Position numbers and translations under genes: made by a program
In this document: one piece after another, positions 1-64,000 of the stretch
Layout: every line of letters begins with the position of its first letter
Numbering within the stretch: position 1 is the first letter of the stretch
The notes under the pieces: model-generated
Told to the model about the DNA's origin: nothing
Seen by the model: the letters and a program-made list of their open reading frames with translations, nothing else
Databases searched by the model: none
Source of the DNA: Escherichia phage vB_EcoP-101114UKE3
Sequence record: NC_070982.1
Length of the DNA stretch: 64,000 nt
Strand: one strand, 5' to 3'

Positions 1-59
1 GCCTTTCATCCTTCCTTAACATGAGTAGAAGAAATACGGGTGGGATATTACTGGTTAGA

Positions 60-125
60 TATACATGGGTAAATAATGCATGTGTAATATCAATGGGTAG
101 GGTATTTATGGGTAGGGATACCACT
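60..125. repeat. Cluster of short direct repeats (ATGGGT and GGTAG units) in the non-coding leader
   Basis: ATGGGT at 65-70, 93-98 and 108-113 and several GGTAG copies within about 65 bp; no ORF. Confidence 0.4.
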
Positions 126-265
126 GGTAGCAGGTAGGGCAAGGCTTAGAGCTTAAAGGCTGATTGATTTCCTAAAGGCAATTGCATTGGTAATAACCCT
201 TTTTTAAATGAGGACTCCCCCTTTTTAGGAAACGCGCTCGGAGAGGCTAGGTCCATCCGGTCAAA

Positions 266-290
266 TTGAAATTTTAAACTGTTATATATA
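266..290 (+). promoter_or_regulatory. Candidate host-type promoter with extended -10 (TGTTATATA)
   Basis: TG-n-TATATA at 280-288, about 20 nt upstream of the small ORF at 309; -35 is poor. Confidence 0.3.
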
Positions 291-308
291 AGCATAAGGA
301 ATAACTTA

Positions 309-473
309 ATGTGGAAATTGAAGATGATTATTCGTCAGATCAAATGTCAACATGAATACTACCCGATACGAATATCAAGAGGTGATGAACGATTACACGC
401 TTATTACAAGAGTACATGGAGATGTGCAGACTGTGGTAAGGTGAGGAATAGTAAATGGGTGGATAGGCCTTAA
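309..473 (+). CDS. Small hypothetical protein (54 aa) with C-x-H and C-x2-C motifs, zinc-ribbon-like
   Basis: ATG at 309 with AAGGA 8 nt upstream; open to TAA at 471-473; below the ORF-track size cutoff. Confidence 0.3.
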   Translation: MWKLKMIIRQIKCQHEYYPIRISRGDERLHAYYKSTWRCADCGKVRNSKWVDRP

Positions 474-600
474 CATGACATGGCCTTTATGGGTATGCCT
501 TAATGTGGGGTAGCCTTTATGAAGTCCCCTTTACTTCAGCGTACATGGGTTTATACATGGGTGGGCCTTTAGATGAGTACGCCTTTATGGGTTGATCACT
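466..600. repeat. Array of about 7 degenerate 14-16 bp direct repeats (core CCTTTATGGGT)
   Basis: Units begin with CCTT(T)A and contain ATG(G/T)GG; ATGGGT recurs near 454, 490, 545, 557 and 587. Confidence 0.45.
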
Positions 601-624
601 CTCGTTTATCAGAGGAGAACAAAT

Positions 625-873
625 ATGTTTCTAGACTTTTTATCAGAGGTACTTCCCTACTTCCGCACTGAGAAATGTGCATTTGTATTTGATGAAGGGG
701 AGGAGTCAATGACTTGTTTGGGTAGATTAGTAGACCTAGACGATGATGAAGATTTTGATGCTACGATGGACATTAGTTCATTGGGCTGGTTGTACATGAG
801 ATGCTTTGTAAGTTACAAGGCTGAAACGTTTAAAGATTATCGCTATAGCGCTGAAGGAGAGAATGATGAATAA
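625..873 (+). CDS. Hypothetical acidic protein (82 aa)
   Basis: ATG at 625 preceded by AGAGGAG; ORF-track frame 592..873 trimmed to the first RBS-supported ATG. Confidence 0.5.
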   Translation: MFLDFLSEVLPYFRTEKCAFVFDEGEESMTCLGRLVDLDDDEDFDATMDISSLGWLYMRCFVSYKAETFKDYRYSAEGENDE

Positions 874-1519
874 TATGACAGGAACTAATACACTGAATGC
901 AATCTATGAGAACATGGGATGTAAAGGCGAGGTTGCTTACAATGGCTCACTCCGTCCTTTATCAGAGGACACTTTCTATCTGAATCGTGTTCATGAAACT
1001 ACTGGAGGTAAATCCCGAGTTGAGATGGTAAAACAACTGGCTCATGGTTCTGTGTACGGTTATGCTCCTTCAACCCGTGAAATATGGGAAGGTTTGATTC
1101 CTCGTACAGAAGCTAAAGATGTGAAAGACTATTTCACTGTAGCAAAAGAAGTTAAACGTAAGTGTCCATCCAATTTAGAAGTTGTTCCGTATGTAGCTGA
1201 CAAACATGCACACCTACCGGACTATGCCCGTGAGATGATTGAGATGATTGAAGAAGCCGAGTATGAAGCTCTGAATAATTATTTAAATTCAAAAGATCAA
1301 TGGTCACGTAATGTAGTAATTGATGAAGAAGGTAATGAAGTTGTAACGTGGGTGCATGTTAGTGAACAAGCTCTGGACCCCGAGCTTGAAGAATACAAAA
1401 AATTTTTGGCGTCCTCTTCTTTTGAGGTAGAGAATGACAAATCTATTCCAGTTGGCTGGGAAGGTGAAACTGTAGCTCTCCAGACTTTGTTCAACCTACA
1501 CGTAGGTGATGTAGATTAA
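863..1519 (+). CDS. Hypothetical protein (218 aa)
   Basis: ORF with AAGGAGAG RBS; start overlaps the upstream stop. Confidence 0.55.
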   Translation: MMNNMTGTNTLNAIYENMGCKGEVAYNGSLRPLSEDTFYLNRVHETTGGKSRVEMVKQLAHGSVYGYAPSTREIWEGLIPRTEAKDVKDYFTVAKEVKRKCPSNLEVVPYVADKHAHLPDYAREMIEMIEEAEYEALNNYLNSKDQWSRNVVIDEEGNEVVTWVHVSEQALDPELEEYKKFLASSSFEVENDKSIPVGWEGETVALQTLFNLHVGDVD

Positions 1520-1530
1520 TAAAAGGCGTT

Positions 1531-1557
1531 GCCTCCTCTCGTGGGAGGCTTTTTGTT
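1531..1557 (+). terminator. Rho-independent terminator
   Basis: GCCTCC / GGAGGC stem with 7-nt loop followed by TTTTTGTT. Confidence 0.5.
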
Positions 1558-1573
1558 ATAATGATAATGTAGA
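1554..1573 (+). promoter_or_regulatory. Candidate promoter: TGTTATAAT followed by TAATGTAGA
   Basis: Extended -10-like TGTTATAAT at 1554-1562 and a near-copy of the recurring TAATGTATA element at 1565-1573, 12 nt upstream of the ATG at 1585. Confidence 0.35.
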
Positions 1574-1584
1574 AGGAGTATAAG

Positions 1585-2052
1585 ATGTTTGGAGAAAAAG
1601 GAGAACTCACGCCTGCACAGGTAGCTGAGATTACAGGAAGACTGCCCGGAGTAACGGAAGAACTTGAATCCAAGGGCATGGAACCAAGCACAGGGAAGTT
1701 CACTAAAGGTAATAAATTTGGACGTCCCAAAGGTAGTAGAGGTAAATTGACACAGCTCATGCTCGATCGTGTTGCTGCTAGTCATCTGTCTCCCGATGAA
1801 GTGTTGATTCAGATTTATGAAGATCCAAATATTCCACCCGATCTTAGATTCAAGGCTGCAAGTAAAGTCGCTGATCTGGTATATCCTAAGGCAGCTTCTG
1901 TTGAGGTTAAGATTGAGGAAGAGAATGTAATCAATGAAGAATCACTGAACGCACAGATTCGAGACTTCTTGACTGGTGCACTGAAAGTGGATGTGCTACC
2001 TCCAGAGGACTCTGAGGACGCTGAAAAGGAGGAGGAAGCGGACGAGAGTTAA
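1585..2052 (+). CDS. Putative terminase small subunit (155 aa)
   Basis: Directly upstream of the large terminase; basic segment KGNKFGRPKGSRGK and acidic C-terminus; RBS GAAGGAG; assigned by position. Confidence 0.4.
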   Translation: MFGEKGELTPAQVAEITGRLPGVTEELESKGMEPSTGKFTKGNKFGRPKGSRGKLTQLMLDRVAASHLSPDEVLIQIYEDPNIPPDLRFKAASKVADLVYPKAASVEVKIEEENVINEESLNAQIRDFLTGALKVDVLPPEDSEDAEKEEEADES

Positions 2053-2080
2053 TAGGAATAGAGGGGAGGGTTCTTTTCGC

Positions 2081-2104
2081 GAGGGATCTCTCCCTTTTTT
2101 ATTT
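2081..2104 (+). terminator. Possible rho-independent terminator or attenuator
   Basis: Short AGGGA / TCCCT hairpin followed by TTTTTTATTTT. Confidence 0.3.
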
Positions 2105-2118
2105 TATTGGAGGAATAT

Positions 2119-3660
2119 ATGTCGTTAGATAAAGAAATCTATGAAGCTCTAACTGGAGACAAGTTGAGTATAGAGGAAAAGAAAGCTTTGCTCAATATGT
2201 TAAAAGAAAGGGACCAGTGGAGAAAATATAACAAGATGTTGGCTTTTAAAGCTTACGACTTTCAGAAGAAATTCTATGCAGCAGGGTTGAAGCATCGCTT
2301 TCGATTCCTGTGCGCAGCTAACCGTGTTGGTAAATCTTACAGCGAGGCATACGAGTTTGCTTGTCATGTCACAGGTCGCTATCCAACTTGGTGGACAGGT
2401 TACAGATTTAATCGACCTATATTGGCTTGGGCAGTAGGGATTACAGGGGACTCTACAAGAAAGGTATTGCAAAAGGAGTTGTTTGGAACACCTATCGGAA
2501 AGGATATGAATCTAATAGGAACAGGTGTTATTCCTCGTGATGCTATCGTATTGGACACGATAGAACGAGATGGGAACAAATTACAGATTGTACAAATTAA
2601 GCATCAAAACGCGAGAGGCGAGTTTGACGGTTTAAGTACATTAGAGTTCCGTTCTACCCAACAGGGTGAACATACATTGATGGGTGCTACAGTTGATTAT
2701 ATTTGGCTGGACGAAGAAGATCCATATGAATCTATGGCAATCTTCTCTCAGTGCGTAACACGTACACTTACAACTAAAGGTTTAGTTACTATTACAGCTA
2801 CACCAGAGAACGGTTTAACAGAGCTGGTGGATAAGTTTATGAAAGGTGAAGGAGATGAGAACACAGGTTCTCTGTATTTCCAGAATGCTTCTTGGTGGGA
2901 TGCTCATGTAGATTTAGGTGGACATATCACTGACCAAGATATTAAAGACATGACTGAAGGTATTCCAACATGGCAGTTAGAGATGCGTTCAAAAGGTATG
3001 CCGTTGCTTGGTTCTGGTTTGATTTATGATGTATCAGATGACATGATTAAGTGTGATCCCTTTGAGATACCTGATACGTGGAAACGTGTTTGTGCTATTG
3101 ATATTGGTATCGATCACCCGACAGCCGCTGTTTGGACAGCATATGATGCTAACACTGATACGATTTATGTTTATGACTGCTATAAAGAAGGTGGGTTTAC
3201 TCCGGTGTACCATGCACCAGCTATTAATGGTCGTGGTCAGTGGATTCCAGTTATTCTTCCTCACGATGCCGATAATATTGAGAAGGGAAGTGGTTCGTCT
3301 GTTGCTCAATTCTATAAGAATGCAGGGGTTAATGTACAGAGTGAGACCTTCTACAACAAGATTGGAATGGATGGTAAGAAGAACTTCTTTGTAGAGCCGG
3401 GAATTACTGATATTCGTGAACGTATGATGTCAGGTCGTTTTAAAATCTTTAACATTGCTTCGTGTGCTAAACTCTTTGAAGAGAAAGCTCGCTATCACCG
3501 TAAGGTTGGCAAGATTGTTAAGGAACATGATGACTTGATGGATGCTATGCGATATTCAGCTTGTTCTGTAACACATCGTGGACGTAGTAAGCATGATGCT
3601 AGTTATGGTAGTTCATCGCTTTATCAAGACAATATTAACAGATGGAATCAGACCTACTAA
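2119..3660 (+). CDS. Terminase large subunit
   Basis: ATG at 2119 with GGAGG RBS (the ORF-track start at 2107 is TTG); Walker A-like RVGKS and Walker B-like IWLDEED; typical size and position. Confidence 0.8.
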   Translation: MSLDKEIYEALTGDKLSIEEKKALLNMLKERDQWRKYNKMLAFKAYDFQKKFYAAGLKHRFRFLCAANRVGKSYSEAYEFACHVTGRYPTWWTGYRFNRPILAWAVGITGDSTRKVLQKELFGTPIGKDMNLIGTGVIPRDAIVLDTIERDGNKLQIVQIKHQNARGEFDGLSTLEFRSTQQGEHTLMGATVDYIWLDEEDPYESMAIFSQCVTRTLTTKGLVTITATPENGLTELVDKFMKGEGDENTGSLYFQNASWWDAHVDLGGHITDQDIKDMTEGIPTWQLEMRSKGMPLLGSGLIYDVSDDMIKCDPFEIPDTWKRVCAIDIGIDHPTAAVWTAYDANTDTIYVYDCYKEGGFTPVYHAPAINGRGQWIPVILPHDADNIEKGSGSSVAQFYKNAGVNVQSETFYNKIGMDGKKNFFVEPGITDIRERMMSGRFKIFNIASCAKLFEEKARYHRKVGKIVKEHDDLMDAMRYSACSVTHRGRSKHDASYGSSSLYQDNINRWNQTY

Positions 3661-3666
3661 AAATAG

Positions 3667-3690
3667 GGGAGGCTTTGTCCTCCCTTTAGT
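3667..3690 (+). terminator. Weak terminator-like hairpin
   Basis: GGGAGG / CCTCCC stem with CTTTGT loop followed by only TTT. Confidence 0.3.
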
Positions 3691-3725
3691 AGTTCCTTCC
3701 AAGCTATCACCGAGGGAGAGATTAG

Positions 3726-5969
3726 ATGGCTAAGAAGAAATTTAGTGAAGATGTTTTGGATGAATTACGCGTTGACCTTCAACGTCGATTCAATTATGCT
3801 CAAGGTTATGTAGACTTAGCTGTAAAAGGCTATGCTCGTGAGGCTTGGGAATACTTCTATGGGAACCTTCCTGCTCCAGTTACTGCTGGTAGCTCTAGTT
3901 GGGTAGACCGTACAGTATGGGAATCAGTGAATGGTACGCTCCAAGATATCATTAACGTGTTCTGTTCTGGTGACGAAGCGGTAACTTTCGTAGCCGATAA
4001 CCAAGAAGATAGTGATGCTGCTGACGTAGCCACTAAACTTGTCAACCAAATTTTGTTACGTGATAATCCGGGATACAATATTATCTCTTCAGCGGCACAA
4101 GAGTGTCTGGTTACACGTAACTCTTTTATTAAATATTATTGGGATGAACAAACTTCTACCCAAACAGAAGAAGCAGAGGGTGTTCCTCCGGAAGCTTTGG
4201 CTGCATATGTCCAAGGTTTAGAAGCTGGTGGGCTTCAAGATTTAGAAATCTTTACCACTGACAACGAAGATGGTACAGTGGATGTTAAAGTAACTTACAA
4301 ACAAACAGTAAAACGCGTTAAAGTAGAATATGTTCCTTCAGAACAGATTTTTGTTGACGAACATGCTACCTCTTTTGCAGATGCTCAGTATTTCTGTCAT
4401 CGCACACGTAAATCTAAAGAAGATCTGGTTGCTATGGGCTTCCCTAAAGATGAAATTGAAGCTTTTAATGACTGGACTGATACAATGGACACCACTCAAT
4501 CTACTGTTGCATGGTCACGTACTGACTGGCGTCAGGATATAGATTCAGATATCGGTGTAGACACTGATGATATCGCTTCTATGGTTTGGGTTTACGAGCA
4601 TTACATCCGTACTGGTGTACTGGATAAGAATAAAGAAGCAAAACTCTATCAAGTTATTCAAGCAGGTGAGCATATTCTCAGTTGTGAAGAAGTAACTAGC
4701 ATTCCTTTTGTAACATTCTGCCCTTATCCTATTCCGGGTTCATTCTATGGACAATCTGTTTATGATATCACCAAAGATATTCAGGATTTGCGTACCGCTT
4801 TGGTTCGTGGTTATATCGATAACGTAAACAATGCTAACTATGGTCGATATAAGGCGCTTGTAGGCGCGTATGACCGTCGTTCTTTGCTAGACAACCGTCC
4901 GGGCGGTGTAGTAGAAATGGAGCGTCAGGATGCGATTGATCTCTTCCCTTACCACAATCTACCTCAGGGTATTGATGGCTTACTAGGAATGTCAGATGAG
5001 TTGAAAGAGACTCGTACTGGTGTTACTAAGCTTGGTATGGGCATTAACCCTGATGTGTTTAAGAATGATAACGCATATGCAACTGTTGGATTGATGATGA
5101 ATGCTGCTCAGAACCGTCTCCGTATGGTCTGTCGTAACATTGCTCACAACGGTATGGTTGAATTGATGCGTGGTATTTATAATTTAGTCCGAGAAAATGG
5201 TGAGGTTCCTTTACAAGTACAAACCCCTCGTGGTATGGTTCAGGTTCATCCTAAACAACTGCCTGCTCGTCACAATCTACAAGTTGTTGTAGCTATCTCT
5301 CCTAGCGAGAAATCAGAACGTGCACAGAAACTCATTAGTCTGAAGCAATTAATTGCTGCTGATGCTCAGTTAGCACCTCTGTTTACTCTGGAGCAAGATC
5401 GTTACATGACTGCACAGATCTTCGAGTTGATGGGAATTAAAGACACTCACAAATACTTAATGCCTCTGGAACAGTATCAACCGCCAGAACCTTCTCCGAT
5501 GGAAATCCTCCAGCTTGAGATGACTAAAGCACAGGTTGAGAACGTACAGGCTTCTTCTCAGAAGATGATTGCTGATGCATTCGACCAGCGTGAACGTACT
5601 ACGTTTGAACAGCAGAAAGCTGCGGACGAGTTCAGCTTACGTCAAGAAGAACTGCAATTTAAGCAAGAGAATGCTGCTGATCAGATGACTTTGGAGAATC
5701 GTAAAGAAGACAACAGTGCTACACTTGAACAGGCTAAGCACAAGTTGGCTCTGCTCCAGCAACAGGTCCGTCAGTATGAATCTGTACTTAAAGAATTGCA
5801 GATGACTCTTAACCATCAGGTTGATGTTGAGAAAGTTGCAAATCAGGCTAAAATTCAAGATAAGACTTTGGAACTCCAAAAGAAAGAAGCAAATGAAACT
5901 AAGAAAGAACAGCAAAGTTCAATCAAAGATTCACGGATTCCTAACCGTCGTCTTGGTAGTAGAAAATAA
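3726..5969 (+). CDS. Putative portal protein (747 aa)
   Basis: Large protein immediately after the large terminase; coiled-coil Q/E/K-rich C-terminus; RBS GAGGGAGAG. Confidence 0.65.
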   Translation: MAKKKFSEDVLDELRVDLQRRFNYAQGYVDLAVKGYAREAWEYFYGNLPAPVTAGSSSWVDRTVWESVNGTLQDIINVFCSGDEAVTFVADNQEDSDAADVATKLVNQILLRDNPGYNIISSAAQECLVTRNSFIKYYWDEQTSTQTEEAEGVPPEALAAYVQGLEAGGLQDLEIFTTDNEDGTVDVKVTYKQTVKRVKVEYVPSEQIFVDEHATSFADAQYFCHRTRKSKEDLVAMGFPKDEIEAFNDWTDTMDTTQSTVAWSRTDWRQDIDSDIGVDTDDIASMVWVYEHYIRTGVLDKNKEAKLYQVIQAGEHILSCEEVTSIPFVTFCPYPIPGSFYGQSVYDITKDIQDLRTALVRGYIDNVNNANYGRYKALVGAYDRRSLLDNRPGGVVEMERQDAIDLFPYHNLPQGIDGLLGMSDELKETRTGVTKLGMGINPDVFKNDNAYATVGLMMNAAQNRLRMVCRNIAHNGMVELMRGIYNLVRENGEVPLQVQTPRGMVQVHPKQLPARHNLQVVVAISPSEKSERAQKLISLKQLIAADAQLAPLFTLEQDRYMTAQIFELMGIKDTHKYLMPLEQYQPPEPSPMEILQLEMTKAQVENVQASSQKMIADAFDQRERTTFEQQKAADEFSLRQEELQFKQENAADQMTLENRKEDNSATLEQAKHKLALLQQQVRQYESVLKELQMTLNHQVDVEKVANQAKIQDKTLELQKKEANETKKEQQSSIKDSRIPNRRLGSRK

Positions 5970-5978
5970 GGATACTGA

Positions 5979-6215
5979 ATGAATACAAGACAGCAATTCA
6001 ATAAAGAGCACGCCGCCGCTTTGGCGGCTCTCAATCACAACGGCATTCTTGACGCAGCATTAGAGGCATTAAAAGAAACCCTCATGAGAGATATTGTATT
6101 AACCGAGGCTCATGAGAATAAGAAACGCGAAGAGTGTTATCAAAAGTATAAAATGGTTGGTAGCTTAAAAGAGGTCATAAAAGCTGCTATCAATAATGCA
6201 GGAGATAATTCCTAA
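5979..6215 (+). CDS. Hypothetical protein (78 aa)
   Basis: ORF between portal and scaffold genes. Confidence 0.45.
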   Translation: MNTRQQFNKEHAAALAALNHNGILDAALEALKETLMRDIVLTEAHENKKREECYQKYKMVGSLKEVIKAAINNAGDNS

Positions 6216-7297
6216 TGGCAAATGATTATATTGACCCGAACGATTTTAAATCTTTCCTCCAACTAGACGACTTAAAAGGCTCCTTCAAAGAAGAGCTTAG
6301 TCAATTAGAATCAGAACGTGAACCAGAAGTGAACATTGATGATGAATTCCCAGAACAGTCTGAGACTTTTGATCTTGATGCTTCCGACCTTCTCGGTGAT
6401 GACGATACGTTAGCGTTCGAAGATGAAGATGGTTGGGAAGATCGTGAAGAGGAAGGCGAAGAAGAAGAGGAAGAGTCTGAGTTCTCTGATGAAGACGATG
6501 AAGAAGATGATTCCGGTGAAGCAGATCACGATGAAGCTGCTAACAGTGATGAAGATGGCGAAGAAGGTGAAGTCTTTGACGTAGATTATGAAACTGTTAT
6601 CACCCTTCCTGATGGTCGTGAGATGACTATTGAAGAGTTGTCTAATGGCTATTTGACTGGTGCAGAAATGTCCGAACGTGAGACTACTTTGCAGCGTCAT
6701 GTTGAAGCTTTTGAAGAACGTGTTTCTGGCTTGGGTGATGTATTAGAACTAGCTGCCCTAGAAGCAGACCGAGTAATTGAAGATTACAACGGTTTTGATT
6801 GGGACAAACTCGCACAAGAAGATCCTCAAGCTTATGTAGAAAATAAACGTTTCTTAGAAAAATATACAGCTCGTCGCCAACAGCTTGAACAAGCTCAGCT
6901 TAAAATCAAGCAAGAAGCACTAGCAAAAGAACAACAGCTCTTCCAAGCTAAATGTACTGAGTGTGTAAGCGTACTTAAACGTGAGATTCCTAATTGGGAT
7001 GACAACTTGTATCAGAACCTGATGCAGTATGCAATCGACTTAGGTGCTACAGAAGAAGAAGTGCTGAAAGAGAACCGTCCGTCAATCTTCCTAGCTCTAC
7101 ACAAAGCATACCAGTTTGATAAAGGTAAGCAGCAGGTGATGGCTAAGATTAAACGTCCCGGCTCTCCACGCAAGGTTGTGAAGTCCGATGCTTCTAAGTC
7201 TCGTTCTTCCAATACGCCAGACAACGCTAAGGTTGCCAAGGCATTCTCAGAGGGTCGTATTCGTCACGAAGATGCATTTAAGTATCTCGTAGATTAA
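6215..7297 (+). CDS. Putative scaffolding protein (360 aa)
   Basis: Very acidic D/E-rich region plus coiled-coil; lies between portal and capsid; RBS AGGAG. Confidence 0.5.
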   Translation: MANDYIDPNDFKSFLQLDDLKGSFKEELSQLESEREPEVNIDDEFPEQSETFDLDASDLLGDDDTLAFEDEDGWEDREEEGEEEEEESEFSDEDDEEDDSGEADHDEAANSDEDGEEGEVFDVDYETVITLPDGREMTIEELSNGYLTGAEMSERETTLQRHVEAFEERVSGLGDVLELAALEADRVIEDYNGFDWDKLAQEDPQAYVENKRFLEKYTARRQQLEQAQLKIKQEALAKEQQLFQAKCTECVSVLKREIPNWDDNLYQNLMQYAIDLGATEEEVLKENRPSIFLALHKAYQFDKGKQQVMAKIKRPGSPRKVVKSDASKSRSSNTPDNAKVAKAFSEGRIRHEDAFKYLVD

Positions 7298-7337
7298 TCG
7301 ACAAATTTATTTTTAATAGTATAGGAGCTAATATAAC

Positions 7338-8393
7338 ATGGCAAATCCAACTTTATTTGTATCTTACGACCAGAATGGTAAAAAACTTTCTTTTGCTAAC
7401 TGGATTTCTGTCCTGTCTCCGCAAGACACTCCGTTTGTGTCTATGACTGGTAAAGAGTCTATCAATCAGACTATTTTCAGCTGGCAGACCGATGCTCTGG
7501 CGAGCGTAGATGCTAACAACGCCCACGTCGAAGGCTCTCGTGCTGAAGACGGCGAAATGAAACCGACTGTAATTAAGTCCAACGTTACTCAGATCCTGCG
7601 TAAAGTTGTTCGTGTTTCTGATACTGCTAACACCACCGCTAACTACGGTCGTGGTCGTGAACTGATGTATCAGCTGGAGAAGAAAGGTAAAGAGATTAAA
7701 CGTGACCTCGAGAAAATCTTGCTGTCCGGTCAGGCTCGTACCGATATTCTGGCAGACCAGTATCTGACCAACTCTGCAACTGATCCTGCTGTTGTAGGTC
7801 AGAATGATACCTCAGCTGCTCGTAAGACTGGTGCTTTCCAGTTCCTGTGTGCACACAATGGTGTTGCTGGTGGTGTTGTTAAGAAAGAAGATGGTCCTGC
7901 TGACCCGGATACTGGTGCAGTAACTGTTAAAGTTGCACAGAATGCTTCTAACCCGACTACTAACATCGGTTTTGATGAAGCTGATATCTTTGATATGACT
8001 CTGCAATTATATACCGCTGGTTCTGAAGCAGACATCATCATGATTAACCCTGCTCACGCTAGCATCTTTGCTAAGCTTCAGGAAAACTCTGTTGGCTCTC
8101 GTCAGCGTATCTTTGAGAACACCAAACAGTTCATCTATGAAGTTAACAGCATCACTGACCCGCTGGGCCAGAGCTATAAAATCATCGTTAACCGTTGGAT
8201 GCCTGCTGATGCAGTTTACTTCTTCCGCAGCTCTGACTGGACTCAGATGGTTCTTCGTGCTCCGAAACGTACTGAACTGGCGAAAGATGGTTCTTACGAG
8301 AAATGGATGATCGAAATGGAAGTTGGTCTGCGTCACCGCAACCCGTATGCCTCCGGCGTTCTGTTCACTGCTGCGGGAAAGGTGGCGGCGTAA
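7338..8393 (+). CDS. Major capsid protein, short form (351 aa)
   Basis: Strong RBS TAGGAG; position after scaffold; followed by an in-register -1 ORF and a strong terminator. Confidence 0.65.
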   Translation: MANPTLFVSYDQNGKKLSFANWISVLSPQDTPFVSMTGKESINQTIFSWQTDALASVDANNAHVEGSRAEDGEMKPTVIKSNVTQILRKVVRVSDTANTTANYGRGRELMYQLEKKGKEIKRDLEKILLSGQARTDILADQYLTNSATDPAVVGQNDTSAARKTGAFQFLCAHNGVAGGVVKKEDGPADPDTGAVTVKVAQNASNPTTNIGFDEADIFDMTLQLYTAGSEADIIMINPAHASIFAKLQENSVGSRQRIFENTKQFIYEVNSITDPLGQSYKIIVNRWMPADAVYFFRSSDWTQMVLRAPKRTELAKDGSYEKWMIEMEVGLRHRNPYASGVLFTAAGKVAA

Positions 8394-8917
8394 CAGTAGA
8401 CAGTGTGACTGTTAGCCCTGCGTCTTTAGCAAGTCTAGAGACAGGGGCTACTCGGCAGTTCACTGCAAGCGCGGAGAAAAGTGATGGTTCTACCGAAACA
8501 ACTGGCTTTACTTGGTCAGTGACAGGAGGTGGTTCTATCACTCAGTCGGGTTTGTATACTGCTCCGAGTGCGTCTCAATCCACTGATGTATCCATTACTG
8601 CAACTTTAGAAGGTGTTTCTGGAACAGCAACCATTTCTGAAATTGTTGCTCCTGCTCCTACTATTGTAGCTAAGGGTCCAATTACGGGTAAAACTGGTGG
8701 TTCCTCCACTAATTTCACTACCATGTTTACTGTAACTAATTCTGCTGCTGCGGATTACACGTTTGTTGTAACTCCTACAGAAGCTGGTACAGTAAGTGCA
8801 GCTGGTGCGTTAACCTTAGATGCTGCTGCAAGTGGCGAAGTTACTGTTCAAGCAAGTTTGACAGCTGATCCGTCCATCAATGCAACATGCACTTTTACTG
8901 GTGTAACACCTGCTTAA
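7338..8917 (+). CDS. Major capsid protein, long form: predicted -1 frameshift fusion adding about 178 aa with Ig-like (BIG2-like) domains
   Basis: The -1 frame after the heptamer reads GKGGGVTVDSVTVSPASL...; no separate RBS seen for the downstream ORF 8303..8917. Confidence 0.5.
8375..8381 (+). other. Candidate -1 programmed frameshift slippery heptamer G_GGA_AAG
   Basis: X_XXY_YYZ heptamer in the capsid frame 10 nt before its TAA; the -1 frame stays open to 8917. Confidence 0.5.
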
Positions 8918-8924
8918 AACTAGA

Positions 8925-8950
8925 CCCTGCCTTCGGGCGGGGTTTTTTCG
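8925..8950 (+). terminator. Rho-independent terminator with UUCG loop
   Basis: CCCTGCC-TTCG-GGCGGGG followed by TTTTTT. Confidence 0.6.
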
Positions 8951-8976
8951 TTTTAAGACCTATACAAGCCAGTGTG

Positions 8977-8985
8977 TAATGTATA
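8977..8985 (+). promoter_or_regulatory. Candidate phage promoter element TAATGTATA
   Basis: Exact TAATGTATA 34 nt upstream of the ATG at 9019, just after the capsid terminator. Confidence 0.35.
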
Positions 8986-9018
8986 TTCTTTGTCTACATA
9001 CAACTAGGAGGACAATCT

Positions 9019-9771
9019 ATGGCGATGCCAGACGTTCAAAACCCAATTAATACCTACGGATGGCTTAAGAAGGCTGTGTCCCTCTGGGCTGACCGTGATG
9101 ACCCTGAATTTGTTAATCAAATTCCAAACTTTATTAACTTTGCAGAAAAGGAAATCTACCGTAATTTACGCATTCCTCCTCTGGAAAAAGAAGTCTATTT
9201 AGATATTAAAGATGGAGTAGCTTATATTCCTCCTGATTACTTAGAAGCTCAATGGATGATGAGAGCTAAAGATGGTACAATCTTCCAAGTAACATCTCCG
9301 GAAGAGATTAGCTATCGTAGACAGCATGGAACAATTAACCCATCTCATTGGAATAATCAACCTGTTAATTTTGCTCGTTTCGGTAGTCGTTTCATTTTCT
9401 ATCCTAGTATTGAAGCAGATACTCCGTACTACCCTGATGATGGAAGCCCTTTGATTCCAGCAGAAAACTCAGTGATTCTTAGCTATTATGCAGACCCACC
9501 GGAATTCCATGAAGATACAGATACTAGTACTATTCTTACTATAGCACCGGAACTTCTTCTGTACTTCACCCTACGTCATGCTTGTCTCTTTGTTCAAGAT
9601 GATAATGGTGTTCAGAAATGGTCAGCATTAGGAAAAGCTATCCTTGATGAAATGGTAGAACAGAATAAGAAACAAGAGTACTCAGGTTCACCTATCGCAA
9701 TTCCGAATAACATGACTCGACTTCAGAGCAGCTTGCCTGATATTTATGGTATTCGTACTTCTCGTGTATAA
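9019..9771 (+). CDS. Virion structural protein (250 aa), possibly head-tail adaptor or tail tubular
   Basis: RBS AGGAGG; position between capsid and tail fibre genes. Confidence 0.45.
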   Translation: MAMPDVQNPINTYGWLKKAVSLWADRDDPEFVNQIPNFINFAEKEIYRNLRIPPLEKEVYLDIKDGVAYIPPDYLEAQWMMRAKDGTIFQVTSPEEISYRRQHGTINPSHWNNQPVNFARFGSRFIFYPSIEADTPYYPDDGSPLIPAENSVILSYYADPPEFHEDTDTSTILTIAPELLLYFTLRHACLFVQDDNGVQKWSALGKAILDEMVEQNKKQEYSGSPIAIPNNMTRLQSSLPDIYGIRTSRV

Positions 9772-9780
9772 GGAGATAAT

Positions 9781-12423
9781 ATGATCGTTTATAATAACCA
9801 AGCACCTGATGCAGTGAATAACGTTGGGCAGTTTGGTGCTACTGAAGGCTCTATCGGAGCTTACAAGCAAGCAGCAGAGTATGCAGCTGACTCCAAATAT
9901 TGGGCACTGTTAGCGGAGTCTAAGTTTGGTACAATTGATGACTTGATCGCTGAAGTAGAGCGTCTGTATCAACAGGGTGTTCTGATGAAGCAGGATATCG
10001 AGGATCTTAAGCAGGATTTTAAAGATCAAGATGCTCGTCTGATGAGTTTGATTGCTCAAACTAACGCAGCGGTATCAGATGCGAATAATGCTGTAGCTCT
10101 AATTAATCAGAAACTTATTGAAGTCCAGAACCAGCTTGACGTTCTGTTAGGAATGTCCGTTGATGTAACCACACTTCCTCCGGGAACTCCGGCTACTGGT
10201 TCTTTTAATCCTAACACTGGTGTAGTCTCTCTAGGTATCCCAGAAGGCGAACCCGGAAAGGATGGTTCTGTTAAGGATTTAGACACAGCTCCTACTGGTG
10301 TTCCAGAGCTAGGTGACTTGGGTTTCTATGTTGATAAAGATGACAATACCGTCCATAAAACTACTCTAGAGAATATTGCTAACTTAATCCCATCTGTTCG
10401 TTCTGTTTCTGTTAATGGGGGACCAGCTCTTGATGGAGAGGTTGCTCTAACAATCAACAAAGAGACAGTAGGTTTAGGAAATGTTCTGAATGTTGCTCAG
10501 TACAGTCGTCAAGAGATTAATGACAAATTTGACAAGACTACCAAGACATACCAATCAAAAGCAGAGGCTGATGCTGATGCTCAGTATCGTCAAGTTGGAG
10601 AGAAAGTCTTAGTTTGGGAAGCTACTAAGTATGAATTCTACACTGTTGCTGCTAACAAAACACTAACTCCTGTTAAAACTGAAGGTAGAATCCTTACCGT
10701 TAACTCCCGTTCTCCAGATTCCAGTGGTAACATTGACATTACCATTCCAACAGGAAACCCTTCTCTGTATCTTGGTGAGATGGTGATGTTCCCTTACGAC
10801 CCATCTAAGAATATCTCCTACCCAGGAGTTCTTCCTGCTGATGGTCGTCTGGTATCAAAAGAATCTGCTTCAGATTTAGGCCCATCCCTTGTCAGCGGAC
10901 AGCTCCCTGTTGTTTCAGAAACTGAATGGCAATCGGGGGCTAAACAGTACTTCTCTTGGGGCAAGTTAGCAGACGGTATTACCGATGCGGATTCTACTAA
11001 TTTTATCAACATTCGACTCCCTGATTGGACTGGAGGGGAGGCAATAAGAGCACCAGATTCTGATAAAGACTCTCAGTACAATGGGTCTGTACAGGCTCAG
11101 AAACCTTATGTTGTTACTGTAAATAACCAAGCTCCTGATGAGATTACTGGTAATGTGAACATCTCCAGATCAATTTTAGGTGCTGCTTCTTCTGGAGCAA
11201 ACTCTGACATTACATCTTTATCTGGACTCACAACACCGCTATCCATCTCTCAAGGTGGTACTGGAGCTAAAGATGCTGCTGGTGCTCGTTCTAATTTAGG
11301 TCTAGGCTCAACAGCTACCCTCAATACAATACCTGTAGCCAATGGTGGCACAGGAGCAACTACTGTTGATGTTGCTCGTTCCAATTTATCCATAGACCGA
11401 ATAGATCAAGCCTCCGGGGAGAGTAAATTATTATCCCCTAACAAAGAAACCTACCTCTTTGTGGATAACAATGGGTGGGGCTGTTATAGTACCTCAGCTG
11501 GAAGGGTTGGTGATGTGGCTCTTTCTGTTGAAAGAGGCGGTACTGGAGCTAAAAATGCTGCTAGTGCCCGATCTAACTTGGGGTTGGGGAGTGTTTCCAC
11601 TCTAGATAACGTCCCTATCGCTAGTGGTGGGACAGGGGCTGGAGATGCTGCTGGTGCAAGGTTTAATCTTGGGTTAGGTAACTCAGCCACAATGAATACC
11701 GGAACTAACAGTGATAATGTTCTTAAGGTTGGTGATTTTGGAATTGGAAGACCTGACGGCGCTCTTGTTTTTGATACTACTTCACAAGACCAACTTCTTG
11801 CTGGACTTGACACTTATGGGCTGTGTGTGTTTAGGAATAACCAACAAATAGCAGCACCTTGGGACATATGGAACTACTCCTCAAACCTTTTCTTTAGGGC
11901 GGGTGACACATATAGTATGATAAGTATTCCGTTTGAGTCTGCCGGTAAGATAAAAGTTTTTGGTGGTGCATCAGGCAGTGGGTGGAAAACCTCAAGGACG
12001 GTATATGATACTGTAAATACAACTGTTGACGTCAATGGCTTTATCAAAGCAGCGTCACCAATAGTTAAGGTATTCCATGACGGAAGTTTTGAAACAAACG
12101 AACAATCTGATGGAGTTAGTGTTAAGAAAATCTCCACCGGGGTTTATTTAATTTCAGGGTGTCTTGGTCTTAATTCTGATGCAGGGTGGGGTGGGGTAGA
12201 TGGAGGTTTTGAAATCCCAATAGACCGAAACAAACAACCTAGAGTTTGGCTTGACTATGAGGTTAAAGAGGATGGTTCTCTTTTAATTAAAACTTATCAT
12301 AGAACCCATTCAACATCCCCAGCTTTTGCTAGAAACGAGTTGGAAGGTTTTTCTGACGGAGACCCTGTTGACATTCCTAAGGATGCGTTCATTTCGGTTC
12401 GTGTTGAAATGCCTTCTAAGTAA
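9781..12423 (+). CDS. Tail fibre protein with phage tail-fibre repeats (880 aa)
   Basis: Repeated GGTGA...ARSNLGLGS units and an N-terminal coiled-coil; RBS AAGGAG. Confidence 0.7.
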   Translation: MIVYNNQAPDAVNNVGQFGATEGSIGAYKQAAEYAADSKYWALLAESKFGTIDDLIAEVERLYQQGVLMKQDIEDLKQDFKDQDARLMSLIAQTNAAVSDANNAVALINQKLIEVQNQLDVLLGMSVDVTTLPPGTPATGSFNPNTGVVSLGIPEGEPGKDGSVKDLDTAPTGVPELGDLGFYVDKDDNTVHKTTLENIANLIPSVRSVSVNGGPALDGEVALTINKETVGLGNVLNVAQYSRQEINDKFDKTTKTYQSKAEADADAQYRQVGEKVLVWEATKYEFYTVAANKTLTPVKTEGRILTVNSRSPDSSGNIDITIPTGNPSLYLGEMVMFPYDPSKNISYPGVLPADGRLVSKESASDLGPSLVSGQLPVVSETEWQSGAKQYFSWGKLADGITDADSTNFINIRLPDWTGGEAIRAPDSDKDSQYNGSVQAQKPYVVTVNNQAPDEITGNVNISRSILGAASSGANSDITSLSGLTTPLSISQGGTGAKDAAGARSNLGLGSTATLNTIPVANGGTGATTVDVARSNLSIDRIDQASGESKLLSPNKETYLFVDNNGWGCYSTSAGRVGDVALSVERGGTGAKNAASARSNLGLGSVSTLDNVPIASGGTGAGDAAGARFNLGLGNSATMNTGTNSDNVLKVGDFGIGRPDGALVFDTTSQDQLLAGLDTYGLCVFRNNQQIAAPWDIWNYSSNLFFRAGDTYSMISIPFESAGKIKVFGGASGSGWKTSRTVYDTVNTTVDVNGFIKAASPIVKVFHDGSFETNEQSDGVSVKKISTGVYLISGCLGLNSDAGWGGVDGGFEIPIDRNKQPRVWLDYEVKEDGSLLIKTYHRTHSTSPAFARNELEGFSDGDPVDIPKDAFISVRVEMPSK

Positions 12424-12432
12424 ATTAACAAT

Positions 12433-12451
12433 GCTCCCTTCGGGGAGCTTT
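12433..12451 (+). terminator. Terminator-like hairpin with UUCG loop and short U tract
   Basis: GCTCCC-TTCG-GGGAGC followed by TTT. Confidence 0.3.
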
Positions 12452-12463
12452 AAGGAGATTTTA

Positions 12464-14611
12464 ATGTCTAGAGAACTAATGCCCAAATCTGGCATAATGA
12501 TGCCTCATGTAGTTGTAACCAGAGATGCGGCTGTTGTTGGCGTTTCTACTGTAGATGGGGCCGCTGGTGCTATCAACTTAACAGAAAAATACCTTCAGAA
12601 ATCTGACGCTGAAGCAACCTATCAAACGAAAGCAGAAGGGGCTACTAAGCAATATGTAACCGACGCTATCAACCCCATTATGACAAATGCTCTTTTTAAA
12701 GATGACCCCTTTGTTAATAATGACACACCTATTCGCTCTGGCGGTGGTAATGGTGTTGAATCGGTAGATATGATTAAAGTCACCCCTGAGAACACCATCA
12801 AACTAGGGAGCTATGCTTCTTCTGTTCAGGGGGTTGAGATTCATTCTGCTGGTCGTCTTCAGGTTGTTGATCAGAATGATAGTGGTGTAGAAACTAAATA
12901 CCCTGTGTATTCTAAGCGCTATCGTCCTGAGATTGAAGATTTACCTTTTGCTGCAATCGGTTCTTATGTTAAGGATTCAAAAGGTCGTACTGTTGGTGTA
13001 ACCCGTACCGGTATCAACTCTGATATCAAACAACTTACACAGAAAGTCACTTTTACTCAACCTGTAACCGTAGCCGATGCTGTAGGCGATTATGATGCAG
13101 TGACACTGAGACAGCTTCGTAACAGTGGTGGTGGTTCTGGAGGTCCTACCATGAGTGGTATCTCGAACTTTGGTATCGGTGATTTCCACTTACGCGATAG
13201 TCGTGCTTTTATCCCAGCTTTTGAAGTAGTGTCTGATGGTCAGCTTTTGAATCGTGCTGATTATCCAGATTTGTGGGCTTATGCTCAACTGCTATCTCCA
13301 ATCGAGGATTCTCTTTGGTTATCTAACATCTACCAGAGGGGTAAATACTCTACGGGTAACGGTACAACGACTTTCCGTGTTCCTGACCGAAATGGTATTC
13401 AAGAAGGGTCTCTGAAAGCTCTGTATGGTCGTGGTGATGGTGGAGCTTCGGCTGCTAATGGTCAAATATTTGATTCTGCTGCTCCTAACATTTATGGAGA
13501 TATTGGTGGTGTTGTTGCTTATGGCCAGACTGGAGCTATTCTACGAGGTCAAGAGGAACAACCTCTCGCCCCTCAACCTTCAACTGGAAATGGTGTCTTG
13601 AGAGTTAGTTTAGACGCCTCAAAAGCAAGTCCTGTATATGGTCGTTCCACCGATGAAATCCTAACCCGTAACTTTGTTGGTGTTTGGACTATTCGTGCTC
13701 ATGGTGGTTTTACTGCTGCTAATACTTCTTGGTCTGTTGTTAACAGTGACACAAATCGTCCTCCTAAAGGAACTAAAGCTTCTAGCGGTTCTGTTGTTGC
13801 TGAATATAAAATTGGTTCAGAAGTAGAGGCTTCTACTACGCTCCAAACTGATGCTTATATCGACGGAGCTTATTATGGGATTATCAATGTTTATAATAAA
13901 ACCAAAGGAGTTACCAAGCAATTAGCTTTTGACGATTCTGGAACCCTGAACTCTGATAGATATGTTGCTCGGTTTGGGACATTGATGTCTTGGAGTGAAA
14001 CAGGAAGTCGCAGAGGGACGTTTTCTACAGACAACCAAGGGATCGGTGCTAACTACTCTTTTAACTCTATACTGAGTGCTTCCCAAGCATCCCAAGGTGG
14101 ATACAAAACTACTACCCATGTAGGGATGATTCACAATGATGCTGGAACTTTTGCTGATTCTTGTTGGCACGTAGCTGGGGATGAAGATAACAAGTATGGT
14201 TGTCGTTTAACTCTTCGACCAAACAGAAATGAGATTTATTACTACACTTGGCAGCCAAGTTCAACCGGAACTTATACTCTTGCTATGAATCCTGTATCTG
14301 ATGAAAAGTTGAAACATAACATCCAAGATATCTCTCCTGATGAAGCAATTCGTGCGATAAAAGGTTTGGATTTCAAATCGTTTGTGTACAACAATGATAA
14401 TCAAGGAAGAACTCGTCGTGGTATCATTGCACAGCAGGCAGAGAAAGTTGAACCTCTTTATGTTAAAACTCGTAAATTCCATGACAACGATGGGGTAGAG
14501 CAGGAACAGAAAGAGTTGGATGCAACTCCAATGCTTTTAGATACCATGCAGGTTGTTCAAGATCTGCTGAAGCGTATTGAAGTTCTAGAAGCGAAGTTAG
14601 CAGAGAAGTGA
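12464..14611 (+). CDS. Tail fibre or tailspike with C-terminal intramolecular chaperone (peptidase S74-like) domain (715 aa)
   Basis: ATG at 12464 with AAGGAG RBS (the ORF-track start at 12326 overlaps the previous gene); C-terminal motif VSDEKLKHNI matches the SD-x-LK-x-NI autocleavage signature. Confidence 0.7.
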   Translation: MSRELMPKSGIMMPHVVVTRDAAVVGVSTVDGAAGAINLTEKYLQKSDAEATYQTKAEGATKQYVTDAINPIMTNALFKDDPFVNNDTPIRSGGGNGVESVDMIKVTPENTIKLGSYASSVQGVEIHSAGRLQVVDQNDSGVETKYPVYSKRYRPEIEDLPFAAIGSYVKDSKGRTVGVTRTGINSDIKQLTQKVTFTQPVTVADAVGDYDAVTLRQLRNSGGGSGGPTMSGISNFGIGDFHLRDSRAFIPAFEVVSDGQLLNRADYPDLWAYAQLLSPIEDSLWLSNIYQRGKYSTGNGTTTFRVPDRNGIQEGSLKALYGRGDGGASAANGQIFDSAAPNIYGDIGGVVAYGQTGAILRGQEEQPLAPQPSTGNGVLRVSLDASKASPVYGRSTDEILTRNFVGVWTIRAHGGFTAANTSWSVVNSDTNRPPKGTKASSGSVVAEYKIGSEVEASTTLQTDAYIDGAYYGIINVYNKTKGVTKQLAFDDSGTLNSDRYVARFGTLMSWSETGSRRGTFSTDNQGIGANYSFNSILSASQASQGGYKTTTHVGMIHNDAGTFADSCWHVAGDEDNKYGCRLTLRPNRNEIYYYTWQPSSTGTYTLAMNPVSDEKLKHNIQDISPDEAIRAIKGLDFKSFVYNNDNQGRTRRGIIAQQAEKVEPLYVKTRKFHDNDGVEQEQKELDATPMLLDTMQVVQDLLKRIEVLEAKLAEK

Positions 14612-14616
14612 GATAA

Positions 14617-14636
14617 GCCCCTTCGGGGGCTTTTAG
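14617..14636 (+). terminator. Rho-independent terminator with UUCG loop
   Basis: GCCCC-TTCG-GGGGC followed by TTTT. Confidence 0.5.
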
Positions 14637-14700
14637 GAGTGAAACTGGTGAATAAGTAATGAAACTACTATATCCAAAAGGAAAATGAAAGGAGAAGAAA

Positions 14701-14919
14701 ATGAAAATGATGAAACAGGTAACTTATGGTCTAGCTTGCTTAGGGACAGGTTTTGTGATTTCCACAGCAGTACCTGTAAATGCAGTAGGCTCTCATTCTA
14801 TTATAGAAGCTCCTGTAGAGAAGCTTAGTTCTCAATGTAAACAAAGGACCATTCAAAATAATTTGGTTGTTATTTGCCCAGACGCTCAATCTTCAGCTCT
14901 GAGAAAAATTCTTCCTTAA
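14701..14919 (+). CDS. Small protein with N-terminal signal peptide or membrane anchor (72 aa); holin-like candidate
   Basis: Hydrophobic N-terminus ending VNA; RBS AAAGGAGAAG; sits directly upstream of the lysozyme. Confidence 0.4.
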   Translation: MKMMKQVTYGLACLGTGFVISTAVPVNAVGSHSIIEAPVEKLSSQCKQRTIQNNLVVICPDAQSSALRKILP

Positions 14920-14952
14920 TTGACCTAAAATAACAACAAAAGGAGGTCAAAG

Positions 14953-15444
14953 ATGGACGCTATCGCATTGCCGCCTATACAGATGAGCCTAAGTCCGGCT
15001 GGTATGGAGTTTATCATGAAGCATGAAGGCATGAGAACTAAAGCCTATAAAGACTCCGCTGGAATCTGGACTATATGTGTAGGGGCTACGCGCGATATGA
15101 ATGGGTATCCAGTAAGACAAGGATTAACGTATTCTATAGAGGATTGTCTAGCTCTGCTAGATAGAGACACACAAGACTCTGTTCGTGCTACTCAGAAAAA
15201 CATAAGAGTTCCTATGCTAGCTCATGAATTTGATGCTGTCACTTCTTTCAACTTTAATGTTGGTGGTGGTGCTTTGTCAGCTTCAAAACTTAGGAAAGTG
15301 ATCAACGGAGATGTGAAGGGTGATGTTTACTCAGAGTTCTTACGTTGGGATAAGATAACTGTTAAAGGTGTAAAGCAGCGGAGTCCGGGACTTCACAATC
15401 GCAGGGTTGCAGAAGCAAATCTATACACTACAGGAAAATATTAA
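14953..15444 (+). CDS. Lysozyme (GH24-like) (163 aa)
   Basis: Motifs KHEG, YKDSAG and WTICVG match the Glu/Asp/Thr catalytic pattern of T4-type lysozymes; RBS AAGGAGG. Confidence 0.75.
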   Translation: MDAIALPPIQMSLSPAGMEFIMKHEGMRTKAYKDSAGIWTICVGATRDMNGYPVRQGLTYSIEDCLALLDRDTQDSVRATQKNIRVPMLAHEFDAVTSFNFNVGGGALSASKLRKVINGDVKGDVYSEFLRWDKITVKGVKQRSPGLHNRRVAEANLYTTGKY

Positions 15445-15456
15445 TGGAGGTGCCTT

Positions 15457-16260
15457 TTGGCTATCGAAACAACTGCGGTAGTTACTACCGATTTAAACCC
15501 CCTATACCCACGGGACAGGGATTATCTTTATGAAGGGGCTGCCCAGATACGACTGGTCAAACAAGTATTAATTAACACCTTTCCTAACATCACAGAGCCA
15601 GTTCAACTTGACTCAGATTCTTTCAACATCTTAGCAAACAAGGTTTCCTTTACTGGAGATTCTATGGATGTTGGAGGTTTGATGATCAAAAACTTAACTC
15701 CGGGAACTGGTGATAAAGATGCTGTAACCAAAGGTCAGATGGAAGCTTTCATGTTAAACTGGATGCAGAATAAACTCTATCGTATTGGGGCTTACTATAT
15801 CACTGAAGAAGATATCAACCCCGGAGATTCTAGCTCTCTTGGTTTTGGTTCTTGGGCTAAAGTAACTGGTGTTGTTATGGGTACTGGTGTTGTTAACCCT
15901 GATGGCTCTGTTCCTAATGCTCAGCGTGTAGAGTTCCAAGCAGGTGGTACTGGTGGTCGTGTATTTAACACAATTCGTGCTGACAACATGCCTCTGACTA
16001 CAATCAATGGTTCTAGTTTTCAAGTTAGTTCTTATTCTCACTCACATAATATCACAATGGGTCGTGGAGATGCTAGTGGTCACAACAGCAGTCCTAATTG
16101 GTATAGTCCGGGTGGTGGTTATACTCAGGTAACTGACACTAACACCCACTCTCACTCAATTACAGGTTCTGTTAGTTTTGGACGTGATGATGTATCGAGA
16201 CAACCCATCAACACTTTGCCGCCTTTCAGAGCAGCGCATATCTGGAGACGTATTAGCTAA
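15457..16260 (+). CDS. Tail fibre or receptor-binding protein with His-x-His motifs (267 aa); apparent TTG start
   Basis: SHSHN and THSHS motifs, G/S/T-rich; TTG at 15457 preceded by GGAGG 6 nt upstream; no in-frame ATG near the 5' end. Confidence 0.45.
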   Translation: MAIETTAVVTTDLNPLYPRDRDYLYEGAAQIRLVKQVLINTFPNITEPVQLDSDSFNILANKVSFTGDSMDVGGLMIKNLTPGTGDKDAVTKGQMEAFMLNWMQNKLYRIGAYYITEEDINPGDSSSLGFGSWAKVTGVVMGTGVVNPDGSVPNAQRVEFQAGGTGGRVFNTIRADNMPLTTINGSSFQVSSYSHSHNITMGRGDASGHNSSPNWYSPGGGYTQVTDTNTHSHSITGSVSFGRDDVSRQPINTLPPFRAAHIWRRIS

Positions 16261-16269
16261 GGAGGAACT

Positions 16270-19200
16270 ATGGCGCTTTATCCAATAAAATCTTTAGGGG
16301 CTGTAGGGGTTATTGCTGACCAAGCTCCGACTGATTTAGCACCTAATGCTTTCACTAATGCTATCAATGCCCGCTTTGTAGAGCAAAGAGTTTTTAAGAC
16401 GGGGGGCAATGCCCCTCTTTCTTATGTAGAAGAAGATAAAGAGATTACACCACTTTCTTTTATATCAATGCCTTTTGACTACTATAGTGCAGGTAATAGC
16501 TTTCTGATTGTTGGTACAGACAAAAAGCTATACAAGCTAACAGATGAAAGTTTGACAGATATTAGCCGAAAGGTTGCTACTGTCACAAAAAGAGCTTCCG
16601 CTTCTATTAAGATATATCCGGTTGTTTCTCAGATTGTTCCTAAAGAAACTTCTATTTCAATGAATTTCAATCAAACTAAAACCTTGGAAGTTTCTATTCT
16701 TCCTGAAGATGCTAATAACACAGCTTTAGTTTGGGAGGTTAGTAATTCTTCTTATGGTAAAGTAGAAGCTGACACCGAGAACCCTAAAACTGCAACCTTG
16801 ACGTCTTATGAAAAAGAAGGGAATTTAGTAGTTACTGTATCAACAGCTGATAAATCTATTAGTGCTCAGATTGCAGTAAACATCATAGATGGTGATTCTG
16901 GTATCTTCTTAAGTCAGGATACAATAACTGTCCGCAAAGGTGGTAACACAACACTAACTGCTGTTACTGGAAAAACTCCTGTAACTTGGGTCTCTAGTAA
17001 TGCTTCTGTTGTGTCTGTAACACCTAATGCTAATACACTGACAGCTACTTTGTCTGCTAATGGTGAGGGTACTGTAACAATAACTGCTGATAACGGAACT
17101 AAGAGTGCTTCTTGTCAAATTACTGTTATACCTCAGATAGACAGTATCACTCTGAGTCAGACAAGCGTTCAAATGAGCAGGGGTACTCAGTATGTTTTAA
17201 CTGCTACGGTTAATCCTTCAGATGCTCCCAATAAAAGCATAACTTGGACTTCCTCTAATCCTGCCATTGCCACAGTTTCTGGAAATAGTACAGAAGCGGT
17301 AATAACAGGGTTACTAGCTGGGTTTACTGAAATCACAGCTGTTACTCAAGAGGGTGATAGATCAGCAACCTGTACAGTGAGAGTTGATTTAGCTGGGAGA
17401 ATGATGCGAACTTCTGCAATGGCTTTATCAGAACCTGTTGTAGATTCTATACAAGAAGAAGAAACCAATAATACTCCTATCGAATCAGAAGAGGTTTTAT
17501 ATTTTGTTAATGAGCCATCTGGAGTTGATACCTCAGGGATGTATGAAGGTAACAACTTCTATGATTACTCAAACGTCAATGATATGGAAGGTTTTGCACG
17601 AGCTGCACTTATGTCCAGCGATACTCCGTTGCAATCTTTATCACTAGATATCATCGATGCCTCTCTTGATGTTGGGGAAGATATTGTAATTACAGCCAAT
17701 GCTTTGCCTGAGGGAGAGTATTTCTATCAGTGGACAGTGGACAAAGCAGGATATGTTTCAACCACATCTACTACCGGGAAATCTCTAAAACTGACAGCTA
17801 TTCGTAAAGGTGAGATCAAAGTTACTTGTACTGCTAGTCAAATGACTCAGAAAGATTATGATGCTTTTGACGACTATCCTTGGTATCACACCATAATCTC
17901 TAACTGTGCAGTGGCTACCACTCACTATGAAACACCACAGGTCAAAGAATTTGAATCTGAGTATTTCGTAGATCTTCCGGGATGGGGTGAGCAAACAGTC
18001 GTTGATAATGATGGCAACCCTTCTGTTAAGAAATTTAACTGGAAGTGTGAGCGTATTCGTGCATTCAACAACAGACTTTTTGCTCTGAATATGAGGGAAT
18101 CTAATGCATCTGGTGTAACTACTCACTACCCTCTAAGACTTCGGTGGTCGAATTTCGCTAACGAAAACAAAGCTCCATCTCTTTGGGATGATTATGCTTA
18201 TGATCGTTTAACAACTTCAGACCTATCAGCAAACATTGTTGGTCAAACTGAGGCTTTGGAAAATGGGTACGCTGGGTATATAGATTTAGCAGATTCTAAC
18301 GGAAGCTTGATTGATGTACTTCCTCTGAAAGATTACCTTTTTGTTTACACGGAGTTCGAAACCTACATTGGTTCTCCAACCAATAACACATATCAGCCTC
18401 TTATGTTTAAGAAGCTGTTTAATGACTCTGGCATACTTGCTCCTGAGTGTGCAGTTGAAGTCGAAGGTGGACACTTCGTAGTAACTCAAAATGATGTGAT
18501 CTTACACAATGGTGCATCTAAAAAATCTATAGCATCTAACCGAGTCAAGAATCTTCTCATTAATGAGATCTGTCTAGTAAACCCTCTAGCTACTAGAGTT
18601 CACCTACACCAAGACAAGAAAGAGGTTTGGGTTTTATATGTAGGTCCGGGAGAGCCTAAAGAGAGTTTTGCTTGTAATAAAGCCGCTGTTTGGAATTATG
18701 AGTTTGACACTTGGTCTTTCCGTACAATACCATATGCTCAGTGTATTGGGTTAGTCGATCCACCAGTTCTTGAGAGAGGTCCAATCTGGGCAGATTTTCA
18801 AGAGATCACTTGGGATGATCCCTCTATTAACCAATTAGTCTGGAGAAAGGATGCTAATAACTTCCGTCAAAGGATTACAATAGTTGGCTCTTTCCTGAAA
18901 GGATTCTATCAAGTGGATGTTGGTGCTCTGGATTACATCTATGATAGAACCAACGATAGGATTATAGAAAAACCTTTAGAAATGAGGCTAGAAAGAACTG
19001 GTATTGATTTTGATAGTGTCACTAACGAGTGGAATCAAAAACATATTAATAGATTTAGACCTCAAGTCACTGGTACGGGTACCTATACTTTTGAAGTCGG
19101 TGGAAGTCAATTCTCAAACGAGTATGGACATAATCACTCAACTAAAGAGTTTAGGGTAGGCTCAGATCGTCATGTATCCGTGAGACTGAACCATCCATAC

Positions 19201-19290
19201 CTATTCTATAATGTTATAGATAATGATGTTAACAGTAATGCTTCTATGAATGGTTTAACTATAGAGTTTAGTGTTGGCGGTCGAAGATAA
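16270..19290 (+). CDS. Large virion or tail protein with multiple Ig-like (BIG2-like) domains (1006 aa)
   Basis: Several repeats of the VTW-SSN-x-VATV...TAT type; RBS AAGGAGG. Confidence 0.6.
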   Translation: MALYPIKSLGAVGVIADQAPTDLAPNAFTNAINARFVEQRVFKTGGNAPLSYVEEDKEITPLSFISMPFDYYSAGNSFLIVGTDKKLYKLTDESLTDISRKVATVTKRASASIKIYPVVSQIVPKETSISMNFNQTKTLEVSILPEDANNTALVWEVSNSSYGKVEADTENPKTATLTSYEKEGNLVVTVSTADKSISAQIAVNIIDGDSGIFLSQDTITVRKGGNTTLTAVTGKTPVTWVSSNASVVSVTPNANTLTATLSANGEGTVTITADNGTKSASCQITVIPQIDSITLSQTSVQMSRGTQYVLTATVNPSDAPNKSITWTSSNPAIATVSGNSTEAVITGLLAGFTEITAVTQEGDRSATCTVRVDLAGRMMRTSAMALSEPVVDSIQEEETNNTPIESEEVLYFVNEPSGVDTSGMYEGNNFYDYSNVNDMEGFARAALMSSDTPLQSLSLDIIDASLDVGEDIVITANALPEGEYFYQWTVDKAGYVSTTSTTGKSLKLTAIRKGEIKVTCTASQMTQKDYDAFDDYPWYHTIISNCAVATTHYETPQVKEFESEYFVDLPGWGEQTVVDNDGNPSVKKFNWKCERIRAFNNRLFALNMRESNASGVTTHYPLRLRWSNFANENKAPSLWDDYAYDRLTTSDLSANIVGQTEALENGYAGYIDLADSNGSLIDVLPLKDYLFVYTEFETYIGSPTNNTYQPLMFKKLFNDSGILAPECAVEVEGGHFVVTQNDVILHNGASKKSIASNRVKNLLINEICLVNPLATRVHLHQDKKEVWVLYVGPGEPKESFACNKAAVWNYEFDTWSFRTIPYAQCIGLVDPPVLERGPIWADFQEITWDDPSINQLVWRKDANNFRQRITIVGSFLKGFYQVDVGALDYIYDRTNDRIIEKPLEMRLERTGIDFDSVTNEWNQKHINRFRPQVTGTGTYTFEVGGSQFSNEYGHNHSTKEFRVGSDRHVSVRLNHPYLFYNVIDNDVNSNASMNGLTIEFSVGGRR

Positions 19291-19296
19291 CAAATA

Positions 19297-19322
19297 GGGG
19301 CTTCGGCCCCTTTTATTGTTTT
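19297..19322 (+). terminator. Rho-independent terminator with UUCG loop
   Basis: GGGGC-TTCG-GCCCC followed by TTTTATTGTTTTT. Confidence 0.55.
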
Positions 19323-19337
19323 TAATTGGAGGTACTT

Positions 19338-20306
19338 ATGGGTGCTGGAGGTTTTCGAAAGAATACTGGTAGAAACAACACCACACTTCCGTACAATGTT
19401 GGTTTTCTAAACAATGTGCAGGATACAGAAACTTACAACGTTGCCGTCTATGATGAACTACAAAAAGTTAGTACAGCAACTAATCAGATGTTTCAAGCCA
19501 TTGATGAAATACATGAAGAAATTGATGTTAGGATTAAAGCTCTTAATGCAATGAATCTTCAATTTGATGAACTTGAAAACAGAATTACTACAGAGATCGA
19601 AACAGCTATTGCTGATATTCAAACACAGATGGGCAATCTGTCCACTGAAGATATTTGGGATAATTCAGTACAACCGCCAGTTAAGCTAGAAAGTTCTATG
19701 GCAGGGTTTAAAACTTCTATAGAAGGTAATGAGGTTAAGATACAATCTGTTGAGGGAATCGTAAACCAGCAGGGAGAGGAAATTGGCTTAGTTCAAACAG
19801 AGATCTCTAATATCAATAGCAGCCTATCTTCTTATATGAAGCTATCTGACTACGAGGCTACGTGGGGGGTTAACTCAAATGTCAACGGTAGGTATGCTGG
19901 TGTCAAACTAACTAACAATGGCACGAACAGTCAGTTCCAAGTTACGGCTGATAAGTTTGTTGTGGGTGACGGTAACTCAGGTAATACACCTTTTGTGTTT
20001 GAAGGAGGTCGAGCTAAGATAGAGTTTGCTGATATTAAGAATGTCAATATCACAACTGCTCAGATTGCTAATGCTCGTATCCAGTTTGCTCAGATAGATA
20101 ACGTGTGGATTACTGATGGTCAGATTGCCAATCTTACAGCTAACAAGATCACTGCTGGCTCTATGTCCGGTTCTAACTGGAGACTTACAGTAGGTGGAGA
20201 TTTTGTAATGGGTGGTACAGGCGGTTCTCAGTTATGGATGAACGGTAATAGAATAGATTTTTATGATGGGAGTGGAACTCTTCGCATAAGAATAGGGAGT
20301 TGGTAA
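19338..20306 (+). CDS. Tail or virion structural protein with coiled-coil N-terminus (322 aa)
   Basis: ATG at 19338 with GGAGG RBS; position in the tail module. Confidence 0.5.
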   Translation: MGAGGFRKNTGRNNTTLPYNVGFLNNVQDTETYNVAVYDELQKVSTATNQMFQAIDEIHEEIDVRIKALNAMNLQFDELENRITTEIETAIADIQTQMGNLSTEDIWDNSVQPPVKLESSMAGFKTSIEGNEVKIQSVEGIVNQQGEEIGLVQTEISNINSSLSSYMKLSDYEATWGVNSNVNGRYAGVKLTNNGTNSQFQVTADKFVVGDGNSGNTPFVFEGGRAKIEFADIKNVNITTAQIANARIQFAQIDNVWITDGQIANLTANKITAGSMSGSNWRLTVGGDFVMGGTGGSQLWMNGNRIDFYDGSGTLRIRIGSW

Positions 20307-20307
20307 T

Positions 20308-21342
20308 ATGGCATATGGAATATGGACAAGACCTGTTGGTCCGGGTCCGGCGGCACCTGCTGACATTTACATTGATAGTGGTAGCACGTTTCCTCAACTC
20401 AAGAATAGAGTTAGCGGTAACTTTGCATTTAGTGGAAACATTTGTGACCTCCCTATAAACGGGTGGGATGGAAGTGGTCAAATAGTTATTGTCCCAACAG
20501 GCTCTGTGGTATGGGAAAGATACATACCGCCTAATGTGACCTCTGACGTATACTGGATAAATAACATCTCAGTTATTAATAACTCTACTTTTCGAGTTAC
20601 TATGGATTATAATGTTAATGGGTGGATATTTGATATGGCTTTTAATGTGTATCAGATATGGCCTAGAGCTAATAGAAACTACGGAATTACTTTTTCTAAC
20701 ACAGCTGATTACTTCTCTATTTCTGACTCTGGTACTGTTGGTCAGTGTATCTGGGCTTGGGAAGGTGACATAAACGGCTCTCTTCAGATACCAGATATTG
20801 GAGGTTTTGATATGAGCCGGGCAACTGTTTATGCAAACTGGAGTCACGGAGGGGCTGGGTTGTTATATAACCCGTCTAACAGGGTTGTTTATGTGTACCA
20901 AAACAGGTCTCACGATAACAGTAACACAAACCAAACAGGATATATTGGTGGTGTTAGGATTGCTGTTTTCTGCGATGGTTCTGTGGTACCAACTCACAAC
21001 GGTGGCCTAAATATCTTTTCCCCAAATGGGTCTCAGTGCGTATTCTCTACCTACAGAACCCCTTTTAGTGTTGAGGGGTTTATGCCTATGAGTGGAGGTA
21101 ATACATCTCTGGCCTATCCAATGATACCACTGTCTTATGGGGCTGGGGCTATACGAGGAAGTGCTAGTGGTTGGTACTTTCAACACACAAGATCTCATAT
21201 GATGAATGGATCTTCTTTTGGGACAGGGTATGGAAGAATGATATACTCTTGGTCAAATCAGTATGATCTCGGTGGTGGGGGTGCTCTAGGATTAAGTATT
21301 CCGGTATTAGACGCCAAGAAGATTTTTAGAAGCATACAATAA
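20308..21342 (+). CDS. Virion structural protein (344 aa)
   Basis: ORF tightly packed within the tail module. Confidence 0.5.
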   Translation: MAYGIWTRPVGPGPAAPADIYIDSGSTFPQLKNRVSGNFAFSGNICDLPINGWDGSGQIVIVPTGSVVWERYIPPNVTSDVYWINNISVINNSTFRVTMDYNVNGWIFDMAFNVYQIWPRANRNYGITFSNTADYFSISDSGTVGQCIWAWEGDINGSLQIPDIGGFDMSRATVYANWSHGGAGLLYNPSNRVVYVYQNRSHDNSNTNQTGYIGGVRIAVFCDGSVVPTHNGGLNIFSPNGSQCVFSTYRTPFSVEGFMPMSGGNTSLAYPMIPLSYGAGAIRGSASGWYFQHTRSHMMNGSSFGTGYGRMIYSWSNQYDLGGGGALGLSIPVLDAKKIFRSIQ

Positions 21343-21351
21343 GGAGAGGAT

Positions 21352-22149
21352 ATGGATAGGATTTTAGGAGTTTCAGAACTAGACCCACTGGTTCAACAAG
21401 CTGCTAAGAAGTATGGTATTCCTGCTGCTCTTGTTCATGCGGTGATTCAGAGGGAGTCTAGTGGTAAACCCTCTGCCGCTTCAGGAACAGGGCCAGTAGG
21501 ATTGATGCAGATTAGTAAAGGCTTGGCTAAAGATTATGGATATAAACTTGAAGATAGGTTAGACCCTGCAAAGAATATTGACATGGGTGCTAGATATTTA
21601 AGAGATAACCTGAAAGCTTTTGACGGCGATGTGAGGAAGGCTTTGGTGGGGTATTCAGAAGGGACTGGTGGTGCTAAGCAAATGTTTGCTGGTAAGAAAG
21701 GGTTTACACCTCAAGCTTTAGATTCAATGAATAATAAGCTGTTCCTACCATTCTTTGATAAGAACACAGCAGCGGCACAAGTGGCTAATCCTGTAGGTGC
21801 TTTGAAAGCAGTACAGCCTGTGGACCAGTTTGATTCTAATACGCTGACTAGAGAAGGTGCTGCAAATGCTCCCACTCAAGCAGAGATGGCTGCAAGCAAG
21901 GCTGGGGCTTTGGGTGGTCGTCCTGTAGAGTTTTACTCTGATGAACAACAGTCTGGAGAAGATCAAAAACCTCAACAGAACTTTGGTAATGCTGTGTTGG
22001 CAGCTGCTTCTATGCTTGCAGGAAAACAGCCTAACTCTCAAACTGTACAGAGAGCACACGCCCCTACTCAAGCAGGTTCTCGATATAGTCCACAAACACA
22101 AGCTGTGCTGAGACGTCTGTCTAGCATAGGTACTGACATTTACAGATAA
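21352..22149 (+). CDS. Lytic transglycosylase (SLT domain) virion protein (265 aa)
   Basis: N-terminal motif VHAVIQRESSGKPSAASGTGPVGLMQIS resembles the SLT catalytic region; RBS AAGGAGAGG. Confidence 0.65.
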   Translation: MDRILGVSELDPLVQQAAKKYGIPAALVHAVIQRESSGKPSAASGTGPVGLMQISKGLAKDYGYKLEDRLDPAKNIDMGARYLRDNLKAFDGDVRKALVGYSEGTGGAKQMFAGKKGFTPQALDSMNNKLFLPFFDKNTAAAQVANPVGALKAVQPVDQFDSNTLTREGAANAPTQAEMAASKAGALGGRPVEFYSDEQQSGEDQKPQQNFGNAVLAAASMLAGKQPNSQTVQRAHAPTQAGSRYSPQTQAVLRRLSSIGTDIYR

Positions 22150-22158
22150 GGAGGACTT

Positions 22159-23211
22159 ATGTCTCTTTTCGGTTCTGCTCCTAAATCTAAGACTACGGTA
22201 GCTCCGTCTTCTCAGGTTGATGCTCTTCTGAAACAGATTGTAGCAAATGCTCAGGCTATGAATCAAAACGATCAAGGTTTTATTAATCGTAACATAGCAG
22301 GTTTTAATGAAAATCAAACAGCAGCTCTTTCTAATTTAGCAAATTCTAACACACTCAACCAACTCAGTCAGATGTACACCCCTAGAACTCAACAAGGGTT
22401 GGACCAGATGAATGAGTTGGCTCAGAAATATCAAAACCTAGTTAATAAGGGTGGTATCTCCGCTCAAGATGTTAATAATTTTAGCTCTGGACTGAATAAC
22501 TCTGCACTAGCTAAGTCTACAGGTAAAGCTGCTGCTAATATATCTCTTGGTAATGGCTCTGATTCAGGTTCTCTGAGACGTGCTGCTGCTCAAGGTGCTG
22601 CTCTCTCTTCAGCGAATACAAATCTTTCTCGTTCTATTCAAGGTAAGAATATGGGTGTTAACACTCTTCTGAATAACAACTCCTATCAGCAAGGTTTGCT
22701 CAATGCTCAGTCTGGTTTAGCAAATCAGAACCTGAATCTAGGAGCTGCTGGGGTACAAGCTGGTCAACAGGCAATACATAATCAGCTCACTGCCGGGAAT
22801 CTTCAACAGCAGCAAGATCAACTCCAAGCTAACAACAATTGGGAGAATGCTATTGGCAATCAGCAGTATGGTTGGAATCAGCTTAACAATCAGCTTAATG
22901 TATTAAACTCAGTAAGTCCAATGGCTGGGTACACTATTACTAATAGAGGTGCTGCCCCTAATGCTTCACAACAAATCCTTGGTGCTGGGGTTACTGGTCT
23001 TGGTATTGCTGGTCGTCTAGGTGCTTTTACCCCTAACCAGCAAACTACTAATGCTTGGAATTCGTACAATGCTTCTGGAGGTCAAGCTGGGATGGCTGGT
23101 CCTATGATTGGTGGCTCAAACCTGTCTCAACAGAACGGTCAGAGCAACTGGTTATCTACCGCAGGGAGTAATATCTTAGGTGGTGTTCTAGGAGCCTTTG
23201 GAGCAAATTAA
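22159..23211 (+). CDS. Q/N/G-rich low-complexity virion protein, internal or ejection-type candidate (350 aa)
   Basis: Paralogous to the next gene; RBS AAGGAGG. Confidence 0.5.
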   Translation: MSLFGSAPKSKTTVAPSSQVDALLKQIVANAQAMNQNDQGFINRNIAGFNENQTAALSNLANSNTLNQLSQMYTPRTQQGLDQMNELAQKYQNLVNKGGISAQDVNNFSSGLNNSALAKSTGKAAANISLGNGSDSGSLRRAAAQGAALSSANTNLSRSIQGKNMGVNTLLNNNSYQQGLLNAQSGLANQNLNLGAAGVQAGQQAIHNQLTAGNLQQQQDQLQANNNWENAIGNQQYGWNQLNNQLNVLNSVSPMAGYTITNRGAAPNASQQILGAGVTGLGIAGRLGAFTPNQQTTNAWNSYNASGGQAGMAGPMIGGSNLSQQNGQSNWLSTAGSNILGGVLGAFGAN

Positions 23212-23220
23212 GGAGGAGCT

Positions 23221-24189
23221 ATGGCTTTATTTGGTGGTGGGAGTAGCAAGACTACTTCTAAAATGACAAGACCTGACTACATTCAATCCTATATTGATCA
23301 GTTGGTCAATCAGGTTAATAACACTAGTTCAGGCGATTATGTGTATCGAGAAAATGTTGGACTTAATCAAAACCAGCAAGAAGCTCTGAATAATCTATCA
23401 CAATCTGGTGCATTAGGTGCACTTTCTTCTCAGTATATGGATGCTGCTCAATCTGGCTTAGGTTATCTAGATAATGCATACTCTGGATATAACAACCTGT
23501 CTAACTCTGGTCAAATCACTGGGGAACAGATTGGTGCTCTTGCAGGCCAGCTCTATGACGATGAGGCTGTGCAAGCAGCTATTGCAGCGAATAATGAACA
23601 AACCCAACAGAGTTTGGCTAGGAATGCACTTCCTCAAATCTCTCAGCAGTTTGCTGGTCAGCAAGGTTCTGGTGCACGTATGGCTAAATCTTTTGCTCAG
23701 GGTGATGCTCTGAACCAGATGCAGAACACAGCAACTAATATTACTAATAGTGCCTATGACTCCGCTCTAACTCAAGCACAGAACATTCTTTCTGGTAATA
23801 GACAAACACAAGCATCTGCTTTAGGTGGTTTATCTAACATTGGCTCCAATCTTGCTAATCTAGGAAACCAAGCTGGTCAGTTATCACAACAGCAAATGAT
23901 GAATCAGTGGAATGCAGGACTGCAACAGCAGCAACAACAGCAGTCTGATTTGAACAATGCTTATGAGAATGCTCAGAATGCTGCTAATTGGGGTTGGCAG
24001 GATATTAACAATCAACTAGGTGCTGCCGGGGTTCTTAATGGAGCTTTAGGGACAACCACAACTACTAAAACATCTGGTGGTAGTGGAGGCTTCCTAGGTG
24101 GTGCTGCGAGTGGTGCTGCTGCTGGTTCAGCTTTTGGCCCTTGGGGTGCTTTAGCTGGCGGTGTTATCGGTGGATTAGCTAGCTCTTAA
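23221..24189 (+). CDS. Q/N/G-rich low-complexity virion protein, paralog of 22159..23211 (322 aa)
   Basis: Similar N-terminus (M-x-LFG) and shared NQ-rich blocks; RBS AAGGAGG. Confidence 0.5.
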   Translation: MALFGGGSSKTTSKMTRPDYIQSYIDQLVNQVNNTSSGDYVYRENVGLNQNQQEALNNLSQSGALGALSSQYMDAAQSGLGYLDNAYSGYNNLSNSGQITGEQIGALAGQLYDDEAVQAAIAANNEQTQQSLARNALPQISQQFAGQQGSGARMAKSFAQGDALNQMQNTATNITNSAYDSALTQAQNILSGNRQTQASALGGLSNIGSNLANLGNQAGQLSQQQMMNQWNAGLQQQQQQQSDLNNAYENAQNAANWGWQDINNQLGAAGVLNGALGTTTTTKTSGGSGGFLGGAASGAAAGSAFGPWGALAGGVIGGLASS

Positions 24190-24203
24190 TTAGGAGAATA
24201 ATT

Positions 24204-25871
24204 ATGCAACAAACTTCTTATGCGTATCTTCGCAGTCAAGACCCAAGAAATCAGATTTATGGTGTTAAACAAGGGGCCGCTTCGGCCTCTCCATACATGG
24301 CAAGACCTGCTTATCCAGCTGCTGATGTTTCTATGTATAACCGGAGACCTCCTGCTTCTCCTGTAGGTTTGTCTTCTCTTGTTGCCAATGCTCAAGAAGA
24401 CCAAGAAGCTATGTTAAATCCGGGATTTAGACAGCGCCTTATGGAAGCAGAGAATCAAGGAACTCCTACAAGCCTTCAGGGTATTGATATTGGTGAACCA
24501 GCTCCTGCTATGAATAACCCAGATCTATCCTCTGATGAGGGTCTACAAGCTGCTGGGTTGATGCCTAGTGACCCACTTCCTGTTACTCCTCCTCGTAAAC
24601 CTCTGGAAGAAACAGATAAAGAGTTCTCTCCAGTTCAGGTGGAACAGGCTCAGAATGTTATTAACACTTTAGCTAATAGTAATCCAGCTCCTGAAGGTAT
24701 GGCTGGTGCAACTCGTGCTAAAGATCAAGAACGTATTAATAATGATATTATGGAAGTAGCTAAAGCTAAAGACCCAGCACAAGCTTGGAATGAGCTTCAG
24801 AAGCAACCGTTCTATCAGAAGTCTAGTTTCTACACTGGCTTAATGGGTGTTGGTCTTTCTATCATGTCAGGTAAATCCCCTATTGAAGCTTTCCAGATTG
24901 GTTCTGGCTTAGCTGCTCAGGATGAAACTAAACAACAACTAGAAGCCAATCGCGATGCTCTGTTAGAACAAGGCTACTCTCAAGATTCAGTTGCTGCTGC
25001 AATTGCTTCGGGAGATCCTTCTCTTCTCAAGATGCGTCAGATGAGTCCTCAGGAGAAAATGGCTCTTGCTGCTCAGGATGAAGAACGTGCCAATCGTGAG
25101 TGGGATAGACGTCAACAGATTCAAGAGAATTCGATGCGGGAACGTGCTGCTGAAACTCGTCGTGCTGCTGAAGAACGTGCTAATGCTCAGTTCGAGAAAC
25201 AGAAAGAACTTATTGGATATCGTGATCAAGTTAAAGCAGAGCGTGCAGAGAAAGCTGCTCAGAGCTTTACTTTCAACCCTAAAGAAGTTCGTCTGGCTCA
25301 GAATACAGCAGAAGGTACTGTTGCTAAACAGTGGGCAGAAAAAGCAGGTCTGTTTAATCAGTCTCACAAAGACTTGGATTTAGCTGACAAAGCTATTAAA
25401 GATAAGGATTATCAAACTGCTCGTTCTGCTTACATGCAGGCTATCATGAACTCCGCAAGGGCAGAAATTGGTGCTAACCGCTCTCTCCAAGCTGATGACT
25501 TGGCTCACTTTGCAGAAGACCCGTCAATCTTTGTTAAGGTTGGTAATACTTGGTCCCTTAAAGCAGGCTATCGTCCTTCTGATGCTGCTCTGTCATATGC
25601 TCGTAAGCAGGCAACTGTTGGTGCTACTTCCGCTGAGAAAGGTGTGAAGGATGCTAAGAAAGCAACAATTGAGGCATATATCGGTTCTGGTATGGATAAG
25701 AAACGAGCGACAGCTCTTGTCAACCGTGCTATTCCTTCTGCTGGTTTCTATGACCCATTCGGTACGTTTGAGAGTGAAGCTGAAGCAGCTGTTGGTGGAG
25801 ATGCTACAAATCCTCGATTAACAGGTGCTCTTTCTTCTTCAGCGGCAGATACGAGTTGGATGTTCCAGTAA
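24204..25871 (+). CDS. Internal virion protein candidate with a central hydrophobic segment (555 aa)
   Basis: Coiled-coil and charged regions with one transmembrane-like stretch; RBS AGGAGA. Confidence 0.5.
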   Translation: MQQTSYAYLRSQDPRNQIYGVKQGAASASPYMARPAYPAADVSMYNRRPPASPVGLSSLVANAQEDQEAMLNPGFRQRLMEAENQGTPTSLQGIDIGEPAPAMNNPDLSSDEGLQAAGLMPSDPLPVTPPRKPLEETDKEFSPVQVEQAQNVINTLANSNPAPEGMAGATRAKDQERINNDIMEVAKAKDPAQAWNELQKQPFYQKSSFYTGLMGVGLSIMSGKSPIEAFQIGSGLAAQDETKQQLEANRDALLEQGYSQDSVAAAIASGDPSLLKMRQMSPQEKMALAAQDEERANREWDRRQQIQENSMRERAAETRRAAEERANAQFEKQKELIGYRDQVKAERAEKAAQSFTFNPKEVRLAQNTAEGTVAKQWAEKAGLFNQSHKDLDLADKAIKDKDYQTARSAYMQAIMNSARAEIGANRSLQADDLAHFAEDPSIFVKVGNTWSLKAGYRPSDAALSYARKQATVGATSAEKGVKDAKKATIEAYIGSGMDKKRATALVNRAIPSAGFYDPFGTFESEAEAAVGGDATNPRLTGALSSSAADTSWMFQ

Positions 25872-25894
25872 TCTAAGACCTAAGTCCTATCTCT

Positions 25895-25905
25895 TATAAT
25901 GTATA
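25895..25905 (+). promoter_or_regulatory. Candidate promoter element TATAATGTATA
   Basis: TATAAT overlapping TAATGTATA, 37 nt upstream of the ATG at 25942. Confidence 0.35.
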
Positions 25906-25941
25906 TAGGAGGTAGGACATTTTTATTTATAAGGAGACGTT

Positions 25942-28900
25942 ATGGCTAATTTAAAATCGTGGGAAGAAGCTTCCAAAGCTCCTGCGTATCTGAACGCCTC
26001 TCCAGAGCAACAGGCTCAAATGAGAGAACAATACAAGGCAGCAGGGGGCACTATTCCTGAGACTCAACCACAAGAGCAACCACAACAAGAAGAACGAGGT
26101 GCTATTGGGGAGTTTGCTCAAGGTGTGTCTAACGCTCTTCAATCAGGTGGTGCTAACATTGCAGCTAGTGCTGCTAAAGGTTTAGGTGGGCTGGTAGAGA
26201 TTGGTGAAAACTTAACTGGTTCGGAAACAAGCTATGGTAAGCGCATTCAAGAGAACTCTAAACAGTTGCTGGAAGAACGCTTATCTAAGATAGAAGATGG
26301 TTTTGGTAAAACAGCTGGTCAGTATGCTGGTGTTGCTGCTGATATTGGTTTGACAGTTGCAAACCCTGCTGTTGCTGCTGCTGTTATCGCAGCTCGTGAA
26401 ACAGGTCGTGCTTATGCTGATCAAACTCCTAAAGAAGATGAAGATAAATCAGTCTTAGATGCTGCTCTTGTTGGTGGTGCTAACTACGCTGCTCAGAAGA
26501 TCCTTCCGGGCATGACTGGTACAGCTTCTACTACTCTTGGTCGTGTAGGACAAAGCGTAGCCTCTAACGCAGTTGCTGGTGCTAAGGGTGGTGCTATTGT
26601 TGGTGCTGCTGAAGCTCAGAACAAATATGGGGATGACACTACTCTAGCTAACGTATTAGAAGGGGCTATTGAAGAGGGTGCACTCGGTGCTGCTTATGGT
26701 GGGGCGATTGGTGGGGTTCATGGGTTAATAAGCCGTCCTAGCCCTCAAGTGTTTGATCGTACTCCTGAGCATGTTAAGACTGACATTGCTGCTGAAGATG
26801 AGGCTATTCGTAAAGCTGCTAACGCTGATGAACTTCGTGAAGCCTATGCTAAAGCTGAGAATGCTAATGCTGCCTCTGCTTTAAACCTTCTGGATGAAAA
26901 TGGTTTCCGAATCACAGATGCAGTTGCTATGGACTCTCCTGCTGTTCAGCGTATATTAAATACAGACCAAAGTCGTGCAGAGAAAGCTGCTACGGTTCAG
27001 AAAGATAGCTCTAATGTTCCCGGTCTCAATCCTCTCGCTTCTCCTAAGAAGACTCAAGGTAAAGCTTTTGCTGACAATGAGTACAACCAGAAACAAGCTG
27101 TGGCAATGAAAGATGCAATGGCTGACTACACTAAAGATAACACCAAAGCCCTTACTGATGTTCTAGACAACCTAGACCGAGAGTTAGTAGCTCTGAGAGC
27201 AAGTGGTGATTTTACTGGTAGTGCTATTGACATTAAAAACCGTACTCAAGCTGATCGTGATTTTATTGATGCTTATAAAACTTTTTACAGTGAAGCTAAT
27301 CGTTTCAAAGCTCGTGATGGTGAAGACCTAAACAACTTCATTGATAAAGCTACTCAGTTGCAGAAGCTATCTGAAAATGTTTCTCCAGAAATGAAGAAGG
27401 CCATTGGTGGATTAAAGAAACTAAAAGGTATGCCTGAAGGTTTTAACCCTATCCAAGATGCTTTCACTCTGAATAATACAGCTAAGTTCATGAGTAACCA
27501 AGACCGTGGTTGGACCTCTCTGACTGATGACGGTTTTCGTGAAGCTCCGGCTCCTGTGTTAGTTAAGAATCCTCTCGGTGCAGCCAAGTATGTACTTAAC
27601 CGCTTTACTTCCGATCGTGCTCGTGCTCAACGTGAGAAGCAACAGTCAGCTAATAGTGAAGCTATCCGCTCTTTGGCTAGGGCTGATTTAGAAGTACAAC
27701 GAGCTAGGACTCAGGCTGAAGAAGCAAGAGCAAAAATGGAAGAAGAACCAACCACAGAAGACATCAAATTCCGTACTCAAAATGATGCACCTTCCGAACC
27801 GGTTCGTGAGGAGCCTTCTGCTACTACTGTGACGGAAGAAATTCCGTCCTCTCCAGCTCCAACTGAAACACCTCTTACTGCGAGGGATTTGGTTGCTCAA
27901 AGACGTGCTCTCCAACAAGCAGAGCTTAGACGTCAAGAAGCTGAAGCTGCTCAGGCTCAAGAAAGTGCTACACCAGAACCTGAACCACAGCAAGAAGCTC
28001 TTACAGCTAGAGAATTAGTAGCTCAGCGTAGGGCTGTAGCAGAGGCTAAGAAACGTCAAGAGGCAGAAGAAGCAGAACGTGCTAAAGAAGCTCCTGAGGA
28101 AGCCGTAGAAGAGCCTAAAGAGAAACCTGAGCCATTACCTGCTCGTGCTCCTAAAGCTCCTGAGAAGGCTCCTGAGCCTGTTAAACCGTCACTTGGTGTA
28201 GAGCGTCTAGCTTCTATGTCAACTGCTGCTCGTCAAGCAACGAAAGACCGTGCTGATCGATTTGCTCGTTCTTTGTATTCGGCTGCTGCTAAAGCTAAAG
28301 CCACTGCGGAAAATTTCCTTTCTTACAAGGGAGATCCTAAAGAGCTTATGCGTCGTATCCGTCAGGAAGACCAAGCAAACAACACACAGCGTCATGAAGA
28401 GATGGCTAGAAACCAACTAGCTTCACAGCAAGGCATTGCTTCTGCTAAATCTCAACATGTTCGTGCTTCTTTTGCTGATTGGGTGAAAGAACGTGGGTTG
28501 CCTTCTGATATTGCTACTAAGGCTTTACGGGCTGAAGAGAAAGGTTTAGGTGGGAACGTCACAAGTCTAGATTCACTGAAGCGAAGAGCTGAGCGTTTAT
28601 ATCAGAAACAAAGAGATGATGAGTTTGACCGTCTCTATCGAGAGGCTCTGGAAGAGAATAAAGCTTTTGATAAGAGAGATGCTCCTAAACTGGTAGACCA
28701 GAAGAAAGAGCTTCAGGATGAAATTGGTGCGTTGCTTGATGCTGAACCGTTACGTCCTGCTCAGAAAGATGCTATGCGTAGGATTATGGAAGACTTCGTG
28801 GAGAGTAAGTTTAAATCTTCAGAGAAAGCTGGAAGGGTTGAGGCTTTGGAAGTTGGTCAGATGAAGGATGTGTGGGATGGGTTTATTAATACCTATAACC

Positions 28901-30387
28901 GAGAAGTTAACATGTTCAACAAGGCTAACAAGAATTCTCAATACGAAGCAGCAGCTAAACACTTGCAAGCACGTCAAGAACGTCTTGAGACGCTCCGTAA
29001 CAGAGCTAAAGCTCGCAGTGATGCTAAGGCAGCCATGGAGGCTGAGAAGCAGTCCTTGGAGGCTATAGCGGCTCAGAAATCAGAGATAGAGAAGATGTTC
29101 AAAGAATTGCCTGAAAGTGTCAGAGAGGCTCAGGAAGGGCGTACTTTGAAACAGCTTGCTGCTCACCATGATAAGAACTCTCCAGTACCACCAGAGCGTT
29201 TCCGTAGTATCATTGAACGTATTCACAACGCTGAGAGTGATTACCTCGATCGCAAACGTCGTTTGACCGAAGCAGAGGAAGATGCTCGTGAAGCTAAGTG
29301 GAATAGGATGTATGAACAGGCTGAGGAAATGAACCGTAAGTTTGATATCGATGCTAGAGTGAAGAGAGATAAGGCTCTGAAGGAAGCTCAAGAACGAGAG
29401 AATGACTTAATGGCAGTTCAACGTCAGCGTGACGACATTCATAAGCGTTTGGTCAATACTCTGGAAGAGAAGGGAGTTTCTAGAGAAGATGCTGAAGCAT
29501 ATGCTGGGTCTTATATGGATAATCGGTATGCTTTGTTAGAGAAACCAATGACTCCAGTGGAACATCAGAATGCTCGTGCTCGTATCGAATCTGACGTAGA
29601 GAAGTTTGTTAAGAAATACGAAACAGCTACTCCAATCGAAAGAGAGATTGCTAAAGCAACTGGTGATGCAGATGGGAAACCTTCTGACTTAGATGCAGAA
29701 ACATTAAAAGCTATCGAAGATGCTCGTAAAGTTGATTCCGATTTTAAGAAACTCTTAGATGAAGAGAAGGAAATGGAGAAGATTCGTTCAGCTCTACCTG
29801 AAGATGAAAGATCTCAGGCGAACTCTGATATTCTGGAAAGTATTAAGAAACAGGAAGATGATTTTGCTAGCAAAGCAGAGAAAGCTTTTATTGAAGGGAA
29901 GGACTTGCAGGAGTTAGCGAGTGTTGCAGAAGTTCTAGATAGGGTTCATGGTGCAGACAAGGCTGGTAACAACCGTCGATTTGTACGTGCTCTACAGACT
30001 GCTGCCGAGAACAAGAAACGTTATGGGGATAATCCAGTGGCTTGGTTTAGTGCTGATGATTACTCTGCTATTGCGAAACTTGGTGCTGCTTCGGCAGGTG
30101 GTAACAAATCTCGAGCACTTGAGAAAATCTTTGGTTCTACAGCAGAACAAGCTAAAGGGAAACTTTTAGGGCGGGATGATGTAGCTAAGATTAGACGTGT
30201 GATTGAAGCGAATCCCAATGTTAAGATTCCTTCTTACAAGACAACTACTCGACAAGAGTACATGCAGTTCTTGGAGAAGTATAATGACGAGGGAGAGTTG
30301 AAAGTCAAACGTGGTTCTCTGTCTGACAAGTTGGAGAGAGGTAAGCGTCAAGCTAAACTCCGTGTTAGAGTTCGAGCTAAGGAGTAA
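25942..30387 (+). CDS. Giant coiled-coil virion protein, internal or ejection protein or tape-measure-like (1481 aa)
   Basis: A/E/K/R-rich helical repeats; last gene of the plus-strand module; RBS AAGGAGA. Confidence 0.55.
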   Translation: MANLKSWEEASKAPAYLNASPEQQAQMREQYKAAGGTIPETQPQEQPQQEERGAIGEFAQGVSNALQSGGANIAASAAKGLGGLVEIGENLTGSETSYGKRIQENSKQLLEERLSKIEDGFGKTAGQYAGVAADIGLTVANPAVAAAVIAARETGRAYADQTPKEDEDKSVLDAALVGGANYAAQKILPGMTGTASTTLGRVGQSVASNAVAGAKGGAIVGAAEAQNKYGDDTTLANVLEGAIEEGALGAAYGGAIGGVHGLISRPSPQVFDRTPEHVKTDIAAEDEAIRKAANADELREAYAKAENANAASALNLLDENGFRITDAVAMDSPAVQRILNTDQSRAEKAATVQKDSSNVPGLNPLASPKKTQGKAFADNEYNQKQAVAMKDAMADYTKDNTKALTDVLDNLDRELVALRASGDFTGSAIDIKNRTQADRDFIDAYKTFYSEANRFKARDGEDLNNFIDKATQLQKLSENVSPEMKKAIGGLKKLKGMPEGFNPIQDAFTLNNTAKFMSNQDRGWTSLTDDGFREAPAPVLVKNPLGAAKYVLNRFTSDRARAQREKQQSANSEAIRSLARADLEVQRARTQAEEARAKMEEEPTTEDIKFRTQNDAPSEPVREEPSATTVTEEIPSSPAPTETPLTARDLVAQRRALQQAELRRQEAEAAQAQESATPEPEPQQEALTARELVAQRRAVAEAKKRQEAEEAERAKEAPEEAVEEPKEKPEPLPARAPKAPEKAPEPVKPSLGVERLASMSTAARQATKDRADRFARSLYSAAAKAKATAENFLSYKGDPKELMRRIRQEDQANNTQRHEEMARNQLASQQGIASAKSQHVRASFADWVKERGLPSDIATKALRAEEKGLGGNVTSLDSLKRRAERLYQKQRDDEFDRLYREALEENKAFDKRDAPKLVDQKKELQDEIGALLDAEPLRPAQKDAMRRIMEDFVESKFKSSEKAGRVEALEVGQMKDVWDGFINTYNREVNMFNKANKNSQYEAAAKHLQARQERLETLRNRAKARSDAKAAMEAEKQSLEAIAAQKSEIEKMFKELPESVREAQEGRTLKQLAAHHDKNSPVPPERFRSIIERIHNAESDYLDRKRRLTEAEEDAREAKWNRMYEQAEEMNRKFDIDARVKRDKALKEAQERENDLMAVQRQRDDIHKRLVNTLEEKGVSREDAEAYAGSYMDNRYALLEKPMTPVEHQNARARIESDVEKFVKKYETATPIEREIAKATGDADGKPSDLDAETLKAIEDARKVDSDFKKLLDEEKEMEKIRSALPEDERSQANSDILESIKKQEDDFASKAEKAFIEGKDLQELASVAEVLDRVHGADKAGNNRRFVRALQTAAENKKRYGDNPVAWFSADDYSAIAKLGAASAGGNKSRALEKIFGSTAEQAKGKLLGRDDVAKIRRVIEANPNVKIPSYKTTTRQEYMQFLEKYNDEGELKVKRGSLSDKLERGKRQAKLRVRVRAKE

Positions 30388-30396
30388 ACAAGAAAA

Positions 30397-30434
30397 GCCC
30401 CCAACCTGTAAAAAGGAAGGGGGCTTCTTTATTT
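30397..30434. terminator. Bidirectional terminator between the convergent gene blocks
   Basis: GCCCCCAACC...GGAAGGGGGC hairpin flanked by T-rich tracts on both strands. Confidence 0.5.
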
Positions 30435-30504
30435 CTAGATGTTAGAATCCATCAAATTCATCATACATCCCAATTTTCTTCTTCAAAGTCAATCATAAAA
30501 CCTC

Positions 30505-30804
30505 CTAGATTAAATCGTAATACTTAATAATATCAGAGAGCTTAAACTCTCTAATGTCATTCTTGTCATTATCCCAAGCAGTCATTATCCAACAAGGTTT
30601 GCCCCCATTATGATAAGGGGAAGAAGCAACTGAGGTTCGTATAGGAATAACGGAGCGGTCTGCAATCTCGCCTCTCCAATTACGATAGCTAAAGCGAAGA
30701 ATTTGTTTCGTAGATACTTGATCATTTGTGCTTTCCTTGTTCATTGATTCAAAGACTTCTTTTTCTTCAGGAGTCTCTAGATTTTTTAAATTCACGTCTT
30801 GCAT
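30505..30804 (-). CDS. Hypothetical protein (about 100 aa)
   Basis: ORF-track frame 30505..30927 trimmed to the ATG at 30804 with AGAGGA RBS; 38-nt overlap with the upstream gene. Confidence 0.4.
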   Translation of the reverse strand: MQDVNLKNLETPEEKEVFESMNKESTNDQVSTKQILRFSYRNWRGEIADRSVIPIRTSVASSPYHNGGKPCWIMTAWDNDKNDIREFKLSDIIKYYDLI

Positions 30805-31171
30805 CGTTTTCCTCTTTAGTTTTAATCTTATGGCATGGTTCTTTACATAAGACCTGAAAGCCATCTTTCTCAACCAAAGCTCTCTCAATAATCTCATCCC
30901 AAGTAGCTTCATGGTCCACTGGAACAATAGGCTCGATGTGGTCGACAGCCACCTCTTTCAGAGGAGAGTCATTACCGCACATGGCACACTTGTAGTGCAT
31001 TGCCAGCTTGCCAGTCTTAGGATTGATTTTACGTTCTGTCTGAGCTTCTTTGAGAGCATCAAACATAGGCTTCCACTTTCTAGTCAGAGAACGAATCCCT
31101 GACTTAATGAAGGAGTTGTAACGTGCTTCAGTCCACTGATTTGAACATCTTGTCTTCTCAGCCTTCGCCAT
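30767..31171 (-). CDS. HNH endonuclease (134 aa)
   Basis: Motifs CAMCG, DHIEP and CHKIK fit the HNH fold. Confidence 0.6.
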   Translation of the reverse strand: MAKAEKTRCSNQWTEARYNSFIKSGIRSLTRKWKPMFDALKEAQTERKINPKTGKLAMHYKCAMCGNDSPLKEVAVDHIEPIVPVDHEATWDEIIERALVEKDGFQVLCKEPCHKIKTKEENDARREFKKSRDS

Positions 31172-31349
31172 AACCTACATCCATATCAGCGTCTTCCCAA
31201 ATGCGTTTATTGACTCGGTGTGATTCTTTATCAGCACGAGGGATACGACCTGTGCGACGATCAAATGCTTGGTGCTTAATCTTTTGATCTTTACGAGATT
31301 CACGAGTAGAGAAGTTTTCATCATACGAACGATAGTCAAATTTACCCAT
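31158..31349 (-). CDS. Hypothetical basic protein (63 aa)
   Basis: RBS AAGGA; stop overlaps the HNH start. Confidence 0.4.
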   Translation of the reverse strand: MGKFDYRSYDENFSTRESRKDQKIKHQAFDRRTGRIPRADKESHRVNKRIWEDADMDVGYGEG

Positions 31350-31359
31350 TATAATATCC

Positions 31360-32181
31360 TTATTCCCAAGTTTTATCTAACCATGACCAATCAAAGAGGT
31401 CACCTTCAGCTTGTCCAACGAAGAGCAATCGAGCGTTTTCTAACATCTTATCTTCTGCTTCTTCCTCGAACCTCTTATAGTATTCCATTCGTATAATATG
31501 ATAAAGAGTCCACTTATCGAATACCTTCTCAATAAGTTTGATTGCAGCCTTGCTACCAATGCCTTTACGGCGCATAACCAAGTTGCCACCCCACATCATT
31601 TCAACCTTCTCACCACAACCGGGAATATTATCTGTATTATCCCCAATCAACATTTGGTAGAAGAAATTCTGCCATGCTACTTCTTCTGATACATAATGAG
31701 GAGGTACTTCTTTCTGTCTTTCTCCACAAGCCCAACGATAATGCCATCCGGGAGTGATTAACAAATCTTTATCACGAGTACAGATAATCGTATTCTTATC
31801 TCGTCTCTGTCTTTCAGCTAGGGCATCATCTGCCTCTCTCCCAAAGACTTCTACATACTCGTAATTTTCTTTAATATAATCACTAACGTTCTGCCAGTGG
31901 TGGGGTCTTTCTCCCGGTGGGCGATTAGCTTTGTAGCCTTGCTGTTTAGCAATGTTAAATCGAAAGTTACCACCTTCACTGAAGTAAAAGATTGTTTTCT
32001 CACAACCTGACCTTGCAATGATTACATCAATTTTGTGTTGAAGTCGTTCAATCAAGAATCCATAATCAACTGGAACACGACCTGTGTCTAGAAAAGGATG
32101 CTCTTGTGTAAGAGCACCGACTTCATATCGCAGAACATCTGCATCCACAATTGCTACTTCAGGATAGATTACATCAGACAT
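31360..32181 (-). CDS. Flap endonuclease / 5'-3' exonuclease (274 aa)
   Basis: GREADD and IGDNTDNIPG motifs typical of phage FEN / RNase H-type nucleases; ATG at 32181 with GGAGAG RBS. Confidence 0.65.
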   Translation of the reverse strand: MSDVIYPEVAIVDADVLRYEVGALTQEHPFLDTGRVPVDYGFLIERLQHKIDVIIARSGCEKTIFYFSEGGNFRFNIAKQQGYKANRPPGERPHHWQNVSDYIKENYEYVEVFGREADDALAERQRRDKNTIICTRDKDLLITPGWHYRWACGERQKEVPPHYVSEEVAWQNFFYQMLIGDNTDNIPGCGEKVEMMWGGNLVMRRKGIGSKAAIKLIEKVFDKWTLYHIIRMEYYKRFEEEAEDKMLENARLLFVGQAEGDLFDWSWLDKTWE

Positions 32182-32770
32182 AGAGTTCTCTCCGTGTCCG
32201 TACAACAATCCAGTTTAAATAATCTACTGCATCTTCTACAGTAGAATTATTCGCTAGGTAGTATGTATTTCTCTGACTACCTTCAATGTAGGAACGAGAA
32301 TCTCCTTTAAAATCACAACCTTCACGAATCACCTGAATTACCTGAACATGGAAATGTTTCTCTAGTTCTTCAACTTCGGCTTTGAACCCACCATCAGAGA
32401 AGACGATAACATCATTCTGTGATGGGATACGTTGTTGAATACTGCTAACAGCAAGTTTACCCATGCAGGTCTCACCAAACATAGGCTTCAGGTAATTCTC
32501 GCTAGTTGCAATCATCAAGTCTCGAACTGACTTACCGTCCCATTCAGGACGGCTATGTTCTTTCCACTCACGATCGTTGTACAGCTCCATGAACTCATAA
32601 AGAGGTAGACCTAATGCAGCAGCAGCCACTCGATACATAGGCTCCTTAAAAGCCTTTACATGAGGCCTAAACTCGGTGTTACCAAGTGTTTTCTCTAACC
32701 AAGAATTAGCGATTGTATCTTTACCACAACCCGGTGGTCCATTCAGAATTACTACTAATGGTTTACTCAT
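32174..32770 (-). CDS. P-loop kinase, deoxynucleoside monophosphate kinase-like (198 aa)
   Basis: N-terminal P-loop GPPGCGKDT. Confidence 0.5.
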   Translation of the reverse strand: MSKPLVVILNGPPGCGKDTIANSWLEKTLGNTEFRPHVKAFKEPMYRVAAAALGLPLYEFMELYNDREWKEHSRPEWDGKSVRDLMIATSENYLKPMFGETCMGKLAVSSIQQRIPSQNDVIVFSDGGFKAEVEELEKHFHVQVIQVIREGCDFKGDSRSYIEGSQRNTYYLANNSTVEDAVDYLNWIVVRTRRELYV

Positions 32771-33420
32771 TATTGAATCATCCCTTGAAGATCTTCTTTA
32801 TCAAAGTGCTTCTCTACTACCGCTTCATACAGATCACGATTCTCTGAATAACGACGATAGAAGGTTCCGTGTGAAATTCCCAACTCTTGCTGGATGTGAT
32901 CATGTGGGATGCCGAGAAAGAGCATTGAGAACATGCTTGCCATCTTACGGTTTTCCATAATGTCACTCAGGTCTTGGAAGAAGAAAAAGATTCTAGATTC
33001 CAAGAACGGGTCTCCAGTAGAATCATGCTTATCCATCGCAATCTCTAAAGGACTTTCCCATGAATTCATCTCAGGAGGTCTAAACATATCAGCCTCTGGA
33101 ATAGAGTAGATACGTCGGTCTCCAACTGTCTGGCGATTAGAACGAATCGACCAGATGATATTCTTGACACGATAAGTCATGTGCTCAATATCTTTTTCAT
33201 CAGTGAGCAGAAGTTCTTCTTGCTTTGCAAACACAAAACGCCAAGCGTTCAGTAATACTTCCTGAGCAACATCCTCTGCCTCGTGATAGTCTTTAATGTC
33301 ATACATAAAATACTTATGCACAACTTTCCAATTCTCTCGATAGAATTCATCGAAGGTTGGGTAGTACTTAATAGGTATGCCATGAATACGATAGCGTGTG
33401 GGTGTTGTCTTTTTCTTCAT
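32770..33420 (-). CDS. Sigma-70 family (ECF-like) sigma factor (216 aa)
   Basis: Region 2-like [15 protein letters not shown] and region 4-like [29 protein letters not shown]. Confidence 0.55.
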
Positions 33421-33444
33421 AAGTCATCCTTAACTTACTTTACA

Positions 33445-33669
33445 TTAAACTACACAGAATAAATACATTGCTGTTTCAGGGGAAGGTATGTGGTCACTAG
33501 GATATCTAACCCTAATCCACTCATCATCTTCTGCTACATAATAAGCCCAATAAGACCCATTTTCATTAATAAAGAACTTGAAGGTACAACCAAAGATTTG
33601 GTTATTGTGTTCCCATACTGCATGAAACTGAGTAACACCTTCTGGTATTGTAAGTTCCGCTCTGATCAT
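33445..33669 (-). CDS. Hypothetical protein (74 aa)
   Basis: ORF whose start overlaps the o-spanin stop. Confidence 0.4.
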   Translation of the reverse strand: MIRAELTIPEGVTQFHAVWEHNNQIFGCTFKFFINENGSYWAYYVAEDDEWIRVRYPSDHIPSPETAMYLFCVV

Positions 33670-33926
33670 TGTATTCCTCTCTCCTTTAGAGCTTTAAGCA
33701 AACCGTTGTGGTTAGCGGCACAGGTTGTATAAGTGTCCTGATACCACTCGAGTGTTGTTGCAAGTGCTACTCCCTGTCCACTCTGAAGTAAAGGGAGGTC
33801 TACATCACATTCAGCTTTTAGGTTTGTTGGTAAGGGCATTAGCTGCCTGCTGTTGTCGCTCGTTGAACAAGCTGACATACTCATCACTAGCACACACATT
33901 GTAAAAAACTGGCTTAGTCTTTTCAT
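33666..33926 (-). CDS. o-spanin candidate (Rz1-like outer-membrane lipoprotein, 86 aa)
   Basis: Signal peptide ending MSAC (lipobox-like), proline-rich mature part with Cys; embedded in the 3' end of the i-spanin gene in another frame. Confidence 0.5.
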   Translation of the reverse strand: MKRLSQFFTMCVLVMSMSACSTSDNSRQLMPLPTNLKAECDVDLPLLQSGQGVALATTLEWYQDTYTTCAANHNGLLKALKERGIQ

Positions 33927-34158
33927 AATGCATCTCTTTGTAAATAGTTTCCGTGTTCTTCTTCCAGTTAGATAAACCAGTCAGAACTTTCTGAGCCACT
34001 TCATCAGCAGCCTTAGCTCTCTCAACCTCAATCTCTTGCTGTTTCTTCTCATGGTCAAGAGCATTACTATCACTTCTGTATTGCTCAAACTTGACACCAC
34101 CAAAGAAAATAATAGCTGTGAAAATAAGAAAGCCTATATTGTTTTGAAGCTTTTCCAT
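33811..34158 (-). CDS. i-spanin candidate (Rz-like, about 115 aa)
   Basis: N-terminal transmembrane helix IGFLIFTAIIFFGGV followed by coiled-coil; ATG at 34158 with GGAG RBS. Confidence 0.5.
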   Translation of the reverse strand: MEKLQNNIGFLIFTAIIFFGGVKFEQYRSDSNALDHEKKQQEIEVERAKAADEVAQKVLTGLSNWKKNTETIYKEMHYEKTKPVFYNVCASDEYVSLFNERQQQAANALTNKPKS

Positions 34159-34171
34159 TTTAACTCCAACG

Positions 34172-34197
34172 AAAAAAGCCACCCGAAGGTGGCTAAG
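34172..34197 (-). terminator. Rho-independent terminator with UUCG loop (minus strand)
   Basis: Minus-strand RNA reads AGCCACC-UUCG-GGUGGCU followed by UUUUUU. Confidence 0.5.
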
Positions 34198-34217
34198 CTA
34201 TTACAAGGAGAGATTCA

Positions 34218-34958
34218 TTAGAAAGGGCTGTCATCTTCTTCAAAGGTAGACTGCGGCTCTTCGTTAATAGTAGGGATACTTGGAGTAGCATCTTTCTGTT
34301 CAGTATCAGAAGCTTTAGTAACTTCACGACCAGCCAGAGGGATGTTCTTAGCATCATTAGCTTGGGTCAGAAGATTACGTTGGAATGGGAAGATTGCTTG
34401 ATAAGCAGCCAAGTTAGCATCAGTCTCAGCATACGGTTCGAAGAAGATCAACTCACTACGAGGGGCACCTACAGCATCACGATATTTGGTAGGGATTGGA
34501 GTGATACTCTTAATGGAGTTTTTCTTCTCACCAGCTTTGTTTACATAGGAATTAACCAGAATGTTAACAGGCTGACCTAGCAGCATATCTTTAAACCAAC
34601 CCAAATCACCTTTCAGTGCTTGAACACTTGGGTCGATCATTTTAATCAGATTCAGAATACCAGAGTTCTTAGCTCGTGGGTTTACGTCGAAAGTTTTAAA
34701 CTGGCAAGCAGGACGAGGGTCCAGAGGTTTGCCTTCATTATCAGTCCCTGTTGCATCTACGCCAATCAGCTCAAAAGCTAAGTCCATACGGAAAGCTGGG
34801 TTCTTAGGGGTAACTGCTTTGGTCTTAGGGTCAATCCAAGGGTCACGATTGTGAACACCTAAACCTACAACACGAACAATACGTGCTTCGTACTCACCAT
34901 CAGGGATTACATCGTAGTTGGATTTACGGGATACAGACAGTTCAGGGATCATAGACAT
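34218..34958 (-). CDS. ssb: Single-stranded DNA-binding protein (246 aa)
   Basis: Acidic C-terminal tail EEDDSPF resembling the SSB DDDIPF-type tail; position in the replication module. Confidence 0.55.
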   Translation of the reverse strand: MSMIPELSVSRKSNYDVIPDGEYEARIVRVVGLGVHNRDPWIDPKTKAVTPKNPAFRMDLAFELIGVDATGTDNEGKPLDPRPACQFKTFDVNPRAKNSGILNLIKMIDPSVQALKGDLGWFKDMLLGQPVNILVNSYVNKAGEKKNSIKSITPIPTKYRDAVGAPRSELIFFEPYAETDANLAAYQAIFPFQRNLLTQANDAKNIPLAGREVTKASDTEQKDATPSIPTINEEPQSTFEEDDSPF

Positions 34959-35017
34959 ATTAATATTTCCTTATATAAATTTAAGATTGTTGCTCTCTTT
35001 GAGCGGTTTGTATACTA

Positions 35018-35026
35018 TATACATTA
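35018..35026 (-). promoter_or_regulatory. Candidate promoter element TAATGTATA upstream of the SSB gene
   Basis: Minus strand reads GTGTAATGTATATA about 60 nt upstream of the SSB ATG. Confidence 0.3.
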
Positions 35027-35087
35027 CACTTATACAGATAAGGTTCTATTATACTATAACCTTTTTGGTAGTAGATAATGACAAGTA

Positions 35088-35096
35088 GTAATGTAT
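35088..35096 (+). promoter_or_regulatory. Plus-strand copy of TAATGTATA in the AT-rich intergenic region
   Basis: GTAGTAATGTATATATGG on the plus strand, divergent from the minus-strand copy at 35018-35026. Confidence 0.25.
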
Positions 35097-35372
35097 ATAT
35101 GGTATAGCTAGTAAAGCTATTGCAGGCTTGTATATTGGGCAATCATTGTAACCCTTGCAAGTACCGAAGGGCAGGAGACACCTGCGAGATAAAATAGAGA
35201 ATTAAGGAAATCCTTGATTTAGGTTGTAGGGACTCCTAGGGACTTTGATTCTCTATTTAAAAGAATATTAATTACTTACTACCTAAATAATTAACTAACT
35301 TACTTAAACCAAACTCAAGAATAATAGATAAAAAGATTATTCCTAAGAAAGCTAAAAAGTAAAGGATATAAG

Positions 35373-35993
35373 TTACCATTCAAGTAAACCTTTAAAGTTA
35401 GTTTGTTCTACTATCCTCTGATAAGGTAAGTTAGATTCTGCTTGTTTGCTTAACACCTCTTGTACTTTATCAGTAATTGAATAATCTTTTTGTAATAAAG
35501 AAGCTACCCACTCTTTCCTACTTTCCAGTTCTTTTCTAATCTCTTGCAGAGACACAGCTCTGTAATCAATTTGTTCCATAGAAGTACAGAAGTATCTCCA
35601 ATCTCTGATAGTAGAATTATGAGTATGAGCATAGATATTATACTTTCCTCTCATTTCATCAGAGTGAATAGGAATATGAGTTACCCAAAACTCTTTGTAC
35701 TTATAATCACCACTGATGTGTCTAAAGACTTTCATCATATCAGGGAGAAGTTCTAATCTGTCATGGTTTCCTAAGACAAGATGTTTCTCTCCTTTTACTT
35801 CAGCGATAATATCAAGTGCATATTTCTCAAACACCCAATCACCTGTAAAGAAAGTTTTATCACGTTTAGTAACATGGTCAAACGCTGCTAAGATAGCTTT
35901 GTCGTGTTCTTCAATACTACTAAACTTCTTCCTAAAGTTACAGATGTTACGATGGCCTAGGTGACCATCACCTGCAAAATAAACTTCAGCCAT
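35373..35993 (-). CDS. Calcineurin-like metallophosphoesterase (206 aa)
   Basis: GDGHLGH and GNHD motifs. Confidence 0.6.
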   Translation of the reverse strand: MAEVYFAGDGHLGHRNICNFRKKFSSIEEHDKAILAAFDHVTKRDKTFFTGDWVFEKYALDIIAEVKGEKHLVLGNHDRLELLPDMMKVFRHISGDYKYKEFWVTHIPIHSDEMRGKYNIYAHTHNSTIRDWRYFCTSMEQIDYRAVSLQEIRKELESRKEWVASLLQKDYSITDKVQEVLSKQAESNLPYQRIVEQTNFKGLLEW

Positions 35994-36153
35994 TCTCGTA
36001 TGTGTCCTCGTAATATGAGTAGTTGAAGGATTCAGCTTTCGTTTCAGCCTCCTCCCTATCGTCTGTTTCTAAAATAACTCTCCAGCCAAAACCCTCAGGA
36101 TACTCAGCCCCTTCGTCTAGCCAGACTTTATATCGTTTAGATAGTGCAACCAT
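35986..36153 (-). CDS. Small hypothetical protein (about 55 aa), paralog of 36721..36900
   Basis: Start placed at the ATG at 36153 by alignment to the paralog (K-x-W...GW-x-IL-x-TDD-x-EEAE). Confidence 0.3.
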   Translation of the reverse strand: MVALSKRYKVWLDEGAEYPEGFGWRVILETDDREEAETKAESFNYSYYEDTYENG

Positions 36154-36340
36154 CGCAGATGTAATCTCCACTGAGTGACTCTTGTAGGAGGCGAGATTGT
36201 TCATCTGACACCAGTTTGTCAACCTCCTCTTTCAGAGCCATAAGGTCAACAAAGGTTAGTAGCTCATGCCGGTCAGCAATTATTTGGTATTTGTAATCAC
36301 TGATGTGCCCTACGGTTTGTGCGACGTAAATATTAGACAT
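36137..36340 (-). CDS. Hypothetical protein (67 aa)
   Basis: RBS AGGGAG; start overlaps the upstream stop. Confidence 0.4.
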   Translation of the reverse strand: MSNIYVAQTVGHISDYKYQIIADRHELLTFVDLMALKEEVDKLVSDEQSRLLQESLSGDYICDGCTI

Positions 36341-36564
36341 TATAAGATCTCCCTTTGTTTAGCGTTAATGACTGACATTGCTGTGATTGGATTATTTGTT
36401 CCGAGATACTCTAGAACAGGTGGACTGCTAACTGGTTTATCAGCCTCCACATAATTCTTAACCTTGCCACCAAGAACCGCTAGAGAAGCCTGAGCTTCCG
36501 CTTCATCATAGTGAATTCGGTCAACTGTTTTCTTTCCAATCCTATAAGTGTGAACGTAAATCAT
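36340..36564 (-). CDS. Hypothetical protein (74 aa)
   Basis: ORF in a tightly packed operon. Confidence 0.4.
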   Translation of the reverse strand: MIYVHTYRIGKKTVDRIHYDEAEAQASLAVLGGKVKNYVEADKPVSSPPVLEYLGTNNPITAMSVINAKQREIL

Positions 36565-36767
36565 TTAACTTCCTCAATATCAACTAATTCAAAACTTCCT
36601 ATTTCTTCAAGCTTAATAATCTCTTTAACTTTCTCAACAGCTTTAATAGGGTTTTCTTCTTCTACAACTTTACACCCTGATACTTCAAGACTGCCTGTTC
36701 CACGAAGGTATAAATTCAACTTATAAACTACTTTGTAGTATCTCATCGTGCTCCCAATTTCTTTCAT
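36561..36767 (-). CDS. Hypothetical protein (68 aa)
   Basis: ORF in a tightly packed operon. Confidence 0.4.
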   Translation of the reverse strand: MKEIGSTMRYYKVVYKLNLYLRGTGSLEVSGCKVVEEENPIKAVEKVKEIIKLEEIGSFELVDIEEVK

Positions 36768-36900
36768 AATATCCAGAGTTGTAGTTTAGGGCGCATTTCT
36801 CGGCCTCTTCTATGTCGTCTGTGTTTAGGATATTAACCCAACCACCAACTTCATCAAAACCCTCTTCTACCTCATTGAACCACACGCTGTATTTCTTCAT
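36721..36900 (-). CDS. Small hypothetical protein (59 aa), paralog of 35986..36153
   Basis: Starts MKKYSVWFNEVEEG; shared GW-x-IL-x-TDD-x-EEAE motif. Confidence 0.35.
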   Translation of the reverse strand: MKKYSVWFNEVEEGFDEVGGWVNILNTDDIEEAEKCALNYNSGYYERNWEHDEILQSSL

Positions 36901-37072
36901 CTTGATAAGACCCTTCCCCAATCCTTGATGTAACATCGACCATCAACCCACTTGGTCTCTGATTTAAACTTTTGAGAGATTCTTGTTTCACAGTCTTCTT
37001 TACTGTAATCACCAAGAGCATCCATCACCCAAAGAAACAGAGCAATTACAATAGACCAGATTAGAAACTTCT

Positions 37073-37465
37073 TCATCGTATCACCAGAGGCTCTTCAGAG
37101 TACACAGGAGAGGTTATTTCTACCGGAGGTGCTGCTCTAAGGTCATTAAGCCTTACGCCCTTCAGCATACCATCTAGGTGGTCCATTTTAGGGATACCTA
37201 CAGGGAAGTCATCAATCCAAACATCCACAAAGAAACCCAAGCTCTGAGTGACGGAATCCTTCTGAACACCATTGCAAAAGATAACAGGAATATCTAGACT
37301 TGCTGCATCTGCTAGAAGCTCCTCATTTGAATACCCATTAGGTTGAGCAAAACGATAGGTGACAATACGTACATCATGTCCACGAGATTTCATAAGACCT
37401 ACAATGTGGGTCCACATCTCTTTGTCCACTGTAAAAGTGTCATCATAATCTAAACCAATATTCAT
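37073..37465 (-). CDS. HAD-like hydrolase, possible nucleotidase (130 aa)
   Basis: N-terminal motif I IGLDYDDTFT (DxDxT). Confidence 0.45.
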   Translation of the reverse strand: MNIGLDYDDTFTVDKEMWTHIVGLMKSRGHDVRIVTYRFAQPNGYSNEELLADAASLDIPVIFCNGVQKDSVTQSLGFFVDVWIDDFPVGIPKMDHLDGMLKGVRLNDLRAAPPVEITSPVYSEEPLVIR

Positions 37466-37487
37466 ATTAGCCTCTTAGACAAGAAAA

Positions 37488-37503
37488 GCCACCCGAAGGT
37501 AGC
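37488..37503 (-). terminator. Terminator hairpin with UUCG loop (minus strand)
   Basis: Minus-strand RNA reads GCUACC-UUCG-GGUGGC followed by UUUUCUU; abuts the stop of 37504..37749. Confidence 0.45.
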
Positions 37504-37749
37504 TTATTTATTCTGTGTTTCCAGTTCGCTGATACGAACTTTCAAACCGTTAATCTCAGCCTGAGCAGCTTCTAGTTTAATTAGAGCTTCTTCAGCGTCA
37601 GCTTCTGTTTGAAGAACCGCAGTGGTTAGTTCGTATAAAGCTTGGCGGAGAGAATCTTTTCCCATAGCATGAATCTGTGCAACAAAGAATTGCTTACCTT
37701 CCGTGGTTTCCAAAGTCTCTTTTAATTCTTTAGATGTTAAAGTCATCAT
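37504..37749 (-). CDS. Coiled-coil hypothetical protein (81 aa)
   Basis: ORF followed by a terminator. Confidence 0.45.
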   Translation of the reverse strand: MMTLTSKELKETLETTEGKQFFVAQIHAMGKDSLRQALYELTTAVLQTEADAEEALIKLEAAQAEINGLKVRISELETQNK

Positions 37750-37916
37750 TACTCCCTTTCATAAATTTTAAGAACTGTACCGCCATCTGCTTCAATCTGA
37801 GCAACTACTTCATCGCGCTCTTCATCAGAATAAACCAGTTGGTTGTGAAATTTGCCTGTACTATCTTGGAAATACACATTCCATTTTGGAGCAGGTTTAC
37901 GAATCAAATCCATCAT
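37749..37916 (-). CDS. Small hypothetical protein (55 aa)
   Basis: ATG at 37916 with GAGAGGAG RBS; stop overlaps the next ATG; below the ORF-track cutoff. Confidence 0.35.
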   Translation of the reverse strand: MMDLIRKPAPKWNVYFQDSTGKFHNQLVYSDEERDEVVAQIEADGGTVLKIYERE

Positions 37917-38128
37917 TGATCTTTCTCCTCTCGTTCAACCCATGTATGGAAAAGCTCCCCATACACTTTGGCATCATCAAAACGTCCTTCTTCCTGTGCG
38001 AGTTTTTGTTGCTTCAAGCACCATTCAGAACTTTTTACTTCTTCCACTTCCTTGTCTCCTTAAAAAGAACTAATCAATAAGACTAGTTCATTTCATAATA
38101 CGATTCAGCTCTTCCACTGAACTAATCA

Positions 38129-38440
38129 CTACTTCTCCACCACAAAGAGGTTAACTTCAATGAAAGTTTCGTATTGTGTTGACTCCTGCTTACGGGTGTA
38201 GTAGAAATGACGACCTTCTAATGCACCTCCGTACTGAGTGGCACATCTTTTAACCATCTCTTTTATCACATCTACAACTGATTCGCCTTTCCACGGACGT
38301 AACCCCTGAGTTGGGACTTTTGCTGTACAGGTTACTTGTGTGTAACCTACATCTTGTAGAGATATCTCAAGAATCAGCTTTGCCCAAGCATCAAAATTAA
38401 GCTTGGGGTTATATTTAACTTCAGTTTTGATATCAATCAT
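38129..38440 (-). CDS. Hypothetical protein (103 aa)
   Basis: Start overlaps the DNA polymerase stop. Confidence 0.45.
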   Translation of the reverse strand: MIDIKTEVKYNPKLNFDAWAKLILEISLQDVGYTQVTCTAKVPTQGLRPWKGESVVDVIKEMVKRCATQYGGALEGRHFYYTRKQESTQYETFIEVNLFVVEK

Positions 38441-40284
38441 TAGTGAGTATGATTCCAGTTTAATCCAATCTTACAATCTGATGCAAGAGGACATTCCATC
38501 TTGAGGTATTCCCCTGCTTTACGAACACATTCTTCAGTGAGGGTACGAAGTTTGTTAACATCATCACGATGTACAGTGAACTGTCCTTCATCATGCATGT
38601 CAATAACCTTCGCACAACGAACACCATCCCGCTCAATCCATTTATTGAGGAATAGCATTGCATACTTCATAACAATCGCCCCAGCGCTCTGTAAGAGTGT
38701 ATTTAAGGCTTTATGGACCATAACCTTTCCAGTTGCATCTCTTCTCATTGTAATACGACGTCCATCCACACCGTAGATATATCCACTTTGCGCTTTCTCT
38801 GTCATACGTTCAATAAGGATTGCAATACAAGGGTTCTCTGCTAAGAATCTTGCTCTCATGATAGCCCCTTCGTCAGAGCCACCACCTACAATACTTCCTA
38901 ACTTAGCGTCACCTGCCCCATAGTTAAAGGCATAGATAAACGTTTTAGCATTATCACGAGTAGGAAGGCCAGCAAGTTTTTGGTTATGTGAGTGAATATC
39001 TCCTTCTAAAAGAATATCTCTATACATAACAGCAGAAGCTAGACCACGTTCAGCTTCTCGTTTCTTAGCCGGGTTGTTTTCTCGCTCTGCTTCAGCGAGC
39101 ATCTCACGACATTCTTTAATAAGGTAGTGAGCTAGCATCCTCAGCTCAAGACCAGAGCCATCGTAACCTAAGAAGATTTCACGACCAGCAGGAACATAGA
39201 ACTTATAGGCACCTACGGGTTTGTCTTTCTTGCCCGGTTTTCCCACTTCGTAGATAATGTTAGTACCCTTTCGTACGTAACACCCATCAGGGATATGGTT
39301 GGTAATGATGAAAGGATGGTTATGACTATCGTCTGAGGAATAGTCAGATTGAAAAAGACTGCGGCACTCGTGACCAAACAAACCGCGAGAAGGAATATTA
39401 ACAACAATGCGATGTTTAAAACGAAATGTCGGAGTAGCGCAGCTATTAGCTTCGGCGGACAACTTACCATCTTTACGTTCCTTGTCGATAAGCCCGCTAA
39501 TCAAACCTAGCCTGTGAGCCGCTACAACGCGTCTCTTAAGCAAACTTCCTACACCCCCTAGCTCACCCCCAAGCCCCTCTTCAAGAGTCTCCTCAAGGTT
39601 TGTAGGGGCTGTGGGCCACTTGTTTGATGTAGCCAAAGCTTTTTTGATTTCATCAAAGGTTACAGGTTTCTTCCTATTCGGATTAAGACCTAAACCACTG
39701 ACGTAGGCTTTCATGTAGTTGACAGTGTGATAACGGAAATGTTTATCCAAAAATCTTCGGATATCAGCATCTATCATCTCCGCTGTCTGTTTCTCTTTAG
39801 CATTACCTCGAATCCAAGCAGAATACCATGCAGAGTATGTACCATACTTCTTCATAGCTCTACGGATTTCAAATGTATTCCAAGGTTTCTTAGAATAATT
39901 CCACTCTGGAGGTATGAAGCCCTCATCCATCAAGGCTTCTTTAATACGTGCATCTTTCGATGGGTCGAAGTCTACATACTCAACGCAAGTAAACGCCCCA
40001 CCGATATCTTCTCTTTTAAGACCAACCCTATCGCAATAGAGCTGAGGCCACTTCTGTAAAGCACCTGATTTCTTAAAAGGCTTAGCATAAGTTGAACCAT
40101 CCACCCGCATTTTAGGGAGGAGAGGAATCAGTTCTTTATCAATATTGACAATAATCTCTTTGAGAAGGTGAACAAACCACCGAGCGTTTCTTCTGTTGAA
40201 GTTGACTCCATGCTTCGCTTGTTTTGAGATTATATCAGCGACTGTCATCTCCGTTATGAAAGGTAACTTATCAGGGTTATCCAT
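38440..40284 (-). CDS. DNA polymerase, family A, polymerase domain only (614 aa)
   Basis: Motif A DGSGLELR, motif B RDNAKTFIYAFNYGAG, motif C IDMHDEGQ; ATG at 40284 with AAGGAG RBS; no 3'-5' exonuclease domain in this ORF. Confidence 0.8.
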   Translation of the reverse strand: MDNPDKLPFITEMTVADIISKQAKHGVNFNRRNARWFVHLLKEIIVNIDKELIPLLPKMRVDGSTYAKPFKKSGALQKWPQLYCDRVGLKREDIGGAFTCVEYVDFDPSKDARIKEALMDEGFIPPEWNYSKKPWNTFEIRRAMKKYGTYSAWYSAWIRGNAKEKQTAEMIDADIRRFLDKHFRYHTVNYMKAYVSGLGLNPNRKKPVTFDEIKKALATSNKWPTAPTNLEETLEEGLGGELGGVGSLLKRRVVAAHRLGLISGLIDKERKDGKLSAEANSCATPTFRFKHRIVVNIPSRGLFGHECRSLFQSDYSSDDSHNHPFIITNHIPDGCYVRKGTNIIYEVGKPGKKDKPVGAYKFYVPAGREIFLGYDGSGLELRMLAHYLIKECREMLAEAERENNPAKKREAERGLASAVMYRDILLEGDIHSHNQKLAGLPTRDNAKTFIYAFNYGAGDAKLGSIVGGGSDEGAIMRARFLAENPCIAILIERMTEKAQSGYIYGVDGRRITMRRDATGKVMVHKALNTLLQSAGAIVMKYAMLFLNKWIERDGVRCAKVIDMHDEGQFTVHRDDVNKLRTLTEECVRKAGEYLKMECPLASDCKIGLNWNHTH

Positions 40285-40300
40285 CACCCACTCCTTATAG

Positions 40301-40654
40301 TTATTGGTATATTAAGTCTGTGAATGCTTGGTTGTCTTCAACAATATCTAAAGCTTCATATGAATCAGACAATTCATCCACATAAAAGACTGCTGGAATA
40401 TCTTCTGCTCGCTGTCTACGAGATTCCCTTTGTTCATTGATATTTCTTTGAACCTGTGCAAGTTTCATACCCCACACCTGCTCATACAACTCTGGATATT
40501 TGTCACTAACCACTACATAATTTCGAGCTGGTTGGTTTCTATTAATCTTCGCTGTCAACTCAATAAACTGGCGAAACTCTTGAATAGAGAGGTTGTCATG
40601 AATATTATCCCATTTGAGAACGCAGTGACGTTCTAGGCATTGAGGTACTGGCAT
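40301..40654 (-). CDS. Hypothetical protein (117 aa)
   Basis: RBS GTGGAG. Confidence 0.45.
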   Translation of the reverse strand: MPVPQCLERHCVLKWDNIHDNLSIQEFRQFIELTAKINRNQPARNYVVVSDKYPELYEQVWGMKLAQVQRNINEQRESRRQRAEDIPAVFYVDELSDSYEALDIVEDNQAFTDLIYQ

Positions 40655-40657
40655 AAC

Positions 40658-40915
40658 TTACTCCACTGTCGGGAATGGTTTTAGGTTGTTCATGGCTGTA
40701 CGAACATCAGCACAGATTTCAGGATCACGATAAGAGAGGAATTTACCATCCTTACCACGAATCATTACATTAGTCCGTGATGTTTTATTAGGCAATAAAG
40801 AAATCCCTCCAATAAGATGGTTGGTAGGGTGTTGTCCTTGATTAACCTTGTAGTCATGAGTCTGAGCGTCACCATTAAAGAGATGATCACGAATTTGGAT
40901 TAAGCTAATCTTCAT
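40658..40915 (-). CDS. Small hypothetical protein (85 aa), tandem paralog of 40917..41168
   Basis: ATG at 40915 coupled to the upstream stop (TAATATG); shared RTNV-x-RG-x-DGKF-x-S-x-RD...NLKPFP motif. Confidence 0.45.
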   Translation of the reverse strand: MKISLIQIRDHLFNGDAQTHDYKVNQGQHPTNHLIGGISLLPNKTSRTNVMIRGKDGKFLSYRDPEICADVRTAMNNLKPFPTVE

Positions 40916-40916
40916 A

Positions 40917-41168
40917 TTATGCACCAAAGTTAGGGAAAGGTTTCAGATTTTCAATAGACTTAGCAATACGCTTAGGAACAGCCTTATCACGGAAGGAGAT
41001 GAACTTTCCATCAGGACCACGAAGGGCTACATTAGTACGAGCTGTTGTTTTGTTAAACTGAATCATCTCAACAGAGCTTGTAACATTTTCTACAGGAAAA
41101 GTATAGCTCTCAGTTGTGTTCAGAGAAGGGAGGAAATCAGTTACAGTGATGTAAGTTACTTTAGACAT
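40917..41168 (-). CDS. Small hypothetical protein (83 aa), tandem paralog of 40658..40915
   Basis: ATG at 41168 with AAGGT RBS; the ORF-track start at 41204 lies inside the terminator hairpin. Confidence 0.45.
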   Translation of the reverse strand: MSKVTYITVTDFLPSLNTTESYTFPVENVTSSVEMIQFNKTTARTNVALRGPDGKFISFRDKAVPKRIAKSIENLKPFPNFGA

Positions 41169-41198
41169 ATTTATTACCTTAGGTTCTATAAAAGAAAA

Positions 41199-41220
41199 GG
41201 CCACCCGAAATGGGTAGCCT
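41199..41220 (-). terminator. Rho-independent terminator (minus strand)
   Basis: Minus-strand RNA reads GGCUACCC-AUUUC-GGGUGGCC followed by UUUUCUUUU. Confidence 0.45.
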
Positions 41221-41224
41221 TATA

Positions 41225-41539
41225 TCAACTTGAGCTTAAAGCTCCTTTGCGACCGCCTGCTGATTTTCCAGCACGATCTCCACTTTTGCCGCCGTTCGAG
41301 CGATTTCGAGAGACTGATTCAACACGTAAGTTACTTGACGCATTAGAACCTCCCGACTTGATTGATCGTTTGTGTCCAACATCTTTACCTCGGACAGCAG
41401 CTTTTCCATCGCGCTTTTCAACGATGCGACGTGCACGGTGGCGCTGAGCATCTCCGCTCTTGCTACCAACGCCGGTCTCACCCCTTGCGATTGCAGTTCT
41501 TCGTTCTTGTGCATAATCACGTTTCGCCTTATCGGTCAT
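41225..41539 (-). CDS. Highly basic low-complexity R/K/G/S-rich protein (about 104 aa), candidate nucleic-acid binder
   Basis: Strong AAGGAG RBS, its own TAATGTATA element and terminator; local GC is visibly higher and an alternative-frame ORF 41236..41520 is also open. Confidence 0.4.
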   Translation of the reverse strand: MTDKAKRDYAQERRTAIARGETGVGSKSGDAQRHRARRIVEKRDGKAAVRGKDVGHKRSIKSGGSNASSNLRVESVSRNRSNGGKSGDRAGKSAGGRKGALSSS

Positions 41540-41574
41540 CATAACTCCTTAATATATCAGTGTACACTAAGGAG

Positions 41575-41583
41575 TATACATTA
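41575..41583 (-). promoter_or_regulatory. Candidate promoter element TAATGTATA upstream of the basic-protein gene
   Basis: Minus strand reads CATAATGTATACTCC about 35 nt upstream of the ATG; overlaps an 8-bp inverted repeat ACTCCTTA / TAAGGAGT that includes the RBS. Confidence 0.35.
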
Positions 41584-41586
41584 TGT

Positions 41587-42324
41587 TTATGATTTTTCAG
41601 ATTCCATTGCTTTAACAATAGCTTTACAGAAACCTGAACGAACAATATCATCCGATTCGCCATCTACTAGAGCGGCAAATTCAAATAACTGGTGACGGTA
41701 GATGAAATCAGTAGCCCAATCAAGACCGCTCTCACCACGCATGTCGTGCTGGTTAGTGTCCCCCATGCAGAACATCTGAGAGGTTTCACCAAGACGTGTC
41801 ATGATTGAATATGCTTCATCAGGAGTAGTGTTCTGGAACTCATCAACAATCACGATAGCATCGTTGAACGAGCGACCACGTAGATATTCCAGAGGTACGA
41901 ACTCAATATTACCATTACCTACTTGACATTCGTAGAAACCTTTACCGTAGCGCTGAGTAATAACATCAACGATTGGCATTAGGTATGGTTCAAACTTCTC
42001 ACGAAGCCCACCGGGAAGTAATCCAAGACTATTACCCATACCAACAGCAGGTCGGCTTAGGATAATCTTCTCAATCTTCCCACTCTTCAGAGCATCAATC
42101 ACTGTAGAAGTGATTACGAAGGTCTTACCACAACCAGCAGGAGCATCTGTGAATACAACCTGTTTGGTTTTAATTGCATCAAGCAGCTCACTCTGGAATT
42201 GGTTCTGAGGTACTACCGGCTTAGCAAGAACTACTTCTTCAAATTCCCGCTTTCCTTTCTTGGTGACGAGAGCTTCACGACGTAATTCTCTCCGTGATGC
42301 TTTCCGAGATTCTCTACGACTCAT
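41587..42324 (-). CDS. phoH: PhoH-like ATPase (245 aa)
   Basis: Walker A-containing FTDAPAGCGKTF and PhoH-like downstream blocks; RBS GGAGG. Confidence 0.8.
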   Translation of the reverse strand: MSRRESRKASRRELRREALVTKKGKREFEEVVLAKPVVPQNQFQSELLDAIKTKQVVFTDAPAGCGKTFVITSTVIDALKSGKIEKIILSRPAVGMGNSLGLLPGGLREKFEPYLMPIVDVITQRYGKGFYECQVGNGNIEFVPLEYLRGRSFNDAIVIVDEFQNTTPDEAYSIMTRLGETSQMFCMGDTNQHDMRGESGLDWATDFIYRHQLFEFAALVDGESDDIVRSGFCKAIVKAMESEKS

Positions 42325-42502
42325 TTCCTACCTCCGTGTTCTTCATATAAGAAGCTACAGGATTTACACTCTGAGCAATGGATACCTATAACCTTAATTT
42401 CGACAAACTTCTTATTCTTCCCTTTAGTCGGGGAGCCTTTGGCAAGCTCCCGTATTACTTTCGAGTCCAAATGGAGAAGAGTTGATTCACATTTAAAACA
42501 TT

Positions 42503-42823
42503 TCAGATTGATTTGTCCTTATGTAAACGGTATACTTCAGTAGCCATACAAGCTATACGCTCGTCATGTGGGAGATGCATACCAGTAGAGCCGTTCCATC
42601 CTTCGAACTCTGAATCAAAGAATCCAATAGGCTCGGGATACATCTCTTGCAAGGTGGTTAAGTCATCAGCCACTTGTTGCCACTTATCGTCAGACCAGAT
42701 TGGGTCATCCAACCAATAATACAAATAGGAGTGGATAAGCATCTGTGTTCTATGTCGTTTAATCACTTCAGCAGGACTGATTTCATTTCCGTTACCAGTC
42801 CTAAATGTATTATTGTTGATCAT
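42503..42823 (-). CDS. Small protein resembling the N-terminal Ia domain of NAD-dependent DNA ligase (106 aa)
   Basis: YLYYWLDDPIWSDDKWQQVADDLTTLQEMYPE parallels the LigA pattern YLYHV-D-P-I-D-EYD-L...LE-HPEL; no KxDG adenylation motif. Confidence 0.35.
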   Translation of the reverse strand: MINNNTFRTGNGNEISPAEVIKRHRTQMLIHSYLYYWLDDPIWSDDKWQQVADDLTTLQEMYPEPIGFFDSEFEGWNGSTGMHLPHDERIACMATEVYRLHKDKSI

Positions 42824-43299
42824 TCCAAAACCCTTTCTTCTAAATCATAAAAGATTTGATTTGTCCCATTATTCTCAACAAGCACTGTTCCATTATCTAG
42901 CAGGGTAGCAACTTGGGAATAAGGAATGTTCTTTAACATCAGAGCATTAATGGTCGGCTTGTTTTTGAAGTAAGCGACAGGCTCAACATAGAAGGAAATC
43001 CCACGACTTCCTTTAATTGGGGTGCTTGAAGATAGAACCCAAATTGTTTCTGGCTTGTCTATTTCCTTTTCAACACCAACCTCAACAAGAGAGTCAGCAG
43101 CGAAACCTACAGGACGCCTAGAAGAACCAAGCAACCGAACATATCCCGGTAATTTTGACATATTAGACCAACTACCAGTGTTTTCATTAAACACAGGTCT
43201 TACATCACCATATGCCCAAACCAGATTATCATAGTCACGGGCTATGTATTTAACCCAATCAGGAACATCATACTCCCTTCCTTCAAAAATAGCTTTCAT
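42820..43299 (-). CDS. Hypothetical protein (159 aa)
   Basis: RBS AAGGT. Confidence 0.45.
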   Translation of the reverse strand: MKAIFEGREYDVPDWVKYIARDYDNLVWAYGDVRPVFNENTGSWSNMSKLPGYVRLLGSSRRPVGFAADSLVEVGVEKEIDKPETIWVLSSSTPIKGSRGISFYVEPVAYFKNKPTINALMLKNIPYSQVATLLDNGTVLVENNGTNQIFYDLEERVLE

Positions 43300-43494
43300 T
43301 TAGATAACCTTGTGCTTATAGATGTTAGGGTTGTAGTAATGCAACCAGTTTATGTATTGTTTCTGTTCAAGGTAGTGTCTGCAATCATGACAAAAAGCAT
43401 GACCCAAACCTGTTTCCTCGTTCAGCTTGAAGTTGATAAGAAGCTTCTGCTTTTGACAGAAGCTACATGCTTTAGTGGGCTTCACGTAATGCAT
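43300..43494 (-). CDS. Small Cys/His-rich protein, possible zinc ribbon (about 64 aa)
   Basis: C-x2-C ... C-x2-C pattern; start uncertain because the ORF-track frame overlaps the ThyX-like 3' end and the RBS is weak. Confidence 0.25.
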   Translation of the reverse strand: MHYVKPTKACSFCQKQKLLINFKLNEETGLGHAFCHDCRHYLEQKQYINWLHYYNPNIYKHKVI

Positions 43495-44122
43495 CCCATG
43501 AGATTGGGAAAAGTTTACGAAGCTCTTCATCAACAGTTGATGCGAACACTCGTACTTCATACTGAGCATGGTCGGACAGTCGCTGACGACATAACTCTGA
43601 CCAGCCATATAAAGAACCTGTCCACACCCACTCAGTGATCATACCTTGAGGTAGAACGAATCGGGCTTGCTCTGGAGCAATAAACTTAATCAACTCATCA
43701 TATGACTCAAGAGCTGTTTCATATGCCCGATTAATCAGAACTAGTGCAGAGTTTTGCGCTCCCGTGGTGAGGAGATTCCCCGCACCTGCATGGAGGTCCG
43801 AAGGTCTTTCAAAAATCTCTTTAGGGATGAAGAGTTCAACTGCTCCATCTTTATACCGCCGGGACATTTCGTTCCACGAGAATCCAACTTGATGCTTGCC
43901 CAGCTGTCTCGCAATTGCGATTGGCGCTTTGCATCGGAAGCTAATTGTCGGATGGCGGAATGGTGTGACATGCTTTTCTCTGGCAAGGAACTTGATAAGG
44001 CGTTCATCTCGTTCATTTAACTCTCCTTCACGAGTAACCCCAAAGGAAACTCGAGCTGCATTAACAACAGATTTATCAGAACCCATTGCTTCAATTAGTG
44101 TTGCTTGTAATTGTTCGTTCAT
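43472..44122 (-). CDS. thyX: ThyX-like flavin-dependent thymidylate synthase homolog (216 aa), divergent
   Basis: ARVSFG, ARQ...NE-S-RRY and LPQG-x-T blocks fit the ThyX fold, but the RHR signature position reads KHQ. Confidence 0.5.
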   Translation of the reverse strand: MNEQLQATLIEAMGSDKSVVNAARVSFGVTREGELNERDERLIKFLAREKHVTPFRHPTISFRCKAPIAIARQLGKHQVGFSWNEMSRRYKDGAVELFIPKEIFERPSDLHAGAGNLLTTGAQNSALVLINRAYETALESYDELIKFIAPEQARFVLPQGMITEWVWTGSLYGWSELCRQRLSDHAQYEVRVFASTVDEELRKLFPISWDALREAH

Positions 44123-44136
44123 CCTTGAATTCTTCC

Positions 44137-44352
44137 TTAGTAATGAATCTTTTTATAAATCAGGTTGCTTCCACTTTCTGTTTCAATCCCTTTCTGGATT
44201 GTAATCTTAGAAGCACCGGTATTAGCAATTTTTAAAGCTCGTTTAAAGCGGCGAGCCTCTCTCCGTGTTGTGTATGAGGAGAAGCTAGGGATTGTACTAT
44301 CAAAATTAAACCACTTAACTACCCAAAAAGTAATCCAAGGTTTCTTTTCCAT
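44137..44352 (-). CDS. Small hypothetical protein (71 aa), member of a three-gene paralog family
   Basis: Shares W-x-W...TRREAR...KITI-x-K...Y-x-K-x-HY with 46217..46432 and 46432..46629. Confidence 0.45.
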   Translation of the reverse strand: MEKKPWITFWVVKWFNFDSTIPSFSSYTTRREARRFKRALKIANTGASKITIQKGIETESGSNLIYKKIHY

Positions 44353-44353
44353 A

Positions 44354-44629
44354 TTAAATACCTTTCAGAGCTGTATCTAAAAACGCACGGAGGTTTGATT
44401 CAGTTTGCATACCGGACAAGCTGTAGTGAGCACCACTGTTCATGTTAGGAACCACAAAGGCTGGGATACTGCGAACACCATATTCAATGGCTCGCTCTCG
44501 ACCATTACCTTCAGAGATATTTACTTCTTCAACTTCTACGTTGTAATCAGCTACAACTTTCTTAAACACAGGAGCCATAGCTGCACACGGAGCACAGGAA
44601 TTACTATAAAACTTAATTACTTTACTCAT
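44354..44629 (-). CDS. Thioredoxin-like protein with CAPC active site (91 aa)
   Basis: FYSNSCAPCAAMAPVFKKV resembles the thioredoxin WCGPC region; ATG at 44629 with AAGGA RBS. Confidence 0.6.
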   Translation of the reverse strand: MSKVIKFYSNSCAPCAAMAPVFKKVVADYNVEVEEVNISEGNGRERAIEYGVRSIPAFVVPNMNSGAHYSLSGMQTESNLRAFLDTALKGI

Positions 44630-44819
44630 TTTATTCCTTGTTAATAAACAGATTGATATGACGTTGGGTAGCAGGAACAACAATAAAAGATTTATACTGA
44701 CCTTTTGCTAAGTCATGAGCAATCTTCTTTGTCTGACTAAGACCCATTACACAGCCACTAACAATAATAGCATGTGCTTGTAGCTCTTCAGGTAGGTTTA
44801 GTTTCACTCTTTGGGTTCC

Positions 44820-45005
44820 TTATAGCATACAAAGAATAATAACAAGAGGTAGTGTTATAGCAAAATGTACCAGAACAACACTACCTAGCTTGATAGCTTT
44901 AACATCCTCTTCTGCTGGGTTTTCTTTAATTGCTAAATTTCGAGCTTTATATATAACAGTACCAACTATTAACGACCACACGGCCCACACAATCAGTGAA
45001 ATCAT
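44820..45005 (-). CDS. Small two-TM membrane protein (61 aa), tandem paralog of 45015..45194
   Basis: Two hydrophobic helices flanking a KENP-containing loop. Confidence 0.4.
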   Translation of the reverse strand: MISLIVWAVWSLIVGTVIYKARNLAIKENPAEEDVKAIKLGSVVLVHFAITLPLVIILCML

Positions 45006-45014
45006 ATCAAACCC

Positions 45015-45194
45015 TTATGCAGTCAACAGGTGGAGAAGGAAAGGAATGACAACAGAGAAGACTACCAGAGCAATGCTGCCATGTTTAATGGGTTTAGCGT
45101 CATTCGGGTTCTCTTTAAGCATCTGTTTCTGAGCTACATAAACGATACCGCCAACAAAAATTGCCCATACAGACCATACGATTGCTGAAAACAT
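45015..45194 (-). CDS. Small two-TM membrane protein (59 aa), tandem paralog of 44820..45005
   Basis: ATG at 45194 with AAGGA RBS; same helix-LKENP-helix layout. Confidence 0.4.
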   Translation of the reverse strand: MFSAIVWSVWAIFVGGIVYVAQKQMLKENPNDAKPIKHGSIALVVFSVVIPFLLHLLTA

Positions 45195-45257
45195 ACTCAT
45201 ATCCTTATAAAGAAGTTCGCCCCACCTCTTGAACAAAGAGACAGGGCGGAGGTTTGA

Positions 45258-45824
45258 TTAGTAAGACACATCACCACTGGAGTGGGACATGTTGCTCTTG
45301 ACGAAGTAACAGAACTTGCCAAGACCTTCATTAATTTCTTGAAGCATACTCTGGTCCACTGGATAGGTGCACAAGTCTGAATCAAACTCATCCATCTTCT
45401 CAATGATACACATAAGAGTCATGCACATGTCGGAAAGCATACCGTCCATGTCAAGATCAGCGTTACCTTCTCGGAACCAAGCATGACCTAAATAATTACT
45501 AGCAGTAGCATCCACTTTAACACAATGAAAGCGCATACGCTCTGCTATTCGGTCGCCTGCCTCACGAGCATAATCTTCTAGTTCATCGAACATACCATGA
45601 ACACCTTGGAAACCAGCTCCAGAGACGTTCCAGTGGTAGTTCTTTGCTTTGATGTGTAGAAGTTCAAGGTTAGCTTGCACACCACACAAGATGTGTTCTA
45701 AGCTGTTACCGCTAATCAGTTTATTCATTCCCTCAAGACGAGAGATAGAAGAGTCAGTAGCAGAGAATGGGTTGCTAGAACCCACTCGTGTTAGTTCTGG
45801 TAAGTCGAAGACATTATTATGCAT
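45258..45824 (-). CDS. Dps-like ferritin-fold protein (188 aa)
   Basis: KNYHWNVSGAGFQGVHGMFDELEDYAREAGDRIAERM matches the Dps pattern HW-x-V-x-G-x-F...H...F-x-E...D-x-IAER. Confidence 0.65.
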   Translation of the reverse strand: MHNNVFDLPELTRVGSSNPFSATDSSISRLEGMNKLISGNSLEHILCGVQANLELLHIKAKNYHWNVSGAGFQGVHGMFDELEDYAREAGDRIAERMRFHCVKVDATASNYLGHAWFREGNADLDMDGMLSDMCMTLMCIIEKMDEFDSDLCTYPVDQSMLQEINEGLGKFCYFVKSNMSHSSGDVSY

Positions 45825-46146
45825 TAGGTGCATCCCCTTCTAAGTTAGTTGAATTAGCTACATTACGAGCAATGTTATCCATGACCTGCTGTGTAATAAC
45901 AATGCAATTCTGAGGGTCTACTGATTTAGAACGCCCCATCTCAGGGTCATAGACTTTGACTCGCTTGGCTGTTGAGCCAGTAACTTGCAACACTTTGAGA
46001 AGATAGCCTTGGTTTCCAATAGACCATGCAACAACATCACGATTCTTGATATAACGACCAAGCATGTCACGATGATAGAACTGCTGCATAACTTTAGCTT
46101 TGCTAATCTCTTCAGATGGCGGGGCCACTTTACTCAAATCTAACAT
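45817..46146 (-). CDS. Hypothetical protein (109 aa)
   Basis: ATG at 46146 with AGGAGAG RBS; a near-copy of the TAATGTATA element lies about 40 nt upstream. Confidence 0.4.
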   Translation of the reverse strand: MLDLSKVAPPSEEISKAKVMQQFYHRDMLGRYIKNRDVVAWSIGNQGYLLKVLQVTGSTAKRVKVYDPEMGRSKSVDPQNCIVITQQVMDNIARNVANSTNLEGDAPNA

Positions 46147-46216
46147 AACTCTCTCCTGTTTCATACAATATTCTTATACTGTATATACATTTGAGAGTTA
46201 TCATATCTACTACCAA

Positions 46217-46432
46217 CTAGTAATAAACCTTGCTGGATATGAATCCAGCACTGTTATGGATATTTTCAATCCAACGATGAATCTCCACCTTTTCAGCGAT
46301 TCCTAAAGCTTTTGTAGCTTTTATAGTTTTCTTAGCAAGACGAGCCTCTTGTCTTGTGTTGAATAATTGAATACAATCACCACCAAGAGCTTTGTTAGCC
46401 CATTTAGTACGAACTGCCCATAATTTATCCAT
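46217..46432 (-). CDS. Small hypothetical protein (71 aa), paralog family member
   Basis: NTRQEAR and SSKVYY motifs shared with 44137..44352 and 46432..46629. Confidence 0.45.
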   Translation of the reverse strand: MDKLWAVRTKWANKALGGDCIQLFNTRQEARLAKKTIKATKALGIAEKVEIHRWIENIHNSAGFISSKVYY

Positions 46433-46629
46433 TAGTAATGTACCTTTCCGCTGATATAGAAACGACCTGATTTAAAGTCTTGAGCTTTGTGGATAGTGAT
46501 CTTATTAATTGTGCTTTCACAACTTAATAAGAACTTCTTATGAGCGCGAGCTTCTTGACGGGTATTCCTAATACCCATTGACTCTGTACCACTGCTCCAG
46601 TGAATACGAACTACCCAACGTCTTTTCAT
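46432..46629 (-). CDS. Small hypothetical protein (65 aa), paralog family member
   Basis: ATG at 46629 with GTGGAG RBS; NTRQEAR...ITIHK...SGKVHY. Confidence 0.45.
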   Translation of the reverse strand: MKRRWVVRIHWSSGTESMGIRNTRQEARAHKKFLLSCESTINKITIHKAQDFKSGRFYISGKVHY

Positions 46630-46643
46630 TGTTCCAAACTCCA

Positions 46644-46835
46644 CTATCTGTCAACCGATTTAGGGACAAACTGCATTACACAGACCTGACTACGAGGGAG
46701 ATTTATTTCACAAGCGGCTCTTCTCGTCTCAATCTTAACGCTAGAATCTGGACCAACGTTAGATATAAATACTCCCATAGCAAATGCCCCAACTACAAAA
46801 CCTATAGCTAAGTAAGTAGCTTTTTCTTCTTTCAT
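46644..46835 (-). CDS. Small membrane protein (63 aa)
   Basis: N-terminal hydrophobic helix; weak RBS. Confidence 0.35.
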   Translation of the reverse strand: MKEEKATYLAIGFVVGAFAMGVFISNVGPDSSVKIETRRAACEINLPRSQVCVMQFVPKSVDR

Positions 46836-46840
46836 CTTGG

Positions 46841-47374
46841 TTATACACCCTTAGATGCAACTACACCATTACTGCCGTTGTATCGACCCTTCACTGCATA
46901 AGAGTCATCACCAGCGTGAGAGTGTTCGAACATAACCATTTGACCAACACGCATCCCAGCACGAACTCGTAAGCTATGATTATGGGTAACGTTATGAAAT
47001 TCAAAGGTTAGTTTACTGCTGTTAAACCCTGCATCAGCCCAACCAGCATGGAGGTGGTTTAAACCACAACGAGCCATTGAGGAGCGAAGTACAAACAGGC
47101 TTGAGATGTTATCTGGAAGGTTAAACTCTTCCATTGAGTGCGCTAAGAAGAATTGCCCCGGAGTGATAACAATACCATCTTCAGGGATTTTTACTTCTTT
47201 CCACTTGAGGTTTTCTTTAGCATCAATGTCAACAATTCCGTCAGCCTGTTCTTCAACAAGGATAGTATCACCAATACGGATATCCACGCTAGCAGCGTTA
47301 ACATATTTATGCTCCGCATCTAAAAAGCCATTATCAATAACGCTGTGTAATTCTTGAGAACCTAAAAGACTCAT
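46841..47374 (-). CDS. dcd: dCTP deaminase / dUTPase-family enzyme (177 aa)
   Basis: SSMARCGL and GWADAGFNSSKLTFEF blocks typical of the dCTP deaminase family. Confidence 0.7.
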   Translation of the reverse strand: MSLLGSQELHSVIDNGFLDAEHKYVNAASVDIRIGDTILVEEQADGIVDIDAKENLKWKEVKIPEDGIVITPGQFFLAHSMEEFNLPDNISSLFVLRSSMARCGLNHLHAGWADAGFNSSKLTFEFHNVTHNHSLRVRAGMRVGQMVMFEHSHAGDDSYAVKGRYNGSNGVVASKGV

Positions 47375-48819
47375 GAGTTTCTGTTTCCTTGTACAGATGA
47401 TGCCAAATTATTAATCATGTTACGAGCTGTTTCACGAGATAGTGTAACACCTGCTAAGTTGTTATGAAGCTCACCAGATAGCTCACGAGCAGCAGCTCGA
47501 AGTTCTGTACCAAGTGTAGTATCGGAGTGAGCCAAACCATTACGACGACTATAAGGTCGAGGAGCTTCGTTAGCGTCATTAGCCAATGATGCAAAACCAA
47601 TATGAGCAGCTTCACGAGACGCTATAGTTGACACTCGATCTTCCGTAGGGGTTGGCAAATCACCAACTTCTACACGTTCTATATCACCAGCACGTAGACC
47701 CTGAACGACTGAGCTTACTGTTTCCCATGAACGACGAGAACGCTGTAAATCACCCATTGACGGAGAAGAAGCAGGTCGAACAGTTACTCCACCTGTATCA
47801 TGAGTGACATGCCATGTACGAGTATCCATTCCAGAAGAGCGTGCACTACCAAAACTGCCAGTGAAAGTGTCACGAGGTGCCATTGTAGGAGGAACTGCGA
47901 ATCTTTCCTGTTGCCAAGAATCGCGTCTGTTAGTTCCCGGAGTCCAAGGCTGCGTGATTGCTTCAGCACCTATAGTGGTTAATCCGCTAGACCATTCTGT
48001 CTGTAGGTTAACTTCCTCGTCCAGATAACTACGACCCCTTTCCTGAGGAATGTTTAATATAGTTTCCATCATCTTCAGGGTATAATGACGACGCTGATTC
48101 TGATATAAATTTACACCAGCCATAGGTCCAACTAAATCACTAATCAGGTGAACTTCTGGCTCACCGAAAGCTCCCATTGCAAGGTGCATATATTCGGTAG
48201 AACTGCTATAAACTGCAACAGTTGCTTCAGGCCACTTCTTGTGAACATACTTCATTTCACGACCAGATACCACAGGAATGTCACGAGTGTATGACATTGC
48301 AAACAAACCTTCGTTTGACACATACATGTCATCAAGAGACATGAACCCCTGACAGATCATAGGAAAGCGACGGCTTAAAGTATCCATATCCAAAGGTAGA
48401 TTAATCATCATCTGGATTTTAACTTGATCAATCTCAATTTCCAGAATCTCTTGGAAAGTGAAAAGTGCTTCAGCGTAAGTTGTCCCACTAACAGGCTGAA
48501 CTAGGCGAGATGTAGTTTGAAGCCCTTTACTCTCTGTCCAAGACAAGAAGTTGTCAAGGAACAGTGCAGCATTCATCACGTTAGCAGGGTTGTTTTCCTG
48601 ACGGGTGTTCCAACGAAACCCTCCTTGGACTAGGAAGATATCCACATCATTCGGAGTTCGGTTCTGGAAGAACGTATCACGGATAGCACCACCTGCAATA
48701 ACAGGGTAGATACCATCAGGAACTACGTTGTCTCTGATCAGATTGCGAATCAGATCAAGCCCTACGCTGAGGGCTTCTCCTTCTTGAAGGTTTAATTCAG
48801 ACAATGGAATCTTAATCAT
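47371..48819 (-). CDS. Nucleotidyltransferase-fold protein with long S/T/R/G-rich C-terminal region (about 482 aa)
   Basis: GG-x13-DVD pattern (VIAGGAIRDTFFQNRTPNDVDIF) fits Pol-beta-type NTase; ATG at 48819 sits 2 nt after the exonuclease stop. Confidence 0.5.
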   Translation of the reverse strand: MIKIPLSELNLQEGEALSVGLDLIRNLIRDNVVPDGIYPVIAGGAIRDTFFQNRTPNDVDIFLVQGGFRWNTRQENNPANVMNAALFLDNFLSWTESKGLQTTSRLVQPVSGTTYAEALFTFQEILEIEIDQVKIQMMINLPLDMDTLSRRFPMICQGFMSLDDMYVSNEGLFAMSYTRDIPVVSGREMKYVHKKWPEATVAVYSSSTEYMHLAMGAFGEPEVHLISDLVGPMAGVNLYQNQRRHYTLKMMETILNIPQERGRSYLDEEVNLQTEWSSGLTTIGAEAITQPWTPGTNRRDSWQQERFAVPPTMAPRDTFTGSFGSARSSGMDTRTWHVTHDTGGVTVRPASSPSMGDLQRSRRSWETVSSVVQGLRAGDIERVEVGDLPTPTEDRVSTIASREAAHIGFASLANDANEAPRPYSRRNGLAHSDTTLGTELRAAARELSGELHNNLAGVTLSRETARNMINNLASSVQGNRNS

Positions 48820-48821
48820 TT

Positions 48822-49370
48822 CTACATTTTCCAATTTAGAGATGGGGGATTCTTATAATCAAATCCAGCCATTTGGCAAAGACACATGTAAACCTTAACT
48901 GTCAAGTTAACGTCTTGCTCACAATACGTGAACATGTCTTCAGTGAATGCATCCCATGCTTCTTCCTGTTCACCATAATCACCCTTCAGCTCTCCCAGAA
49001 ATTCGCCCCATTGCTTGAGGCCATGACCGCGAGGGCCATGTCTAGGGTCGCCTTTGGGGTATTCTGGACTATCACCAATACGGTCAGGCTTGAGATATCT
49101 ACTCAGGCACAAAGTATCGAAGACGTTAAAGCGAAAAGGTATCACATGAGAATAAAACTTAAACAAAGCAGGAAGGTCAAAATCAATAATATTGTGACCT
49201 ATTACTACATCAGCTTCTTTCAGTTTGTGTAGTGCTTCTTCAATTTGGTGAGGGCGATACCCCCACCGCTCTCCAGATAATACATCAAATATCCAGATAC
49301 ACCAGACATTCTGAATACCATCATAGAGATTATCACCCTCGATATCAAACGCATACAGTTTCTTTACCAC
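48822..49370 (-). CDS. DnaQ-like 3'-5' exonuclease, stand-alone proofreading domain (182 aa); GTG start
   Basis: Exo I FDIE, Exo [13 protein letters not shown], Exo III YCEQD; GTG at 49370 preceded by GGAGG. Confidence 0.65.
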
Positions 49371-51154
49371 GGACGTGCCTCCCCTTCCTGTGCAAGTAAG
49401 GAAGCTGCATCCTCTCCATTGGTAACGGTAAAAGGATGCTCTTCATCAACTTCATGATCTTCTCGTTCTACAAGACGACCTGTTTCGTTAATGTATTTGG
49501 TATAGCAAACCCCTGTCTGTCCATAGTTACGCTCTTTGAGCAGTCGTATGATTGACAAGTTTTTACCTAACCCATCCGCTTGTTTGTTACGTTCAAAACC
49601 AATAATACACTGACACCAGCGCATCAATGAACGTGAACCAGTAAACTGTACTTCTTTAACCTGACCACCTTCTTCGTGAGGTGCACCACCTGCCGGAGCG
49701 TTCAAGTGAGATAATACAAAAGCAGTGAAGTCTAATTCCTTACACATACCAGCAAGCTCTGAAGCAATCTTGCTGATTTCTGTGTTTACCTCAGATGGGG
49801 TTAAGTGAGATACCAATGCAGTGATGTTATCAAGAATGATAAATTTACACTGATTCTCAACTACCCAAAAGCGAATACACTGCTTAATGTCTTCCCACTC
49901 GTTCTGCCCAAAGTTGTCATACAAGAAAAACTTATCAGCGTATCGAAGTGCTTCATCTCGTAGCTGGCTTTCTTCGTACTCAACATCTGGTCGGTGGAAT
50001 GGAATAGATGCAGATTTACCTGCAATGTTCTTAACAGACATGCCTACCTTCTCTTCCAAGAAGAAGCCACCACCATTAAAACCATGCTCAAGGCAAAGCC
50101 ATGCTACTAGTTCGTGTGCGATTAAGGTTTTACCTGAACCAACACCACCGCCGATTGCAACCATCTCTCCCCAACGAATACCAAAGGTCATGTCGTTAAG
50201 AGTTTTCCACGGATAAGGAATACCCCATTCCGCTTTCTTCAGAGCATCTTCGAGGCAATCAAAAACTGTAACAGCTCCAGCAGGAGATTCCCGCTTAGCT
50301 GAATATTTCAGATTGTTGAAAAGCTCTTGACCTCTCCCTGCAAGTAACATGTCGTTTGCATCTTTGATTTCCTTTTCTTGTCCGTTATAAGTGAACGTAC
50401 CTTTTGGAATCCTTGCAAACTTAACATGCGGGTACAGAGAACGACCCTTAGTTAAAGCAATCTCACCTGCATCATCATTGTCCATGCAGAGTACAATCTC
50501 CTCGAAACCATTAATAAAATCACGGTTTCTTGATAATACAGAAGAGATTGAACCTGCACCGAACGGAAGAGAGACGCAAGCAGGTTTGATGTTAGTTGCG
50601 TTTGTAAACGCGGTAAGTACGTGGAACCCAGACATACAAGAGAGAGGATCTTCAAAGATGAAGAGTTTCTTGTTGTATACGTCACCACGTTGTGCTTGAG
50701 CCATACCAAACAAGTCGGCTTCTTTCACATTACCTACATAATAGAACTTCTTGCTGTCTAGAAGTTTTACTTCATATCCAACAATGTTCCCATCACGTTC
50801 ACGAGGGAAGAAGTAGCTGTCAGGAGTTTGACCATCTGTTTGGCTTAAACCGATACGGCATCCATAACGTTCAGATACAGCTTTAGGAATTAAGCGACGA
50901 GTCAACTCTCCCTGAGGAAGCTCTAAGCAATCGTCTAAGACTTCTCGGAGTTCTTCAGGGGACAGCTCTTTCTTTTCATTAGGAGTGGGCGTCGTTCCTT
51001 TCTCGAAGATTTCATACGCACCACATCTGTTACATGAACCCCACTCCTCACCGGACTCTTCATTTCGGAAGAGAATCATGTGATTGCGGGTCTTATCACG
51101 ACCATGAGAGATACACTCTTTACAGCCTGTGTCTCCCAAAATGATCTTTGACAT
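49364..51154 (-). CDS. Primase-helicase (596 aa)
   Basis: N-terminal C-x2-C...C-x2-C zinc ribbon, central primase-like region, C-terminal Walker [10 protein letters not shown]; RBS AAGGAGG. Confidence 0.8.
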
Positions 51155-51189
51155 GCTCTATCCTCCTTGGAATTCCTTGAGCAATCTTC

Positions 51190-51396
51190 TTAGTAAAACG
51201 ATCGTATTTCTTCCCACACATCATCTTGCAAGTTTCTAAAACCCTGCAAGGTTTGCTTTGTTCTGTGAATAAATTCTTCAGAGTGCTTATCAGGTGTGAG
51301 CATACTGACAAACTTTTCATAGCGATTAATCTTCCACCGCATCTTCAAGTAGTCAGATTCCAGCTTTCTTAACTTCTGCCTGTCAGTTACTGTCAT
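51190..51396 (-). CDS. Small hypothetical protein (68 aa)
   Basis: ORF-track frame 51190..51492 trimmed to the ATG at 51396. Confidence 0.35.
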   Translation of the reverse strand: MTVTDRQKLRKLESDYLKMRWKINRYEKFVSMLTPDKHSEEFIHRTKQTLQGFRNLQDDVWEEIRSFY

Positions 51397-51814
51397 CCTT
51401 CTCACCTGCCAGATATGCTGTCCAGTCACCAGATTCAACCAGAACATCTTGTTCTTCGTCGATGTGATAAATCCACGCTTCCACAGTTTCACCGCTGTCC
51501 AATAATACTGGAATCAGTGTACGCTTGTAAAAGGTGTATGGGTTATCATTACCACGATGACCTTCCAGACCGTCATACGGACCTTCCAGACCAGCTTGGG
51601 TTGTTTCAAAGACTTCTACACGAACAGGCTTACCATTGCTGTCATGCTCCAAAGATACACTTGGGAAGTATGCTGTGCAATACTGATACAGGTTACAGTT
51701 GTTTACTGTCCACCCTTCACCAATAGACACACCACCTGCACGAGCATTGATAGCGTGGTTGTGTTGACCTTTACGAAGAGAACCATACGTTGCAACTAAT
51801 ACTTTATCAGACAT
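51383..51814 (-). CDS. AIG2 / gamma-glutamyl cyclotransferase-like protein (143 aa)
   Basis: N-terminal YGSL motif (VATYGSLRKG) with downstream acidic residues; RBS AAAAGG. Confidence 0.55.
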   Translation of the reverse strand: MSDKVLVATYGSLRKGQHNHAINARAGGVSIGEGWTVNNCNLYQYCTAYFPSVSLEHDSNGKPVRVEVFETTQAGLEGPYDGLEGHRGNDNPYTFYKRTLIPVLLDSGETVEAWIYHIDEEQDVLVESGDWTAYLAGEKDDSN

Positions 51815-51818
51815 TACA

Positions 51819-52016
51819 TTACCTTTTGTTTAAAATTTCTTTTGTACAAGAAGTCCCGTTACACACGAGAACTGTTTGAGTTATAGAATCGACAACTGTT
51901 ACATGGCTGCCGCATTGAGTTATGATTTGACCTCTCCCTGAATCTTTAGAGATGCATTCATCAGCGGCGATCGCTGACACACTGAATAAGGAGAGGAAAA
52001 ATAGAATCTTTTTCAT
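51819..52016 (-). CDS. Small secreted cysteine-rich protein (65 aa)
   Basis: Signal peptide MKKILFFLSLFSVSAIA followed by about 48 residues with 4 Cys. Confidence 0.45.
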   Translation of the reverse strand: MKKILFFLSLFSVSAIAADECISKDSGRGQIITQCGSHVTVVDSITQTVLVCNGTSCTKEILNKR

Positions 52017-52022
52017 GGCTGC

Positions 52023-52439
52023 TTACCAATCATGTTGGAAACCAGAATATCCAGAGAAGATGATTGATCGGATTGGCTTTTCAGGGAATCCTTCAAAACA
52101 TCCCTTAATGGCTTTCTTGGTTTCATCAGAAATTGACTCTTTTTCACCAAACCAATATTCTTCAAAAATATCAGAGAAGATATAAGTTCGGTATCTTTCC
52201 AAGTCATAAAAACCTTCCACTGCACTTGTAACAGCTCTACTAATTACACTTGAAGCTACAGGAAATAAGTCACCGTGTTCCAGAAACAAGCACCAACGAT
52301 CAAAGAGAGGAATCTCTTCATCTTTCAGAAGACTTTCTAACTCTTCCTTTGCCTCTTTCTTGTGCTTCTCAAAGAGGTTTTTGGAATACTCTACATCTAA
52401 GATACGACTTTTAAACATATCCAGTTTATTATTAACCAT
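52023..52439 (-). CDS. Hypothetical protein (138 aa)
   Basis: RBS AGAGG. Confidence 0.45.
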   Translation of the reverse strand: MVNNKLDMFKSRILDVEYSKNLFEKHKKEAKEELESLLKDEEIPLFDRWCLFLEHGDLFPVASSVISRAVTSAVEGFYDLERYRTYIFSDIFEEYWFGEKESISDETKKAIKGCFEGFPEKPIRSIIFSGYSGFQHDW

Positions 52440-52496
52440 TTTACAACCTCTAGTTAAATTCGAACTAGCCTCCTCTTTCGAAGAGGCTAAAGCAAA

Positions 52497-52682
52497 TTAT
52501 TCTACTTCGAAGTGTTTGATCACACCAGTCAGTACATCAGATTGGAATGTACCCACTAGCTCTGTACCTCGGAAAAAGTTAACACTTGTTCCAAGTGATT
52601 CAAAGCGATCTGCTTGAATGTCCAGAGATTGAATATTTCCTTCTGCTGACATTGTACGAAACATGATTGTGTATTTATTCAC
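52497..52682 (-). CDS. Small hypothetical protein (61 aa), GTG start
   Basis: GTG at 52682 with AAGGGAG RBS, overlapping the upstream stop. Confidence 0.35.
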   Translation of the reverse strand: MNKYTIMFRTMSAEGNIQSLDIQADRFESLGTSVNFFRGTELVGTFQSDVLTGVIKHFEVE

Positions 52683-52921
52683 AGACTCGTTACTCCCTTA
52701 TCTGCTTGTGCAATTGCGATGATACGCTCAGCACATTCCATTGAATACTTATCACCTCGTTTGAGGAAGGTGATGATTGCAGAGAACTGATTACCAATCA
52801 TTCTCTTATTTGTGATACCAAACTCTTCACAGAGTTGGTTGATAGCTTTACGAGAGCCTACAATCAGAGGCTCTTTTTCTTCGGTCATTCCACGGCTGAT
52901 CAAATCTTCGATAGACAACAT
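52679..52921 (-). CDS. Small hypothetical protein (80 aa)
   Basis: ORF in the operon. Confidence 0.4.
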   Translation of the reverse strand: MLSIEDLISRGMTEEKEPLIVGSRKAINQLCEEFGITNKRMIGNQFSAIITFLKRGDKYSMECAERIIAIAQADKGVTSL

Positions 52922-52947
52922 TACAAATTCCTTTTTGTTTAATTTAA

Positions 52948-54183
52948 TTACAGAGTTACTGCTACTTCGCTACCTTCAACATTGACAGACTCTAACTTGC
53001 GAGGGTTATGAATCTGGACTGGATTGACCGGAACGTTCCAACCACTGCGGTAGAAGTTACGACCATCACAGAACAAAATGACATTGGCAGACATTGCATT
53101 CGGTTGAAGGTTGTTGTGGACGTGACGGATATCTGCAATCCAGTAACCACGAGACAAAGTGTAACCAGTAGGTGCATTACGAATAGTTTGAGTATTCATC
53201 TGACCTTCTAGCTGCATTTCTTCAGGAACTACATCTACCGAATCAACCGGCTGTGCTACTTGTCCTTCCAGTGCAAAGTTTTCATCATCAGCACTTTCAA
53301 TATCATCCACTAACTCACCGTCTCCATCTTCAATCGGAGTCTGGTAAACCACTTTATACTGAGGAGTATAGAGAGGGTTCTGAGCTTTAACAAACTCAAG
53401 AATGTTATGACGGTAGGTATCCAGAGTTGTACCAGTCAGGCCCGGTGCTGTATTAACTTCCAGTACCCACGCTTCTTGACCTTTGGTGATAATATCAACT
53501 GCACCGAAATCCAGACCCATTGATTCAACAGCTTTCACTGCATTGATCAGAGAGGCGTCATTCGGAGCATCTGTGAAGGAGCTTGAGTAAACCCAGCCAG
53601 TGTGGTGATTACGAATATCTTCACGATAGTTAGGGTCTTCGCGATAACCATTGCGACGAATCTTCTTCTGAACATAGGTGATTACACCTTTGAACACATG
53701 GACACGCCACTCACGACGTGGGCCTTGAATGCCTTTAGTGTACAGTTCAGCTCGACCAAGACCATCACCCGGTTCTACAACAACAATGCCCGAACCAGAG
53801 TGACCAGTCAGCTCATGGCGCTCATACACAATATTACCAGTGTTTGACCACTCTTGAGCAGTCTCTTGAACATCTGTGTATTCCACAGTTTTAACACCTG
53901 CTTGGTCCATCACGCTGAAAGCACGACGTTTGTTCGCTGCCATATGTAAGGCTGCGGTACGGTTAAGGACGGTTGCAGAACCAAAGAATGATTCAGGATA
54001 GCGACGGTTCCCGTAGTTAACAACCACATCACCTTCACGAGAACGCCAGCGGCTATTCTCTGAAAGAAGACCCATCACGTTAGCATTGATGCGTTCATCA
54101 CGGATAGTATCACTGATAGCAGATACTAGAGCGTTAACAGAATCAGACGGGCCATACGGAAGAACACGGATACGAGTAGTCAT
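52948..54183 (-). CDS. ATP-grasp ligase (411 aa)
   Basis: Glycine-rich GHSGSGIVVV loop and C-terminal VLEVNTAPGLTG motif typical of ATP-grasp enzymes. Confidence 0.7.
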   Translation of the reverse strand: MTTRIRVLPYGPSDSVNALVSAISDTIRDERINANVMGLLSENSRWRSREGDVVVNYGNRRYPESFFGSATVLNRTAALHMAANKRRAFSVMDQAGVKTVEYTDVQETAQEWSNTGNIVYERHELTGHSGSGIVVVEPGDGLGRAELYTKGIQGPRREWRVHVFKGVITYVQKKIRRNGYREDPNYREDIRNHHTGWVYSSSFTDAPNDASLINAVKAVESMGLDFGAVDIITKGQEAWVLEVNTAPGLTGTTLDTYRHNILEFVKAQNPLYTPQYKVVYQTPIEDGDGELVDDIESADDENFALEGQVAQPVDSVDVVPEEMQLEGQMNTQTIRNAPTGYTLSRGYWIADIRHVHNNLQPNAMSANVILFCDGRNFYRSGWNVPVNPVQIHNPRKLESVNVEGSEVAVTL

Positions 54184-54185
54184 TT

Positions 54186-54416
54186 TTAGATACCTTTTAG
54201 TTTAAGAATTTCGTTACGACAGGATTGAATTTTAGCTTCGATTGCCCAATACTCAGCGAACATTTCGTCTTCTTGGGCATCGCTTGGAGAGTCGATTAAG
54301 TTAAAAGCAAACGGATACAGCTTTCGCTGCTCCGTTACCAGTTGTTGAAGTCGGAGTTGTTGATACTCCAGCATTGTCAGGTGAGGCTTAGCTCCCTTGC
54401 TTGACATGAGGCTCAA
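54186..54416 (-). CDS. Small hypothetical protein (about 76 aa), possible TTG start
   Basis: TTG at 54416 with AAGGGG RBS; the first ATG is at 54407. Confidence 0.35.
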   Translation of the reverse strand: MSLMSSKGAKPHLTMLEYQQLRLQQLVTEQRKLYPFAFNLIDSPSDAQEDEMFAEYWAIEAKIQSCRNEILKLKGI

Positions 54417-54621
54417 CTTTAATCCCCTTCATTTTAACATAGTCAGCCAACACGTTATTGATAACGGTTGGAAAAGGGATTTCTACTGGAGAGTCAACCA
54501 GCTTCCCAATACCTTCTTGCATCCACTTCTGGATTGCTCGGAGGTTATCACATCCTGTGCTTGTCATCGGAATACGGCGGGTAGTTACCACGTTATCCAA
54601 CATCAGTTTACGAACTTCCAT
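54388..54621 (-). CDS. Small hypothetical protein (77 aa)
   Basis: RBS AAGAGG. Confidence 0.4.
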   Translation of the reverse strand: MEVRKLMLDNVVTTRRIPMTSTGCDNLRAIQKWMQEGIGKLVDSPVEIPFPTVINNVLADYVKMKGIKVEPHVKQGS

Positions 54622-54632
54622 AACTATACCTC

Positions 54633-56666
54633 TTAGTGTTTACCTTTACAGTAATCTGAATTACAGATCACCCTGTTTTCTTTGTTCAGTGAGCAAGTTT
54701 CTGCATCACGCCACGGAATTTGTTTATAACAGACTGCACAAAACCCAATTGAAGTCCAGAGGGCTTTTGTAAACTCAGCTGTTCGTTGTCCATCGTAACT
54801 GACAACTGTTTTTCGGAGAGAGGTTGACTTTTCTGGAAATGTCTCCGCTTTCTCAGCGGGTACCTCCTTTGGGGCATTCTTTGGACCATAAACAGAGATG
54901 GCATAAGTATCACCACCACGTTTTTCCAAATACGAATTAGGAACATCTGCAAGTGTGATGTCCCCTGAACGTTTTGCTGAGCTGACCATTACAATCATAC
55001 GGCTAAGCATACGTTCATCAACACGAACAGCTACTTCAGGACGACGTGGGTTGGTTGTGTCTACTGCTTTAGTCCAAATATAACCTTCAGATAGAGTAAC
55101 ATTCTTTACTTTATCTTTGATTTCTTTGGAGCAGATATAACAAACGTCTTCACCACGAAGTTTACTCATTTCGTTGTCAAACTCGAAATCAGTCTTGACT
55201 TCACCACAGATAGCACATACACCCAAAGGCACATCTTCTTCCTCTTCAGAGGTTTTAGATAACGCTTCGAAGCATTCTGGATGCCAGTATGCCTGATAAG
55301 CAAACACAGCCTTACGAGCATCTTTCCAGTCAATGTGCTTATCACAACCACCACAGTCACCATGAGAGTGAGATTCCCAGAACTTACGAGTGACTTCTAC
55401 ACCATTCTTAGTGATGAAGGAGTCCTCTGCATCAAAAGGGATATCATCATCAAAATCAGCAGTAGTGCTTTGAGGCTCCTTATCTGTAGCATCAACAAAC
55501 AGCCCTGAAGTTAGTACGAGGCGAATCATACTGTCCACTTCGGAGATACAAGCAATCGTCCCGCGATATACTACCTTTGGGTTTTCAAGAGCCTTAAGAT
55601 ATTCATCTTTGGCTACGTTGTGAACATCCCCTTCGACATACTCTTGAGCTTTATCATCGTAGATGTAACCAACCATCTTACCACGATCTGTGTTGTTATA
55701 AGCATGGAACTCGTGAGGAATAATATCCACACGACCATCACGACGATAAGGAAGACCGCGATCGGCAGCCAGTTTGTTCTGGTCTTCAATCGCTTTACGA
55801 CGACGAATGTCTCCGCTTGTCACGCCGGGCTTGTCGTCTTTGTTTCCGTAAATGTCGCTTGTGCTGCTGCTTGATTTGTTTGTCTGTTGGTTCTGATAAA
55901 GAGAGGAGTTCGAGTAATAGCCGCCCCAGCGACTCGTTACCGTAAAAACCGGAAGCGTGTGCTCCACCTCTTGAACCAGAGTCATACGACTGTTAGACAC
56001 ATCAAAGATATACTCAGTTCCCACTTTACATTCGAAGTGGTCATTGATATGGTTCTTATGGGACTTAGAACGCTCTAAAATCCACATAAGCATAGCTTCT
56101 TCAGAAGCTCCAAACCAATCCAAACCACAGCGGGCTAGGTGGAAAGGACGCTCATCATTACGGATAATGTGAAGTGTGTTGTCTTTAGCATCATGCCAAA
56201 TCAAAGTGAATGCACCATCCAGTTTTTGGATAGTCTCTGCTGCTCCAATGGTGTTAATTGAGTGGCAGATGTTTTCACTATCAACTTCGAAACGCTTACT
56301 GTCAGGAAGGAGATCTTGATCTAACAGGGTTCCATTATGAACCAGAGTAATATCCCCGTGAGTAAATGGGTGAGCATTTCGAGCATTGACAGCCCCACGA
56401 GTGGCATGTCGGCTGTGACCAACAATCCACGAAGGAGGAACTACGTAGTTCGTAAGCCCTTTGGTAATATTTGTATATTCTGTCTGGAGCATAAAAGCAT
56501 AAGAAGGAAGAGCTTCTTTATAAGAGAAGACTTGCTTTTCACCTTTACGCTGACCAAACACACCAGTTGAGTGCTGTCCACGGAAAACACCAGCATACAG
56601 AAGTTGGTTGAAAATGTCCAAATCTGCTGAGGTCATGTTGCCGCCAGCTAATACGATACCACAAAT
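54633..56666 (-). CDS. Ntn-hydrolase / class-II glutamine amidotransferase-like protein fused to a CxxC-rich C-terminal region (about 677 aa); predicted AUU start
   Basis: The frame upstream of the first ATG reads stop-K-I-CGIVLAGGNM..., giving the GAT-II N-terminal Cys; ATT at 56664-56666 has AGGTGG 8 nt upstream; RHATRG and NAHPF blocks; at least five C-x2-C pairs in the C-terminal third. Confidence 0.65.
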   Translation of the reverse strand: MCGIVLAGGNMTSADLDIFNQLLYAGVFRGQHSTGVFGQRKGEKQVFSYKEALPSYAFMLQTEYTNITKGLTNYVVPPSWIVGHSRHATRGAVNARNAHPFTHGDITLVHNGTLLDQDLLPDSKRFEVDSENICHSINTIGAAETIQKLDGAFTLIWHDAKDNTLHIIRNDERPFHLARCGLDWFGASEEAMLMWILERSKSHKNHINDHFECKVGTEYIFDVSNSRMTLVQEVEHTLPVFTVTSRWGGYYSNSSLYQNQQTNKSSSSTSDIYGNKDDKPGVTSGDIRRRKAIEDQNKLAADRGLPYRRDGRVDIIPHEFHAYNNTDRGKMVGYIYDDKAQEYVEGDVHNVAKDEYLKALENPKVVYRGTIACISEVDSMIRLVLTSGLFVDATDKEPQSTTADFDDDIPFDAEDSFITKNGVEVTRKFWESHSHGDCGGCDKHIDWKDARKAVFAYQAYWHPECFEALSKTSEEEEDVPLGVCAICGEVKTDFEFDNEMSKLRGEDVCYICSKEIKDKVKNVTLSEGYIWTKAVDTTNPRRPEVAVRVDERMLSRMIVMVSSAKRSGDITLADVPNSYLEKRGGDTYAISVYGPKNAPKEVPAEKAETFPEKSTSLRKTVVSYDGQRTAEFTKALWTSIGFCAVCYKQIPWRDAETCSLNKENRVICNSDYCKGKH

Positions 56667-56743
56667 TTTCTAATCCACCTGAAGGGTAAACCCTTTCATC
56701 TAATTAACCTTTAAATGCGCCCTGTATAAGAGCGCCCGTTGTG

Positions 56744-57844
56744 TTACAGCAGTCGTTCTAATTGCATTTCCAGATGGTCTGGAATATAACCAGTGACGTT
56801 ATCATCACTGCTACCTGATTCACGCATCAATGCAAACATGTGACGAATTTCACGAACCGTTGCGATTCGAGTGCTTTCAATCTGAGGGGTGTAGTAGGTC
56901 ATGATCTCTTCGTAGACACTGTTGGCATTACCGCGCACATATCCCAAGAAACCATAGAAGTCATTCATATCACGTAAGTTGATAAGGACTTCACCATCAG
57001 GGCCAGTCTGTTGCACACGAACACGACCAACCAAAGTTACAGATTGCTCACGACAGAAGAGAATATCACGAGCAAGACGATACCCTTCAGTGAGATCACT
57101 GTCTCTTGGAGTATAGTCTAGGGGTAGATGTTGAATCATAGGAGCGAAGCGCAGCTCATTCAACTTCTCAACATAAGCTTCATTGTCTAAATCTGCATAT
57201 TCAACAGCCAGTTTCTTGAGAACCAAGAAGCGGTTGACCAGATTCAGAAGTTGGCTCTTTTTCCACTTCGGCTCTGAGATACGGAACTCAACAGAACCAA
57301 ATTGAGATAGAGGCAAAAGATTAAGGGAGGTGTATTTATCCCAGCTATTAACAAGAGAGTGGAAGAAAGCTTCCCCGTCTCGGTTGAACGCTGACGAAGC
57401 ATTCATAACTTGTGCTTGAACGACAGCAAAAGCTGGACAGAAGTTGCTACGATAGCGATGGTATCCAGAACATTTGAACATCATCTTTTCATAGAACGTC
57501 CATCCAAGAATAACTTTCTTAAGGATATTACTATCAGCGTCACGCATATCCATATGAACGTGAGTGGAGCAGCGCCAAGTTCCCTCGGCTCCAGAATCCT
57601 GTACTGCTTCACTCAGATTGTTAATAGCACGAAGTAATTCTTCACCGTTGTAAGGTCGTGCACATACTAATTCACAACCATCACGAAGAGAGCCATCTTC
57701 AGTACAAACCCACATATCAGCGTCAATGTCAGTTGTACCTTCGACTTCTAACTCAATACCAACACCACACTGAAAAGCAATACTTGGATGCGGTTCAGAT
57801 AAGCGAGGGTTACGGTATCCAAAAACTTGTGCTACGGTTGTCAT
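56744..57844 (-). CDS. Amidoligase-like (carboxylate-amine ligase, glutamine synthetase-like fold) protein (366 aa)
   Basis: GVGIELEVEG near the N-terminus and a downstream STHVHMD motif; genomic context with GAT-II-like and AIG2-like genes. Confidence 0.45.
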   Translation of the reverse strand: MTTVAQVFGYRNPRLSEPHPSIAFQCGVGIELEVEGTTDIDADMWVCTEDGSLRDGCELVCARPYNGEELLRAINNLSEAVQDSGAEGTWRCSTHVHMDMRDADSNILKKVILGWTFYEKMMFKCSGYHRYRSNFCPAFAVVQAQVMNASSAFNRDGEAFFHSLVNSWDKYTSLNLLPLSQFGSVEFRISEPKWKKSQLLNLVNRFLVLKKLAVEYADLDNEAYVEKLNELRFAPMIQHLPLDYTPRDSDLTEGYRLARDILFCREQSVTLVGRVRVQQTGPDGEVLINLRDMNDFYGFLGYVRGNANSVYEEIMTYYTPQIESTRIATVREIRHMFALMRESGSSDDNVTGYIPDHLEMQLERLL

Positions 57845-58467
57845 AATGATTCCACCAACTCTACATTATATGATGACAGGTCTGAAGAAATATGCTTGAA
57901 CTTCTCCAGAAGGTTTAAAGATTGACGACCATTGTCGCCATAACCAGCTTCAAGAAGCACGTTTCCAACGTAAGCCCCTTTGTAATAAACTTTTCCATCG
58001 ACAGGATTGATATAGATGAAACGAGTAACCAACCCTTCAAACTCTGGATTAAACAGGTTATACACCAAATCACCCGGAATCGAACGTCCGAGAGAAGGTG
58101 GAGTACCACGAAGTTTATTCCCCATCAAGCCTTTAGCTCGCTGACGAACAGGGTTGATATGGGTCCAGCTCACCACGTTATTACCATGCTGAAGGTATCC
58201 TACATCTGGAGACTCCAGAATGAGGCTGTGATCAAACACTGGGATATTACTAACAATCTGACGTTCAAACTGACCTTCGGAGTTTTTAGTCCAGCGTTCC
58301 GCCTCAAACACTAAAGACATTTCAGCGTCGTGTGAGTAGTCGTCGATATCAAAGTTACCTTGCTGACGAACATCAAGCACATATAGAGGGAGGTTTTTAC
58401 CATCAGGTGATCGCTGAGCAATCCATGTTCCACAATAATAGTGTTGAAAATCTCTTAACAAGCTCAC
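57841..58467 (-). CDS. Hypothetical protein (208 aa), GTG start
   Basis: GTG at 58467 with AAGGTGA RBS; no early in-frame ATG. Confidence 0.45.
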   Translation of the reverse strand: MSLLRDFQHYYCGTWIAQRSPDGKNLPLYVLDVRQQGNFDIDDYSHDAEMSLVFEAERWTKNSEGQFERQIVSNIPVFDHSLILESPDVGYLQHGNNVVSWTHINPVRQRAKGLMGNKLRGTPPSLGRSIPGDLVYNLFNPEFEGLVTRFIYINPVDGKVYYKGAYVGNVLLEAGYGDNGRQSLNLLEKFKHISSDLSSYNVELVESL

Positions 58468-58476
58468 AATATCACC

Positions 58477-59283
58477 TTATACAATCTGGAGTTTAGAGGA
58501 GAATTTATCTGCTTCTTTAACATCGTTACTGTTGATGATGTTGTGAAGCTTTTCAATTGGAAGGCGAGAGTGAAGTGACATCAATACTTCCATATCACAG
58601 CCTTGAACAACCTTATCAACTTGCTCATAAACAAACTTGCGGGTTGACTTCTCGCCAATCCAGAAGTTAGAAAGAGAACGATATTCAATACCGTAATCCT
58701 TGTAACGAATGGCAGAAGCCTTTCCGTATAACTCTTTACGACGAGTGTCTTTATCCATGATTACAGCTGGCAAGGACAGGAAATAATCACACAACACACC
58801 CAACATCATTTGAGTTTGTCGAGTAATCTCTAAAGTCCCGGAGACACCAAGGTGCACATGACCCCCAGCAGTACGCAAACCCTTATTAGTTGCGACCGGT
58901 GAAGGGTTCTTTTGTCCAGTGAAGGCATTGAAATCAGGAGTACAACCAAATACAAAGGCTGACGGATGGAAAGATTCAAGCTCTTCTGAAGTGAACACAT
59001 GAGAGCTAATCCCAAGTGCTGCCTCCATGCCACGTTCATTGAGAACTTTGTTAGTCAGATCAATACCACGCTGAATGTTATCATCAAACGCTTCAAACCC
59101 TTCCTGTGGGTTAATATCAAACTCGGCCAGAACGTTGTCTTCTTGAAGACGAACATCAGGAGCCAGATCAATTTTATTGTCTTTAGAACAGCCCAGCTTA
59201 CCAGCCACAGAGGTGATAATACCGGAAGCAGTACGAACAAACATTTCAGGGTCAGAGCCAATAAGGAAAGCGCGCTTAGTCAT
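58477..59283 (-). CDS. Second amidoligase-like protein candidate (268 aa)
   Basis: ATG at 59283 with GGAG RBS; LIGSDPEMFV and GGHVHLG motifs parallel the E-rich and HVH motifs of 56744..57844. Confidence 0.35.
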   Translation of the reverse strand: MTKRAFLIGSDPEMFVRTASGIITSVAGKLGCSKDNKIDLAPDVRLQEDNVLAEFDINPQEGFEAFDDNIQRGIDLTNKVLNERGMEAALGISSHVFTSEELESFHPSAFVFGCTPDFNAFTGQKNPSPVATNKGLRTAGGHVHLGVSGTLEITRQTQMMLGVLCDYFLSLPAVIMDKDTRRKELYGKASAIRYKDYGIEYRSLSNFWIGEKSTRKFVYEQVDKVVQGCDMEVLMSLHSRLPIEKLHNIINSNDVKEADKFSSKLQIV

Positions 59284-60226
59284 TGTAATACTCCACGAGT
59301 TCATCAAAAAGGGAAACAACACGAGCACCAGCTTCTTCTGGTGTCATTGAGGAAGGTACTGCTTGCATCAGACGTTCGATAAAACTTTGAACAGTAATTC
59401 TGTCCATACGCTGATCTAATACTTCTCGCTTGTGACCTGCACAAGTTGACCAGAGACGTAACCACTCACTCATACTCTCATAATGGTCAGGGTCTTGGTC
59501 ACGACGACGTGCCATACGACGGAGAACTCCATCATTATGGTTTCGTACATAACCATCTCGGTTGTCATCAACACCGAATACATTCTGAACCCATACGTTT
59601 TCAGAAAATTCATCAGTGGTGCAAATTAATGGCAGAAATGCAATTGCACTCATGTCGCCATCAAAATAAGTCGCTGCTGACTCATCGGTTGAGTCTACGT
59701 CATTACTATAACACCAGCGACCAAAGAAGTTACGACTTAAACCAGCTAAGCGTAGAGCTAAACCGATTCGTTGTCGCTTAAGCAACTCTTCCTTGTCTTG
59801 TACGCCTTCCTGAAGGAACTCCATTCCATTAAAATCACCATCCAAATAGCTACGGATGGTCATTAGTCCAGTAAACACCTTGTCTGCTGGATGGTTTCGA
59901 AGGTTCACGGCAATAGAGTTCACCGAAGTGACAGAGAACATATCTTTATAGCAAGACATTGAGTTAAAAATGTCTGTTGCTTCAACTAAAGCTCTTTCGA
60001 TATCTTTAGCTGGTACGCCATAAAAATTGTGAGGCCAGAAGTTAATAACTTCAATTTCTGAAGTTCTGTCACGAAGGCTTGTTCGGTTACGACTTTCACC
60101 GTTAATGTCTGTAACAGAATACATGTGCATACAGTTAAAAGTACCAAAGCAAGCTCTTCCTTTGAACACTGACTCACCGAAATCCTCTGCCGGTGTTACC
60201 GGAGCAATCGATGCGGAGATTGACAT
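59276..60226 (-). CDS. Hypothetical protein (316 aa)
   Basis: RBS AGAGG; part of the operon. Confidence 0.5.
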   Translation of the reverse strand: MSISASIAPVTPAEDFGESVFKGRACFGTFNCMHMYSVTDINGESRNRTSLRDRTSEIEVINFWPHNFYGVPAKDIERALVEATDIFNSMSCYKDMFSVTSVNSIAVNLRNHPADKVFTGLMTIRSYLDGDFNGMEFLQEGVQDKEELLKRQRIGLALRLAGLSRNFFGRWCYSNDVDSTDESAATYFDGDMSAIAFLPLICTTDEFSENVWVQNVFGVDDNRDGYVRNHNDGVLRRMARRRDQDPDHYESMSEWLRLWSTCAGHKREVLDQRMDRITVQSFIERLMQAVPSSMTPEEAGARVVSLFDELVEYYND

Positions 60227-60234
60227 ATTCGCCT

Positions 60235-61452
60235 CTATTTATTAAAGAATAATTTTTCCATAATGGTTTCCCACTCTTCTGAGGGGAGGGTTGAGAACCC
60301 GTTTCCGTGAAGCCTGTTTGTCATGCAACTAATAATATTGTACATGTTGTAGCTTCGGGTGGATTCTGTTCCATTGTTCCAGTTATAACCGAAAACAATT
60401 TTATCGAAGGAGGTTTTATCCGTAGTTACTTCTCGGATGAACTCAACCAAGAGCGATTTCTCTGTGATGACCGCACGTTCACCATCTGGCAGATTACAAT
60501 ACTGAGGAAGAAGAATTGGTAAGAACATCGAATTGTTCACTCGACAATCACGAACATCTTCACTGCGATAGATTAGGCTTGAGAAGTCTTCATCACGCAG
60601 GTGTCCTTCACCTTCAGTGTATTCACACTGTCGCCATTTGGTCTGACGAGGTTCAATCATTGTACTACCAACGCCTACTGTATACAGAGACGCTTGGAAG
60701 ATACACGAGTCGTAATCATTCCCTGTTAAAGCAACTTGCTCATTGCCGAACACATCCACTGAAGAGTTAATCAGTCGGCTGAATGCAAGAGAGGCTAGTG
60801 GAGACCAACCTTTCTTATACATCTTGTTCAGCATTTCATACACAGCAGATTTTTCATCATCTGTATAGAATGTACGATTCAGCATCAGATAGAACAGAGC
60901 GCGATCAGCAGGACAACCATCAGTACAAACACCCATGAATCCTACTTCATGCCATACCAGACATGAGTCAGAATCTTTATCCATGAATGCTTCAAAGGCT
61001 TCCATTACAGCCCTGTCAGTAACATCAGGACGGTTGTTTTCTTCTGCCCATGTTTCTACATGAGAAGGAGGACGAGGGTCTCCATTCTCCACCCCTTCGC
61101 GGAAATATTGAGTGGTAATAGGCTTTTTATCACCATAACGTTTTACACCATAAGCGGGAAGGTGTGTACCAGAGTTCCAGATGTACTTAATTTCGGACAT
61201 AGGCATCATGTTTTCGAGAACGTTCTCTTCAGCAGTGCCTTGACGAACCATCATATTTTCACTCCACACCTTAATGCGGATATTCCAGCCGTAGTTGCTG
61301 TCATACGTGTTATAATAATCAGGATCACCATCTTCATCTTCATCATAATCACCACCCTGATAGTAACCTGCTTTCAGGAAACCATAACAAGGAGGCCAGA
61401 CGGTTACAACATCATCTGATTCTTTCCAGCTTTGAAGTGTTACAGGGAACAT
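60235..61452 (-). CDS. Hypothetical protein (405 aa)
   Basis: RBS AAGAGG; first large gene of the operon. Confidence 0.5.
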   Translation of the reverse strand: MFPVTLQSWKESDDVVTVWPPCYGFLKAGYYQGGDYDEDEDGDPDYYNTYDSNYGWNIRIKVWSENMMVRQGTAEENVLENMMPMSEIKYIWNSGTHLPAYGVKRYGDKKPITTQYFREGVENGDPRPPSHVETWAEENNRPDVTDRAVMEAFEAFMDKDSDSCLVWHEVGFMGVCTDGCPADRALFYLMLNRTFYTDDEKSAVYEMLNKMYKKGWSPLASLAFSRLINSSVDVFGNEQVALTGNDYDSCIFQASLYTVGVGSTMIEPRQTKWRQCEYTEGEGHLRDEDFSSLIYRSEDVRDCRVNNSMFLPILLPQYCNLPDGERAVITEKSLLVEFIREVTTDKTSFDKIVFGYNWNNGTESTRSYNMYNIISCMTNRLHGNGFSTLPSEEWETIMEKLFFNK

Positions 61453-61463
61453 CTTTTACCTCT

Positions 61464-61826
61464 TTACTCTGCTACCAAAAGGCTCAGAGATTTGCGAATG
61501 TAGTCAATACTACGGAAGTTTCGATAGTTCTCTTGGAAGCGCATTTTTTCAAACTCTGCTTCCTGAAGCTCTACCTCTGCTGCTTTATATCCTGATAAAG
61601 CTAAACTTACCACATCCTGAGGTAAGGTATTACGACGGCGAATAAGATATTTATTCGCTTTTAGTTTACCTTGTGCACGAGCCATTTTGGCCTTTGCCGC
61701 CTTGATACCATGAGAAATCCAAAGCAGTTGCTGTTTCAGATCTTCCTCATCCATACCACCTAAATCATTTGCTACTTTATGCAGCGTAGACAGGTTCACA
61801 TGGCCTTTAATGGGGCGTAGGTTCAT
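61464..61826 (-). CDS. Hypothetical coiled-coil protein (120 aa)
   Basis: Start overlaps the stop of an upstream small ORF (ATGA). Confidence 0.45.
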   Translation of the reverse strand: MNLRPIKGHVNLSTLHKVANDLGGMDEEDLKQQLLWISHGIKAAKAKMARAQGKLKANKYLIRRRNTLPQDVVSLALSGYKAAEVELQEAEFEKMRFQENYRNFRSIDYIRKSLSLLVAE

Positions 61827-61990
61827 AACTTCTCCTGTTTGTCACATTGATTGGTTAGCCAGTTGTAAGACCCACTGTTGTTCTTGCTTAACTCGCAAGA
61901 TGCAAAAGAGTACATCCTGACAAACCCCACAGTGGCTAAGCAAATAAAGATTGCTGCCAATAAGAATTTAGCTTTCAACTTATTATCCAT
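61823..61990 (-). CDS. Small membrane or secreted protein (55 aa)
   Basis: ATG at 61990 with AGAAGAGG RBS; hydrophobic N-terminus KFLLAAIFICLATVGFV; below the ORF-track cutoff. Confidence 0.35.
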   Translation of the reverse strand: MDNKLKAKFLLAAIFICLATVGFVRMYSFASCELSKNNSGSYNWLTNQCDKQEKL

Positions 61991-62231
61991 ACAACCTCTT
62001 CTTTGAGCTTAAAAAAGGACTCTCCTAAGAGAGCCAAGCTTTAAGGCCAATTAAATAGATATCACCCAATATCTGTGGATAACCTGCTCTTAAAATATTC
62101 TATCCGACGGATGTTCGAGGATTATTCCTCTCCCTAGCATCGGCCCCATACGGGAAAGATTAAATTAAGTTTAGGTTAGTTGAGCCAGAATAGCTCACAT
62201 AGCCCTCTGATACTCACAAGGGCTATAGATG

Positions 62232-62480
62232 TTACTCTGTGGCTCCGTCGAATCGGAGGATTGCTGCTGGAACAGGGTATGCTTCCAGATCTTCATCCAG
62301 TCGGTATAGATGCCCTGTACTTAAATTTACAGCTGTTACTGGCTTAGAGTGGCCTCCAGCCTGTATGGAAGGAACTCTGATAAAGAACTCTTCTGGATAT
62401 TCAACAGAGTGGAACACACTTCCTGAATAAAGATCTTTTATTTTAGAAGTTTGTTTAGGAGTTTTATCAGCAATTTTCAT
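62232..62480 (-). CDS. Hypothetical protein (82 aa)
   Basis: RBS AAAGG. Confidence 0.4.
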   Translation of the reverse strand: MKIADKTPKQTSKIKDLYSGSVFHSVEYPEEFFIRVPSIQAGGHSKPVTAVNLSTGHLYRLDEDLEAYPVPAAILRFDGATE

Positions 62481-62713
62481 TACAGACCTTTCTTAGCACG
62501 ATCTTTGGCAGTTTTGCCAGTGCGGATACGATGGGAAACATTAACCAGCTCGCCACCTTCGACGATGGTTACGCTTTTGTTTTTCGCAATATCAAACACA
62601 GTTTTCTCTGTGCCGCCCAGACGAATCTGTTTAGGCTCACTGTGGGTCTGAGTTGATTTAGACTGGAACTGGAACGGCTGACGGATGGCATCAATTGCGC
62701 TAACTTTAGACAT
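62480..62713 (-). CDS. Hypothetical protein (77 aa)
   Basis: ORF with a TAATGTAA-like element about 20 nt upstream. Confidence 0.4.
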   Translation of the reverse strand: MSKVSAIDAIRQPFQFQSKSTQTHSEPKQIRLGGTEKTVFDIAKNKSVTIVEGGELVNVSHRIRTGKTAKDRAKKGL

Positions 62714-62741
62714 GTTTTTATTACCTTACATTAAAGAGAGA

Positions 62742-63155
62742 TTAAACAACGAATTGGAACGCTTCGTATCCAAACTTGTATAAGAAATCGTGTTTGAACT
62801 TTACTACACGACCACGATCGCGGAAAGCTTTCAGGCGACTGCTGAACCCAACCATTGGCTCAGGGTCAATAGGGCTACGAATCTTCATAGCTACAGAGTG
62901 CAGCTTGAAGCGTTTACCAGTGCTACAGGCCATCATCACATACTCCATACGAGTAGTCCAGATGTTGAGCACCATGCTTGTTTTCTCCGCTGACCAACCA
63001 GTCTTGCGGGCGATTTCTTTATGGACATTAAGCTCCAAAGGAAGAGGGAATTGCTTGTTGAATGAAGCCGGATATAGCTTGACCAGAAGGTCAATGTTTT
63101 CTTTATACGTTAAGTAAGCCAATTTCTTGCTTACGTTAGGGAATTTCCCAGACAT
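62742..63155 (-). CDS. Hypothetical protein (137 aa)
   Basis: RBS GGAG. Confidence 0.45.
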   Translation of the reverse strand: MSGKFPNVSKKLAYLTYKENIDLLVKLYPASFNKQFPLPLELNVHKEIARKTGWSAEKTSMVLNIWTTRMEYVMMACSTGKRFKLHSVAMKIRSPIDPEPMVGFSSRLKAFRDRGRVVKFKHDFLYKFGYEAFQFVV

Positions 63156-63353
63156 TTTTGAAGCTCCAAAACAGCGCCGAAAAGAGAGGCGTCATAGTAG
63201 CTAAAAGGAGGAGAGAAGAGGGCTTATTTACTTGCCTTTTTCTGTCCGTTAATGTACCAGATAACTGAACCGTCAGGCTGTCGTTGACCGAAGCCTTTCA
63301 AGTTAACCATTTCTTCTTCAGAGTAGGCACGTTTTCTCACTGATTTTCTCCTG

Positions 63354-63611
63354 TCAGTAGAAGGTGTGTGTAGAGTCGTCGTTCATAGATAACCAAACGA
63401 AGAAGACAATCACACAGAAAGCAATAATACCGAGAGTTGCAAGGATTATAGTGTTAGCTAATGTGATATCTAACACGCTTTGCAGATATATAAAGAACTG
63501 TACGACACCACATACCATCAGCACAACCCCAACGACAATGAGGAGCCAATATGTGCAGAGAAGGACTGCATCTAATAGTGATACATACTTTGGATGATCT
63601 TTATGTCTCAC
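63354..63611 (-). CDS. Small membrane protein with two hydrophobic helices (85 aa)
   Basis: Hydrophobic stretches LLCTYWLLIVVGVVLMVCGVV and IILATLGIIAFCVIVFFVWL; apparent GTG start. Confidence 0.35.
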   Translation of the reverse strand: MRHKDHPKYVSLLDAVLLCTYWLLIVVGVVLMVCGVVQFFIYLQSVLDITLANTIILATLGIIAFCVIVFFVWLSMNDDSTHTFY

Positions 63612-63867
63612 TGATCTTTTCCACTAAATCCAGAGTTGCTGATTCAAATACAACACCAACTACCATATTAGGTGCCATATTACGAACGTATCCGCTCTGC
63701 ATAGACACGGCCCGAGAGTATTCAGAACCGTTAGAACTTTTGTTTACCTTCATGTAAAGGGTTTGCTCTTTATCTTCTTTCAGAGTAAAGAAAGAGCCGG
63801 GAAGAAGCCTCTGAACAGTCAGAGGGATATCTGCAACATGAGTCTTATTGATAGTAAGAACTGTCAT
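63601..63867 (-). CDS. Hypothetical protein (88 aa)
   Basis: RBS AAGGA. Confidence 0.4.
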   Translation of the reverse strand: MTVLTINKTHVADIPLTVQRLLPGSFFTLKEDKEQTLYMKVNKSSNGSEYSRAVSMQSGYVRNMAPNMVVGVVFESATLDLVEKISET

Positions 63868-63870
63868 TGC

Positions 63871-64000
63871 TTATTCCTTAATAGTTGCTTCAGCTTTAAT
63901 AGGAATAACAGCAACATCTTTACGAGGTGCTGTCGCTCGACCTGTGTTAAGGCAGGCTACAAGTCTATGCTCGTCCGCACCCTTGATGCAGAGTCGAGTT
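63871..64000 (-). CDS. Partial CDS, 5' end beyond the window edge
   Basis: Open frame on the minus strand from the window end to TAA at 63871-63873. Confidence 0.35.
   Translation of the reverse strand, partial: TRLCIKGADEHRLVACLNTGRATAPRKDVAVIPIKAEATIKE

Follow-up and report, generated by a model that had tools for sequence, protein, structure and literature searches.

We analysed the left end of Escherichia phage vB_EcoP-101114UKE3 in a window of 64,000 nucleotides (NC_070982.1; one strand, 5′ to 3′). Its first 3 kb are 100% identical to vB_EcoP-101114BS3 and 97–98% identical to SU7, NC-B, MLP3 and IME267, which belong to the Gordonclarkvirinae, the phiEco32-like podoviruses of C3 morphotype. 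This region holds a direct terminal repeat (DTR), genes 1–3 of an early operon, an array of short direct repeats between genes 1 and 2, and the genes for a TerS-like protein and the large terminase subunit (TerL) (Table 1).

Table 1 Features of the left genome end (positions are those of the window)
Feature	Position	Strand	Basis or detail
Left DTR	1–248	+	Match to NC-B right end; alignment of left ends
GGGT(A)/TACAYGGG-type cluster in DTR	36–140	+	ACGGGTGGG at 36, TATACATGGGTA at 60–71, ATGGGTAGGG at 93 and 108, GGTAG repeats
Two inverted array cores in DTR (TAAAGGC on + strand)	154–160, 173–179	-	Motif search
Probable sigma-70 early promoter of the left-end operon (TTGAAA ... TGtTATATAtaag)	266–292	+	4E8 annotation, alignment
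Early gene 1, 54 aa, Cys/His pairs (zinc-ribbon-like)	309–473	+	phrog_7696, E 1e-11
Array block 1, five abutting units	460–473, 476–489, 490–503, 506–519, 520–533	+	Exact matches, logo, conservation
Conserved central element CTTCAGCGTACATGGGTTTATACA	534–557	+	Holds TACAYGGG (542–549) and the start of a second copy (554–561)
Array block 2, two units and trailing TGGGT half-site	558–571, 574–587, to 592	+	Exact matches, conservation
TTTATCAGAGGAG ribosome-binding region and gene 2 ATG	605–627	+	
Early gene 2, 82 aa	625–873	+	phrog_12698
Gene 3, 218 aa	863–1519	+	PHROG label 'ABC transporter', without Pfam support
Intrinsic terminator-like hairpin closing the early left operon	1531–1549	+	Terminator annotated likewise in 4E8 and Paul
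Phage-sigma (gp36-type) late promoter element TAATGTAGA	1565–1573	+	Motif match
TerS-like protein, 155 aa, candidate reader of the array	1585–2052	+	hhalign; profile comparison in YF01 paper
TerL	2119–3660	+	Pfam Terminase_6N and Terminase_6C; phrog_2

The probable early promoter is conserved in sequence in the left-end alignment, a promoter is annotated at the homologous position in 4E8, and sigma-70 promoters lie ahead of CDS 1–3 in SU10 (PMC4281155). A strict sigma-70 consensus scan does not call the element at 266–292 and finds no promoter within the array. The gene 1 protein has no significant Pfam match. Downstream of the terminator-like hairpin, the late promoter element resembles the consensus tAATGTAtA found upstream of phiEco32 gene 6 (PMC8948821, PMC4281155). 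This phage-sigma motif (TAATGTANA) does not occur in the array, and its nearest copy is the one at 1565.

The array sits within the early operon and is cut off from the packaging genes by the terminator and the late promoter, which lie, together with two ORFs, between it and the TerS-like ORF. The first-pass annotation had placed the repeats roughly 1 kb ahead of the terminase genes. As a position this is accurate, the TerS-like ORF starting at 1585, but no regulatory sense can be attached to it because the terminator and the phage-sigma promoter intervene. A late-promoter role for the array itself is opposed by the same 1-kb distance and by the terminator.

A same-strand array of bipartite 14-mers

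Seven exact matches to the 14-mer TGR-N4-SCCTTWA, all on the + strand, lie between 460 and 587, with start-to-start spacings of 16, 14, 16, 14, 38 and 16 bp (Table 1), and the repeats are thus present where the first-pass annotation had placed them. The single 38-bp spacing is accounted for by a separate conserved TACAYGGG element, the central element at 534–557, which is kept as CAGCGTACAYGGGTT in relatives. A repeat search grouped the same sequence into three super-units of ~30–35 nt starting at 460, 490 and 558. Tandem Repeats Finder reported no repeat at 466–600, because the units are too degenerate outside their core.

The bipartite unit emerged when 91 distinct units, collected from 20 phages by anchoring on the core CCTTWA, were combined into a logo. 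TG and CCTT..A are near-invariant in this logo (T at -8 has a frequency of 0.91 and G at -7 of 0.93), and the N4 stretch and the bases between units are uninformative. The unit had previously been described as beginning with CCTT(T)A and carrying ATG(G/T)GG. Its CCTT(T)A core stands, whereas ATG(G/T)GG is, according to the logo, mainly the 5′ half (TGR) of the following unit. The hexamer ATGGGT does occur eight times on the + strand of the first 600 bp, as had been counted (positions 65, 93, 108, 455, 489, 545, 557 and 587); it mostly represents the TGR half of the next unit, because the units abut.

Genome-wide statistics were computed on a 75,692-bp unit genome, composed of the window and the missing 11.7 kb from the rotated record. 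On both strands of this genome the 14-mer has 8 matches, 7 of which fall within the 128 bp of the array, the sole other match lying at 69,308. First-order Markov simulations gave a mean of 1.16 matches and a maximum of 5, which upholds the earlier statement that the repeats are far above chance (8 matches against ~1.2 expected). The shorter GCCTTWA has 20 copies on both strands of the 64-kb window, six of them on the + strand at 467–587, and every other 150-bp stretch of the genome holds at most 2–3 cores. The array is real, unique in the genome and beyond chance.

Conservation of the array as DNA

Using gene 2 as an anchor, we compared 20 phages of the genera Kuravirus, Suseptimavirus and Nieuwekanaalvirus. 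The array is present on the same strand upstream of the gene 2 homologue in 20 of the 20 genomes, with 5–7 clustered cores in each (at least five everywhere), and is kept even where the gene 2 proteins are only 55–60% identical. Differences between phages consist of indels of whole units (16 or 30 nt) and of small-ORF insertions in or beside the array. Such an insertion (genes 2–3) divides the array of phiEco32; an extra ORF precedes the array in 4E8, ECBP2 and KBNP1711 and follows it in NJ01 and O18-011. Each inserted small ORF is bordered by a core and a ribosome-binding site (RBS) of the TCAGAGGAG type, and in PAS59 and EK010 a core, CCCTTTA, is joined directly to the gene 2 ribosome-binding element.

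Neither a coding nor an RNA reading of the array survived. The records of 101114BS3 and 4E8 annotate a 30-aa ORF at 503–595. Of the 17 phages checked, only three (the window, 4E8 and SU7) have this ORF intact, and in the other 14 it is shortened or missing; in addition, the units occupy differing reading frames. The earlier description of the region as non-coding is not wholly correct: unit 1 takes in the end of gene 1, with its final codons and its stop. The RNA fold of the array is no more stable than that of shuffled sequences (z = +1.09; 172 of 200 shuffles fold as well), and an Rfam scan of 1–2200 returned a single sub-threshold hit, outside the array.

Taken with the invariance of the core, the constant strand and the unit-wise indels, the lack of a coding or RNA signal makes it a well-supported conclusion, drawn from sequence comparison, that the array is a DNA element under selection. 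These data also give good, if indirect, support to the suggestion that the repeats could be protein-binding sites, through the contrast between an invariant bipartite core and variable spacers, the same-strand arrangement, the conservation across three genera whose flanking sequences diverge, the unit-wise indels and the lack of a coding or RNA-structure signal.

A search of IMG/VR with a fixed-spacing three-core pattern returned 39 loci, among which bipartite arrays occur only in three Kuravirus-like contigs. Papers on SU10, SU7, YF01, Privateer and 7-11 do not mention the array; the primary phiEco32 papers (Savalia 2008, Pavlova 2012) may note it.

The genome end and the putative small terminase

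An alignment with the left ends of phiEco32, SU10, Paul, 4E8 and NC-B revealed a common start, AGCCTTTC, and a common DTR end, ...GGCT. Relative to this start, with which phiEco32, SU10, Paul and NC-B begin, the window lacks the initial A, and several records with determined ends begin one base before window position 1. The window thus begins at the physical left genome end, its first base being base 2 of the DTR. The terminal redundancy that the first-pass annotation had proposed to look for was recovered through NC-B, whose final 249 bp match window 1–248. A DTR of 193 bp has been established experimentally for phiEco32, YF01 and Paul (PMC9965538, PMC4281155); that of the window is of this 193-bp type with an insertion of ~56 bp. 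Both DTR boundaries lie at CT^AG(C/G). One earlier suggestion, that the array is itself the genome terminus, is not supported: the left end is at position 1, the DTR runs to ~248, and the array occupies unique DNA 212–340 bp beyond the inner boundary of the DTR, at a distance of 460 bp from the left cut. The terminus is close to the array all the same.

Several motifs link the DTR and the array. TACAYGGG has five copies in the genome, of which the three on the + strand are at 62, within the DTR, and at 542 and 554, within the array. The 11-mer TATACATGGGT is identical at 60–70 and 552–562, and TATACA.GGG is invariant in seven of seven aligned DTRs. Clusters of the GGGT(A) type are confined to the DTR, the array and a stretch 330–470 bp before the right-end DTR. 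Ten phages share this right-end GGGT(A)/ACGGGKA cluster, which is located upstream of a strong early promoter that points leftward; the whole-genome pattern match found no 14-mer array at the right end. A repeat known from SU10, CCCTTTTTTA...CCCCCTTTTTA, also lies in the DTR.

The DTR has no complete 14-mer and carries only core-like sequences: GCCTTTC at 1–7, CCTTAA at 14–19, and inverted TAAAGGC at 154 and 173. The segment that phiEco32, SU10 and Paul lack in their 193-bp DTRs contains one of the inverted cores (161–174 region). The opening of the DTR, AGCCTTT, equals the heptamer of the unit 4 core, and 8 of 10 phages have a copy of SCCTTAA 17–31 bp beyond the left cut, in the sequence that precedes the right-end DTR. 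No full bipartite unit was found at the cut sites, where core fragments only are present; the resemblance between cut sites and array, noticed post hoc and limited to the core, is suggestive.

The TerS-like protein combines the motif GRPKGSRGK (aa 46–54) with a lineage-specific N-terminal extension. Its YF01 orthologue was assigned as TerS by profile comparison (PMC9965538), and hhalign matched the protein of the window to the C-terminal half of PaP3 TerS (E 3.8e-5, probability 71%). A match to DUF5681 stayed below threshold, and phmmer found no meaningful match among PDB sequences. The assignment as TerS, by weak profile similarity, is putative. Among TerS-like proteins of different lineages, the core is ~50% identical, including GRPKGSR(G/N)K, and the N termini differ. 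Within the Gordonclarkvirinae both the N-terminal segment, ELTPAQVAEITGRLPGV, and the array motif vary hardly at all. This segment may be helix-turn-helix-like, a prediction of low confidence; a single-sequence AlphaFold model of the protein (pLDDT 47) was too poor for use.

Relatives with ~60% TerL identity have same-strand arrays of other motifs upstream of their TerS-like genes. A crude screen for k-mer clusters gives many background hits, five copies of one 6-mer being reached in 4 of 30 coding 2-kb blocks, and the arrays of these relatives were therefore re-tested with shuffled sequences. In PJNS034, whose TerL is 59% identical, TGGCATG occurs five times in 128 bp, in pairs spaced by 14 or 16 bp, and has 6 matches in 8.4 kb against 0.97 expected from shuffling. 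This array ends 2 bp before the start codon of a gene whose product is 47% identical to the TerS-like protein of the window, and it is present although genes 2–3 are absent. In Proteus phage YP1, the region upstream of the TerS-like gene carries ACTATG ten times on the same strand within 418 bp. Three repeats form a weaker set in SE131, and six tandem units of 14 bp lie 2 kb ahead of TerL in a metagenomic relative. On this comparison, genes 2–3 and the terminator/promoter pair of Kuravirus appear to be interposed between the array and terS.

Possible functions of the array

The closest counterpart is found in T7. We checked the T7 sequence, in which the opening 60 bp of the 160-bp terminal repeat hold three copies of CCTAAAG and a 13-copy same-strand array of this motif (175–356, 12–14-bp spacing) comes right after the repeat; a few more copies precede the right repeat, and a second, G-rich repeat family occupies the rest of the repeat. 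We take these arrays to be the SRL and SRR of Dunn and Studier 1983, and we know of no function established for them. Both genomes have a direct terminal repeat of 160–250 bp, a second G-rich motif family inside the repeat, and, in the unique DNA on the inner side of the left repeat, a same-strand array of 7–13 copies at 12–16-bp spacing. Less clear-cut are two further resemblances, a short motif near the start of the repeat (core-like pieces here) and some motif copies before the right repeat (the GGGT(A) cluster and one SCCTTAA here). The array thus belongs to a known class, the short-repeat arrays flanking direct terminal repeats, and is not new as a kind of element; its function we infer.

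The two systems also differ. The T7 motif is unrelated to the bipartite TGR-N4-SCCTTWA, the first unit of which overlaps a stop codon here. The T7 array begins ~15 bp past the repeat, as opposed to 212 bp here, with a promoter and a 54-aa gene between. At the right end the T7 copies are CCTAAAG, whereas the cluster here is of the GGGT(A) type, unlike the core motif. Finally, T7 belongs to the Autographiviridae and has its own RNA polymerase, whereas the Gordonclarkvirinae use the host polymerase with a phage sigma factor.

Packaging signals of other phages offer partial parallels. In lambda, cosB consists of three gpNu1 sites (R3-R2-R1) of mixed orientation plus an IHF site, lies beside cosN within about 170 bp of the nick sites, and serves cohesive-end formation. 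The array resembles cosB in that several sites, with TerS binding putative here, occupy the genome side of the terminase cut ahead of terS–terL, although 1 kb separates it from the TerS-like gene; the PJNS034 array lies directly before a TerS-like gene as cosB does before Nu1 (order cosB-Nu1-A). The array of the window differs in that its seven sites share one strand and are 460 bp away from the left cut, and in that the genome ends are blunt direct repeats, which need duplication. The distances of the array from the nearer DTR boundary (212 bp) and from the left cut are greater than that between cosB and cosN, which speaks against packaging. In P1 (the pac hexamers) and SPP1 (pacL/pacR), the small terminase binds clusters of short repeated elements close to the first cut. 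These are headful systems with imprecise ends and elements that flank the cut, whereas the present genome has precise ends and an array that lies away from either cut. SPP1 and P22 figure in PMC7672466.

In our judgement the array very probably consists of cis-acting, protein-binding sites tied to the genome end. More tentatively, it could be a site for genome-end recognition and packaging, probably acting through the TerS-like protein. We favour this reading because of the proximity of the array to the DTR, the TACAYGGG element shared by the two, the T7-like layout and the lineage-specific arrays beside TerS genes. The seven head-to-tail sites would be bound by a sequence-specific phage protein, and through the array the packaging machinery would recognize the left genome end within a replicative concatemer. 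The TerS-like protein, as an oligomer, would bind both the array and the TACAYGGG elements of array and DTR, and would then position the large terminase to cut the DTR boundaries at CT^AG(C/G). Because the array lies in unique DNA, the machinery could distinguish the left repeat copy from the right one. We infer protein binding, TerS as the binder, and packaging or end processing as the process, and we propose by analogy that the array may play a role like that of lambda cosB near cosN and of the T7 CCTAAAG arrays.

All 20 genomes compared keep the array, which fits, without proving, a requirement for packaging or end formation. The number of units varies (5–7) and the phiEco32 array is split, and therefore no fixed stoichiometry with a TerS ring is required. 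In the assays of Chung and Hinkle, the left-side repeats of T7 were reportedly not needed for plasmid packaging, a point that counts against the packaging reading, T7 being the closest analogue. The phiEco32-like phages, lacking a phage RNA polymerase, cannot use the polymerase-coupled route of T7. A more elaborate version, possible but doubtful in our estimate, is that the array and the TACAYGGG elements shared with the DTR form the cis signal for recognizing concatemer junctions and processing them into blunt direct-repeat ends, in which the N-terminal region of an oligomeric TerS would read 5–7 phased 14-bp sites and motif and N terminus would co-evolve between genera. The co-evolving motifs would be TGR-N4-SCCTTWA in the Gordonclarkvirinae, TGGCATG in PJNS034 and ACTATG in Proteus phages.

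It is unlikely that the array is instead an operator or roadblock, at which a phage or host regulator bound between genes 1 and 2 tunes or shuts off expression of genes 2–3 during infection. Such a role would suit its place inside one transcription unit, running from the early promoter to the terminator, its abutment on the gene 2 ribosome-binding region (with the fused core of PAS59 and EK010), the nearness of the PJNS034 array to a start codon, and the GGGT(A) clusters located at both genome ends upstream of inward-facing early promoters. Seven tandem same-strand sites would, however, be unusual for an operator, which would also leave the TACAYGGG shared with the DTR and the T7-like architecture unexplained, and PJNS034 keeps its array without genes 2–3. 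No candidate regulator emerged. The known switch protein of phiEco32, gp79, targets RNA polymerase rather than DNA (PMC8948821).

A replication origin is quite unlikely. A phage initiator would bind the repeats as iterons and open nearby DNA, possibly aided by transcription from the early promoter, downstream of which the array lies, as in transcription-activated origins. Iterons of lambdoid and plasmid origins share with the array the tandem arrangement of direct repeats in a single orientation and the conservation at the DNA level; iteron spacing is typically ~20–22 bp, against 14–16 bp here. GC content in and after the array is 0.38–0.47, the only AT-rich stretch being the promoter 130 bp upstream, and no DnaA box (TTWTNCACA) occurs within 11 kb. 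No recognizable initiator gene adjoins the array, whose neighbours encode the 54-aa Cys/His protein and the 82-aa protein, with no family assignment, although an initiator could hide among the roughly two thirds of genes without assigned function (PMC9965538). These phages are, moreover, thought to replicate in a T7-like manner, without iterons (PMC4281155, PMC9965538).

We regard as highly unlikely that the array is a recombination substrate or scar without binding function, its stop–core–RBS–ATG junctions reflecting the gain and loss of tiny early ORFs. The region is indeed a hot spot of small-ORF insertion, with the bordering elements described above, and the unit-wise indels point to active slippage or recombination. 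Neutral scars would nevertheless decay, whereas TGR and SCCTTWA are near-invariant across three genera amid variable spacers, no genome examined has fallen below five units, and the 14-mer is essentially missing from other gene junctions. An RNA-level element (a structured leader or sRNA) or a small peptide gene (the 30-aa ORF), either of which would suit a region transcribed in the early operon and annotated with an ORF in two phages, is extremely improbable given the fold, Rfam and ORF-conservation results.

If the array is a genome-end recognition site, it would give access to a process, the choice of cut site and the duplication of the repeat in phages with short exact terminal repeats, that is poorly understood outside T7 and T3. 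A compact, conserved and easily mutable array of 130 bp beside the DTR is a concrete handle on end formation in the absence of a T7-type polymerase, and the result might also illuminate the unexplained T7 arrays; were the array a simple operator, it would be of local interest only. Many deposited Kuravirus records are arbitrarily rotated. The 14-mer array and the AGCCTTTC start provide landmarks with which Kuravirus assemblies can be oriented and their DTRs restored.

Direct terminal repeats and genome ends

The two boundaries of the left direct terminal repeat (DTR), at window 1 and 248/249, have a short sequence in common. Boundaries were compared in five loci (L001, L002, L007, L008 and L014), together with the right-end junctions in L005, L006 and L009–L020; across these loci, CT^AGCC-like sites stand as a direct repeat at the two DTR boundaries. 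Judged from sequence, these sites may constitute the nicking motif of the terminase.

Annotated relatives have DTRs of 193 to 275 bp. In this phage and in NC-B the DTR is approximately 56 bp longer than the 193-bp repeat of phiEco32, SU10 and Paul; the added sequence consists of further ATGGGTAGGG repeats and one inverted copy of the array core (TAAAGGC). The rotated GenBank record MZ234015.1 is 75,747 bp long, versus 75,692 bp for the window plus the missing segment, which suggests that about 55 bp are redundant there, a case similar to the doubtful '53-bp DTR' that has been reported for SU7.

The surroundings of the concatemer junction are the only place where GGGTA/ACGGGKA motifs cluster. 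The right-end cluster is kept in ten phages and sits 120–220 bp upstream of a strong leftward sigma-70 promoter. ATGGGT is about twofold over-represented across the genome (54 occurrences versus 24 expected), beyond the terminal clusters.

Positions of features in the window and in compared loci (L-numbers)
Feature	Location	Detail
Left cut	Window 1	...CT^AGCCTTTC
Right DTR boundary	Window 248/249	...GGCT^AG(G/C)C
Extra DTR sequence	Window about 76-131 and 161-174	Absent from 193-bp DTRs
Left GGGTA/ACGGGKA cluster	Window 36-140	Inside DTR
Right-end GGGTA/ACGGGKA cluster	L006 1620-1720 (genome 75,265-75,360)	330-470 bp before DTR
Leftward sigma-70 promoter	L006 1502-1475	TTGACA-16-TATAGT
TTTATCAGAGG	Window 605-615, 639-649, 958-968	Three copies
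Tiny-ORF insertions	L007 (phiEco32) 489-744; L001 (4E8) 587-679; L016, L017; L019, L021	
GRPKGSRGK	Window 1720-1746	aa 46-54 of TerS-like protein
CCATCWAT array	L046 (SE131) 395-460	
TGGCATG array	L047 (PJNS034) 2696-2823	
ACTATG array	L048 (Proteus YP1) 1981-2398	
ACCGCGACAAATCG array	L032 1752-1830	14-bp tandem
AGCCTTTA or ACCCTTTAA cores	L090 870-1095 (IMG/VR contig 3300009873_000003, 114 kb)	~17 tandem 13-15-bp units

The array region and the TerS-like protein

Insertions of tiny ORFs have a hot spot in the array region (six loci, listed in the table), and every inserted ORF is flanked by the core and a TCAGAGGAG-type ribosome-binding site (RBS). In phiEco32, such an insertion splits the array into blocks that are 182 bp apart. 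The first copy of TTTATCAGAGG forms the RBS region of gene 2, and the third lies within a small hairpin (954–970) that was called terminator-like. In SE131 and PJNS034, related YCTTWTCAG(T/A)G strings are found upstream of promoter-like elements (TGTAAA or TGTATA).

In relatives with 44–61% TerL identity, the noncoding stretch ahead of the TerS-like gene holds same-strand arrays of other short repeats. An element alike in kind is present in an unrelated viral contig (L090), where the tandem units lie within about 1 kb of a locus end and adjoin a gene that encodes an FtsK/HerA-like P-loop ATPase.

The TerS-like protein contains the motif GRPKGSRGK, which is close in sequence to the eukaryotic AT-hook core, gives a sub-threshold match to Pfam DUF5681 and is kept in the SE131, YP1 and PJNS034 homologues. 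Every array unit includes a short TTTA or TTAA tract, and on sequence grounds these tracts could serve as contacts for the AT-hook-like motif.

Annotation of gene 3 and the gap between the TerS-like and TerL genes

Gene 3 (863–1519) is named 'ABC transporter' in numerous GenBank entries and via PHROG 12176. Since it lacks both a Pfam domain and transporter features, the name is probably a wrong annotation that has been propagated. In the gap that separates the TerS-like gene from TerL, a terminator-like hairpin is overlapped by a sub-threshold Rfam match to Termite-leu (window 2057–2146; 22 bits versus a gathering score of 51, E 0.09), which almost certainly arose by chance.

Follow-up and report, generated by a model that had tools for sequence, protein, structure and literature searches.

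The genome of Escherichia phage vB_EcoP-101114UKE3 was analyzed as a stretch of 64,000 nucleotides (NC_070982.1; hereafter “the window”). Its major capsid protein gene ends shortly after a G_GGA_AAG heptamer, and the −1 reading frame continues past the capsid stop codon into sequence for Ig-like domains. This arrangement raises the question of how the Ig-like sequence is translated: as an extension of the capsid protein, by ribosomes that slip back one base, or as a protein of its own. A first-pass annotation, made from the sequence alone, had proposed a −1 programmed ribosomal frameshift. We put the probability that G_GGA_AAG directs such a frameshift and yields a minor capsid–Ig fusion at roughly 90%, a reading supported both by in silico criteria and by published cases in close relatives. 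As the capsid frameshift is already known in this phage group, the earlier call is correct, yet not new.

Capsid gene, slip site, and Ig-like extension

The features of the locus are listed in Table 1. The capsid ORF matched the Pfam family SU10_MCP (E = 2.6e-79) and, over its full length, the solved major head protein of phage SU10 (PDB 7z45; E = 5e-222). The AGGAG motif that precedes it is the only ribosome-binding site for both the short and the long form of the capsid protein. An intrinsic terminator was found only 3′ of the Ig-coding sequence, and none between that sequence and the capsid stop codon. The region 7338–8917 is 100% identical to that of Escherichia phage vB_EcoP-101114BS3 (MZ234015, genus Kuravirus), and 93% to 99% identical to those of SU7, IME267, phiEco32, SU10, and dozens more phages. 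The source of the window is itself a phiEco32/SU10-like E. coli phage belonging to Kuravirus.

Table 1. Coordinates of the features at the capsid–Ig locus (positions in the window).
Feature	Position	Strand	Basis and remarks
Capsid Shine-Dalgarno, AGGAG	7323..7327	+	Anti-SD duplex −6.2 kcal/mol, 9 nt before ATG 7338
SU10-type major capsid protein gene (0 frame)	7338..8393	+	ORF; 351 aa, 38.6 kDa, HK97 fold
Slippery heptamer G_GGA_AAG (X_XXY_YYZ phase)	8375..8381	+	Sequence; conservation in relatives
Predicted −1 frame extension, 178 codons plus stop (8915–8917)	8381..8917	+	ORF 8303..8917; starts with Gly-rich linker GGGV
Short-form TAA stop	8391..8393	+	Sequence; 0-frame tail past the slip site only Val-Ala-Ala
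Short hairpin TAACAGT/ACTGTTA, 7 bp, 10-nt loop	8391..8414	+	Sequence; 9 nt past the heptamer
Ig-like domain 1, Big_2 type	8393..8638	+	Extension residues ~5–86; Pfam Big_2 6–83; AlphaFold2 strands E6–E85; Foldseek LigA
Larger conserved stem-loop, 18 bp	8407..8460	+	RNAalifold consensus; stems 8407–8412/8455–8460, 8413–8419/8444–8450, 8422–8426/8438–8442
Ig-like domain 2	8654..8911	+	Extension residues ~92–177; AlphaFold2 strands E94–E176; tandem Ig structure matches
Intrinsic terminator, end of capsid transcription unit	8922..8955	+	10-bp stem (6 G-C pairs), then T-run

The heptamer lies in the phase that tandem slippage calls for, as the first-pass annotation had stated. A GCG codon ends at position 8375, and the 0 frame reads GCG GGA AAG GTG GCG GCG TAA, leaving nine bases between the heptamer and the stop codon. 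After a slip, the same bases would be read as GGG AAA GGT GGC GGC GTA ACA, and so forth. Codon count and translation both agree with the earlier estimate of about 178 further codons and 526 residues: the predicted long form consists of 348 + 178 aa and has a mass of 55.5 kDa, compared with the 38.6 kDa of the short one. The motif GGGAAAG is not enriched in the window, where it was found 5 times against 8 expected, so that its bare occurrence is meaningless. Only the copy at 8375 combines the right phase with a position near the end of a long ORF and a long open −1 frame; the other four are out of phase with every long ORF.

The predicted junction reads ...AAGK/GGGVTVDS..., that is, ...FTAAGK/GGGVTVDSVTVSP..., and a junction peptide such as TAAGKGGGVTVDSVTVSPASL would be specific to the fusion. 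The lysine at the slip site is also the exact point of trypsin cleavage. The tryptic peptide GGGVTVDSVTVSPASLASLETGATR that follows it is incompatible with a start at GTG 8405, and would be the same whether it arose by frameshifting or from a start at ATG 8303.

The extension has an Ig-like fold. An AlphaFold2 model built with 19 sequences contained two β-sandwich domains at a mean pLDDT of 96.5, with values of 95 to 98 in every 10-residue block of domain 2. Its top fold match in the PDB was the tandem Big domains of Leptospira LigA (E = 1e-10), and further matches included the phi29 capsid protein, T5 pb6, and RB49 Hoc (E = 2e-4). Among predicted viral structures (BFVD), the top matches were an 894-aa “major capsid protein” of phage Paul and a 585-aa “major head protein” of Salmonella phage 7-11. 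At the sequence level, the match of the isolated extension to Pfam Big_2 (PF02368) over residues 6–83 was marginal (24.8 bits against a cutoff of 22.8), with no single stretch above the threshold alone, and Big_2 was not listed in a Pfam scan of the full 526-aa long form. For the BIG2-type assignment of the first-pass annotation, the Pfam score is marginal and the fold-level match to LigA strong.

Frame constraint in relatives and alternative routes to the Ig-like domains

We compared 16 distinct Kuravirus-like sequences, taken from a phage collection and from IMG/VR. The heptamer was unchanged in all 16, with a gap of 9 or 12 nt to the capsid stop codon, while the length of the linker and the third positions on either side of the heptamer varied. 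The −1 extension was open in every one of these sequences and ranged from 174 to 540 codons, always with an identical entry site. In the more distant phages Privateer and Cronobacter phage 009 (capsid 58% identical), GGGAAAG is directly followed by TAA, and the extension spans 168 codons.

Judged from the alignment, variation follows the capsid frame as far as the heptamer and the −1 frame after it. Upstream of it, variable sites amounted to 8, 1, and 48 per 100 at positions 1, 2, and 3 of the capsid frame, while downstream they amounted to 48, 34, and 80 per 96 at the respective positions of the −1 frame. The first change after the heptamer, T/C at 8383, is silent in the −1 frame (Gly) and replaces Val by Ala in the 0 frame.

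The Ig-like ORF could alternatively be translated alone, from ATG 8303 or GTG 8405, to give a free decoration protein of 170 to 204 aa that is bound non-covalently to the capsid. A separate Ig-like ORF is indeed annotated in most GenBank records, the SU10 cryo-EM paper discusses whether gp10 might be a minor capsid protein that is only loosely attached (PMC9509320), and GTG 8405, 12 nt past the capsid stop, is near enough to TAA for translational coupling, possibly by termination-reinitiation. Neither codon has a Shine-Dalgarno sequence, however. For ATG 8303, the best anti-SD duplex reached −3.2 kcal/mol at 10 nt, and for GTG 8405 −4.8 kcal/mol at 15 nt, a non-functional spacing, whereas 5 of the 6 flanking genes that were checked have AGGAG-type duplexes of −6.2 to −9.9 kcal/mol at 4 to 9 nt (the sixth, a small ORF at 5979, reached only −3.8 kcal/mol). 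This agrees with the first-pass annotation, which had the downstream ORF without a ribosome-binding site of its own, and sets the in silico signals against the internal ATG at 8303 that it had named as the competing start. GTG 8405 is replaced by GTA or ATA in most relatives. No start codon is conserved, and gene callers have placed the starts of homologues at at least 3 different sites (MTVSP..., MASL..., and MSDGS..., the last two of which lie inside the first domain). The part of the ORF from 8303 to 8380 is out-of-frame capsid sequence, and variation there tracks the capsid frame; the Gly-rich linker and the first β-strand, both encoded ahead of 8405, show conservation of the −1 frame. Relatives with in-frame capsid–Ig fusions point in the same direction. 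Together, these observations make independent initiation of the Ig-like ORF unlikely, and we assign a free decoration protein only a small share of the probability.

Smaller still is the chance that the signal is vestigial or conditionally dispensable, with a long form that is negligible in amount or is not incorporated, as is apparently the case in the sequenced SU10 stock. The deposited SU10 sequence (KM044272) carries a 1-nt insertion (ACACTGTCTACTG, against ACAGTGTGACTG in relatives), through which the −1 frame stops after 7 codons and the Ig-coding sequence is left in the 0 frame behind TAA...TAG. The insertion was also remarked on by the authors of the YF01 paper (PMC9965538). The cryo-EM capsid of SU10 showed no Ig density, and gp10 was treated as a separate protein (PMC9509320). 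The premature stop and the missing density imply that laboratory plaques can form without the long form, which seems to be dispensable under these conditions. Against a vestigial signal, the ORF is intact in the window, and is open in relatives behind the same invariant heptamer, with third positions as the most variable ones. Apart from the insertion, the SU10 Ig-coding sequence is intact as well, which points to an insertion that is either very recent or an artifact of sequencing. Finally, the frame could be changed in the RNA, by slippage of RNA polymerase rather than of the ribosome. Some phage and IS genes use transcriptional slippage, which depends on long homopolymers, as a rule of at least about 9 A or T. 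We found no specific support for it at this locus. The runs at the slip site are just GGG and AAA, 3 nt each, within a textbook tandem-slippage heptamer in the correct phase; we rejected transcriptional slippage at 8375–8381 because of these short runs, and consider it hardly credible.

With −1 programmed frameshifting as the preferred reading, ribosomes would initiate at the sole ribosome-binding site of the capsid gene and read up to GGA-AAG (8376–8381). In a small share of passages, tRNA-Gly in the P site and tRNA-Lys in the A site would move back by one base onto GGG-AAA. Reading would then proceed in the −1 frame through the Gly-rich linker and the two Ig-like domains, up to the stop codon at 8915–8917. 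The outcome would be a minor 526-aa capsid protein beside the major 351-aa form. Since the HK97-fold body is common to both, the long form is expected to co-assemble into the prolate head. The Ig-like domains presumably lie on the outer head surface, where they probably mediate weak binding to carbohydrates of the host cell or of mucus.

RNA structures downstream of the slip site

The first-pass annotation had also pointed to a short hairpin after the heptamer. Its core arms, AACAGT (8392–8397) and ACTGTT (8408–8413), are exact complements, and the stem extends to 7 bp. The hairpin is invariant in all relatives, and carries no covariation information for that reason. Local folds at this site were no more stable than shuffled sequence (z −1.3). 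Its arms encode V-T-V twice, the first of them overlapping the stop codon, and the spacer between heptamer and hairpin measures 9 or 12 nt according to the relative. The hairpin therefore exists as described, but its invariance, its z-score, and its variable spacing do not bear out a role as stimulator. No validated stimulatory structure was found at the canonical spacing of 5 to 9 nt.

A different stem, which encloses the slip site, was proposed in the SU10 genome paper (CTGCTGC GGGAAAG GCGGCGG; PMC4281155). In the window, this stem has a folding energy of −11.4 kcal/mol (z −1.3). We rejected it as a stimulator for two reasons: conservation is lacking in its 3′ arm, which falls within the Gly linker, a stretch prone to indels, and the stem would be melted by a ribosome positioned on the slip site.

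Further downstream, the consensus fold of the relatives contained a larger stem-loop at 8407–8460. In an alignment of 11 sequences, 97% of its cells were paired, and 4 pairs showed compensatory changes; pair 8425/8439, for example, occurs as U-A, G-C, and A-U. The covariation score was above those of all 500 shuffles and of all slid controls, in a sample of few sequences that are related to one another. Nowhere else in the 1.6-kb alignment of the capsid gene plus Ig-coding sequence were consensus folding energies as low as in the two overlapping 70-nt windows that contain the hairpin. Selection at the nucleotide level is also suggested by the third positions of the −1 frame: within the same 73 nt, 5 of the 14 in the stem varied, compared with all 10 of the unpaired ones (p = 0.002), and in the rest of the Ig ORF 138 of 146 varied. 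A limit of this result is that the variability of the stem sites resembles that of third positions in the capsid gene (48/100).

The larger hairpin begins 25 to 28 nt past the heptamer, which is too distant for a canonical stimulator. A scan of the region against Rfam returned no family, its sole hit (E = 2.1) being on the wrong strand, and we found no description of the structure in the literature examined. A metagenome scan for the heptamer together with GCGTAACAGT yielded 40 stretches, of which 30 were chance matches and 10 were Kuravirus hits that added almost no diversity for the covariation test; a scan of viral contigs gave no loci beyond those already in the comparison set.

We regard the larger hairpin as a lead rather than a finding, and it may be new. 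It is conceivable, although we would sooner bet against it, that 8391–8460, with the 7-bp hairpin and the partly overlapping 18-bp hairpin, forms a conserved RNA element that is under nucleotide-level selection and tunes the efficiency of frameshifting. Such an element could thereby control how many subunits of each head bear Ig-like domains, and would do so from 25 to 28 nt away, an unusually large distance. Alternatively, the two hairpins could be competing folds. If true, the downstream structure would offer a handle on how the ratio of short to long form is set.

Published cases and comparison with known systems

The frameshift has been published for SU10, YF01, and Privateer, and the finding as such is therefore already known. 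The SU10 genome paper reported a “potential ribosomal slippage (GGGAAAG)” through which the Ig-like CDS10 is fused onto the head protein, “as in phage phiEco32” (PMC4281155), and the YF01 paper described the same event across the Kuravirus-like group (PMC9965538). For Privateer, two capsid bands were seen on gels, and the minor form was detected by mass spectrometry (PMC7881722). For phiEco32 itself, the frameshift is attributed second-hand, by two of these three papers and by a note in the GenBank record of Paul that cites PMID 18294652.

That the long form is present in virions we take from this literature on close relatives. Direct proof of it in Kuraviruses is thinner than the citations suggest. 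In the mass spectrometry table for SU10, gp9 is listed with 78.1% coverage and 23 peptides, and “gp9+10” with 50.29% and 22 peptides (PMC4281155). By simple arithmetic, these values correspond to about 275 and about 265 residues, respectively, so the SU10 “alternative form” could rest wholly on shared peptides, which leaves the fusion unproven.

In practice, the value of the frameshift lies mainly in annotation. A joined CDS is annotated in the GenBank records of Paul, YF01, and Privateer. In MZ234015, whose sequence is identical in this region, no frameshift is annotated, and a separate “hypothetical protein” starts from a GTG that matches position 8405 of the window. Most related records contain a separate ORF too, named “Ig domain containing protein”, so that the long form is split in most Kuravirus records into this ORF and a “major head protein”. 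In these split records, the start codon of the Ig ORF is an arbitrary choice, and in some of them it truncates the first domain. The useful outputs of this analysis are a corrected annotation, a caution on the SU10 evidence, and a candidate downstream RNA element.

How many Ig-bearing subunits the prolate head carries, and what their ligand is, are questions already posed in the literature. The Kuravirus ES17 has been explored for gut decolonization and binds mucin; this binding was ascribed to the tail fiber, and Ig-like domains of the capsid were not considered (PMC7885116). As Kuraviruses like ES17 are explored for this use and bind mucin, the question of the Ig ligand has some relevance.

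The closest known systems are the long isoforms of other Kuraviruses (phiEco32 gp11/gp12, SU10 CDS9+10, Paul CPT_Paul_010, and YF01 gp8). These belong to the same genus, with capsid proteins that are 92% to 100% identical, the identical heptamer at the same position, and homologous Ig-like extensions that are 60% to 96% identical. They differ in the length of the extension, which comprises two domains and 178 aa here, whereas Paul, YF01, and Bas88 have extensions of up to about 540 aa. Proteus phage Privateer (Grimontviridae) shares GGGAAAG and a −1 extension of about 168 codons behind its more divergent capsid gene; it differs in that the heptamer abuts TAA and the downstream sequence is unrelated.

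Among more distant systems, the G/GT frameshift of phage lambda uses the identical heptamer G_GGA_AAG, and works without elaborate downstream structure. By analogy with this heptamer, the efficiency at the Kuravirus site may be a few percent. The 10A/10B pair of T7, to which the first-pass annotation had compared the locus, has the heptamer G_GUU_UUC and an extension of about 50 aa. What T7 and T3 share with the mechanism proposed here is a podovirus capsid gene in which −1 frameshifting close to the 3′ end gives rise to a longer, less abundant capsid protein; the analogy is one of strategy only. For comparison, the YF01 paper quotes about 3.5% slippage for lambda G/GT, which differs in gene class and in the role of the fusion product, and about 10% for T3/T7 gene 10 (PMC9965538).

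Other phages combine an HK97-fold capsid protein with a C-terminal Big_2 domain in one frame, without recoding, as in the second capsid gene of Salmonella phages 7-11 and SE131 and in phi29 gp8. In SE131, which is annotated with the same tandem arrangement of major head protein genes as 7-11, the product of the second gene (gp028, 586 aa) contains SU10_MCP and Big_2 in a single frame, which makes covalent capsid–Ig fusion a functional architecture in this lineage. The second capsid gene of GAP52 has an in-frame C-terminal extension with a weak, partial match to Big_2. The ratio of long to short form is given by two paralogous genes in 7-11, SE131, GAP52, and APT65, whereas in phi29 the domain is present on every subunit. 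Ig-like domains on the capsid surface, the position expected for those described here, are likewise known from T4 Hoc and the bacteriophage-adherence-to-mucus model. Hoc, in contrast, is a separate decoration protein, and binding by the Kuravirus domains is putative only.

Fixed slip site, variable Ig module

The -1 extension of the Kuravirus capsid gene ranges in length from 174 to 540 codons (L025, L027 and L029-L032 are among the loci), with one invariant site of entry throughout. It follows that the recoding signal has remained fixed during exchange or expansion of the Ig module. Downstream of this site lies a hairpin (see table), in which synonymous variation is suppressed in the stems and compensatory changes occur, with the pair 8425/8439 present as U-A, G-C or A-U in the Kuravirus comparison. 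The lowest consensus folding energies of the 1.6-kb alignment were found in two overlapping 70-nt windows containing this hairpin. Rfam holds no entry for it, and no description was found in the literature searched.

Coordinates of the hairpin and of capsid loci in related phages (numbering of each locus)
Feature	Locus	Coordinates	Remark
18-bp hairpin	window	8407-8460	downstream of slip site; kept across Kuraviruses
-1 ORF directly 3' of capsid stop	L010-L013	~4400-4470	Lahexavirus-like phages
-1 ORF directly 3' of capsid stop	L019	3900-3970	Lahexavirus-like; Aeromonas phage LAh_8
Tandem capsid paralogues	L018	1985-4761	SE131
Tandem capsid paralogues	L021	2992-5129	GAP52
Tandem capsid paralogues	L022	1069-5263	APT65

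The extension in Kuravirus records

When scanned by itself, the 178-aa extension (window 8381-8914) matched Pfam Big_2 with 24.8 bits; a Pfam scan of the whole 526-aa long form did not list this match. In MZ234015, the record of vB_EcoP-101114BS3, a 30-aa "hypothetical protein" is annotated at window 8887-8979, across the intrinsic terminator and the 3' end of the Ig ORF, and is probably a spurious gene call.

The deposited sequence of SU10 (KM044272) carries a 1-nt insertion (L003, locus 1541-1590), by which the -1 frame is stopped after 7 codons. Its Ig-coding sequence, intact apart from this insertion, thereby comes to lie beyond two stop codons and in the 0 frame. The mass spectrometry table for SU10 gives coverages of 78.1% for gp9, the head protein, and 50.29% for gp9+10, figures that are explainable without any Ig-specific peptide. 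ES17 (H126), another Kuravirus, has the same capsid-Ig arrangement, with 93% identity over window 8381-8917. This phage binds mucin and heparan sulfate; the study that describes it (PMC7885116) ascribed the binding to the tail fibre and did not take the Ig-like domains of the capsid into account.

Capsid extensions in related phages

In the Lahexavirus-like phages (L010-L013 and L019), no canonical heptamer is present at the capsid end, and no start codon precedes the domain in the -1 ORF, which in L010 was confirmed to encode two Big_2 domains (E 1.5e-34). The sequence at this site is CTG AAG GTA AAG GCG TAA, i.e., G_GTA_AAG, and in L010-L012 a 6-bp GC-rich hairpin begins 6 nt 3' of the AAG; a non-canonical A_AAG slip may operate here.

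Related prolate podophages (SE131, GAP52, L020, APT65 and L015) carry 2 to 4 tandem capsid-gene paralogues, one of which has an in-frame C-terminal extension in at least SE131, GAP52 and APT65. In L015, an IMG/VR phage with four paralogues, A_AAA_AAG lies in phase 3 nt before the stop of one of them (4394-4431), followed by a -1 extension of just 40 codons. Paralogues with an in-frame extension are an alternative to recoding for supplying short and long capsid subunits.

Follow-up and report, generated by a model that had tools for sequence, protein, structure and literature searches.

Homologues of the six mapped phiEco32 promoters, and a candidate seventh promoter facing a conserved non-coding block, in a phiEco32-like Escherichia phage

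The window analysed here is the whole 64,000-nt stretch of Escherichia phage vB_EcoP-101114UKE3 (NC_070982.1), and it is 100% identical throughout, as a circular permutation, to the deposited record MZ234015 (Escherichia phage vB_EcoP-101114BS3). According to its sequence, the phage is a phiEco32-like podovirus of the subfamily Gordonclarkvirinae; it shows ~93% identity to phiEco32 across the structural region, and its close relative SU7 is a Suseptimavirus. The gene map used to separate coding from non-coding DNA was taken from MZ234015 and transferred to the window, which gave a non-coding share of 2,710 nt (4.2%). The two ends of the MZ234015 record overlap by 55 bp at window positions 21548-21602, and this is an assembly overlap and not a true genome end. 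Relatives carrying gp36 were collected by tblastn against a phage collection; a search of IMG/VR with the gp36 protein alone returned one locus, this single-protein pattern being too strict.

The phage encodes homologues of the phiEco32 sigma factor gp36 and of the small protein gp79 (Table 1). The sole PDB match of the gp36 homologue is chain F of 9m7y, described as an "RNA polymerase ECF sigma factor" (E = 1e-117), and the alignment revealed that all ten DNA-contact residues named in the structural study (PMC12276001) are kept in it (E79, H80, Y83, R84, W90, S91, S94, N95, Y186, and R187). Two gene names proposed by the first-pass annotation find no support in PHROGs: the "small terminase" (1585-2052, + strand) belongs to phrog_8771 and the "SSB" (34218-34958, - strand) to phrog_6599, both of them families of unknown function.

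Table 1. Promoter homologues, candidate seventh promoter, conserved block, and the sigma factor and gp79 genes in the window
Feature	Position	Strand	Predicted +1	Start codon	Sequence or relation to phiEco32
P6 homologue (late)	1565-1573	+	~1580		TAATGTAGA; 9-mer and flanks as phiEco32 1677-1685 before gene 6
P13 homologue (late)	8977-8985	+	~8992	9019	TAATGTATA; ~100 nt upstream almost identical to phiEco32 9101-9109 region
P26 homologue (late)	25897-25905	+	~25912	25942	TAATGTATA; phiEco32 upstream-region match
P40 homologue (middle)	35018-35026	-	~35011	34958	TAATGTATA; phiEco32 upstream-region match
P58 homologue (middle)	41575-41583	-	~41568		TAATGTATA; motif and 40 nt downstream identical to phiEco32 42937-42945
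P68 homologue (middle)	46184-46215	-	~46177		AAATGTATA at 46184-46192 and TGGTAGTAGAT at 46205-46215
Orphan, candidate gp36 promoter	35066-35097	+	~35104		TGGTAGTAGAT at 35066-35076 (-38 to -28), 12-nt spacer, TAATGTATA at 35089-35097; phiEco32 counterpart 36704-36712 (+), same place
Conserved block (~160 nt), candidate non-coding RNA or origin/regulatory region	35104-35265	+
Phage sigma factor gene (gp36 homologue, 216 aa)	32770-33420	-			80% identical to phiEco32 gp36
gp79 homologue gene (80 aa)	52679-52921	-			76% identical to phiEco32 gp79

The 9-mer TAATGTATA occurs five times in the 64-kb window, at 8977-8985 (+), 25897-25905 (+), 35018-35026 (-), 35089-35097 (+), and 41575-41583 (-), against 0.53 copies expected, and no more than two were found in any of 100 dinucleotide shuffles. 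The first-pass annotation had listed these same copies, four of them with the right coordinates and the remaining one, the orphan, a base too low (35088-35096). The near-copies that it reported are where it placed them: TAATGTAGA at 1565-1573 (+) and 57860-57868 (-), AAATGTATA at 46184-46192 (-), and TAATGTAA at 62726-62733 (-). The one-mismatch family of TAATGTATA is not enriched in the window (24 matches versus 18.1 expected), so that near-copies need to be judged individually. A genome-wide motif search, which had been suggested as a check, was run and an intergenic excess over expectation was found: non-coding DNA, only 4.2% of the window, holds 8 of 14 matches to AATGTANA (binomial P = 2.4e-8) and 10 of the 39 matches to AATGTA (binomial P = 3.8e-6). 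AATGTA is present in all seven strong sites, five of which carry TAATGTATA, with TAATGTAGA at the P6 homologue and AAATGTATA at the P68 homologue. Six of these seven sites face a gene on the same strand, the distance from the end of the motif to the start codon being 11-59 nt; the distance stated earlier was 20-60 nt, from which P6 departs with its 11 nt.

In phiEco32, six promoters have been mapped experimentally, before genes 6, 13, 26, 40, 58, and 68; tAATGTAtA is the one consensus common to them all, their transcripts begin 6-8 bp further downstream, and they are used by the E. coli core polymerase together with the phage sigma factor gp36 (PMC8948821; PMC4331800; PMC4281155). A comparison of upstream regions with phiEco32 paired six sites of the window one-to-one with P6, P13, P26, P40, P58, and P68, and the 9-mer variant at each of them is identical to that of its counterpart. 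The first-pass annotation had pointed to a similar element reported for phiEco32-type phages, and six of its sites are indeed homologues of mapped phiEco32 promoters. Two of the late sites come after terminator hairpins: the P6 homologue lies directly 3' of one at 1531-1549 (T-run 1550-1554), and the P13 homologue follows another at 8925-8942 (T-run 8943-8948). The P6 homologue has TGGGA at -38 to -34, and a perfect TATAAT (1557-1562) is found 3 nt upstream of its 9-mer. In the case of P58, the DNA upstream has diverged from phiEco32 and TGGAA is kept at -38 to -34, and at P40 all 14 related phages that were compared carry GTAATGTATA unchanged. Two annotated small ORFs overlap these sites, 101114BS3_136 (8887-8979, +) over P13 and 101114BS3_016 (34981-35142, -) over P40 and the orphan; both are situated on promoter DNA and are probably not genes.

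The way in which gp36 recognizes these promoters has been described in a 2025 cryo-EM study of the open complex on P68, which also included mutagenesis (PDB 9m7y; PMC12276001). In this complex, AATGTA occupies -14 to -9 and is read by the sigma2-like domain at the N-terminus of gp36, with N95 contacting -14A, S91 contacting -13A, S94 contacting the A opposite -12T, and E79/H80 contacting -11G; stacking involves W90 with the -12 base pair and Y83 with -11G, and the melted DNA extends from -11 to +2 (PMC12276001). The sigma4-like C-terminal domain adds a contact of R187 to -37G and one of Y186 to the T opposite -34A, both within the GGTAG of P68 (PMC12276001). Furthermore, phiEco32 gp79 displaces sigma70 and stabilizes gp36 open complexes, and it stimulates in vitro transcription of P26 by the gp36 holoenzyme 4-fold (PMC12276001). 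The initial suggestion that the element is of the -10 type and possibly recognized by the sigma factor of the phage agrees both with this structure, in which gp36 reads AATGTA, and with the presence of gp36 and gp79 homologues in the window. We consider it very probable (about 93%) that the middle and late promoters have TAATGTATA as their -10-like core and that it is read by the phage sigma factor.

By homology with phiEco32, the early genes would be transcribed by the host sigma70 polymerase after infection, and the phage would then make its own sigma factor and gp79, the latter pushing sigma70 off the core enzyme and stabilizing gp36 there. The N-terminal domain of gp36 would hydrogen-bond -14A, -13A, the A opposite -12T, and -11G, with W90 stacked on the -12 base pair, the DNA would be opened from -11, and the sigma4-like C-terminal domain would touch the -37/-34 region; transcription would start ~7 nt past the 9-mer. 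The sites on the + strand (1565, 8977, and 25897) would direct transcription of the late structural and packaging genes and those on the - strand (35018, 41575, and 46184) that of the middle genes, and the seventh copy (35089-35097, +) would most likely work in the same mode, firing away from P40 into the non-coding block. The start sites, the dependence on gp36, and the stimulation by gp79 in this phage are those that would be expected from phiEco32. Several points count against this explanation. The sigma factor of the window is only 80% identical to the gp36 that has been studied, and several sites also resemble a sigma70 -10 box, as set out below. Moreover, the predicted P6 start lies downstream of the Shine-Dalgarno sequence AGGAG of gene 6 (1574-1578), leaving a leader of 5 nt, which is odd if the promoter serves gene 6.

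A different proposal would be that the sites are promoters of the host sigma70, or dual promoters used by sigma70 and gp36, TAAT being the 3' part of a TATAAT-like -10 box. The overlap with TATAAT that had been pointed out for several sites does exist, since the hexamers ending in the TAAT of the motif match TATAAT in 4-6 of 6 positions, with an exact TATAAT at P26. The best -35-like hexamers match TTGACA in 3-4 of 6 positions at 16-nt spacing, a TTGGTA at this spacing resembles a weak -35 box, and the SU10 genome paper considers that some genes may be expressed by both polymerases (PMC4281155). However, the invariant part of the element does not stop at TAAT and includes GTATA, a stretch that is dispensable for sigma70, and matches of only 3-4 of 6 in the -35-like hexamers make a pure sigma70 reading weak. 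A simple sigma70 consensus scan of 34700-35700 called neither P40 nor the orphan. The phiEco32 counterparts are transcribed by the gp36 holoenzyme, while transcription by sigma70 is switched off by gp79 (PMC8948821; PMC12276001). Recognition by sigma70, alone or shared with gp36, seems to us very improbable as the explanation of the motif, and some recognition by both, as suggested for SU10, may occur.

Recognition by gp36 would involve more than the 9-mer. When the seven sites of the window and seven of phiEco32 were aligned on it, T-R-R-N-A was found at -38 to -34 in 13 of the 14 (7/7 in phiEco32 and 6/7 in the window), the sole exception being P40 of the window, which has ATAGA there. Position -34 is A in all 14 sites, and in the window -37 is G at four sites, the other three having A or T there. 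T-R-R-N-A with -34A fits the -37/-34 contact of the structure, and the promoters are not purely single-element because this contact in the -35 region also exists. In ES17-type phages, P40 has different DNA on its upstream side owing to an insertion of ~120 nt between the orphan and this promoter, and the inserted sequence again supplies a -35 box for it, CGGTAG at -38 to -33. The late P13 (8954-8962) and P26 (25874-25882) have TAAGACCTA in common at -38 to -30, both in the window and in phiEco32, and the middle promoters do not carry it; it might help to set late versus middle timing, or the response to gp79. As a genome-wide late-promoter box TAAGACCTA was rejected, there being only four exact copies, two of them unrelated and antisense, and no enrichment of the sequence alone; what stands out is solely that P13 and P26 have it in exactly the same place. 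P68 and the orphan, for their part, both carry TGGTAGTAGAT at -38 to -28.

Judged individually, the near-copies that the first-pass annotation had taken as elements divide into two that are upheld, 1565 (P6) and 46184 (P68), and two that are not, 57860 and 62726, which show no upstream signature and are not conserved. The TAATGTAGA at 57860-57868 (-) is probably not a promoter, as it has ATTTC at -38 to -34 and hence no -34A; it falls within coding sequence, near the 3' end of the gene 85 homologue, and its phiEco32 counterpart reads TATAATATTAC. The TAATGTAA at 62726-62733 (-) is probably not one either, with the last two consensus positions missing and CAATT at -38 to -34; nothing in phiEco32 corresponds to its upstream region, and it belongs to the early part of the genome, which sigma70 transcribes. 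A further candidate, TAATGTAAA at 33439-33447 (-), was considered as an autoregulatory promoter 20 nt before the sigma factor gene and was rejected, having CAATG and no -34A; it is found only in SU7-type relatives, and the gene preceding it ends with its TAA as stop codon. These three near-copies are probably chance matches. A full-length position weight matrix built from the six phiEco32 promoters placed the six homologues and the orphan all in its top 8, but this ranking was not used as evidence because the matrix is over-fitted to homologous spacer sequence. That the repeats as a whole are an AT-rich 9-mer recurring by chance in AT-rich intergenic DNA, as the lack of enrichment of the one-mismatch family and the accidental look of at least three near-copies (33439, 57860, and 62726) might suggest, is excluded for practical purposes by the number of exact copies (five, a figure reached in 0 of 100 shuffles), by their intergenic enrichment, and by the conservation of position and sequence at every site homologous to phiEco32, which for P40 and the orphan extends to 14 phages.

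The window agrees with the phiEco32 system in the 9-mer variants, the genome positions, the cognate sigma factor, gp79, the contact residues, the -34A, and the GGTAG box of P68, and differs from it in the sequence of the sigma factor (80% identity) and in the upstream flanks of P58 and P6. In phage 7-11, the late promoters have the form GTAAtg-(16)-aCTA and are read by SaPh711_gp47 (PMC8948821). As in the window, a phage sigma factor there redirects the host core enzyme to late genes from equivalent positions, and the promoter core contains TAATG; in contrast, those promoters plainly consist of two boxes, the downstream one being different, the sigma factor is ~15% identical to gp36, and there is neither a gp79 nor a middle class (PMC8948821). 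Bacterial extended -10 and ECF promoters are comparable in that a sigma2-like domain reads the region around -10, with melting from -11, and a sigma4-like domain is located at -35. However, gp36 reads AATGTA and not TATAAT or a -10 of the ECF CGTC type, unwinding begins at the G, contact with the -35 region is weak and degenerate, and the C-terminal domain of gp36 binds the flap-tip helix differently from bacterial sigma factors (PMC12276001).

The element is therefore an already characterized promoter class, which has been mapped, mutated, and structurally solved in the type phage, and its finding in the window is a rediscovery. With it, the middle and late transcription units can be annotated confidently in the window phage and in the other 96 deposited records with gp36, and the promoter, the sigma factor, and gp79 have been discussed as orthogonal parts for use as synthetic-biology tools (PMC12276001). 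The research value is limited to the antisense-oriented seventh copy and the conserved non-coding block, which represent a modest lead.

This seventh copy, the orphan, is divergent from P40. Its TGGTAGTAGAT is spaced from the 9-mer exactly as at P68, and the combination GGTAGTA-N(14-18)-AATGTA is found twice in the window, at the orphan and at P68, when 0.01 occurrences would be expected. Each Kuravirus genome in IMG/VR contains exactly two such sites, and the other IMG/VR matches to this pattern look like unrelated chance. In an alignment of the region from 14 phages, TAATGTATATA is invariant and TGGTAGTAGAT is invariant in 13, ES17 having TGGTAGTATAT; the 12-nt spacer between the boxes drifts in sequence and is constant in length. 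Conserved boxes separated by a drifting spacer of fixed length are the footprint expected of a two-box promoter. Both boxes are kept in seven further metagenomic and viral contigs, the six ES17-type ones among them having TGGTAGTATAT, and overall the orphan is kept in 20 of the 21 related sequences compared. In one sequence, locus L035 (metagenome contig ERZ1034915 NODE-75), AATATA replaces AATGTA at the orphan; because this changes the -11G that gp36 would read, at least one lineage may do without the orphan. Taken together, these data suggest that the orphan is probably a seventh gp36 promoter, a reading that we favor with less assurance than the assignment of the motif as a whole.

The orphan does not follow the location upstream of genes that is the rule in phiEco32, as no gene lies downstream on the same strand. 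An ORF search of the + strand downstream found only a 25-aa ORF with a TTG start, which was rejected as a protein-coding target because it is replaced in ES17-type phages. In the literature beyond the primary papers (Pavlova 2012; Savalia 2008), the seventh copy is not among the six published phiEco32 promoters, so that it stands outside the published set, and an extra copy facing a conserved gene-free stretch seems not to have been described before. A published computational search for promoters covered only the gene-sense strand of intergenic regions (PMC4331800), and it would consequently have missed the orphan. In a literature search for transcriptomics of phiEco32-like phages nothing relevant was found.

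The DNA facing the orphan is a block of ~160 nt that is almost invariant in 14 phages otherwise 80-93% identical. It was found in 97 phage records, a number equal to that of the records with gp36, and nearly all of the matches listed show no annotation over it. The + strand of the block contains no ORF longer than 25 aa, and in Rfam no family reached its gathering score anywhere in the window, the top hits in 34900-35450 having E-values of 1.4-8 and staying far below those scores; ARAGORN found neither tRNA nor tmRNA. The block includes a 5' hairpin at 35105-35119 (+2 to +16) and a long hairpin at 35192-35258. Folding of the + strand gave -45.4 kcal/mol (z -2.68) and that of the - strand -35.7 kcal/mol (z -2.0). 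In the 5' hairpin, pairs change between CG, AU, and UA and between GC and GU, the G-U pairs being valid on the + strand only; beyond this hairpin the block is too conserved for a covariation test. In addition, a direct repeat, TAGGGACT, is present twice with a spacing of 10 bp (35227-35234 and 35237-35244), and in EK010, TH42, Paul, and an ECBP2-like IMG/VR contig the copies are GAGGACT and TAGGACT, one G fewer each. This repeat hints at a putative DNA-level, iteron-like site for protein binding.

A promoter at the orphan has one competitor that deserves consideration. The 9-mers of the orphan and P40 are part of a perfect 12-nt inverted repeat (35016-35027 / 35088-35099, 60 nt apart), and the orphan could be simply one arm of a protein-binding palindrome, or of an RNA stem in read-through transcripts of the - strand, and not a promoter. 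The block would then have its role in the - strand, where it could terminate or process transcripts upstream of P40. In favor of this, the long hairpin (35192-35258) is followed on the - strand by a T-run, TTTTA in the window and T5 in most relatives. However, this proposal leaves unexplained the conserved TGGTAGTAGAT box of the P68 type at the spacing of P68, as well as the drifting spacer. Furthermore, both the 5' hairpin and the long hairpin contain G-U pairs that are valid on the + strand only, the + strand folds more stably than the - strand, and in ES17-type phages the insertion moves the arms of the inverted repeat far apart and both arms are kept. We regard this alternative as unlikely.

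If the orphan is a gp36 promoter, what it serves can be proposed only tentatively. It is possible that, as a promoter of the P68 type, it produces late in infection a structured RNA of ~160 nt, which might be regulatory or antisense, or might prime or activate an origin of replication. In T4 oriF and oriG and in the T7 primary origin, a phage promoter without a gene gives rise to a transcript that primes or activates replication. The layout at the orphan, a promoter without an ORF, then the conserved block and then AT-rich DNA, resembles these origins in its middle-type promoter, its conserved non-coding stretch, its AT-rich DNA, and its lack of an ORF; the likeness is offered as an analogy of layout, with no claim of membership. 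Should the orphan be active, a well-studied model of transcription control in phages would gain a non-coding RNA or an origin-activating transcript.

Finally, a second version of the block exists in ES17 (L013), in ECBP2-like sequences (L005 and L019), and in L034-L039. In these, the ~40 nt that follow the 5' hairpin (the counterpart of window positions 35124-35165) are swapped for an unrelated segment of ~65 nt with a hairpin of its own (TCTCTCA...TGAGAGA), and both flanks of the swapped segment stay conserved.

Follow-up and report, generated by a model that had tools for sequence, protein, structure and literature searches.

The window analysed here, a 64,000-nucleotide stretch of Escherichia phage vB_EcoP-101114UKE3 (NC_070982.1), is a circular permutation of GenBank MZ234015 from the Gordonclarkvirinae podovirus Escherichia phage vB_EcoP-101114BS3, with all compared bases identical. 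It contains an uninterrupted forward-strand open reading frame (12464..14611) encoding 715 aa plus a stop codon (14609-14611), which is preceded by an AAGGAG ribosome-binding site (RBS) at 12452-12457 ahead of the ATG at 12464 and shares 100% identity with CDS 101114BS3_139 of MZ234015, annotated 'tail fiber'. A longer TTG start at 12326 overlaps the upstream gene and is unused in the GenBank annotation, while minus-strand ORFs of 73 aa and 40 aa beneath 14297-14611 were dismissed as mechanical only. The protein matched PHROG 6921 (tail fiber, E=6.9e-268), and its PHROG matches were to tail fibre families without exception; an NCBIfam search returned no match for either this protein or its 880-aa upstream neighbor.

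The ORFs starting at 9019, 9781, 12464, 14701, 14953, 15457, 16270 and 19326 are syntenic with SU10 gp11-gp18, the products of which have assigned roles (PMC9509320), and the resulting order of adaptor, proximal fibre, distal fibre, holin, endolysin, short fibre, nozzle and needle is that of the Gordonclarkvirinae tail module. The 12464..14611 product is thus the distal long-tail-fibre subunit of a Gordonclarkvirinae podovirus, of the SU10 gp13 type, with SU10 gp13, EP335 gp13, Bas87 Gp9, phiEco32 gp15 and DT57C LtfB as its orthologues. In SU10, first contact with the cell is made by six long tail fibres, of which gp12 is the proximal and gp13 the distal protein; gp13 was not resolved in the cryo-EM work (PMC9509320).

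Table 1 Features of the distal fibre locus, in coordinates of the window.
Feature	Position	Strand	Basis or remark
Adaptor gene	9019..9771		Pfam SU10_adaptor
Proximal long-tail-fibre protein gene, 880 aa	9781..12423	+	PHROG 10305; C-terminal Pfam PF25670, E=1.6e-60
UUCG-tetraloop hairpin GCUCCC-UUCG-GGGAGC, then UUU	12433..12448	+	Just 5' of the distal fibre RBS
Distal long-tail-fibre protein gene	12464..14611	+	ORF, translation, MZ234015 CDS, PHROG, synteny
N-terminal region, aa 1-235	12464..13168	+	Conserved among Gordonclarkvirinae
First receptor-binding module, ~aa 236-425, 'Gp12-like RBD1'	13169..13738	+	Approximate boundaries
Distal beta-rich module, ~aa 426-611, 'T5-like RBD2'	13739..14296	+	
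Intramolecular chaperone / peptidase S74 domain, aa 612-715	14297..14608	+	Pfam PF13884
Ser612 codon TCT, predicted nucleophile at the cleavage site	14297-14299	+	
Lys617 codon, predicted general base of the Ser-Lys dyad (Ser+5)	14312-14314	+	
UUCG-tetraloop hairpin, then U-run	14615..14632	+	4 nt past the distal fibre stop codon
Holin gene	14701..14919		
Endolysin gene	14953..15444		
Short fibre gene	15457..16260		
Nozzle gene	16270..19290		
Needle gene	19326..20306		

Two UUCG-tetraloop hairpins flank the distal fibre gene. The upstream hairpin, with a fold energy of -12.0 kcal/mol (z=-2.2), is kept in SU7 and Bas87 with compensatory changes, and the downstream hairpin (-12.6 kcal/mol, z=-1.9) is kept in SU10, EP335, SU7 and Bas87 and is likely an intrinsic terminator or an RNA-stabilising element. 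A reading of the two hairpins as the ends of an exchangeable fibre cassette was rejected because the stretch that diverges from SU7, from ~12301 to 13200, stops inside the gene, and also because domain-wise identities show intragenic breakpoints. The 'promoter' that the SU7 annotation places where the orthologue begins was set aside as well, being a weak sigma-70-like match in a region no richer in such matches than shuffled sequence.

A domain-wise identity comparison with SU10, EP335, Bas87 and DT57C defined the layout of the distal fibre protein. The N-terminal region is 88-98% identical to its counterparts in SU10, EP335 and Bas87 (88.5-98.3%) and 36% identical to the DT57C LtfB N-terminus; it presumably docks the distal protein onto the proximal fibre protein, and attachment of LtfB/gp15 via LtfA/gp14 has been proposed (PMC4728585). 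The first receptor-binding module, named after previous work (PMC11990801, PMC8217332), shares 60-81% identity with SU10, Bas87 and DT57C LtfA/LtfB. The distal module that follows is highly variable, with 23-89% identity between orthologues, and is all-beta in an AF2 monomer model; the corresponding RBD1 and RBD2 of the T-shaped Bas87 fibre were described in the BASEL-2 paper (PMC11990801). The distal module is expected to fold with the assistance of the chaperone and would become the tip at the C-terminus of the mature fibre. The terminal domain (aa 612-715) ranges in identity from 35% with EP335 through 76% with SU10 to 100% with Bas87.

The original prediction placed an S74-type chaperone domain at this C-terminus, and a profile search bears it out: Pfam PF13884 (Peptidase_S74, 'Chaperone of endosialidase') matched aa 612-665 over positions 1-55 of its 58-position model, scoring 48.9 bits (E=7.9e-13), above the curated cut-off of 22. 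PF13884 is the sole Pfam family in the distal fibre protein, its match begins precisely at Ser612, and the 880-aa proximal fibre protein contains no S74 domain according to Pfam. The sequence VSDEKLKHNI, which had been read as the S74 autoproteolytic site, occupies aa 611-620 and contains the only SD...K of the protein; its Ser612 and Lys617 align with Ser1264 and Lys1269 of T5 pb1, and Ser612 aligns with Ser621 of EP335 gp13 and with residue 1 of the GA-1 neck-appendage chaperone 3gud_A, consistent with the Ser-Lys dyad described for S74 domains (PMC4690869, PMC3742443). The predicted start of the feature, 14297, is the first base of the Ser612 codon and is accurate to the base.

An alignment of 29 sequences combined the C-terminal 315 aa and 28 homologues taken from public genomes and metagenomes, nearly all of them carrying PF13884; a search with the 315-aa query retrieved 33 proteins, compared with only 5 for a 113-aa query. 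Ser612, Asp613 and Lys617, which include the Ser-x4-Lys dyad, were invariant in this alignment, as was a G-x-I-A-Q motif at aa 653-657. When compared with solved proteins, the family profile built from the alignment matched DT57C LtfA (E=1.4e-75), 3gud_A (E=0.0066), with the chain start SDERHK aligned to SDEKLK, and the MyRF ICA domain 7dc3 (E=0.099), whereas phmmer with the 137-aa C-terminus as query retrieved DT57C LtfA only from the PDB sequences, the GA-1 and MyRF matches requiring the family profile. The module is widespread, given that 641 of the 50,697 phage records searched by tblastn gave a match to the 113-aa tail; among the matches listed, nearly all coincide with a tail fibre gene, in phages of Escherichia, Salmonella, Klebsiella, Shigella and others. 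Conservation spans the whole 104 aa across hundreds of phage fibre genes, and transfer of the module between Gordonclarkvirinae, Tequintavirus and other groups was already noted by the BASEL-2 authors (PMC11990801). Judged by its sequence, the last ~104 aa are a standard peptidase S74 intramolecular chaperone, and this domain (104 of 715 aa) sits at the very C-terminus of a protein with matches to tail fibre families.

The AF2 monomer model of the C-terminal 315 aa had a pLDDT of 65.8, and that of the C-terminal 110 aa reached 76.8. In the 110-aa model, a helix (aa 625-633) is followed by two beta-hairpins (aa 635-658 and 667-685) and then by a long C-terminal helix (aa 687-714) predicted with confidence, an arrangement that, as modelled, is in keeping with the coiled-coil plus alpha/beta architecture described for such domains. 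The top match in each of three fold searches with the monomer models was the S74-type MyRF ICA domain, with weak scores. PDB 8hqz resolves only the N-terminus of LtfA (PMC10713586) and therefore offers no template for the fibre/chaperone module. The S74 scheme includes an upstream Arg from a neighboring chain and an Asp, which sense correct folding and form the oxyanion hole. An alignment-based search for counterparts of the T5 sensor residues, Arg1250 and Asp1239, found none alignable in the distal fibre protein; Asp573 and Arg581, conserved upstream of the cleavage site in most but not all homologues, are sensor candidates only.

Autoproteolysis is documented for the orthologue EP335 gp13, in which ESI-MS of a GFP-gp13 fusion shows the autoproteolytic loss of 11.8 kDa, and the authors place the cut between Ser621 and Asp622 (PMC8217332), which align with Ser612-Asp613 of the present fibre. 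The computed EP335 masses are 11,838 Da for the fragment from D622 to the end and 11,925 Da for that from S621, so that a cut after Ser621 fits the published value. By contrast, in T5 pb1 the Thr1263-Ser1264 bond is cut and the serine departs with the chaperone, as inferred from missing density, and an S1264A substitution blocks cleavage (PMC4690869); K1F is likewise reported to be cut before the serine. These two placements therefore leave a one-residue uncertainty in the end of the mature fibre. By computation, the full-length chain has a mass of 77,468 Da; a cut after Ser612 would yield a mature protein of 612 aa (65,566 Da) and a chaperone D613-K715 of 103 aa (11,920 Da), and a cut before it would yield 611 aa (65,479 Da) and S612-K715 of 104 aa (12,007 Da). 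The mature fibre would thus have 611 or 612 aa and ~65.5 kDa, with a ~12-kDa fragment released, and the peptide at its predicted C-terminus is NEIYYYTWQPSSTGTYTLAMNPV(S). The loss of about the last 105 aa proposed in the original prediction was close in size, the count being 103 or 104 aa. Virion proteomics of SU10 gives database masses only. If both reports on the cut site are true, S74 domains would use two different scissile bonds, and the simple scheme of a serine attacking the peptide bond just before it would fail in this branch; we consider it rather unlikely that the cut in this fibre type falls after the conserved serine, making Ser612 the mature C-terminus.

Taking these observations together, we conclude with high confidence that the distal fibre protein consists of a presumed docking part, two receptor-binding modules and a 104-aa S74 chaperone predicted to cleave itself off. 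In the S74 model, the C-terminal domains trimerise and guide the folding of the upstream beta-fold, and the Ser-Lys dyad cuts the chain after the correct fold is reached (PMC4690869, PMC3742443), and in K1F and T5 the chaperone is needed for folding and trimerisation of the upstream part (PMC4690869). For the distal fibre protein of this phage, we infer cleavage, trimerisation and a requirement for the chaperone. Three chaperone copies would trimerise via the C-terminal helix (aa 687-714) and keep the three chains aligned with one another during folding of the upstream beta-rich tip into an intertwined trimer; when the tip has reached its correct fold, Lys617 would activate Ser612 and the chain would be cut at Ser612, after which the ~12-kDa chaperone would depart, leaving a mature fibre of 611/612 aa with its receptor-binding tip exposed.

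We also considered whether an S74-like fold could trimerise the fibre without cleavage, so that the virion would permanently carry it as a terminal knob. The T5-type sensor Arg/Asp pair was not located in the distal fibre protein, and the relative Bas93 has a largely truncated chaperone domain (PMC11990801), so that the module can vary; both observations would suit such a knob. However, the catalytic Ser and Lys are invariant in the 29 sequences, which would be unexpected for a purely structural domain, and the orthologue EP335 gp13 is cleaved (PMC8217332), making a retained, uncleaved domain improbable. In T5, moreover, the processed protein alone competes with phage infection (PMC4690869), and a retained chaperone would by this token mask the tip.

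The identity of the upstream body and of the motif itself could in principle be read differently. The first S74 chaperones to be described were those of endosialidase tailspikes (PMC4690869), which raises the idea of an enzymatic tailspike, a depolymerase such as an endosialidase in which the S74 domain serves a beta-helix catalytic body. Since only fibre modules were detected, with S74 as the single Pfam family, PHROG matches confined to tail fibre families and a body collinear with the fibre modules of DT57C LtfA/LtfB, and given the elbowed, 700-Å fibre visible in micrographs of SU10 (PMC9509320), we regard a tailspike as very improbable. Apart from the shortness of the quoted motif, nothing speaks for a chance resemblance in an unrelated C-terminus, which is excluded by the profile statistics (E=7.9e-13 over 54 residues) and runs against the conservation, in hundreds of phage fibre genes, of all 104 aa; we give this reading almost no weight.

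A self-cleaving chaperone on a distal fibre is already known, as this is a routine member of a well-studied family that has been described in close relatives, the same module having been demonstrated or described in EP335, Bas87, DT57C and T5. Given that GenBank names the gene only 'tail fiber', the value of the finding lies in better annotation and in engineering: with a chaperone that removes itself, aa 611/612 would be the end of the mature protein in the virion, any tag placed at the C-terminus would be lost, and receptor-binding constructs must retain the chaperone during expression. The finding opens no new question beyond the side of the serine on which the cut falls.

Among the known systems, EP335 gp13 (Gordonclarkvirinae, Nieuwekanaalvirus) shares the order of proximal fibre, distal fibre, holin, endolysin and short fibre with the present phage and is 55% identical overall and 90% identical in the N-terminal 235 aa, with SDERIK of its chaperone aligned to SDEKLK; it differs in the distal module (29% identity) and the chaperone (35%), which spans 108-109 aa rather than 103-104 aa. 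Gp9, the 'T-shaped' distal fibre of Bas87 (Escherichia phage AnnaHegner), is described in the BASEL-2 paper as a Gp12-like RBD1, a T5-like RBD2 and a C-terminal intramolecular chaperone (IMC), the IMC also being modelled there (PMC11990801); it has a chaperone that is 100% identical to the present one, a distal module that is 89% identical and an N-terminus that is 98% identical; the differences lie in RBD1 (81% identity, with a 7-aa length difference) and in the stem sequence of the upstream hairpin. Synteny and an N-terminus with 88.5% identity mark SU10 gp13 as an orthologue, and its chaperone is 76% identical, but its distal module is unrelated in sequence (23%).

Likeness to L-shaped tail fibres, also part of the original prediction, reflects real homology, because DT57C LtfA 559-1071 matches aa 203-714 of the present fibre (E=2e-104) and LtfB, from the same T5-like branched L-shaped tail fibres, is collinear from end to end, with identities of 36% in the N-terminus, 61% in RBD1, 26% in RBD2 and 36% in the chaperone. 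In LtfA as in LtfB, pfam13884 is present and an autocleavage site is predicted (PMC4728585), although DT57C is a siphovirus and its cleavage motif reads S-G-x-x-x-K instead of S-D-x-x-x-K. In T5 pb1, TSDARLKNDV aligns with VSDEKLKHNI at equal Ser/Lys spacing and likewise lies at the C-terminus of a fibre tip, and the pb1 structure, determined with S1264A (PMC4690869), has a coiled-coil plus alpha/beta arrangement into which the AF2 monomer model of the present domain would fit. Sequence similarity to pb1 is confined to about the first 50 chaperone residues, and the T5 chaperone is larger, with 133 aa and 40-residue 'tentacle' hairpins (PMC4690869), compared with 104 aa and shorter hairpins in the present fibre. 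More broadly, the K1F endosialidase, GA-1 neck-appendage and MyRF ICA domains (MEROPS S74) belong to the same Pfam family and have the Ser-Lys dyad in common with the distal fibre protein described here.

Each side of the distal fibre gene, which encodes the distal long-tail-fibre protein with its C-terminal S74 chaperone, carries one UUCG-tetraloop hairpin, and the two hairpins are alike. The upstream hairpin is followed by the AAGGAG ribosome-binding site of the distal fibre gene, and the downstream hairpin by AGGAG, which resembles the upstream AAGGAG and lies ~65 nt upstream of the holin start. The sequence CCCTTCGGGG occurs twice in the 64-kb window, both times within these hairpins, against a chance expectation of 0.03. 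The flanking hairpins are conserved in the relatives SU10 and EP335. SU7 and Bas87 have GCCCUC/GAGGGC as the stem of the upstream hairpin rather than the GCUCCC/GGGAGC of the window, with pairing retained. A similar UUCG hairpin lies between ltfA and ltfB in DT57C. The SU10 and SU7 records hold no feature annotation for the hairpins flanking the fibre gene. These hairpins probably act as terminators, as attenuators or as elements of RNA stability.

The proximal long-fibre protein (9781-12423, + strand), the partner of the distal protein, comprises 880 aa, compared with 786 in SU10, lacks an S74 chaperone and ends in the Pfam domain PF25670, 'Phage tail protein C-terminal domain' (E=1.6e-60). 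As its YPGVLPADGR... stretch resembles residues 341-400 of LtfA from the T5-like siphovirus DT57C, a segment that aligns to the first receptor-binding module of the distal fibre protein, the sequence suggests that the proximal protein may carry its own binding domain, giving a branched fibre.

The window (1-64000) corresponds to a circularly permuted MZ234015, the record of Escherichia phage vB_EcoP-101114BS3, whose ends share a mutual overlap of 55 bp (window 21548-21602) that may be an assembly overlap instead of a genuine terminal repeat. Although its structural module is close to that of phage SU7 of the genus Suseptimavirus (about 97-100% identity), the record is classified under Kuravirus. 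Within the tail module, identity to SU7 is ~99% outside two divergent stretches, one at 12301-13200 (81-92%), covering the last part of the proximal fibre gene and the distal fibre gene up to about codon 245, and the other at 19800-21000 (66-83%), which starts in the last part of the tail-needle gene and continues into the next gene. Both stretches have the look of local patches of recombination whose breakpoints fall within genes.

Features located in the window
Feature	Position	Strand	Remark
Major head protein gene and ORF with bacterial Ig-like (Big_2) domain	7338-8393 and 8303-8917	+	
UUCG-tetraloop hairpin, upstream of distal fibre gene	12433-12448	+	short U-run after hairpin
UUCG-tetraloop hairpin, downstream of distal fibre gene	14615-14632	+	short U-run after hairpin
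Holin and endolysin genes	14701-15444	+	mid tail module, flanked by long-fibre and short-fibre genes
191-aa ORF labelled 'integrase' in MZ234015 (101114BS3_046)	45258-45833	-	Pfam Ferritin-like domain

The Big_2-domain ORF overlaps the major head protein gene at its 3′ end, in another frame, and the window seems to contain the arrangement of SU10, in which proteomics indicated a gp9 and gp10 fusion through ribosomal slippage. The only Pfam match of the 101114BS3_046 product is to the Ferritin-like domain (E=7.3e-08), consistent with a DNA-binding protein with a Dps domain that the proteome of SU10 is reported to contain, and its 'integrase' label looks like a mis-annotation in a lytic phage. 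The placement of the lysis genes is common to SU10, EP335, SU7 and Bas87.
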